A stretch of 64,000 bases of DNA, from contig NC_042997.1 of the NCBI RefSeq assembly GCF_006345805.1, positions 103,292,001 through 103,356,000 of the forward strand. Reading direction: 5' to 3'. Positions 1-64,000 of this stretch are shown in pieces; position 1 is the stretch's first letter; each line of letters begins with the position of its first letter. The notes under the pieces are model-generated. The model worked only from the letters and a program-made list of their open reading frames with translations, had not been told where the DNA came from and ran no database searches. Origin of the DNA: Octopus sinensis. Taxonomy: Eukaryota. The position numbers and the translations under genes are program-made.

Positions 1-870
1 GGGCTAGTGGAGGAGAAGTGCGACGACGTCCTCGGAGAAACTCTAGGCGTCGACTATGATCAACTAACCAGTCTGTTTCGGAGAACTTCCGAGCCTGGTC
101 CTATGGATAACTTCCAGTGCTACCGAGGGGTGCTGCCTGTTCGAGATAAACTTTATAGGCAGGGAAGTGCCGTCAGTCGGGCCTGCCCGAGGTGCACTCA
201 GAACGATGAAACCGTTCTGCACGCCCTCGTCCAGTGCCCGAGTATTGCTAACCTGAGGGTTTATGTCGAACACCGGCTGTCATGTGTAGGTCGGATCCGC
301 CTATCAGCTGAATCAATGGTGAACATTGCCCCGCTGCCCTCGTTTGGCTGGGAGAACAGGCAGTTTTCTATTTGTCTGCTGGCTGTAACGAAAGAAGTTT
401 GGACTCGTCTGGCAGGGCTAAAGTCAGACACTTTCCTCTTAAGCCAAGCCCTCATCAACTTTTTCAAGTTTCACTCCAAAAGGAAGCTAAGGACGGAGAA
501 GGAAGATAAGGGTGGAGAGGGAAATTAAGGGTGGAGAAGAAAGTGTTGCCTACTAGTAAGTTTGTTGAAAGGTGAGTGAATGCCTGAAGAATGGCCCCAG
601 TGTGAAAGGACCAATTCTGAGCGTACACTTGTTTAAAAAAAGGAATTAAAGGAGAAGGGCTGTTGCCCTATTGGTCAGGCACCCGTGACTTCTGTGGGTT
701 CTTCATGAGGAATTTTAAAGCGCCCCTTCTTTTGGGAGTTTTATAATGTGGAATTTAATTACTTTTATTGTTTGCACACCGTAAAACCCATTGTATCGTC
801 CCGTTTTTGTCTTTTATATTGTTACATGCCCTTTAATGTTAGTTTATGTAAGCACTTGTGGCTAATAAAA
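1..870 (+). mobile_element. 3' fragment of a Tx1/L1-clade LINE (zf-RVT region and 3' UTR), degraded
   Basis: LPVRDKLYR...CPRCTQNDETVLHALVQCP (C-x2-C...H...C finger); AATAAA near 864; same family as 36430-37690. Confidence 0.75.
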
Positions 871-1055
871 GAATGAACTAATATTATATATCCCTTCTCT
901 GGATCTTTCCTTCTCCTGTGTTTCCGACGAAGAGCTCCGCTCGAAACGTTAAACCCTCCTTCTTTCCTTGTTTCCTGAGCGTCCAATAATACTATATTTG
1001 CTCCACGTCCTCGCGGTGTGTTTTTTTTGTGCTTTCTTGTTTGGATTAACTATAT

Positions 1056-1146
<91 letters not shown>

Positions 1147-1437
1147 GAGAGAGAGAGAGAGAGAAAGAAAGAAAGAGAGAGAGTTAAATACATATGTACA
1201 TATCTATCTATCTATATAAATATGTACATACATATAAGAGGGATGGCCTGTAAGTGGACAGCTAGAAGATCCGCTATGGTCTTACTACTAGGAAAGGAAT
1301 GTTCTCAAGAAAATTTAGCAAGCGCCAGAACGTAAGCGAGCAAAACAAATGAAAAGATCACCCTTATTAAATTAATATTCAATTTTTCACCCTTATTATT
1401 TTATATAAATATGTATGTAGGCGTGTCCGCGTACGAC

Positions 1438-1594
1438 GCAGGTGTGGCTATGTGGTAAGAATGTTGCTTCTCAGCCATATGGTTCTGGGTTAGTCATACT
1501 GCGTTGCTCCTTCGACAAATGTCTACTATTATAGCCTCTTGCCGACCAAAGCTCTGTGACTGGATTTGGTAAGCGAAAACTGAGAGAAGCCTGT

Positions 1595-1632
<38 letters not shown>

Positions 1633-1637
1633 ATATA

Positions 1638-1683
<46 letters not shown>

Positions 1684-1840
1684 CACGTGTGTGTGTGTTT
1701 CTGTGTGTGTCTTTGTGTCTATAGTTGTCCCCCAACCCCGCTTGACAACCAGTGTTGGAGTGTTTACGTTCCTGTAACTTAGCGGTTTGGAAAAGTGTCC
1801 GATGAAATAAGTACGAGGCTTTCAAAAAAATAAGTCCGGG
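1438..1840 (+). mobile_element. tRNA-derived SINE, family B (internal microsatellite)
   Basis: gtggctatgtggtaag head and ggcaaatgtctactatagcc core; recurs many times in the window. Confidence 0.8.
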
Positions 1841-1939
1841 GACACTAAGTTCCGGGGACGTAAACAGACCAACACCAGGTGTGAAGTGATGGGGGCGGGG
1901 ACAGTGTCACAAAGACACGCACACGCATGTGTATATATT

Positions 1940-2145
1940 TAGCATGCCGGGCGAAATGCGTAGCCGTATTTCGTCTGTCGTTACGTTCTGAGTTCAAATT
2001 CCGCCGAGGTCGACTTTGCCTTTCATCCTTTCGGGGTCGATAAATTAAGTACCAGTTACGCACTGGGGTCGATGTAATCGACTTAATACGTTTGTTTGTC
2101 CTTATTTGTCCTCTCTGTGTTTAGCCCCTTGTGGGCAGTAAAGAA
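1940..2145 (+). mobile_element. tRNA-derived SINE, family A
   Basis: gagttcaaattccgccgaggtcgactttgcctttcatcctttcggggtcgat core. Confidence 0.85.
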
Positions 2146-2544
2146 ATATATATATATATACACGATGGGCTTCTTTCAACTTCTTTTTAATAAACCCATT
2201 TTGCTCAAAGTGCCACTGAATCTGGAGCTATGTGGGTGGGAAGCAAGCTTTTTATCACACAGCAGCATGTGTATGGGTATAATAGTTTTTTTACCTTTTT
2301 TATTTTACTAATGCTAATCCGTTCTTGCTACACGGAGTTCTCCCTTTTACTAAATGCAACCGTTAATACTGGTTTCGGAGTAGCAGTAAGTCGATTACAA
2401 GAATCCAATGTTAAGTTGGTACTTTCTTTATCAGTTGGTACTTACTTTAAAGTACGAAAGGCAAAGTCGGTCCTGGCGGTATTTGGACTCAGAAGGTAAA
2501 GTCGGAAGAAATGCGGTTAAGCAATTGTTTTTCTCCGATGCGAT

Positions 2545-3002
2545 AACGATTCTTATTTCTTTACTGCCCACAAGGGGATACACACAGAGGGGACAAACAA
2601 GGACATACAAACGGATTAAGTCGATTATATCGACCCCAGTGCGTAACTGGTACTTATTTAATCGACCCCGAAAGGATGTAAGGCAAAGTCGACCTCGGCG
2701 GAATTTGAACTTAGAGCGGAGCGGCAGACGAAAACCGCTAAGCATTTCGTCCGGCGTGCTAACGTTTCTTATTTCTTTATTGCCCACAAGGGGCTAAACA
2801 CAGAAGGGACAAACAAGGACAGACAAACAGATTAAGTCGATTATGTCGACCCCAGTGCGTAACAGGTACTTATTTAATCAACCTCGAAAGGATGAAAGGT
2901 AAAGTCGACCTCGGCGGAATTTTAACTCAGAACGTAGCGGTAGACGAAATACTGCTAAGCATTTCGCCCGGCGTGCTAACGTTTCTGCCAGCTCGCCGTC
3001 CG
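2545..3002 (-). mobile_element. Two tandem SINE-A copies
   Basis: Reverse complement of the 1940-2145 core occurs twice. Confidence 0.85.
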
Positions 3003-3275
3003 ATGATCGGTATTTAAAAATGAGATCGGAATAAAAAAAAAAAACAACGATTCGCTCGCGCTTAGATGCGTGTACACACATACACACTCAAAAGTAGAAA
3101 CACACACCGGAGCACAGGCCCTAATATATATAATACATTAATTTATACATAAATGCATACATTCATTTATACGTACATACATACATACATACATACATAC
3201 ATACATACATACATACATACATACATACATACATACATACATAAGGCAGCATGAGCATTTTCTGATAACTACACT

Positions 3276-3316
<41 letters not shown>

Positions 3317-3619
3317 TAAAGAAAATTTGAAAGACCGACGGCAGATAACTAGAGAAGTAGAAAGTAGATATATAGATATACCGATAGATAGATATTTATC
3401 TAGGTAGATCGACAAACAGGTAGATACACAGACAGACAGATAGTCAATTAACTAACTAGCTAATTTGCTAGCTAGCAAGGCAGACAGATAAATAGATCTA
3501 GATATAAAGATAGGTAAATAGAGTTTTTCGAAATGCAATGCAACTGAGTAACTCGGGAGAAATATCTGAACAGCGGCAATGCTGTTCAGAGATAAAGAGA
3601 ACACACGCATCCGCGCACG

Positions 3620-3704
<85 letters not shown>

Positions 3705-4279
3705 TACACGCTCACACAACACATGTGTTACTGAACGGAGAAACTAACAACCTTCAGGTATAACAAAATATTGCCCCTCCTCGTTTCTATGGTACGCCCT
3801 TCACACGTATCGATTGTACCGGGAAGGTGAGAGATTTCATCCGTGTCGAAATCTGCTGTTTACTCACAGCATACACGGATTTGCTGAGGAAATTTCCAAG
3901 TCCACTCTTCTTCAGTTTGGTCTTTTCCTTTCTTCTGTTTCATTTTTCATTCCTCACTCATTCCTCTTTATAATCCCAATTAAAGTATGTAAATTAATTT
4001 CTTTATACTTCTGAAACATCGTTAAAAATAATTCTATGTTTTGTTATTTGTTTACTTTATTTTATTCATATATAATCAACACGCTGTCGGCCTATGGGCG
4101 GGTCAAACTTTTAGTCGCTTCTACAAAGCACAACCCCCACATCAGCATGCTAACTATACTTCTGTTAGCTATCTTTTTGTGTGCGTATGCGTAAGCTTGT
4201 GTACGTATGCGTGTGCGAGTGTGCGTCTCAGTATGTTTGTTTACGTGTGCTGACGTGTGCGCGCGTGTGTGTGTGTGTA

Positions 4280-4326
<47 letters not shown>

Positions 4327-4347
4327 AGACTGTCGCAAGCACACGCG

Positions 4348-4355
4348 TATATAAA
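4348..4355 (+). promoter_or_regulatory. Possible TATA box of the CA gene
   Basis: TATATAAA about 190 bp upstream of the ATG, just after a (TG)n tract; such motifs are common in this AT-rich DNA. Confidence 0.2.
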
Positions 4356-4543
4356 CAACAGTAAGAGTGTTTGTATGTACACAAACGAATACAAATTAGA
4401 AATAATGTGCACTGCTACTAGCTGTCTTTAAAAACGATAGACGCAGACAGCAGAGTTGTTCATATTTTCGGTGTTATCATTTGTGTCCGGGGACAGGCGC
4501 TGAGTATTAAACATCATTTACCAAACAGAGAAGATTTTTAACA

Positions 4544-33925
<29,382 letters not shown>

Positions 33926-34103
33926 TTAACTAATGTTGTTTACATTACATTTTATATTTTATGATATAATTTTATAATATAATTTTCTAAAGAGAATTTA
34001 GAGCTATAAGTATGTTCGTTTATATAAATATATATTCTAAACAATATACGAAAATGTATTTACAAAATACTAAAATACGTTATTATTATTCTCAGCAACG
34101 TTT

Positions 34104-34417
34104 GTCCCACCGAACAATAAAGAAAGTTTTCAGTATTAGTTCCTGTTCAAAACTAATGAAGGTCACAAGACCGAAATTAGTTATGGCTCTAAATGACTTT
34201 CACCAATCAATTGGCACTGAAATTAGTTGTCAACGTTTCAGGCAGTATTGTTTTGATTTAGTCCCACCGAACAATAAAGAAAGTTTTCAGTATTAGTTCC
34301 TGTTCAAAACTAATGAAGGTCACAAGACCGAAATTAGTTATGGCTCTAAATGACTTTCACCAATCAATTGGCACTGAAATTAGTTGTCAACGTTTCAGGC
34401 AGTATTGTTTTGATTTA
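34104..34417 (+). repeat. Perfect 157-bp tandem duplication downstream of the CA stop, each copy with AATAAA
   Basis: gtcccaccgaacaataaag...ttttgattta at 34104-34260 and 34261-34417. Confidence 0.95.
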
Positions 34418-35819
34418 TGAATTCTCACAATTTTTAGACCGGCTTGATTTGAAACCACAATGTAACACAATGAATAAAAATATTATTCTAACAGTAATTA
34501 ACAGAACCAATTCCCCTTCATGCTATATGCATGTAGGTTCTGTCGAAATGCAAATTTCAATCGATGGTTCTCTGCAAAACATTGGTTGTTACTAAAATTA
34601 ATCATTTACAGGAAATTTAAAAAAATGGGATGAAATCATGGACAATATTTACAAGAGCGATTGCCTTAAGAAAGATTCATTGTTCTCCATAATTAGCATT
34701 TACTTAGATGTTTCATTAAACAGAGCGATTATAAATAATTTCACCAGAAAGGTCTTTATTTTTATTGCTGATTTTTTAAAATCCCTTGGAACTAAATAAA
34801 TATGTTGGTATGTTCTTTTTAATGGTGCAGTTTTAGTTTCAAAAATTAAATTGAAACGTACTGCTTAAGAACAAGAAAAGCCCTACAATTCTGTATTACT
34901 AATATTTATTCCGTTTAAAAAAATATATATACAGTGTTTTTTTTTTACTTTATAACAATTTTCTCATCTTTATTTTTTACTCTTTAATTTTAAAGTTTTT
35001 TACGAACATTTGAAAAATAAATTTTTTAAAAATATAAATTGATGTCACTTGTACTTTTTCATATTAGTTTTAAACCTAACGAGCTTTAAAATATTGATAT
35101 GTTCTTTAGTTTCTTTTAGCTAAGATGACCAAGGCCATTTTAAGACACTGCTTTTCATGTTGCATATTAGACACTCTTCACAAACATAAATTTTACCTAG
35201 TTTAAAACTGAGATGGAAATAGCTGAAATATTTTTCGCAATATTTAACATGTTGCCTCTATTATTTGATTAATAAAAATATTGCTGTTTTTCTTTCAAGG
35301 TTAAAGCGTATCAGTCTAACAGTGAGTATTTCTGCATGAAAATAATGTTTATTTCAAAGGTTTAAGAGGTCATTATTATATACGTGGCAAAATTATGGGT
35401 TACTTTTGGTTCTTTTTTTTCCGTAGTTCATTTTCACCTCGTTATCATCAAATAATTATATATAATTATTTCTTAGGTGAAACTTTACAAATTGGTCTTT
35501 CGAATTTCACAAATTTGAGATAAATATAGGAATGGATATCTTGAATTTCTTCATGTAAGATTTAGCAAAATAAACTCTAAGCTAGAAATATGGAGTGTTG
35601 TGCTAACATTTTTGGCAACGAAAGAGTTATTTTAGCAGTTTAAGAACGCTTAATACTCTCTCTCTCACCAACACACACACATACATACGCATAGGCACAC
35701 ACACAGAGGTACACACACACGTACACACACGCACGCGCGCACACACACACACGCACACACACACATACACATAGGTACACACACCCACAGAGGCACACAC
35801 ACACGTACACACGCGCATG

Positions 35820-35851
<32 letters not shown>

Positions 35852-36044
35852 TATCCACCGAGTTCCCAGATACAACAGTTGGATTTGTAATATTTTTCCA
35901 CAACCTCTTCAATTCTCTACATCATTTGTATACTAAATCGGACCTTTTTATATAAAACTTTTGAATTTCAGGTACTTAATATACTTTATATATTGAGCTT
36001 TCAAGAGGTCGTATGTATTGTTGTTGTATTGTTGTTGTTGCTGT

Positions 36045-36350
36045 TTGTTGTCACCGCTCCTGTTCCTCGTCGTGCTGGACTGGGTTACCAGGATGGCCTA
36101 CGCTACCTCCGGGAAAGGTATTCAGTGGACACTGATGAACAAGCTGGAGGACTTGGACTACGCAGATGATCTCGCGCTACTGTCACATCGCCTGCAAGAC
36201 ATGCAAGATAAGGTAGACCACCTGACAGAAACTTCACGGCGAGTGGGCTTGAGGATCAGCCGGGAAAAGACAAAAGTGCTGCGTATCAACAACAAGCAGG
36301 AAGAGCCAATCACAATCGATGGGGCACCTGTAGAGGACGTTAAAGATAAA
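36045..36350 (+). mobile_element. RTE-clade LINE reverse transcriptase fragment
   Basis: LSPLLFLVVLDWV...LEDLDYADDLALLSH...VGLRISREKTK (YADD motif). Confidence 0.9.
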
Positions 36351-36361
36351 CACATCAACAC

Positions 36362-36429
<68 letters not shown>

Positions 36430-36431
<2 letters not shown>

Positions 36432-37690
36432 TAGATAGATAGATAGATAATGTTCTTTATTACCCACACAAGGCTTCTCACAGACGGGACAAATTACAAA
36501 GTAGAGCTTTTCTTGGTGGTGGGGTAGGCTTTCGATCAAAAGGGGTCGTAAAAAGGAAAGAAAAAAACGATCAATAGGGATCGTGTATCACAGAAATGTC
36601 ATGATGCAAAGTGCAAAAGGGGAAGCAGATAAGGCTTATCCATGGAAAGAAAAGCCTACGGAAAAGACCACGGTAACCTCGGTCAATAATGTCACATGTT
36701 AACACATTTATTTGCAAGTTGGTAACTCTCTATTTTAAATTTTTCCAGGTTCATAGGATTATGCTCAAGGTGGCTTCGTCATTCATACGTGCCATCCTTG
36801 CTACATTCACCCATCTTTTTTTGAAACATTCGCTAAACAAAACTTGCCTCTCTCCTCTCACTTTCCTTTTCAAGTGATACTTGAAGAAGTTGATGAGAGA
36901 TTGACCAGAGAGGAAAGTGCTTATCTCCAATCCTTTCAGACGCGTCCACCAGATACATTCTTTCGCCATAGTATGTTGAAAATAGCTCTTCCCGTTTGAA
37001 GGAAGGAGGCGTGATGATATTGACGATAGACGGCTGATAAACCGACTCGTCCCACACTTGACAGCCGTCGTTCGACATAAGCCCACAGGTCGGAAATGGT
37101 TGGACACTGCACGAGTGCGTGCAGAACAGTTTCGTCGCTCTGACCACATCTCGGGCAGGCCGGCCCCGTGTTTCTTGAGCCGTGTCTGTAGAGCTTATCC
37201 CGAACGGGTAGCACTTCTCGGTTGCACTGCCAGGCCAGGGATCTCTGGAAGTTGTCCATGGGTCCTGGCCCGAAAGTCGTCTTGAACAGGCGGATCAGGT
37301 ATTCCTCGTCGACGTCCATGTTCGCCCCGAGCTCGTCGTCGTACCTCCCCTCCACTAATCCCCTATAGAATGCTTTGGTTGTGTTGAAGTCGCTCAAGGT
37401 CAACCCGGGACGGCATAGTTGCTTGAGAACAACGCGACACTCGCGATGCCATTCGCCCTTCCTCGGTCTCTTTTTGATCCATGACTGCAGTTCGGTCATA
37501 AAGACGAGTTGCGGGAAAGCGTGCCTCACAAACGGTGACCACACCTGTTCACCATCGTCTACGTAGAGCCGGAGATGTCGCAGTCTCAGCGCGTGACTGT
37601 GCATCATCAACCACGGCATGACCAGTCCTCCTTTTAACGGGTGTTGACAGCACATGGATCGCCTGACCATCGGGGCGCATCCTTTCCACA
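36430..37690 (-). mobile_element. 3' fragment of a Tx1/L1-clade LINE with (ATCT)n tail
   Basis: ORF 36936-37691: LAWQCNREVLPVRDKLYRHG...CPRCGQSDETVLHALVQCP; AATAAA then (ATCT)n at the 3' end. Confidence 0.8.
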
Positions 37691-37838
37691 AGAAGTGGAA
37701 GAGAATGCGGGGCTTCTTTCAGCTTCTGTGTACCGAATCCACTCACAGCGCTTTGGTCGACCTGAGGTAATAATAGAAGACACCTGCCCAAGTAGCTACG
37801 CAGTGTGACCGAACCATGAGAGAGAGAGAGAGAGAAAC

Positions 37839-37887
<49 letters not shown>

Positions 37888-38101
37888 TAGATAGATAGAT
37901 AGATAGATAGATATGTGCAGGCGTGGCTGTATGATAAGAAGCTTGCCTCCCGACCACATGGTTACGAGTTCAGTCCCGTGCGTGGCGCCTTCGGCAAGTG
38001 TCTTCTATATAGCCTCAGACGGACCGAAGCCTTGTTAGTCGATGGTAGAAAGAAACCGATAATAATCCCGTCGTGTTAATGTTTGTGTGTGTATATATAT
38101 A

Positions 38102-38149
<48 letters not shown>

Positions 38150-38150
38150 T

Positions 38151-38535
38151 AGGCGCAGGAGTGGCTGTGTGGTAAGTAGCTTGTTTACCAGCCGCATGGT
38201 TCCGGGTTCACCTTGGGCAACTGTCTTCTACTATAGTCTCGGGCCGACCAAAGCCTTGTGAGTGGATTTAGTAGACGGAAACTGAAAAGAAGCCCGTCGT
38301 ATATATGTATATATATATGCGTGTGTGTATTTGTGTGTCTGTGTTTGTCCCCCCTAGCATTGCTTGACAACCGATGCTGGTGTGTTTATGTCCCCGTTAC
38401 TTAGCGGTTCGGCAAAAGAGACAATAAGTACTGGGCTTACAAAAAGAATAAGTCCTGGGGTCGAGTTGCTCGATTAAAGGCGGTGCTCCAGCATGGCCGC
38501 AGTCAAATGACTGAAACAAGTAAAAGAGTAAAAGA

Positions 38536-38536
<1 letters not shown>
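38151..38536 (+). mobile_element. Full SINE-B copy
   Basis: Same head, core and gtaaaaga tail as the other family B copies. Confidence 0.9.
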
Positions 38537-38582
<46 letters not shown>

Positions 38583-39384
38583 TGCATGTATGGGTACGGG
38601 ACATCAACGACGGTGAAAATAACATGAAATACGTAAACAACGAGAAAAAATGGAAAAAAGGACAAGTAAACACAGAGAAAGGCCCCTTCATCAGTTGCCA
38701 GCTGTCTATCTATTTCTCATTTCGAGCATTCAATGACAATATAAGTATTCAAAGACAGTTGCTCTCATGAATTCTAAAATAAAATTTACGATTTATGGAA
38801 GGTCAAAGTTAGGAACAAAAACATAGCAGTGGAGACATACAAGGAAACCGAACGATAAATAACGTGGTGAGACGTTAGACCAGAACGAGAGAAAAATAGT
38901 GAACAGTTTTTTTGAGAAGAGAAAAGATAGAAAAGAGAGAAAAAGAAAAATAGTCCGCTCTTTTGAACGTCCGTGTAGGTAAAGAAAGATGGTCACATGA
39001 GGAAAAGAAAAATGGACGATGGTCATGTGTGAGCAACGAGAGAGAGAGTGAGAAAAAAGAGAAAAGGGGAGAGAGAGAGAGAGAAAACAGTGAAGGGAGG
39101 GAGAAAAGGGGAATTAGAGAGGGTTTGAGGAAGAAAATCGCATAGAGTAGAGAGTCGTATCAAAAAGGTGAAGATAAACTTACTTGGAATTGGATGCGTC
39201 GCGTTCAGTAAAATAATAAATATCATAATATATATATATATAAAATATACACAAGAGAGTAAACAAACAAATGAGAAAGGAACTCATACACTTACTAGTA
39301 TTTAAATATATAACTACCTATAAATATAAGTCGTATGAAAGTTGATCAAACTGTTTTAAATAATAATAATAATAATAATAATAG

Positions 39385-39630
39385 TTTCAAATTTTGGCAA
39401 AAGGCAGCAAGTTCGGGGAGGGTTAAAAGCTGATTACATGGATCCTAGTGTTTTCGAGCCCGAAAGGATGAGAAGCAAAGTCGACCTCGGTGGAATTTGA
39501 ACTCAGAACGCAAAGACAGACGAAATACCTCTATGCATTTTCCCCGTAATGCTAACGATTCTGCTAGCTAGCCGCCTTAAGTAATAATAATAATAATAAT
39601 AGTAATAATAATAATAATAATAGTAATAAT

Positions 39631-39661
<31 letters not shown>

Positions 39662-39669
39662 GTAATAAT

Positions 39670-39702
<33 letters not shown>

Positions 39703-39880
39703 CCTTTCTACTATAGGCACAAGGCCTGAAATTTGGGGAAGGGGAGTAGTCGATTATATCGACTGGTACTCAATTTATCGACGTCGAAAGGATGAAAAGC
39801 GGAATTTGAACTCAAAACGTAGCGACGGGCGATATACCGCTAAGCATTTCGTTACTGATTCTGTCAGCTCGCCGGCTTAA
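39385..39880 (-). mobile_element. Two degraded SINE-A copies separated by (TAA)n
   Basis: gaaaggatg...gtcgacctcgg...gaatttgaactc core twice. Confidence 0.75.
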
Positions 39881-40554
39881 TAATAATAATAATAATGATA
39901 ATAATAATAATAATAATGGTTTCGAATTTTTCCATAAGGGCAACAATCGAATTGTTAGGGACCATGTGAGAATGCAGTTGTGTGGGGTAGAGTAAAGATT
40001 AAAGGAAGAGGTGAGTGTATAGATATGCGTATTAGATGTGTATCTGTGACTGGAAACAGCCAGAAGAGAGACTATTGTGCATGTTGAAGTTTAGTGGCAT
40101 TGGTTAGTTTGGTATGGGGAGGTTTATGTACGTGTAATTGTTGGATAAGTAGTGTAAAAGAGATTGCGTGTGGAGGTGAGAGCTTGTGAAAGTCCGTGGG
40201 TATAAAGCAATATGAAGTTGTTATTGATGAGTGTGCAAGTACAAGAAAAGGAAAAGCTTAAACTATAAATGAAAAATAAGAGAAAAATTTTGAATTCCGC
40301 AACCAATAGATAAATCAAAGAAATTAGTATCATCGCAAATGCACAAAGCAATAAAATATTAGATACTAAGCAAAATTTAGTTTTGATTTCAATTTGTAAC
40401 CATTTTGAAAGATGAAAATATTGCTTAGAAAAGACGAAATAAAAAATCCCTATCTCGATGATATGTCCTATACTGTGCATCCATGATCCCTGTAATAGGA
40501 ATTAAAAATTATTCCTTAAAGTTTTCATCGCTGCAAATATTAATTTCAAAATTT

Positions 40555-40740
40555 GGTACAAGGCCCACAGTTTTGGGGGTGAGCTAGGTCGATTAATACT
40601 GATACTTATTTTATCGAACCTGAAAGGATGAAAGGAAAAGTCGACCTCGGCAGAATTTCAATTTAGTACGTAAAGACGGACTAAATGCTGCTAAGCATTT
40701 GACCCGACATGCTAACGGTTCTGCCCGCTCGCCGCCTTCA
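40555..40740 (-). mobile_element. SINE-A copy
   Basis: Same core as 1940-2145, reverse strand. Confidence 0.75.
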
Positions 40741-43700
40741 TCATTGCAAAACAAAAAGTGCATTTAGCCGCTGAGGAAATCTAAACAGATGACTGAAACT
40801 AATTCGGCTAGTCTCTCTTTATGACAGCGAAAATATTTCATATAACATGGTGCTTACACCTGTCTATACAGTATAGGCTAATCAATGGATATTAGCCAAT
40901 AGTAGAAAAACTAAAATATTAATATTCGTAGGTTTGGATGTGTACTAAGACGTTTGCTTCCTAGCCATATGGCTCCGATTTCAGTCTTGTGGTGTGGCAC
41001 CTTGCGCAAATGCCTTCTACTCTAACCTCATGCTGGCCAAATCCGTCTGAGTAGATTTGGAAAACGGAAGCTGAAAGAATCCTGCCGTATATGTATATAG
41101 TTTACATAATTTTGATATATTTTAAAATATATTTTATAAGTGAAAAAGTATTGTGTTTGTCGACTGGTTTCACTTTCGCTGATCATCACACTGAAATTAT
41201 TGTAATTTCGTATTTTCTTAAGGAGATTTTAGTCCATGTTCTTGGAGGGAAGTTTGTGAATGAATCAGCAAGTAGAAAAATTTAAAGGACGGTAATTAGT
41301 GATCGTTATTATTCGGTACAGGGGAGGCATTTGCTCATTTTTGTGAGGGTAATAAATAATTATGCAAAAACACAAAAGTTAAAGTAGTAAGATGAAATAT
41401 GTACACCAATATTTGTCGTTAGCATATCAGGCAAAATGCCTTGCGGTATTTAGTCTCTCTTTAGTACAAAGTTTAAATTTTGCCTAGGTCGGATTTACCT
41501 TTCATCTTTTCGGGGTTGATAAAATAAGTACCAATATGTTTAATCGACTTAGTCCAGCACCCCAAAACTGCATGCCTTGTGCTAAAATTTGAAATCAATA
41601 TTTGCAGTAATGAAAACTTAAAGGAATAATCTTTAATTTCCATACTAGTGATCGTGAATGCACAGTGTATGAGATATTATAGAGATAGAAATATAGGGTT
41701 TTTGTTGTTATTTTGTCTTTCCTAAAGAACATTTTCATGTAAACGAAAGGCAAAATGTTCTCAAATTGAAATCAAAACTAAATTTTGCTTAGAATCTAAT
41801 ATTTTACTGCTTAAGGATTTTGAAGGTGATGACAATAATTCGAATAAAACATGTTTCAAGAGATACTTAAATGCTATTTTTCCTGATGGTTTAGTTTACA
41901 TTGATTTCTATTGTGCATCGTTTTTGTTGTTTTTCTCTTTTTTCTTTTAAGCTTATAATACTTTCGGTATACGCATTTTATATAAACCAATTTCAGAGAT
42001 CGTCTCTATTTCTCACTGTCACTCCCTTCTCTTCTCTCTCTCTTTCTCCCTCTCAAATCATGGCGGGCGTTTTATTTTATCATGGGTGAAAGAACTTTTG
42101 AGGTATAGTTTATACTGGATTTTAATCACACACACATTTTTTTTCGCATTTAAATTCTAAATTATCTGTCTCTTAAACTTGTAATATGGTTGCATTGGTA
42201 GAACAGAGCTTCATACTACATGCCTTGTGTCACTTTGTCTTTATTAAATTCTGCGCTTAAATCCAACCATGCCTTCCATCTTTCCCAGGTTGCTGAAATA
42301 CATACCAGTTAAATACTAGTTTTTGCGTCCATGTGTATAATCGATCAAAATGTGTAACCTCGCGCCAATGTAAGAAATTGAAATTTCTGATATAGTTATC
42401 ACTTTGAACCATGCACGTAGTGAGTTCTGTACTATAGGCGATAAACTTCAGGCCGTTTCTATCAACGAGCTAGTTTCGATCACATTAATGCGCCTAAGAA
42501 AGGCAAATGAGTCAAACTTTGCTGGGCACTTTTTAAAAATATGAAGCTCTGTTCTCATCCGCTTGAATCTGCATAAATTACATTATTATTTAGTCAATTT
42601 ATTTCTTTGTATTTACTTTAAAAAATATTTCCAAATTTATATAGATATAAATCACATAGAATTTCGAATTCGTATGAGGAAAAGTGTGCAAAGAAAATGC
42701 TATGTAGGTTACATTTCAACACTGCTTTTGCTTTTATCTTTGAGAAAGAAAATCCTTGGAAACCATATGCCATGATTTAAAGAGAGAGGGTAGAAAGAAA
42801 CTTTGAAATCTCACATCGAAAATACGCAGAGAAATTCATTTGCATTTAGCCCAAGATCTATGAGTTGACATTCCCTTAGTGGAAGCACTCCGTCGGTTAC
42901 GACGACGAGGGTTCCGGTTGATCCGAATCAACGGAACAGCCTGCTCGTGAAATTAACGTGTAAGTGGCTGAGCACTCCACAGACACGTGTACCCTTAACG
43001 TAGTTCTCGGGGATATTCAGCGTGACACAGAGAGTGACAAGGCCGGCCCTTTGAAATACAGGTACAACAGAAACAGGAAGTCGTCTAAATCTCTTGAGTT
43101 TTCCAAACAACTTTTCTGATTTCGGTAGAGCTTTACATCTAATGCACTTTACTAACACTACAACTTTGCTGGTAGACTTCATACAATCAGACCCTAATTT
43201 TGAAAATTTGTGTTTATATTCTACGCCTATACATATTAGTTTGCGGCTGTGTAGTTATCAGATCCGAACCATTAACATGACTAGCACATACTCTATCAAG
43301 CGCCGAGGGATAAAAATCGAAGGCGGCTACGTTCGACACTACTTGAACTAAGAATGGGACAAAATGCCGGAAGCTTCTACTGTTTCTCTCACTCAGCTAC
43401 CTTTACCAATTTAAATGACAGTCGTTGACAATAAACAGACCAGTCCTCAATTTTTCTTTTTCCAGCGAAACCATTTGGTACTAGTGCTTATTCAGTTGCT
43501 AATGCTGCATTGTATTTCCATATACATGGAAACTGTGAGAAGGACTTGTACTAAAGCCTACATATTATTTTGGTTGGAATTCACAATTGGATATATCACA
43601 GACTACATATAGAAAACAATACAGAGGAGAGTGGTTATAAAATATTTAGTTATACTATCTTATGCACGTCTCATTGACAAAGAGTTATTATTAGTTATAT

Positions 43701-45132
43701 AATGGAAATTATATAATCAGATCACATTGTAAAATTTGCAGAGAGCCGTAACTCTCATTCGTAATAACACTGGGATAGTAACAGCGTTTCTATGCAAGTT
43801 ACACATCTCAGAAGATCTGTCAATGCAAATTGGTTGTAGAAATTACAATATAATTATTTTGTTAATGAAACGCAAAGTGGTGTAAATAAATATATTATAA
43901 ACTATCTCGCCTCTTTTGTTTTGTCACATATATATATATATATATACATACATATATATATATATGGGTGTATGAGTGCGCGCGTGTGTGTGTGTGTGTG
44001 TTTATATCAAACTCTTAATTACAGAAATATTATTAAGTGTTCATTTTCCGTTCCTGCCTTTTACACATTTCAAGTTATGTATTTTTACATGCTGAGCTTT
44101 TAGGCCAAAGAAAGAGATCAACTTCAATGCCATTTTCTTACTGTTCCAGTTTTAAAGCAAGACTTGTTTTATGGTTTAATGGTGGAAAAGGCACTGAAGA
44201 AAGCTGCATTAAGAAAAGCTTCGTATTTAATAAAATTACTATAAAACATTCTAAGCGTCTCTCATTTTTTTTTTATCTTAGTAATTCTGACTCTTCAGCA
44301 ATACTGTTTGAGGGAATGATTAATTTCTCTTAATGACTAAAGTACATTATTTAAATTATGTAGTTTGACCTCATAATGAATTACCATATATTTTATAAAA
44401 TTCATTGAGACAGAGTAAAAAAAATCATGGTTATGTAGATAAAAGCAATGTGATATGAAGTGCCGATGCAACAGGTTAAAGAATTTAACCCACCAATGTA
44501 CGATCAGAAGCTGAAATTCCTAACCATTTAACCACGGGTATTCATTATACAATACATATAATTAATTAAATTCAAAAGTGAGAGATAAAAGTATTTACTC
44601 CATATATTTATAATTGTTTCGTATTCTGTTTTCAGTAATATTATCGCCCCTAAAGCGCCCTACATACATATAAATATACATACAGATGTATGGACATACG
44701 TGTAATTTAGAACAAGGAATAAGATTTCTCATAAGAACATTTTATGGGCATTAAATAATTGGGTCTATCGAATTAAGCTGGGTCTATTCAATATATACAA
44801 ATTGACCTGGGATTTATTAGCTAACGACGCAACCTTCTTAAATATAAGAAACGCTCAATTTAGAAACTCCGGTAAATACAACGAAAGAATAAAGTAGATA
44901 AGATAAAATATGTAAAACAAAATAAAATTTTCTTTTACTTATCTTCACTCTCCACCATTGTGACACCCGGAGTTTCAGAAGCACGCTGACGTTAATTTGA
45001 TACCCTAAAAACAACTGTCTTCTTGATGGCGAAATACTCTACGAAGAGCTTACCGTGAGTATTGTTTGATTCTTTGAGTCCCTATTTCCGCTTGTACATG
45101 CATATATATGTGTGTATATGTATATGTATATG

Positions 45133-45180
<48 letters not shown>

Positions 45181-45279
45181 ATATATAATATATATATATA
45201 TACATACATATATATATATTGATTTTTCTGAGAAGTTAGCATATAAGGAAGACTTATAACCTCCACGCGCACACCGGAA

Positions 45280-45700
45280 GAGGACCAGAAAGAGAAACAT
45301 AATTGGTTGTTCAATCCTCCATTTGACCAAAAAGTTTTCATTAATGTAGCTTTGAGCTTCCTGCCGTTGATTTAGAAATAGTTCCCCGGGGCCATAAAAA
45401 CTGTATGCTTTTCAACCCCTGTAACCTCACGGTGACCTCCTCCTGCTTAGACAACATCGCTTCTAAGGCTACACGCCACAACAGGCGCAAATATGCACTC
45501 ACACTAACTCCAAACCCAACACTTTAATTTTCGAAACCCTACTAGCTGCCCTATAAGAGGATTATGTCTCTCAAGGGCTGTACTGTAAAAACCCATCCTC
45601 ACACCATCCGATAGCATCACAAGGTACTACAACAGCATGAAGGGCAATGACTTCAAGGGACGGTACTCACCAAATATGCATTCGCATATTCCACTGAAAT
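45280..45700 (+). mobile_element. Degraded Penelope-like element fragment (region before GIY-YIG)
   Basis: WLFNPPFDQKV...FP...FN...SC...NFRNPTSCPIRGLCL, resembling the WFNPPF...CNCR...CPL.G.CL segment of PLE ORFs. Confidence 0.65.
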
Positions 45701-46149
45701 TAGGTAAATAATCCTTGCACTGAAATAGGTATTCCACTGAAATTAGGTAAATAATCCTTCGAACAGACAGTCAGCAGCGACGCCTGTCGGGTTCGGCTAC
45801 TCATTGATAAAGGGAAAATATCCTGAAACATGTCTGTAGATGCCTGACCAGCAAGGGGAAGCAGCTGATCTCCCCTGTTCGAAGGTTATAATGGACACAT
45901 ATTTGTATGTCATATAGAAAGCTAGAGGTGATGGCCTCTTGAATCTAATCAACGGCAGCTTTCGTCCTATATTTATGGACTGCAATATTAGCTTGGCGAT
46001 AACTGTTAACATCCAGTACCACTGCTGTAGTCTCCTTTAGAGAGACTTAGAAATAATAATATTTATATATATATGGCGGTGCCCCAGCATGACCACAGCT
46101 CATGAGCTGAAACTGGAAAAATCAAAATCAAAATCAAAATCAAATATAT

Positions 46150-46153
46150 ATAT

Positions 46154-46196
<43 letters not shown>

Positions 46197-46346
46197 GTAT
46201 ATATATATGTTATATATATATATAGATATATATATATATATTATATATGTATATATATAATATATATGTATATATATATATGTATATATGTATATATGTA
46301 TATATATATGTATATATATGTATATATATTATATATATATAATATG

Positions 46347-46381
<35 letters not shown>

Positions 46382-46449
46382 GTAATATATATATATATAT
46401 ATGGTATATATATATATATATGTATATATATATGTATATATAAATATAC

Positions 46450-46481
<32 letters not shown>

Positions 46482-46638
46482 GTATATAAATATACATATA
46501 TATATATATATTATATGTATATATATGTATATATAAATATACATATATATTATATATGTATATATATATATATATGTAATATATATATATATGTATATAT
46601 ATATATGTATATATAAATATACATATATATATATATAG

Positions 46639-46690
<52 letters not shown>

Positions 46691-46691
46691 G

Positions 46692-46724
<33 letters not shown>

Positions 46725-46734
46725 GTATATATAA

Positions 46735-46765
<31 letters not shown>

Positions 46766-46766
46766 A

Positions 46767-46824
<58 letters not shown>

Positions 46825-46825
46825 G
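46150..46825. repeat. Long degenerate (TA)n microsatellite (largest of dozens of TA/CA/ATGT/ATCT/TAA tracts)
   Basis: Direct reading. Confidence 0.98.
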
Positions 46826-47401
46826 CGCATACACCGGAGGAAAGCACTTCTGTAGGCAAGGATATACATTCTCCCAGACAAACACGCACTCATTCGTTCG
46901 TACGTATACAAATGAATACTGGAATCCACATACCCACGTTCACCTATCATACTTACGAATATATACCCCTACATGCATTCTAAGTAAGAAGGCACCATAC
47001 ACATATATACACCAGGCAATAACGGACATGCATTCTCACACTCACACACCCATACACCTGATACATATGCAGCTGATATACACAGCTGATACAAACACCC
47101 ACATATTTGCGCACGTGAGAACTCATACATGACTGATAAGCGCCTGCACCCATACGTATACACACTCTAGCTAACACGCACATATGTACCAACAAGCTGA
47201 TGCCATCAGCTACCACCTACATGCCAGCTTACACACATACACACAAGAAAAGCAAGTAAACACGCATAGGCGTCAAACACCTACATCTAACCACTCATAC
47301 ATCTAGTACACACATACATGCACAAACATGTGTGTTTTCGGGAAAAATTTTTTATCAATGGCCAGCATATCAAAAAATACCTTTAAAGGTTAAATTTATA
47401 A

Positions 47402-47643
47402 ATAATTTACAAAACAAGGGCAAAAGAAAAATTCTAATGCCAAATATGCCCCAAAAAAGACAAAATTGTCAAATAACCATTATAATTTATGCGACACGAA
47501 ACAAACCGATAGAAATCTCTTTTTTTATAGATTTCTATCGGTTTGTTTCGAGACGCATAAATTATAATGGTTATTTGACAATTTTGTCTTTTTTTTCGGC
47601 ATATTTGGCATTAGAATTTTTCTTTTACCCTTATTTTGTAAAT

Positions 47644-47646
<3 letters not shown>
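47402..47646. repeat. Near-perfect palindrome, ~117-bp arms, 10-nt loop
   Basis: 47402-47518 is the reverse complement of 47529-47646 with a few mismatches. Confidence 0.92.
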
Positions 47647-47693
<47 letters not shown>

Positions 47694-47926
47694 CGAGAGA
47701 TTTTTCCCCACGTGTAGAAATATAAGAAAAATAGAAGTTGAAAATGCTCTGAGAATAGTTAAATATTTTTATACAATATATTTAAAGGTTTAACCGGTTT
47801 CACAGATTTTCAAAAAGTTCAAATAAAAAGACTTGGCTTATGTCGCAGCTGTCTTGCTTCTGACTAGTGCTTAAACCTTGCGCTATTTTTTTATAGGGAG
47901 TTCATAGGGAGTTTATAGGGAGTTCT

Positions 47927-48403
47927 TGTACTCTTTACTCTTTTACTTGTTTCAGTCATTTGACTGCGGCCAGGCTGGAGCACCGCCTTGCGTCGAGCAA
48001 ATAGCCCACAGGACTTATTCTATCGGTCTCTTTTGCCGAAACGCTATGTTACGGGGACGTAAACGCATCACTATCGGTTGTCAAGCGATGTTGCGGGGAC
48101 AAACACAGATACACACACACATACACACACACACACAAATATATATATATATACATATATATATATTCATATATATATATATAGGTAAACAGTAAAAATA
48201 ATTACAGACATGGACAAGAACATGAAACACCACAGAGACGACACAAGAACCACAGGACGGGACATTCGAAGCCCTCAGTCATCAGTCAAGAACCAGATCA
48301 TCTTAGCAATTTCGGCTGATTAATCTTGAGATTGCTCCGATTTGGGCAGCCCGCCAAGGGAAATCTAAGCCAAGCGCATTAGATCCCCTGGAAGAAAGCT
48401 TCG

Positions 48404-48468
<65 letters not shown>

Positions 48469-48702
48469 TCATATATATATATATATATATAATATATATA
48501 TATATATTATATATATATATATACATATATATATACACATATATACGACGGACTTCTTTCAGTTGCCTACCACATCCACTCACAGGCTTTGGTCGGCCCG
48601 AGGCTATAGTAGAAGACACTTGCCCAAGGTGTCACACAGTGGGACTGAACCCGGAACCATGTTGTTGGTAAGCAAGCTACTTACCACACAGCCACTCTTG
48701 CG
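47927..48702 (-). mobile_element. SINE-B split by an insertion (about 48185-48400) in its internal microsatellite
   Basis: 3' half at 47927-48120, 5' half at 48545-48702. Confidence 0.8.
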
Positions 48703-48704
48703 GT

Positions 48705-49520
48705 TGTTTCTTTCTGAAATGTCTTTTTAGTTGATGGTGACTATAATTTCCATATTTAGGTGTTTGATTAATCGGTAGCGAATGGGGTTTGTGGATTTTA
48801 ACTTCCTTCAGGAATGGGTTCTCGGTAGAGTACTCGTTTTCTAAATGAGATTCATAATTGGAGAACAAAAGAGAACTTCTCTCCCATCGTTGAAGATATG
48901 TTAATTCCTCGTTTTCACATTTTTCTGCCTAAAGTTTAATATTGTTTTCTCGGCTTTCGGATGTTTTTGAAATTTCTATATGCATTTATGCATCAATCGT
49001 TTTAAATTTTTTTTCGTTGGAATTTGCTCTTAGCCGTAATAGCTGGGTTTCCATTCTGAATTTGTCGTGAGCCATTTTTTCTCTAATTTTTTGTTGTTGT
49101 CCTGGTTCATTAGTGACAGGTTTTATTTGCAGTTTCTTTGGGAGGATGATCGGTGTTGAATTAAGTCATTTTTCATATATATTTCCACTTTGCCATTATT
49201 TTTAATGAAGTTCCAAAAGGCTAATTTATGGGCAGTGAAGTCTAGGTTCCATATATGTTTTATAGTGTTCTCGATTGCAAAGGTTTCTCGTTGCAGGTTG
49301 ATGTTATCTTCTTCAGTTTTTGGATTTTGTTTCACCTTCTGGAGCATCACTGTTTTTATAGTTTTACATAACTGGTTGAGGGTTTGGACAACTATTTCTT
49401 CCGTTTTTCTTCTTCAATCATCTCCTAAGAGTTGGTGTGTATCTCGTCGATTTTGTTGGATAAGACTGTGAGCTTGAAGATATCTTTCAGTTCTTTTAGT
49501 ATAATTCTTTTAGTTATAAC
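48705..49520 (-). mobile_element. Degraded repeat-derived coding remnant, family unassigned
   Basis: Charged, coiled-coil-like peptides across frameshifts (ORFs 49123-49350, 48677-48868). Confidence 0.3.
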
Positions 49521-49954
49521 CAAGAAGTACCTTGATTTAGACGCAAAATATACTGTCACATGAGGCTAACACACAAACCTAGCGGGAAGCGTACAAAAGG
49601 TTCTAAACTTAATCATGAGTTCATTCCCTACAAACACTTGGCAGAAAACATACAGGCCATTGATTGTTTAGACATGTTCAGTCAACCGTGTCAGCCTTAA
49701 CTTACGACGCCAAATATTGTCACTTGATACTTAGTTATGTGACTATTCTCAGATTTGATTGGTAGAGAATAGTCACATGGCTGATATCAGAAATGTTTGA
49801 AGGTTCCCGGCTATGTCCGTGTGTTAGTATCAAGTGACAATGTCATTATGGCGTCTAATGTCCCGAAGCATGTATACACACGCACTCATACACACATGTA
49901 CACGTATACACACGCACGACCACATACAGCACATTGCACATAATACCTATTTCT

Positions 49955-50178
49955 TTACTACCCACAAGGGGCTAAACACAGAGAGGACAAACAAGGACAG
50001 ACAAACGGATTAAGTCGATTACATCGACCACAGTGCGTAACTGGTACTTATTTAATCGACCCCGAAAGGATGAAAGGCAAAGTCGACCTCGGCGGAATTT
50101 GAACTCAGAACGTAGCGGCAGACGAAATACCGCTAAGAATTTCGCCCGGCGTGCTAACGTTTCTGCCAGCTCGCCGCC
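49955..50178 (-). mobile_element. Near-consensus SINE-A copy
   Basis: Full ggcggcgagctggcagaaacgttagcacgccggg head on the minus strand. Confidence 0.9.
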
Positions 50179-50422
50179 TATACCATCATACACTCTCATG
50201 CTGTTGCTCACACATTCACATACATATACCAGATTCACAGTCGACTCCCTTGCCACCCACGCTTCCAGTTGCCCTTGTTACTCACGCCTTAGCGATCTCT
50301 ACCATTCGGGTCATTCCAGCATGCACTAATTGTCCTATTGAGACATGTAAATTATATTCTCTCTATATTTTCCTCTCCTCTATACATATATATATATACA
50401 TATATATATATATGTGTGTGTG

Positions 50423-50524
<102 letters not shown>

Positions 50525-51560
50525 GGAGTAAGCACATAAATGTGAAACAAGGTGGAAAAAAGTGCTCAAATACCAGAGGCAGAGTAATATGCTTTATTTA
50601 AAAGCAGAAGAAATATAACAAAAGCTGGTACTCATAGTTTCACGTTCCCGTTCGTCGGACAGTTTTGTTAAAATAGAACATAAATAACGATATGATCAAA
50701 ACTACTTGAAGGATACACCTTAAAAATGGATTTGTTTCATTGGTCCTTTCAATTAACGGTCTTAAGCATGTAATGAACAAAATAAACAAAATAAATGAAT
50801 TCAATATAAATTCATCCTATTATAAAAATCAAGGAAAACCTTAAATCGCATTGGAACTAAGCCCGGAACCACATGGTTCCGGGCTTAGTTCCAATGCGCA
50901 ACAACTTGGGAAAAAAGTGTTCTTCTTCTATAACATCGGGCCAGCCAAAGCCTTGCGAGTGGATTAGGTAGACAGGAACTGAAAGAACCTCTCGTGTATA
51001 TGTGTGTGCACGTGCGTTTGTTTCCTTCCCCGTTTGACAACCGGTGTTGGCGTGTTTACATCCTAGTACTTTTGCGGTTGGGCCAAAGAAGCGAGAGAAT
51101 AAGCACCAGGGTGAAAAAATAGTTCTGTGGCCCGATACATTCAACTAAAAATTCTGCAAGGCGGTGCCCAGTAGGGGTAGAGTCTAATGTCTAAGACAAG
51201 AATCTAGTCTATTCCTGACTAAATGATTTGACAGATGGCTTCCGATAAAATAGATAAGAACATTCTGAGTGTAAAGCACCCCAATAAGCGAGCAGCATAT
51301 AGGTATACTCATTTAAGAGTATAGCTAACTTAGTATCGTGTGACAAGGAACGTGTTTTTTCTACAAAACTAGAGATGTGATTCAATTCATTTTTAAGTGG
51401 GTCTGGCAAATGTTATATATCATATACATACATATATACAAACAGGCATACATACATACATACATACATAAATACATACATACATACATACATACATACA
51501 GACAGACAGGCATACATACATACATACATACATACATACATACATACATACATACATACA

Positions 51561-51592
<32 letters not shown>

Positions 51593-51871
51593 AGTTTACT
51601 TTTTGATAATCTTTCTAGACCACTGAAAACATCTAAAAGTGTCACGTTTTGTAAATGTGAAATAAAATGTGATATACCGTTTTATTTTTAATTAAAAAAT
51701 TTTTTGATTCATTTTCTAATTAACAAGGAAAAAATAACAGAAACTGCTCATTGGAACAGTATGTTGACTATATAATAGTGTTTGCCTTCAAAATACAAAA
51801 TAAAATAAAAGATCTTTGAAGTGATATTGGAGACACTTTATTATAAAATATACAAAAAAGGATTTAGTTGA

Positions 51872-51908
<37 letters not shown>

Positions 51909-52462
51909 ATATATATATACATTTGTGGTGGGGAGGGTTCGCGAAAGCGTAAAATTTTTTTCGGAATTTAAATGTTTTATTGAAACAAAAAGAAACATAC
52001 TTTTATCACCGATATTGAACCATTTAGCACCAACTTCATTGGATAAGAAAGTTGTTAATCTGAGACATTATTTTCCTATTATAGAAAACTGTAAAAAAAT
52101 TTCGTCGTTAGATTCCGTTCAAGCTTGTCTATATTTGTCTTTAAACTCAAAGCTGAATTTCATCCTATGGATCTGGGTTGCATTGGAAAAATCTCACCTA
52201 CAATGAGAAAGAAACGTACAAAATGTGAACGAGTTACAATATGGCTTTGATACATTCATTTATTCATTCATTCTTCCTCTCTTTATTTTCTTATTTCTTT
52301 CTCTCGTTCTTTCTTTGTCTTATTTTTGTCAGTTTTATATGAAAGAGAAACCAATATTGGATAGGAATAAGAATGAAATTATCAATGCACGTGTGTATAT
52401 ATAGGATATCATATGTGTATGTATGTGTGCGTGTATGGATTCATATATATATACATAAATAC

Positions 52463-52525
<63 letters not shown>

Positions 52526-52539
52526 CATACATAATACAT

Positions 52540-52604
<65 letters not shown>

Positions 52605-54238
52605 TGTATGTATGTATTCACATATATTCACATACACACGTACATACATAGAATGAGGTGGGGAGAGGTAATCATGCAAATAAACACGTTTGGACTTGAT
52701 ATAGAAATACACACACACACACACACACATTTATATGTATATAGGGATAATACAAAATAGAATATAACAAGATTCCTGTATGAAACGTCTAAAGTTTTAC
52801 TGTACAAGTTATCGGTCACTAACTTAATGATGGTGGCTATTAACCTCACTTTTAAACTATATATTTAAGATATAAGCATTTATATTGCGTAAACGAGCCG
52901 GTTATTTAACCTAGATCATTGTACATCTTCAGATATAACATATCTAAAGGCATTCGATGACAGATCCCAAATAAAAGCAGTATAGGTATAGTCTCTTAAG
53001 ATTAACTTAATATTTCAAAAATGATCATCTTAAGATTTCCTTTACTGCATACCTTAAAGCTGGTTTCATAGGGTCAAAGATCAAAACAGAAGCTAAAGCT
53101 AAGAAATAGAAGAGGAGATTATTAACAGTATATATCAGAAACAAGTAATTCAGAGTGAACAGACATTCACGGTTGATTTCCGATTCAAGTATATAAAGCA
53201 TTAGTAAAGAGACTTTTAATTGACTGTTTTGTATTTGTGTAATTATAAAAACAAGAAATAATTCGAACATGAATAGACCAACCGATAGTTGGATTAACGT
53301 CATTAGTCAGATGTAAAGCACAGCTGTTCTGTTATATGTAAGAAAACATACGAAACAATTTCTTTGCTTTACCTCAACATAAAAGAACATATATTCCGGG
53401 GCCGTCTTAACAACATTAAGAGCCACAGAGCAAATCAACTCACTGGGCACGATGCGTATATTTACTTCTTGATATCAAGCTACAGCAGAGATAGATCAGA
53501 AGTGCCCAGTGTTCACATGCCTTATGACGGCTCTGTATAATATTTAACAACTCACTAAAATTTCCATTGTAGAGAGCCGGAAAAAAATAGTTTTATCTAT
53601 AAGAAAAACATCACACGCGCAATGAACAGGACTCCGAAATCGAAACTGAATGTCTGTATGCAATGAAGTGTGAGTTTGAGTTTGTAAACTACAGTGACAA
53701 CGTCAGATATGTTTTAGATTATGTAAAACCTTTTCAGTAATAAAGTAGAAACTATGCATATTTGACAATAGAAATGAATGACAAAATGGGTTGATTTTTA
53801 GCAAAGCATATAAAATGTTAAACAATTTAAAAGAATTTCCTGTGCGTAGTCTTCTGCGTAAAGTACACATGGTTAAAGTGGGAAATACTAAATGAAGTGA
53901 GCCAAAGAAGTCTAAGAAAACCGTAACAAATTGTGTCACTGAAATTATTGGAAAATATTTATGCGTGCGTGTCTGAGAGCACATGCATGTGCGCATGTGT
54001 GCACAAGTGCGTGCGCGCGTGTGTATATATATGTGTGCGTGTGCATGTAAGTATATCTATATGTGTGTGTGTGTGTGTTCGTACAGGTACAAGGTGTGTG
54101 TGTGTGTGTACGAATATGTGTACGATGTACACGTGTATATGTATATTTTCCTTGCATCGGTCTCTCAACTTGTGACCGAATTTCATGGTCACTGTCATGA
54201 CTTCATCAAAGCCTGGTGGACTTCATCCCTATCCAGGT

Positions 54239-54268
54239 CTAACAACAACAGATTTCTTGCAGAAAGAA
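54239..54268 (-). CDS. Candidate terminal exon (FFLQEICCC*)
   Basis: Very strong polypyrimidine acceptor (tctctttctatctttctctag) and phase-0 fit; alternatives cannot be excluded. Confidence 0.3.
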   Translation of the reverse strand, partial: FFLQEICCC

Positions 54269-57200
54269 CTAGAGAAAGATAGAAAGAGACAAAAATATTG
54301 AGCAAAACATTAAACTGGTATTCTGTTTCATTGACACCGAAAGGATGAACGGTAGGGTTGCTCTTTGTACGATTTCAACTAAGGGTTCAGGGAGCCAGGA
54401 CTATTACTGAAAGACTACTATCTAGTTCTCTAAGTAATGAATACCAAAAGAACAAGAATCACGTAATCTCCGTAACCCCTGCTATTTTTATCATGCATTA
54501 ATTGATAATGTTCTGTACTCTCCTGACGTTTTACTCTAATCTAAATAGATATAGAAAAGAAGATAAATTGTGCGTTTGTGGACGTATGTATGCGATTGTG
54601 CTTTCTTCCTACATATCAATGTATATCTTCCTACATATCAGTGTAAATCGATACTTCGAGATATAGAAAGGTAATGTATGGTAATTGAGAAGGCAAAAAT
54701 TTGGTGATTTGATTAAATAAAGAACAATTAAAGAAGAAATTAGCATTGAGAGCCGATATTATCGATTAAGTTCCTTCGGTGTAGTGCTCCAACATGACCT
54801 CAGTCGGATAAGTGAAACCAGTCCAAGGATAAAAGCAATAAGCAAATATATTATAGCGCTGATATTATAGGGTGAAATGCGTAGCAGTATTTTGTCTGCC
54901 GTTACGTTCTGAGTTCAAATTCCGCTGAGGTCGACTTTGCCTTTTACCCTTTTGGGGTCGATAAATTAAGTACAAGTACCCAATGAGGTCGATATCATCG
55001 ACTTAATCCATCTGTCTGTCCTTGCTTGTCCCCTCAGTGTTTAGCCCCTTGTGGGTAGTAAAGAAATAGAATACACAGCAATTGCCTGCTAATTCAATCA
55101 GTAAGTAATGCAGGTGATTAAACAACTAAATACCTAAACACTTATTATCGCAATAATCAGTGATCTATTTACCAGATTACTATTACAGCATCGGTTATAA
55201 ATAAATACTTGCAGGGAATAATAACTGTATGTATTTAGTCTCACTGTGAAACTAAGGCTCATGAGAGCAAGCGCAGTAGATTTAAGCGGATCTCGATACA
55301 GTCATTTCGACCCCCATCCCAAGCAACGAGAAAGGCCCTTACAAGACCTAATTTTGCAGAGAGATGTGATACATTCCCATATGACTCCAAGTATTTATGC
55401 AATATTCTTTTCTACTCTAGGCACAAAGCCCGAAATTTTGGAGGAGGGAGCCAGTCGATTAGATCGATCCAGTACGCATCTGGCACTTAATTTGAACTCA
55501 CAACGTAACGGCAGACGAAATACCTATTTCTACTGCCCACAAGGGGCTAAGCACAGAGAGGACAAACAAGGACAGACAAACAGATTAAGTCGATTACATC
55601 GACTCCAGTGCGTAACTGGTACTTAATTTATCGACCCCGAAAGGATGAAAGGGAAAGTCGACCTCGGCGGAATTTGAACTCAGAACGTAACGTCAGACGA
55701 AATACGACAACGCATTTCACCCGGCGTGCTAACGTTTCTTCCTGCTCGCCGCCTTAATATCTATGCAATATTCATGCAATTCTGTTATTCTTCCTTCTAT
55801 TTCGAACGAAGGAAAATGATGAATAACGTTATATATATTTTCTAAGAATTCAGGTATTTGTCAATCTACTGAAAAGGCCTCTACCCTCTATATGTAGTTT
55901 TCTCAGTTCGCTGGCAATACGCTTCTGACAAAATTCAATTTACTTTCTTAAACTAGTTTCAAATTTTGGCATAAAGCCAGTAATTTTGGAGAAGGGGATA
56001 AATTGATTACATCAAACCAAGTATTCAGTTGGTACTTATTTTATCAACTCCGAAAGGATGAAAGACAAAGTTGACCTCGGTTGGATTTGGACTCAGAGCA
56101 TTTTACAGCTAAGCATTCTGCCACTAAGCATTTTGCCCGCTGTGCTAAAAATTCTTGCTGCTTTTTTACATTTCCTGTATTAAAACCAAAACTTTTATTG
56201 GGAGAATATAAGAAAGAAGTGGAAAATAAGATGTGATAAATTACATAATCTATTTCTCCTCGGAAATTTTCATATCCATAACCAGCACCAATTACCAAAC
56301 TATTTGACTTTCCTTCAATTGTTCCTGAAAAATGCAAAAGTAAATAACATAGATTAAATCCAATTCATTAAGATTCGTTCCAGTTTATAGGACTGTATAT
56401 ATCTTTATACACGAAACAAGATATTTTAAAGAGAGGACTTGAGGACTTGGGATACGCATTTCTTTATAGGAGGATTCTTGATAAATTAATGAAATGGATA
56501 AAACTGATTGGTAAATATCTCAACATTTGATCTCTTAACTGTGCTTGTTTCCTATAAAGAATAATTGATCGATTAGACAATGCTTATGTTTACAGATTGA
56601 TATGTAATTTTCTTTTTAAATGAATATTTTTTTCCTTTTCACACTTATTAATAACATCAAAAGAAATAATGACAACATTACCTGATACTGGTGTCTTCTG
56701 AACATAATCACCAACCTGGGCAATAAGTTGATTACCATCATATATCCACCCAACATTTTCCCAATCAGAACCCTAAAACACAAGGAATTGAAGGAATATA
56801 TAATAGTCAATTTACTGATTCATAAGGCACTGGGATGAAATAAAAATTCCTTTCCTATCAATATTATTGAAAAAAAAATTATTATTAAAAAAAGTAACAT
56901 AAAATGAAGTTAAATATCTATAAAAATTTCATTTTAAAACCGTTATGAACATTAAGTGTAAATAGACTCTTAAAATGGTTTCATATTTTAGTACATAGTC
57001 AATAGTTTGAAAAGACGAGGAGTCACCGATTACATCGATCTCAGCATTTGAATGGTTCTTTATTTTATCGATTCCGTAAGGATGAGAGGTAAAGTTAATT
57101 TCGTGGTATTTGTACTCAGAAACTGTTATAATTGCGGTTCCACAGCATGGATTCTGTCTCTGGGCTACTACACATAAAAAGGTAGAAGTAACATCCACAG

Positions 57201-57748
57201 TTATTTGCTTAGGTCATTTCACTTTTATCTTTTATCCATCAATCAATCAATCTATCCAAAAAAATCGACGGCTTAAAGATATAGAAACAGTTGAACATAA
57301 AAACCTGTAATGACAACTGAACCTTTATTTTTATTGTCTGTCTCAATATCCTATTATATTACATTTAAAATAATGTAACTGCTTTCCACGACTGCGCTCC
57401 CTTCAATCAACGCTCACTCTCCCTCCCTCCTTCTCTCCTTCTCTCCCCCTTTCTCTCTCTCTCTCTCTCTACCTCTCGCTTCAATTATACATGTTCCTGT
57501 ACTTAACATGTTGTACCCTCTCTACTTTCCTCTTCTTTCTCTTACCTCTCAGCACTAACACACTTCTCTCCTCCCCCTCCCCCTCCCTTTGCTGCACCCT
57601 TAAACTAACTAGCATCAAACATTCGACTTTAGCGTAATAACTATTATTTCTCCCTATTTTACTTTCTTAACACTTCCCTCTCCCTCTTCTCCCCTCACTT
57701 TTTGCCTCTCGGTTCAACTAGCTATGTGATAGCGTAACGCATTTACCA

Positions 57749-57786
<38 letters not shown>

Positions 57787-58499
57787 TTTTTGAGATTAAT
57801 ACAGGTTTATGCTATTTCTTTCTACGTATGTCTAACCATCGTGGTTGTTTGGAGCTCTGCATTGAATATTCCAAATCCAACTGGATACTTAAGCACAAAG
57901 GATTATCAGGGAACACTTTGTTGCATTGTCACAAAGAATTAAAATAAAAATCAAGTCATGCTTACGAATGCGTGTTGCTTTTATCATAATGTTAATATAC
58001 ATGAAGATACATATAGAAAATGTTTAACTTACTGAAGCTAAAATTTTGATTGATTTGTAACCTTGTTGTAGTGTTCGAATTCCGAATTCTATATAGCTTG
58101 ATGTGGCTACGATTAAAATGGATGGTGACTGCATGTTATTACTGTTGGTTATAAGAGCGTATGGTTTTATACCCAATTGGCTCTTTTCTAGGCGGTATCG
58201 AAGTGAAATGGCTATTGGAGGAATGGTATTTCCGAAATTGAATTTCGTAAGAAGTATTTGGCAATAACCATCGAACACTCCAGTGTAGTTATCTTCAGCT
58301 TCTGTGTTGTATCTAGTTGTAACGCCTTTTACGTGTAGGAATCGCGAATTGGTCTGGTTAAGACTTCGAAAGTTAATATTCACAGTTGGTTTGCAATCTT
58401 TTCAAAGTAAGAATTAAAAATAAGACAAAATGAAAGGATGAAAAACAAGAATTACGAAGGAATGTCTTGACATAGAGAAAACTTACATGCACACACACA

Positions 58500-58546
<47 letters not shown>

Positions 58547-61500
58547 CACTATATATATATATGTACATAAACACACACACACATATGTGTGCGTATATAT
58601 ATGTAGGTAGGTAGGTACGCGTGTATGTATGTATATATGTCATTATTCAGTTTTATTTCAAGATTTCTTGTCAGTAGAGGAAGAGCCGGTTTCAAGCCTA
58701 GATCCAGAGCTCCTTCATTGGAATTTCAACAACATCAACAGGGTATTTTTGAATGTATGTGCGTTTTTATGTGCAGTAGTTGGAGTCAGTGTATGTGCAG
58801 ACTTGTATATTTTGTTTTATGTATGTATTCTCATGCATATAGTTGCATGTCTAGACATGCACATATATACTTAAACGATAAACGTATAAAAAGTTTTACA
58901 AATATTTAGAGTTCCAATGATGGCTTGGATCTACAGTTTTCGAATCAGTCTTCTCCTATTTGGTTTTGAGACACCTAATTTCTCAAGATAGGTACTTAGG
59001 CAGTGTGTTATACATACCAGTGCCCCAATAATGACAGGTATAAACTCTGGGTAGAGTAACTAAATTTTTCGATAGTTCAGCGTAGGTAGTTCCTTTTTCA
59101 TTGGATCTTAGCCTTATGTTAACATTTGCTGGGCAGCTAATTTCTACTACTGTACAAAGTTTCTCTTCTTTGTCCCACATCAGTATGCCAGGTCCATTAT
59201 ATTCACATTTTATGAGGCATTCACTGGGACATTGCACTAGTAATCTAGATCAGTATGACTTCTACATACTGTGAGTTCTTAGTTCCATGTATGTATGTAT
59301 GTATGTATGTGTATGTATGTATGTATGTATGTATGTATGTATGTATGTATGTATGTATGTATGTATGTATGTATGTATCTACGTATGCATGTATGTATTC
59401 GGTTGTGCTGACTTCTACTTATAATCTAGTGACGAAAAGATGAAATATAGTTCAGAAATAAATGTTATTTACTCATGAGGTTCATGCCGAGAATCTGAAA
59501 TAGCATTTCTATTCGTTCTCGATATATTCTGTCGTGGTCGAGCGTGAATATCTAATCGCTGTTAGTCGTCATTATCAGAGAACATCTCCCTTGAGACGCT
59601 ATATGTTCATAACACACGTGATTCACCGATAAAACAAGACTTTGAGACACCACCTTCTAGAGTGTGCCCTCAGTCAAAGCTAACCCACCGGACCAATAAA
59701 TCTAACGAGATTACTGACTTTGAAAATGAATACAAAAGTTACTGCTTGTTACATAATATATTGGTCTAGGCATTTTTCCAGCACTAATTTAATGGCTTTA
59801 ATGCTTCAATCCCATGTATTCAAAGAAAGAACCCTGCTTTATATTCAATCCATAGAACTTGGGTACGCTTTAAAGCTACACCTCCCTTTTCTTTCTCTGT
59901 TATAGATATAGTCCCTGCTGCTTTCGACTACATATTCCCCCGTTTCAAGCCAACGAGGGAGACTTTACTTGCCTGCTTGACCTTGTGGAAGTAGCAGTAA
60001 AATTTCCCTCAAATCATACTCGACTTAAAAACAATGAATATATTGGTTAATACTGGCCAATTGACACTATGTCAACAAAAGACAAAATTATCGAGTATGG
60101 AGCATTTCCAATAATAGAATTGTTGAATCAGGACTTGCCGATAACAACAATAACTGACACGTTAATTACACAACTATAAACTTGTATCTAATCTTCTTCA
60201 CCTATGCTTTGTAAAGGTGAAACCTAAATCGCAGGACTCACTACTATACCTGTACATATTTTTTTTAGCGAGCACTCTAAAACTTTCTATGAATTAAAGA
60301 CTTGATGACAGTTATCAATTGTTATTTAGATCTATCAATTGAAAACATAATAAACTATTCAGATCTATCAATTGAAACCACAAACATTCTCATGAATCCT
60401 AACAAGACCACGGGGGTTACAGGGAAGAAATCATTAAAAATCCAAGTATTAGCGATAACAAGTCATGCCAACAAAGATAGTGATTAGATTATAAAATCAA
60501 CACATCTGATAGCGTGATTTACCTCCATTGTCTTAAGCAAATGACAGCCACCTAATATAGTTCATATTCTTTCACTGAGTGGCTAAAGGAAGTTCAATTT
60601 CAGCTAGCTCTAAGTCGGTACCACGAAGAGATAATGTTTACGGTTACTAATATAAATAGTACCATAAAACTGAAGAATGTCTCGTTAGCCTCGACAGGTT
60701 GTCGGGGCCTCGGAGATGGTAAAGGAAGGAAACTTACTCAATTGGTCACTTGAAGATAGGCCTTTCTGGGTGCCCTAATAACTCGATACATTAACCGAAT
60801 AACTTCTATCAGTAGGGGATAAATTAAAATTTGTATATAAAAAAAAGGATATGGAAAATAATATACCTAATCCTGTTGGTCGTACTGGTGAATCTGTAGC
60901 GGTTCTTGTACAGATGCATCTTGTATTGTCTAAACGTTCTCCATTCTGACAAATTGGAGCATTTGGACAGAAGACATTAACACATCTACAGTTAATGAGA
61001 TCAAGCTGCTCACCAGATGTACATACTGGTGGCGTAATGCACTGAGTGATACATCGGCATTGCACATAATCAAATCTTTGGTTTGCATTGCAGTTGCTTA
61101 CCACGGAACAACGACTTTCACAGCGACAAGTATCGTAGTTTATTCGTTCATCATTTCGGCAGGTTGGCAAATAATTACATTTATTTTCACATTGACATGT
61201 AATATCATTGAACCGTTGTTTATTGACGTCACAAATTCTCACAGTTTGGCATCGAGGCTCACAGCGACAGGTATCATAATTAACTTTTTCATTTGCTCTG
61301 CAGGAAATTGCATAACCGCATTTTTCTTCGCATTGGCATGTGATATCGTTGAACTTTTGAGAAATACCACAAGACTGTACGTTTCGACAACGAGGCTCAC
61401 AGCGACAGGTATCATAATTAACTTTTTCATTTGCTCTGCAGGAAACTGCATAACTGCATTTTTCTTCGCATTGGCATGTGATATCGTTGAACTTTTGAGA

Positions 61501-63675
61501 AATACCACAAGACTGTACGTTTCGACAACGAGGCTCACAGCGACAGGTATCATAATTAACTTTTTCATTTGCTCTGCAGGAAACTGCATAACTGCATTTT
61601 TCTTCGCATTGGCATGTGATATCGTTGAACTTTTGAGAAATACCACAAGACTGTACATTTTGACAACGAGGCTCACAACGACAGGTATCATAATTAACTT
61701 TTTCATTTGCTCTGCAGGAAACTGCATAACTGCATTTTTCTTCGCATTGGCATGTGATATCGTTGAACTTTTGAGAAATACCACAAGACTGTACATTTTG
61801 ACAACGAGGCTCACAACGACAGGTATCATAATTAACTTTTTCATTTGCTCTGCAGGAAACTGCATAACTGCATTTTTCTTCGCATTGGCATGTGATATCG
61901 TTGAACTTTTGAGAAATACCACAAGACTGTACGTTTCGACAACGAGGCTCACAACGACAGGTATCATAATTAACTTTTTCATTTGCTCTGCAGGAAACTG
62001 CATAACTGCATTTTTCTTCGCATTGGCATGTGATATCGTTGAACTTTTGAGAAATACCACAAGACTGTACGTTTCGACAACGAGGCTCACAGCGACAGGT
62101 ATCATAATTAAATTTTTCATTTGCTCTGCAGGAAACTGCATAACCGCATTTTTCTTCGCATTGGCATGTGATATCGTTGAACTTTTGAGAAATACCACAA
62201 GACTGTACGTTTCGACAACGAGGCTCACAACGACAGGTATCATAATTAACTCTTTCATTTGCGCTGCAGGAAACTGCATAACTGCATTTTTCTTCACATT
62301 GGCATGTGATATCGTTGAACTTTTGAGAAATACCACAAGACTGTACGTTTCGACAACGAGCCTCACAACGACAGGTATCATAATTTATCTTTTCATCATT
62401 ACGGCAATACAATGTTGGGCATTTGGAAACACATTGGCATGAAATCAAATCAAGAGTTTGCGAACCACTGCATGGCTGAGTAAAAGGACAAGCTTTTTGG
62501 CATCGGCAACTTGTAGTATTCAGTCGTTCATCAGCACCGCAGTTTGGTGGATAAGCACATTTCGGCAAACACCGACAATTTTGATAATCAAGGGTTTCAG
62601 AAATTTGGCATTTTGGTATGGGAAAGCAGCGTTGCGATGCTACAAATTAAAAATATATAATACCATTATTTATAATAGACTCAAACTGTGACATTTTATT
62701 TTTCTATAACAAAATTATACATATATTCGTTTCAATGTTTGACACTAGGCCAGCAATTTCGGTGCGGGTGTTAGTCTCAATCGGTACTTAATTTATTGAC
62801 CGTAGAAAGGATGAATGACAAATTCGACCCCGTAACAATTTGAACTCAGAAAGTAAGACTGGACGAAATATCACTAAGCATGCTAACGATTCTGCTAGCT
62901 CGCCATCTTATGCATACATTGAAATACATTTTGATACTGTGTCTGACTAAGTATCGGGCAAGTTTCATACTGGAAATGGTCCGGATTTCTGGATTTTACT
63001 TGTAGAGACAGTTGAAATATATACTTAAAATGTATGATAAACTATATAAAGTAAAGGACTAAACTGTATTCACAAGTCAAAATAATATACTTCTAAAGCA
63101 GGTTCTGCCTCATAATTATTAAACCACTTTAAAGTTTTTAAGTATATCATATTGCACCATGTATACGGTATAATGCTTATAGGATGAAAATTAATCGAAG
63201 ACAAATTTAATAGATACAGGTACAAATTAATACACTTCTAAAACAGAGTGTTTAATCTTTTTCTATCTACTTAAAATGTAAACAACAAAGCTATTTTTAA
63301 CAAACCGTATGCAAATTGACTAACAAAGCAGCTGCACGGCAAACTAGGGCTGGCGCGTGAAATTCAAAACTAGCTAATTTCAAAAATAGTCGGGTTTTGG
63401 TAATTCCGGATGTCTGGAAGCCGGATAAGAGGTCGATACTGTATTACATTTAATTTAGAGACCCAAAAATAACTTACATGGAGTAGTCATACCATAGGGT
63501 GTACATTCTCGGGAATCAAGGCAAGATCCTAACATCGAATGATAAGTTCCTGAAGCTTTCAGGTCTGCACAAGGTTGAATAGAAGTTGTTATTCCATAGC
63601 TGCAGACTCCCCACATTAAACATGATGTAGAATCTGTTTGATAGACGGCAGGATTTCCCAGTGATTTGCATTTAT
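54239..63675 (-). CDS. Pif/LamG3-like extracellular matrix protein: ChtBD2 + Cys-rich repeat rod + laminin-G/ConA-like domain (5' end outside window)
   Basis: Exons 63675-63478, 62639-60867, 58397-58033, 56772-56682, 56324-56245 join in frame with canonical GT-AG sites and consistent phases (1-1, 1-1, 1-0, 0-1, 1-0). Terminal exon is uncertain. Confidence 0.85.
54880..55070 (+). mobile_element. SINE-A copy
   Basis: Family A core. Confidence 0.85.
55420..55755 (-). mobile_element. SINE-A copy plus partial copy
   Basis: Family A core, reverse strand. Confidence 0.85.
56245..56324 (-). CDS. Laminin-G domain exon 3 (GTIEGKSNSLVIGAGYGYENFRGEIDY)
   Basis: catttttcag acceptor, TAT|gtaatt donor; L-x-IG...F-x-G-x-ID motif of LamG3 domains. 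Confidence 0.87.
56682..56772 (-). CDS. Laminin-G domain exon 2 (GSDWENVGWIYDGNQLIAQVGDYVQKTPVS)
   Basis: tgtgttttag acceptor, G|gtaatg donor; W-x2-V-x3-YDG-x2-L motif of LamG/ConA folds. Confidence 0.85.
58033..58397 (-). CDS. Laminin-G/ConA-like domain exon 1 (DCKPTVNINF...VFDGYCQILL...YALITNSN...PSILIV...EFGIRT)
   Basis: Overlaps ORF 58024-58383; donor TCA|gtaagt; pattern matches the C-terminal LamG-like domain of molluscan Pif-like proteins as I recall it. Confidence 0.8.
58900..59260 (-). mobile_element. Fragment of an RLE-endonuclease non-LTR retrotransposon (R2/NeSL/R4-like)
   Basis: NGPGILMWDKEEKLCTVVEISCPANVNI...EK...Y, a degenerate PD-(D/E)xK RLE pattern. Confidence 0.7.
60867..62639 (-). 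CDS. 1773-nt exon encoding 25 Cys-rich repeats of about 23 aa (C-x5-C-x10-C-x-C-x3)
   Basis: Overlaps ORF 60775-62568; acceptor taatttgtag at 62640, donor TTAG|gtatat; spacing resembles Balbiani ring protein 3 / VEGF-C silk-homology repeats. Confidence 0.92.
61253..62356 (-). repeat. Coding tandem repeat, 138-bp unit x8 (two 69-bp half-units)
   Basis: cgaggctcac recurs at 61253, 61391, 61529 etc.; 46-aa unit CRNVQSCGISQKFNDITCQCEEKCSYAVSCRANEKVNYDTCRCEPR. Confidence 0.97.
62745..62910 (-). mobile_element. Degraded SINE-A copy
   Basis: gaaaggatg...tttgaactcag...gctaacgattctgctagctcgcc. Confidence 0.7.
63478..63675 (-). CDS. Exon encoding a chitin-binding type-2 (peritrophin-A/CBM14-like) domain
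   Basis: DKCKSLGNPAVYQTDSTSCLMWGVCSYGITTSIQPCADLKASGTYHSMLGSCLDSRECTPYGMTTP: six Cys, C-x15-C-x5-C-x10-C-x15-C-x5-C; ttttctttcag acceptor, T|gtaagt donor. Confidence 0.85.
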
Positions 63676-63734
63676 CTGAAAGAAAAGATACATTAAAATA
63701 TCAAGGATAACTTTGCATTTGTAAATATATACTC

Positions 63735-64000
63735 TTTTACTCTTTACTCTTTTACTTGTTTCAGTCATTTGACTGCGGCCACGCTGGAGCACCGCCTTTA
63801 ATCGAGCTACTCGACCCCGGGACTTATTCTTTTGCAAGCCCAGTACTTATTCTATCGGTCTCTTTTGCCGAACCGCTAAGTTACGGGAACATAAACATAC
63901 CAGCATCGGTTGTCAAGCAATGCTAGAGGGACAAACACAGACACACAAACACACACACGCATATATATATATATATATATACGACGGGCTTCTTTCAGTT
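63735..64000 (-). mobile_element. SINE-B copy running off the window end
   Basis: (ctctttta)n tail, ggagcaccgcc, gccgaaccgctaag core. Confidence 0.9.

Follow-up and report, generated by a model that had tools for sequence, protein, structure and literature searches.

Pif, LamG3 and BMSP are central to models of how chitin-based hard parts are organised in molluscs, and the field has asked why shell-less octopods retain genes of this kind. Pif-like proteins share with the octopod protein described here a signal peptide, a CBM_14 domain followed by a second cysteine domain, and a ConA/LamG-like C-terminal domain; in cephalopods, a LamG3-type architecture without VWA has been described. Its other close likeness is to the BR3P/CXCXC family (PF03128; Chironomus Balbiani ring 3 and the VEGF-C/D silk-homology domain), with which it has tandem C-X10-C-X-C-X3-C units in common, the published BR3P motif being C-X10-C-X-C-X(1,3)-C (PMC10328876).

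Here we describe a transcribed octopus gene, partly contained in a 64,000-nt stretch of DNA (the window), whose product is a ~110 kDa, presumably secreted protein of the molluscan Pif/LamG3 shell-matrix family. Its domains run in the order signal peptide, polar heptads, CBM_14, a six-cysteine domain (domain 2), 25 units of BR3P/CXCXC type and a ConA/LamG-like domain. We favour, with a probability of roughly 0.55, an octopod-restricted Pif/LamG3/BMSP paralogue whose product would act as a chitin-anchored, disulfide-rich spacer or cross-linker of a non-mineral extracellular structure. The literature searched held no description of CXCXC repeats in a chitin-binding architecture, and mentioned neither the orthologue accessions given below nor BR3-like proteins in cephalopods. 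The first-pass annotation, made from the window alone, had supposed the combination undescribed; this stands for the literature searched, but NCBI already predicts the orthologues, as 'balbiani ring protein 3-like'.

A nine-exon gene with spliced transcripts

The gene lies on the minus strand, spans roughly 29 kb and encodes a full protein of 998 aa in nine coding exons. The locus in the window comprises its 3′ two thirds; the start lies about 17.5 kb past the window end, and the three additional coding exons were located via the Octopus bimaculoides orthologue.

5-17.5 kb beyond the window end, minus strand: three exons, encoding the signal peptide with GGDQTxN repeats, a 21-nt mini-exon, and the CBM_14 domain
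63478..63675, minus strand: coding exon 4 of 9, six-Cys domain 2 (C-x15-C-x5-C-x10-C-x15-C-x5-C), placed by AG/GT signals and frame
60867..62639, minus strand: coding exon 5, a single open reading frame with 25 Cys units and a 14-aa linker to the C-terminal domain
61253..62396, minus strand: homogenised core of the array; by TRF a 138-nt (46-aa, two-unit) repeat in 8.3 copies with 97% matches
58033..58397, minus strand: coding exon 6, which encodes the ConA/LamG-like C-terminal domain up to two thirds of its length and is joined at either end in RNA contigs
56682..56772, minus strand: coding exon 7, middle of the C-terminal domain, from RNA joints 58033/56772 and 56682/56324 and from tblastn with the O. 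bimaculoides orthologue
56245..56324, minus strand: coding exon 8, ending ...FRGEIDY, donor GTAATT
51943..52197, minus strand: last exon, coding at 52197-52165 (VRFFQCNPDP, stop), then about 220 nt of 3′ UTR; 3′ end approximate

The four junctions first proposed (63478/62639, 60867/58397, 58033/56772 and 56682/56324) all pair a GT donor with an AG acceptor and keep one frame open. Contigs from four RNA-like runs, drawn from four studies, skip 58398-60866, 56773-58032 and 56325-56681 exactly, with CT..AC ends, and cover 60867-61282 joined to 58397, linking the repeat exon to the C-terminal domain as had been predicted. Three of the four junctions are thus seen in spliced RNA, and 63478/62639 is assigned from splice signals, frame and orthologues, exon 63478..63675 being flanked by phase 1 introns on both sides. 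Exon 6 begins one residue ahead of the conserved first cysteine (DCKPT...) and matches a profile of its relatives at E 2e-22; the position and phase of its intron are those of a paralogue at C8:26.43 Mb in the same genome.

The initial five-exon model was truncated at both ends. Its fifth exon reads through the donor at 56245: the contigs' loose end at 56243 runs on, in four of four runs, into the sequence of the exon at 52197, outside 54239-63675, and 54239-56244 is intron. Both the 255-nt length of this loose end and an AATAAA at 51981 agree with a last exon of 51943..52197, whose coding part matches the C-terminus of the O. bimaculoides orthologue (P0001) at 100% and supplies a cysteine that is invariant in 30 of 30 aligned C-terminal domains. 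RNA-like runs under the same species label carry either 70-80% of the repeat-exon words or none, indicating that expression is not ubiquitous.

Globular domains and family placement

The same architecture recurs in O. bimaculoides and Argonauta hians, and orthologues were found in those two only. Both are annotated as 'balbiani ring protein 3-like' (XP_014775857.1, 776 aa, in O. bimaculoides; an 882-aa partial protein in A. hians), named for their repeats alone, with the Pif kinship unannotated. They have the domain order and exon-encoded ends found here. Between Octopus and Argonauta the globular domains are strongly conserved (95% for O. bimaculoides, 80% for A. hians) and the unit number varies, with 15 and 19 units, respectively, against 25 in this gene.

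The C-terminal domain carries the family assignment. Among 1.8 billion representative sequences, phmmer aligned roughly residues 35-185 of its 187 with exclusively molluscan proteins of the PIF, PIF-like and BMSP-like kinds, at E values between 1e-13 and 1e-4; the nearest full-length relatives are likewise molluscan CBM_14 proteins, with or without VWA, in which CBM_14 lies directly upstream of the domain. Named examples include A. hians 'protein PIF-like' (GAB1600178.1, P0049), Patella 'protein PIF' (XP_050408812.1), Lottia BMSP-like shell protein 26 (B3A0P4) and a chiton PIF-like protein (XP_064612656.1), which bears out the family call made from the window sequence. Identity to the Pif-like domains is 21-30% over full length with the C.P...C.P terminal cysteines kept, the terminal cysteines and G/N/S positions of the alignment are invariant, and the intron ahead of the domain occupies the same position as in octopus paralogues. 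Pfam found no VWA in either orthologue (P0001, P0002), which excludes Pif and BMSP sensu stricto and accords with the LamG3 type of cephalopods. The LamG-domain phylogeny that had been proposed, a maximum-likelihood tree of 38 C-terminal domains without the reference Pinctada Pif, returned no supported sister: the octopod gene has a stem of length 1.6 and falls, together with the Lottia BMSP-like protein, Mytilus VWA proteins and several octopus paralogues, into a group whose branching is not resolved. The gene is best explained as a divergent, octopod-restricted paralogue within the Pif/LamG3/BMSP matrix-protein family.

Family membership and the presence of an orthologue in A. hians could also point to a biomineral matrix protein like Pif/LamG3 proper, acting in calcified or phosphatic structures such as statoliths, stylets or the argonaut eggcase, and LamG3 has been reported both from the eggcase of A. 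hians and from the shell of Nautilus. We consider this improbable. As described, LamG3 of the eggcase has three ChtBD2 and a Laminin_G3 but lacks a repeat array, which agrees with the distinct paralogue at C8:26.43 Mb, the counterpart of the A. hians PIF-like protein P0049 listed above; moreover, the mature octopod protein, with a pI of about 8, lacks any acidic or Asp-rich stretch, and the gene is under constraint in shell-less Octopus.

An AF2 model of the C-terminal domain, built on the 95% identical O. bimaculoides version, reached pLDDT 90.5 and pTM 0.89. VIA-align superposed 140-178 residues on jelly-rolls of the LG, LNS, pentraxin, CBM40 and clostridial HCN types at Z 13-17, the LG/LNS-type folds including agrin, neurexin and laminin LG, with AbnA domain 4 also among the nearest solved relatives; Foldseek gave E about 1e-7. 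The model confidently predicts a ConA/LamG jelly-roll. The LamG/ConA assignment made at the outset therefore holds for fold and for homology to PIF/BMSP-like proteins, but not by Pfam: on the orthologues' contiguous sequences the Laminin_G_3 score was 23.4 bits for O. bimaculoides (P0001) and 14.7 bits for P0002, short of the cutoff of 27.6, below which several Pif-like relatives also fall, and the LamG pieces on single exons gave no Pfam match. A sequence search of the PDB with the C-terminal profile returned nothing. Toxin kinship, considered for the matches to botulinum/tetanus HCN, was rejected, as identity is 9-13% and reflects just the common ConA-like jelly-roll. We propose that an N-to-C disulfide staples the domain, with one cysteine of the protein's 115 left over.

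These folds raise the further reading of a soluble pattern-recognition or ECM-binding lectin, in which CBM_14 and the ConA-like domain would bind microbial chitin or glycans and the repeats would bind heparan-type matrix like VEGF-C/VEGF-A tails. CBM40, AbnA domain 4 and pentraxins among the nearest solved folds speak for it, as does ECM binding by the silk-homology and heparin-binding domains of VEGFs (PMC10328876). It nevertheless has little probability: the C-terminal domain has no sequence-level kinship to any lectin of known specificity, its sequence relatives are all matrix-type Pif-like proteins, and the repeat array is near neutral in charge, not strongly basic.

At the other end of the protein, a von Heijne-type N-terminus, by which secretion is predicted, is followed by six polar GGDQT(Q/R)N heptads. 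CBM_14 scores 39.1 bits in the off-window exon of this genome (L004:6281-6472; Pfam cutoff 22.1) and 40.5 bits in the O. bimaculoides orthologue (P0001). The ChtBD2 originally placed within the window is a different domain: its exon has six-Cys, ChtBD2-like spacing and no Pfam match of its own, so that the Pfam-recognised chitin-binding domain is the one beyond the window. Domain 2 is probably a divergent ChtBD2, judging from its spacing and place in the protein. Its position corresponds to the second Pfam CBM_14 in 21 of 22 relatives, and its exon shares 94-95% identity with O. bimaculoides and 82% with A. hians. Alignment by hhalign to the CBM_14 #1 and #2 alignments was weak (E 0.02-0.15, probability 0.4-2.3%); an AF2 model from three sequences had low confidence (pLDDT 50) and was hence too poor for a fold search. 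Looking domain 2 up in the ESM atlas gave no usable match, and a region search returned the two orthologues and nothing else.

The cysteine-repeat array and its origin

Listing the units of exon 60867-62639 gave the 25 tandem C-x5-C-x10-C-x-C-x3 repeats and 100 cysteines previously noted. Units are 22-24 aa long, three of the 25 deviating from the spacing by one residue, and C-x10-C-x-C is followed by x3-4 and a cysteine in 24 units; the remaining unit has x11. The count of 25 is that of the assembly, since RNA contigs collapse the array. Eight 138-nt units at its centre differ from one another at 0-4 nt.

The BR3-type likeness was borne out, in that the repeats fit the published motif. Pfam CXCXC reached 19.7 bits on 62200-62637 and 14.0 on the whole exon (cutoff 15), and it was not reported on the full-length orthologues. 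Orthologues aside, the repeat exon comes closest to a CXCXC protein (P0003, E 2e-6), and a PDB search by sequence found no match for the repeats. Such a motif, an array that accounts for 58% of the mature protein and for 100 of its 115 cysteines, the odd cysteine count, and RNA contig depth that is high in just some of the runs would suit a silk- or cement-like secretory fibre protein like Chironomus BR3. On this account the array would polymerise through intermolecular disulfides in threads, mucus, or an egg stalk or egg coat, with CBM_14 and LamG as accessories. We regard it as unlikely, though less so than the biomineral and lectin readings: the best-conserved parts are the globular ends, which belong to a chitin-matrix family, the resemblance to BR3 is confined to cysteine spacing, and a search of the same genome found no second good CXCXC array. 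Matches at C13:16.68-16.73 Mb, tried as a donor array, were rejected as a 69-nt satellite with open frames and not a related gene.

We return to the Pif-family paralogue. A single C-x10-C-x-C lies 10-25 aa before the first cysteine of the C-terminal domain in 27 of 27 relatives and in three paralogues of the same genome, the canonical PIF-like paralogue having one such unit at the array position. The last octopod unit occupies exactly this place, and exon order and intron phase are identical. Because the array stands at the site of the C-x10-C-x-C-ending module of relatives and paralogues, it replaced or grew out of that module. Cysteines aside, the octopod units went unrecognised by a PSSM and an HMM built from the relatives' module 3, which gave them 2 bits at most (shuffle p above 0.05 in most cases) and rated a generic CXCXC protein higher; by Pfam, the relatives' module is a weak CBM_14 match and not a CXCXC one. 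The case for in-situ amplification is consequently one of position, spacing and exon order. We tentatively raise the possibility that the array was not shuffled from a BR3/VEGF-C-type gene but tandem-amplified in place from the C-x10-C-x-C half of the gene's own third ChtBD2-like module, an independent, octopod-specific 'silk-homology'-type origin, its product being structural in an octopod-specific chitinous tissue, for example the sucker lining.

Proposed role and comparison with known proteins

In our working model, a chitin-depositing epithelium would secrete the protein, its N-terminal domain or domains would bind chitin fibrils, and the lectin-like C-terminal domain may bind a second matrix component, either a glycan or another protein; both binding activities are predicted. 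The roughly 65-kDa disulfide-locked array, assumed here to be rod-shaped, would serve as a long spacer that resists proteases and heat, with a length set through unequal crossing-over at 15-25 units between species, and the odd cysteine may permit covalent pairing. Chitin layers of a non-mineral extracellular structure would thereby be cross-linked or spaced.

The gene illustrates one lineage-specific fate within this family, in which the chitin-binding and lectin-like ends stay strongly constrained and a middle module has become a long, copy-number-variable cysteine array. As a component of the matrix in chitinous structures of octopods it is a concrete candidate, and it offers, with 1, 15, 19 and 25 units, a natural series for the effect of spacer length on a chitin composite. 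The annotation is also corrected, as the label 'Balbiani ring protein 3-like' masks kinship with the Pif family.

Peritrophin and cuticle proteins, which join CBM_14 to a long spacer, follow the same chitin-anchor-plus-linker logic as secreted proteins of a matrix. The spacer is usually a mucin-like tract of Ser/Thr/Pro where the octopod protein has disulfide-rich units, and these proteins are not known to carry a ConA/LamG end domain. Relative to BR3P, the octopod units have an additional cysteine, giving C-x5-C, and a strict 23-aa period; the likeness to BR3/VEGF is essentially one of cysteine spacing between proteins with unrelated flanking domains, and does not imply descent from BR3. Compared with Pif-like proteins, the octopod protein is not acidic, carries the N-terminal GGDQTxN heptad tract, has lost the inner disulfide of the C-terminal domain (DC...C.LQIG) and, unlike their CBM_14 #2, has a domain 2 beyond HMM recognition; where they have a third ChtBD2-like module with one C-x10-C-x-C, the octopod gene has 15-25 four-cysteine units.

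Gene structure and transcription

The window corresponds to C1:103292001-103356000 of the 2.72-Gb genome, and the gene is encoded on its minus strand. The ORF list held a single 597-aa ORF at 60775-62568 and elsewhere only fragments, in line with the first-pass annotation, in which the ORF track covered only the repeat exon and part of one LamG exon. We searched the window and a further 29 kb of upstream sequence by tblastn with the Octopus bimaculoides orthologue (P0001) and inspected the splice sites, which gave nine coding exons with GT-AG at every junction.

Coding exons of the Pif/LamG3-like gene (positions above 64000 continue the window numbering)
81562-81322, minus strand: exon 1, Met, signal-peptide-like N-terminus and six GGDQT(Q/R)N heptads
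80108-80088, minus strand: exon 2, 21-nt mini-exon, VGDGLPP
69474-69280, minus strand: exon 3, CBM_14
63675-63478, minus strand: exon 4, six-Cys domain 2
62639-60867, minus strand: exon 5, repeat array
58397-58033, minus strand: exon 6, C-terminal domain, first part
56772-56682, minus strand: exon 7, C-terminal domain, middle
56324-56245, minus strand: exon 8, C-terminal domain, ending ...FRGEIDY
52197-52165, minus strand: exon 9, VRFFQCNPDP and stop

The predicted product has 998 aa with 115 Cys, and its mature form is ~110 kDa with a pI of ~8. This model replaces the five exons proposed earlier: exons 1-3 lie beyond the window end, and the former fifth exon had run past the donor GTAATT at 56245, the true last exon (at 52197) being 4 kb on and outside the annotated span of 54239-63675.

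The repeat exon, whole or partial, was present in 20 sequencing runs from nine studies, 14 of which, drawn from five studies, are small (17-110 Mb assemblies) and presumably RNA; it was absent from four further RNA-like runs with the same species label. Transcription of the gene is non-ubiquitous. When contigs from four runs (four studies) were aligned to 56200-62199, one contig per run spanned 60867|58397, 58033|56772 and 56682|56324 with CT..AC ends in all four, and past 56245 the contigs of all four carried on into the 52197 exon. These joints and this continuation identify the four runs as RNA. All four junctions named in the earlier model have AG/GT ends and keep one open frame, their introns being phase 1 in all cases but one; the contig joints establish three of them as real, the exception being 63478/62639, and the passage from 56245 into the 52197 exon does the same for the corrected 3′ end. 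A 3′UTR of ~220 nt fits the 255-nt contig tail and an AATAAA at 51981. Fixed single-base differences at 58168, 61017 and 61150, found in contigs of organism-B runs and absent from organism-A runs, indicate that two or more closely related species or strains transcribe the gene.

Many short RNA-like contigs (depth 100-500) also map to 58600-59000, within the intron that separates exon 5 from exon 6; their ends are microsatellite-like, they contain small internal joints, and they appear to derive from repeats rather than from an exon of the gene. Upstream of exon 4, the adjacent intron contains, at 63720-64000, a ~270-nt interspersed SINE-like repeat with at least 40 genome copies at 91-97% identity. 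Positions 1-52000 hold only transposon remnants and long microsatellites, with no second gene evident there downstream of the gene studied.

Transposon-related features
25906-26481 and 12064-12396: mariner-like transposase
7-528 and 36018-37691: reverse-transcriptase-like ORFs

Domains of the predicted protein

A bona fide CBM_14 module is encoded by exon 3 (39.1 bits; cutoff 22.1), beyond the window, whereas domain 2, the in-window domain previously read as ChtBD2, has no Pfam match. Profile-profile comparison of domain 2 gave only a short in-register match around C-x2-W-x2-C (E 0.02-0.15), and its AF2 model (pLDDT 50) was unusable. Domain 2 directly follows the first CBM_14; at this position 21 of 22 Pif-like relatives show a second CBM_14 that Pfam recognises and whose cysteine spacing is nearly the same. 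No other part of the protein is as well conserved between Octopus and Argonauta. We regard domain 2 as a putative diverged ChtBD2.

As first proposed, exon 5 encodes 25 consecutive C-x5-C-x10-C-x-C-x3 units with 100 Cys, the spacing being off by one residue in three units. The array centre is a 138-nt two-unit repeat (8.3 copies, 97%) whose eight central copies differ from one another by just 0-4 nt; the copy number of 25 is an assembly figure, the central repeats being collapsed in RNA contigs. Unit number varies from 25 here to 15 in O. bimaculoides and 19 in Argonauta hians. The suggested likeness to BR3 repeats stands by motif, as the octopod units match the BR3P definition (PMC10328876); Pfam CXCXC exceeds its cutoff of 15 over the first 146 residues (19.7) but not over the whole exon (14.0).

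An exhaustive phmmer search with the C-terminal domain against 1.8 billion representatives returned 82 matches. Among those checked, the matches covering most of the domain are molluscan, with CBM_14 just upstream and often VWA, Sushi or TSP1; several are named protein PIF, PIF-like or BMSP-like shell protein, which bears out the Pif/LamG3-family assignment. In a 30-sequence alignment, G, N and S are invariant at certain positions and two cysteines form a terminal pair, C.P...C.P; the second of these is encoded by exon 9, which the earlier model lacked. AF2 on this alignment, run for the O. bimaculoides domain (95% identical; the O. sinensis domain is split over four exons), gave an all-beta sandwich (pLDDT 90.5, pTM 0.89). 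Foldseek and VIA-align placed the model in the ConA-like/LamG superfamily (Z 13-17), with matches to laminin, agrin and neurexin LG domains, pentraxins, CBM40 and an arabinanase sugar-binding domain, and also to the jelly-roll subdomain of clostridial neurotoxin binding regions, for this model a likeness of fold class only. The LamG/ConA-like reading is thus upheld by modelled fold, although Pfam Laminin_G_3 falls below its cutoff (23.4 against 27.6). An inner Cys pair (DC...C.LQIG) present in many aligned relatives is lost from the octopod domain and Cys855 is gained, at a position occupied by Ser in relatives (the residues concerned are 811, 855 and 994 of the 998-aa protein); with this gain the total of 115 Cys is odd, and one thiol is a candidate to remain free.

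Family position and origin of the array

Searching with the repeat exon matched two orthologues: P0001 (XP_014775857.1, 'balbiani ring protein 3-like isoform X2', 776 aa) and the A. hians protein P0002 (also 'balbiani ring protein 3-like', 882 aa). None turned up outside Octopus and Argonauta when the repeat exon, domain 2 and the C-terminal domain served as queries (proteins of 325-1358 aa, representatives merged above 50% identity). In the tree, the three sequences form a 100/100 clade on a long stem, without a supported sister. With a C-terminal-domain profile, nine or more additional loci were detected in the genome, on C8, C14, C17 and C3, and C14 carries a cluster of four or five paralogous loci at 44.8-45.1 Mb. 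At all these loci a phase-1 exon begins one residue ahead of the first Cys, and the intron before the LamG-like domain has a common position.

In all 27 aligned relatives, C-x10-C-x-C occurs 10-25 residues before the domain's first Cys (one copy in 26, two in one), and the last octopod unit (CQNGERLDNTRCIC) occupies the same position. Three paralogues in this genome have a single such unit in the exon directly before the first LamG exon, the place of the 25-unit exon. Growth of the array from this resident module would fit position, cysteine spacing, exon order and intron phase. The sequence itself does not support growth in place: an HMM and PSSM of the relatives' module gave no recognition of octopod units beyond the cysteines, and Pfam reads that module as a weak CBM_14 half, not CXCXC. 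As for a possible donor, the genome contains no other convincing CXCXC array. Matches on C13 were rejected as a donor: C13:16681000-16732000 is a ~50-kb tract in which a 69-nt unit is tandemly repeated, with long open frames, a 23-aa period and C-x5-C, at ~24% identity to the repeat exon, and looks like a satellite of chance-equal period, not a related gene. The candidate origins are in-place amplification and the exchange of the resident module for a shuffled phase-1 exon.

Proposed role and relation to known proteins

The established features are a signal-peptide-like N-terminus, a chitin-binding module, a long, disulfide-rich array of variable copy number and a lectin-fold, Pif-family end domain, with purifying selection acting on the globular parts. 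Such a protein would anchor to chitin, with the array as a stiff, covalently locked spacer and the C-terminal domain holding a second matrix component; molecules may pair via the odd cysteine, probably C855. Its neutral-to-basic charge and lack of acidic tracts favor a non-mineral chitin matrix over a crystal-nucleating role, and candidate structures include beak, radula, sucker lining, stylet, gut cuticle or egg envelope.

We found no description of this domain combination or its Pif-family relation in the searchable literature; prior knowledge covers the family, the repeat type and the predicted orthologues. The canonical cephalopod LamG3/Pif-like type, for which the literature gives three ChtBD2 and a Laminin_G3, is represented instead at C8:26.43 Mb (C8:26419951-26431780), where a counterpart of the A. 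hians 'protein PIF-like' has one exon each for a first CBM_14, a second CBM_14 and a third Cys module ending CAPGSAFDKSMCSC, making the gene studied here a separate paralogue.
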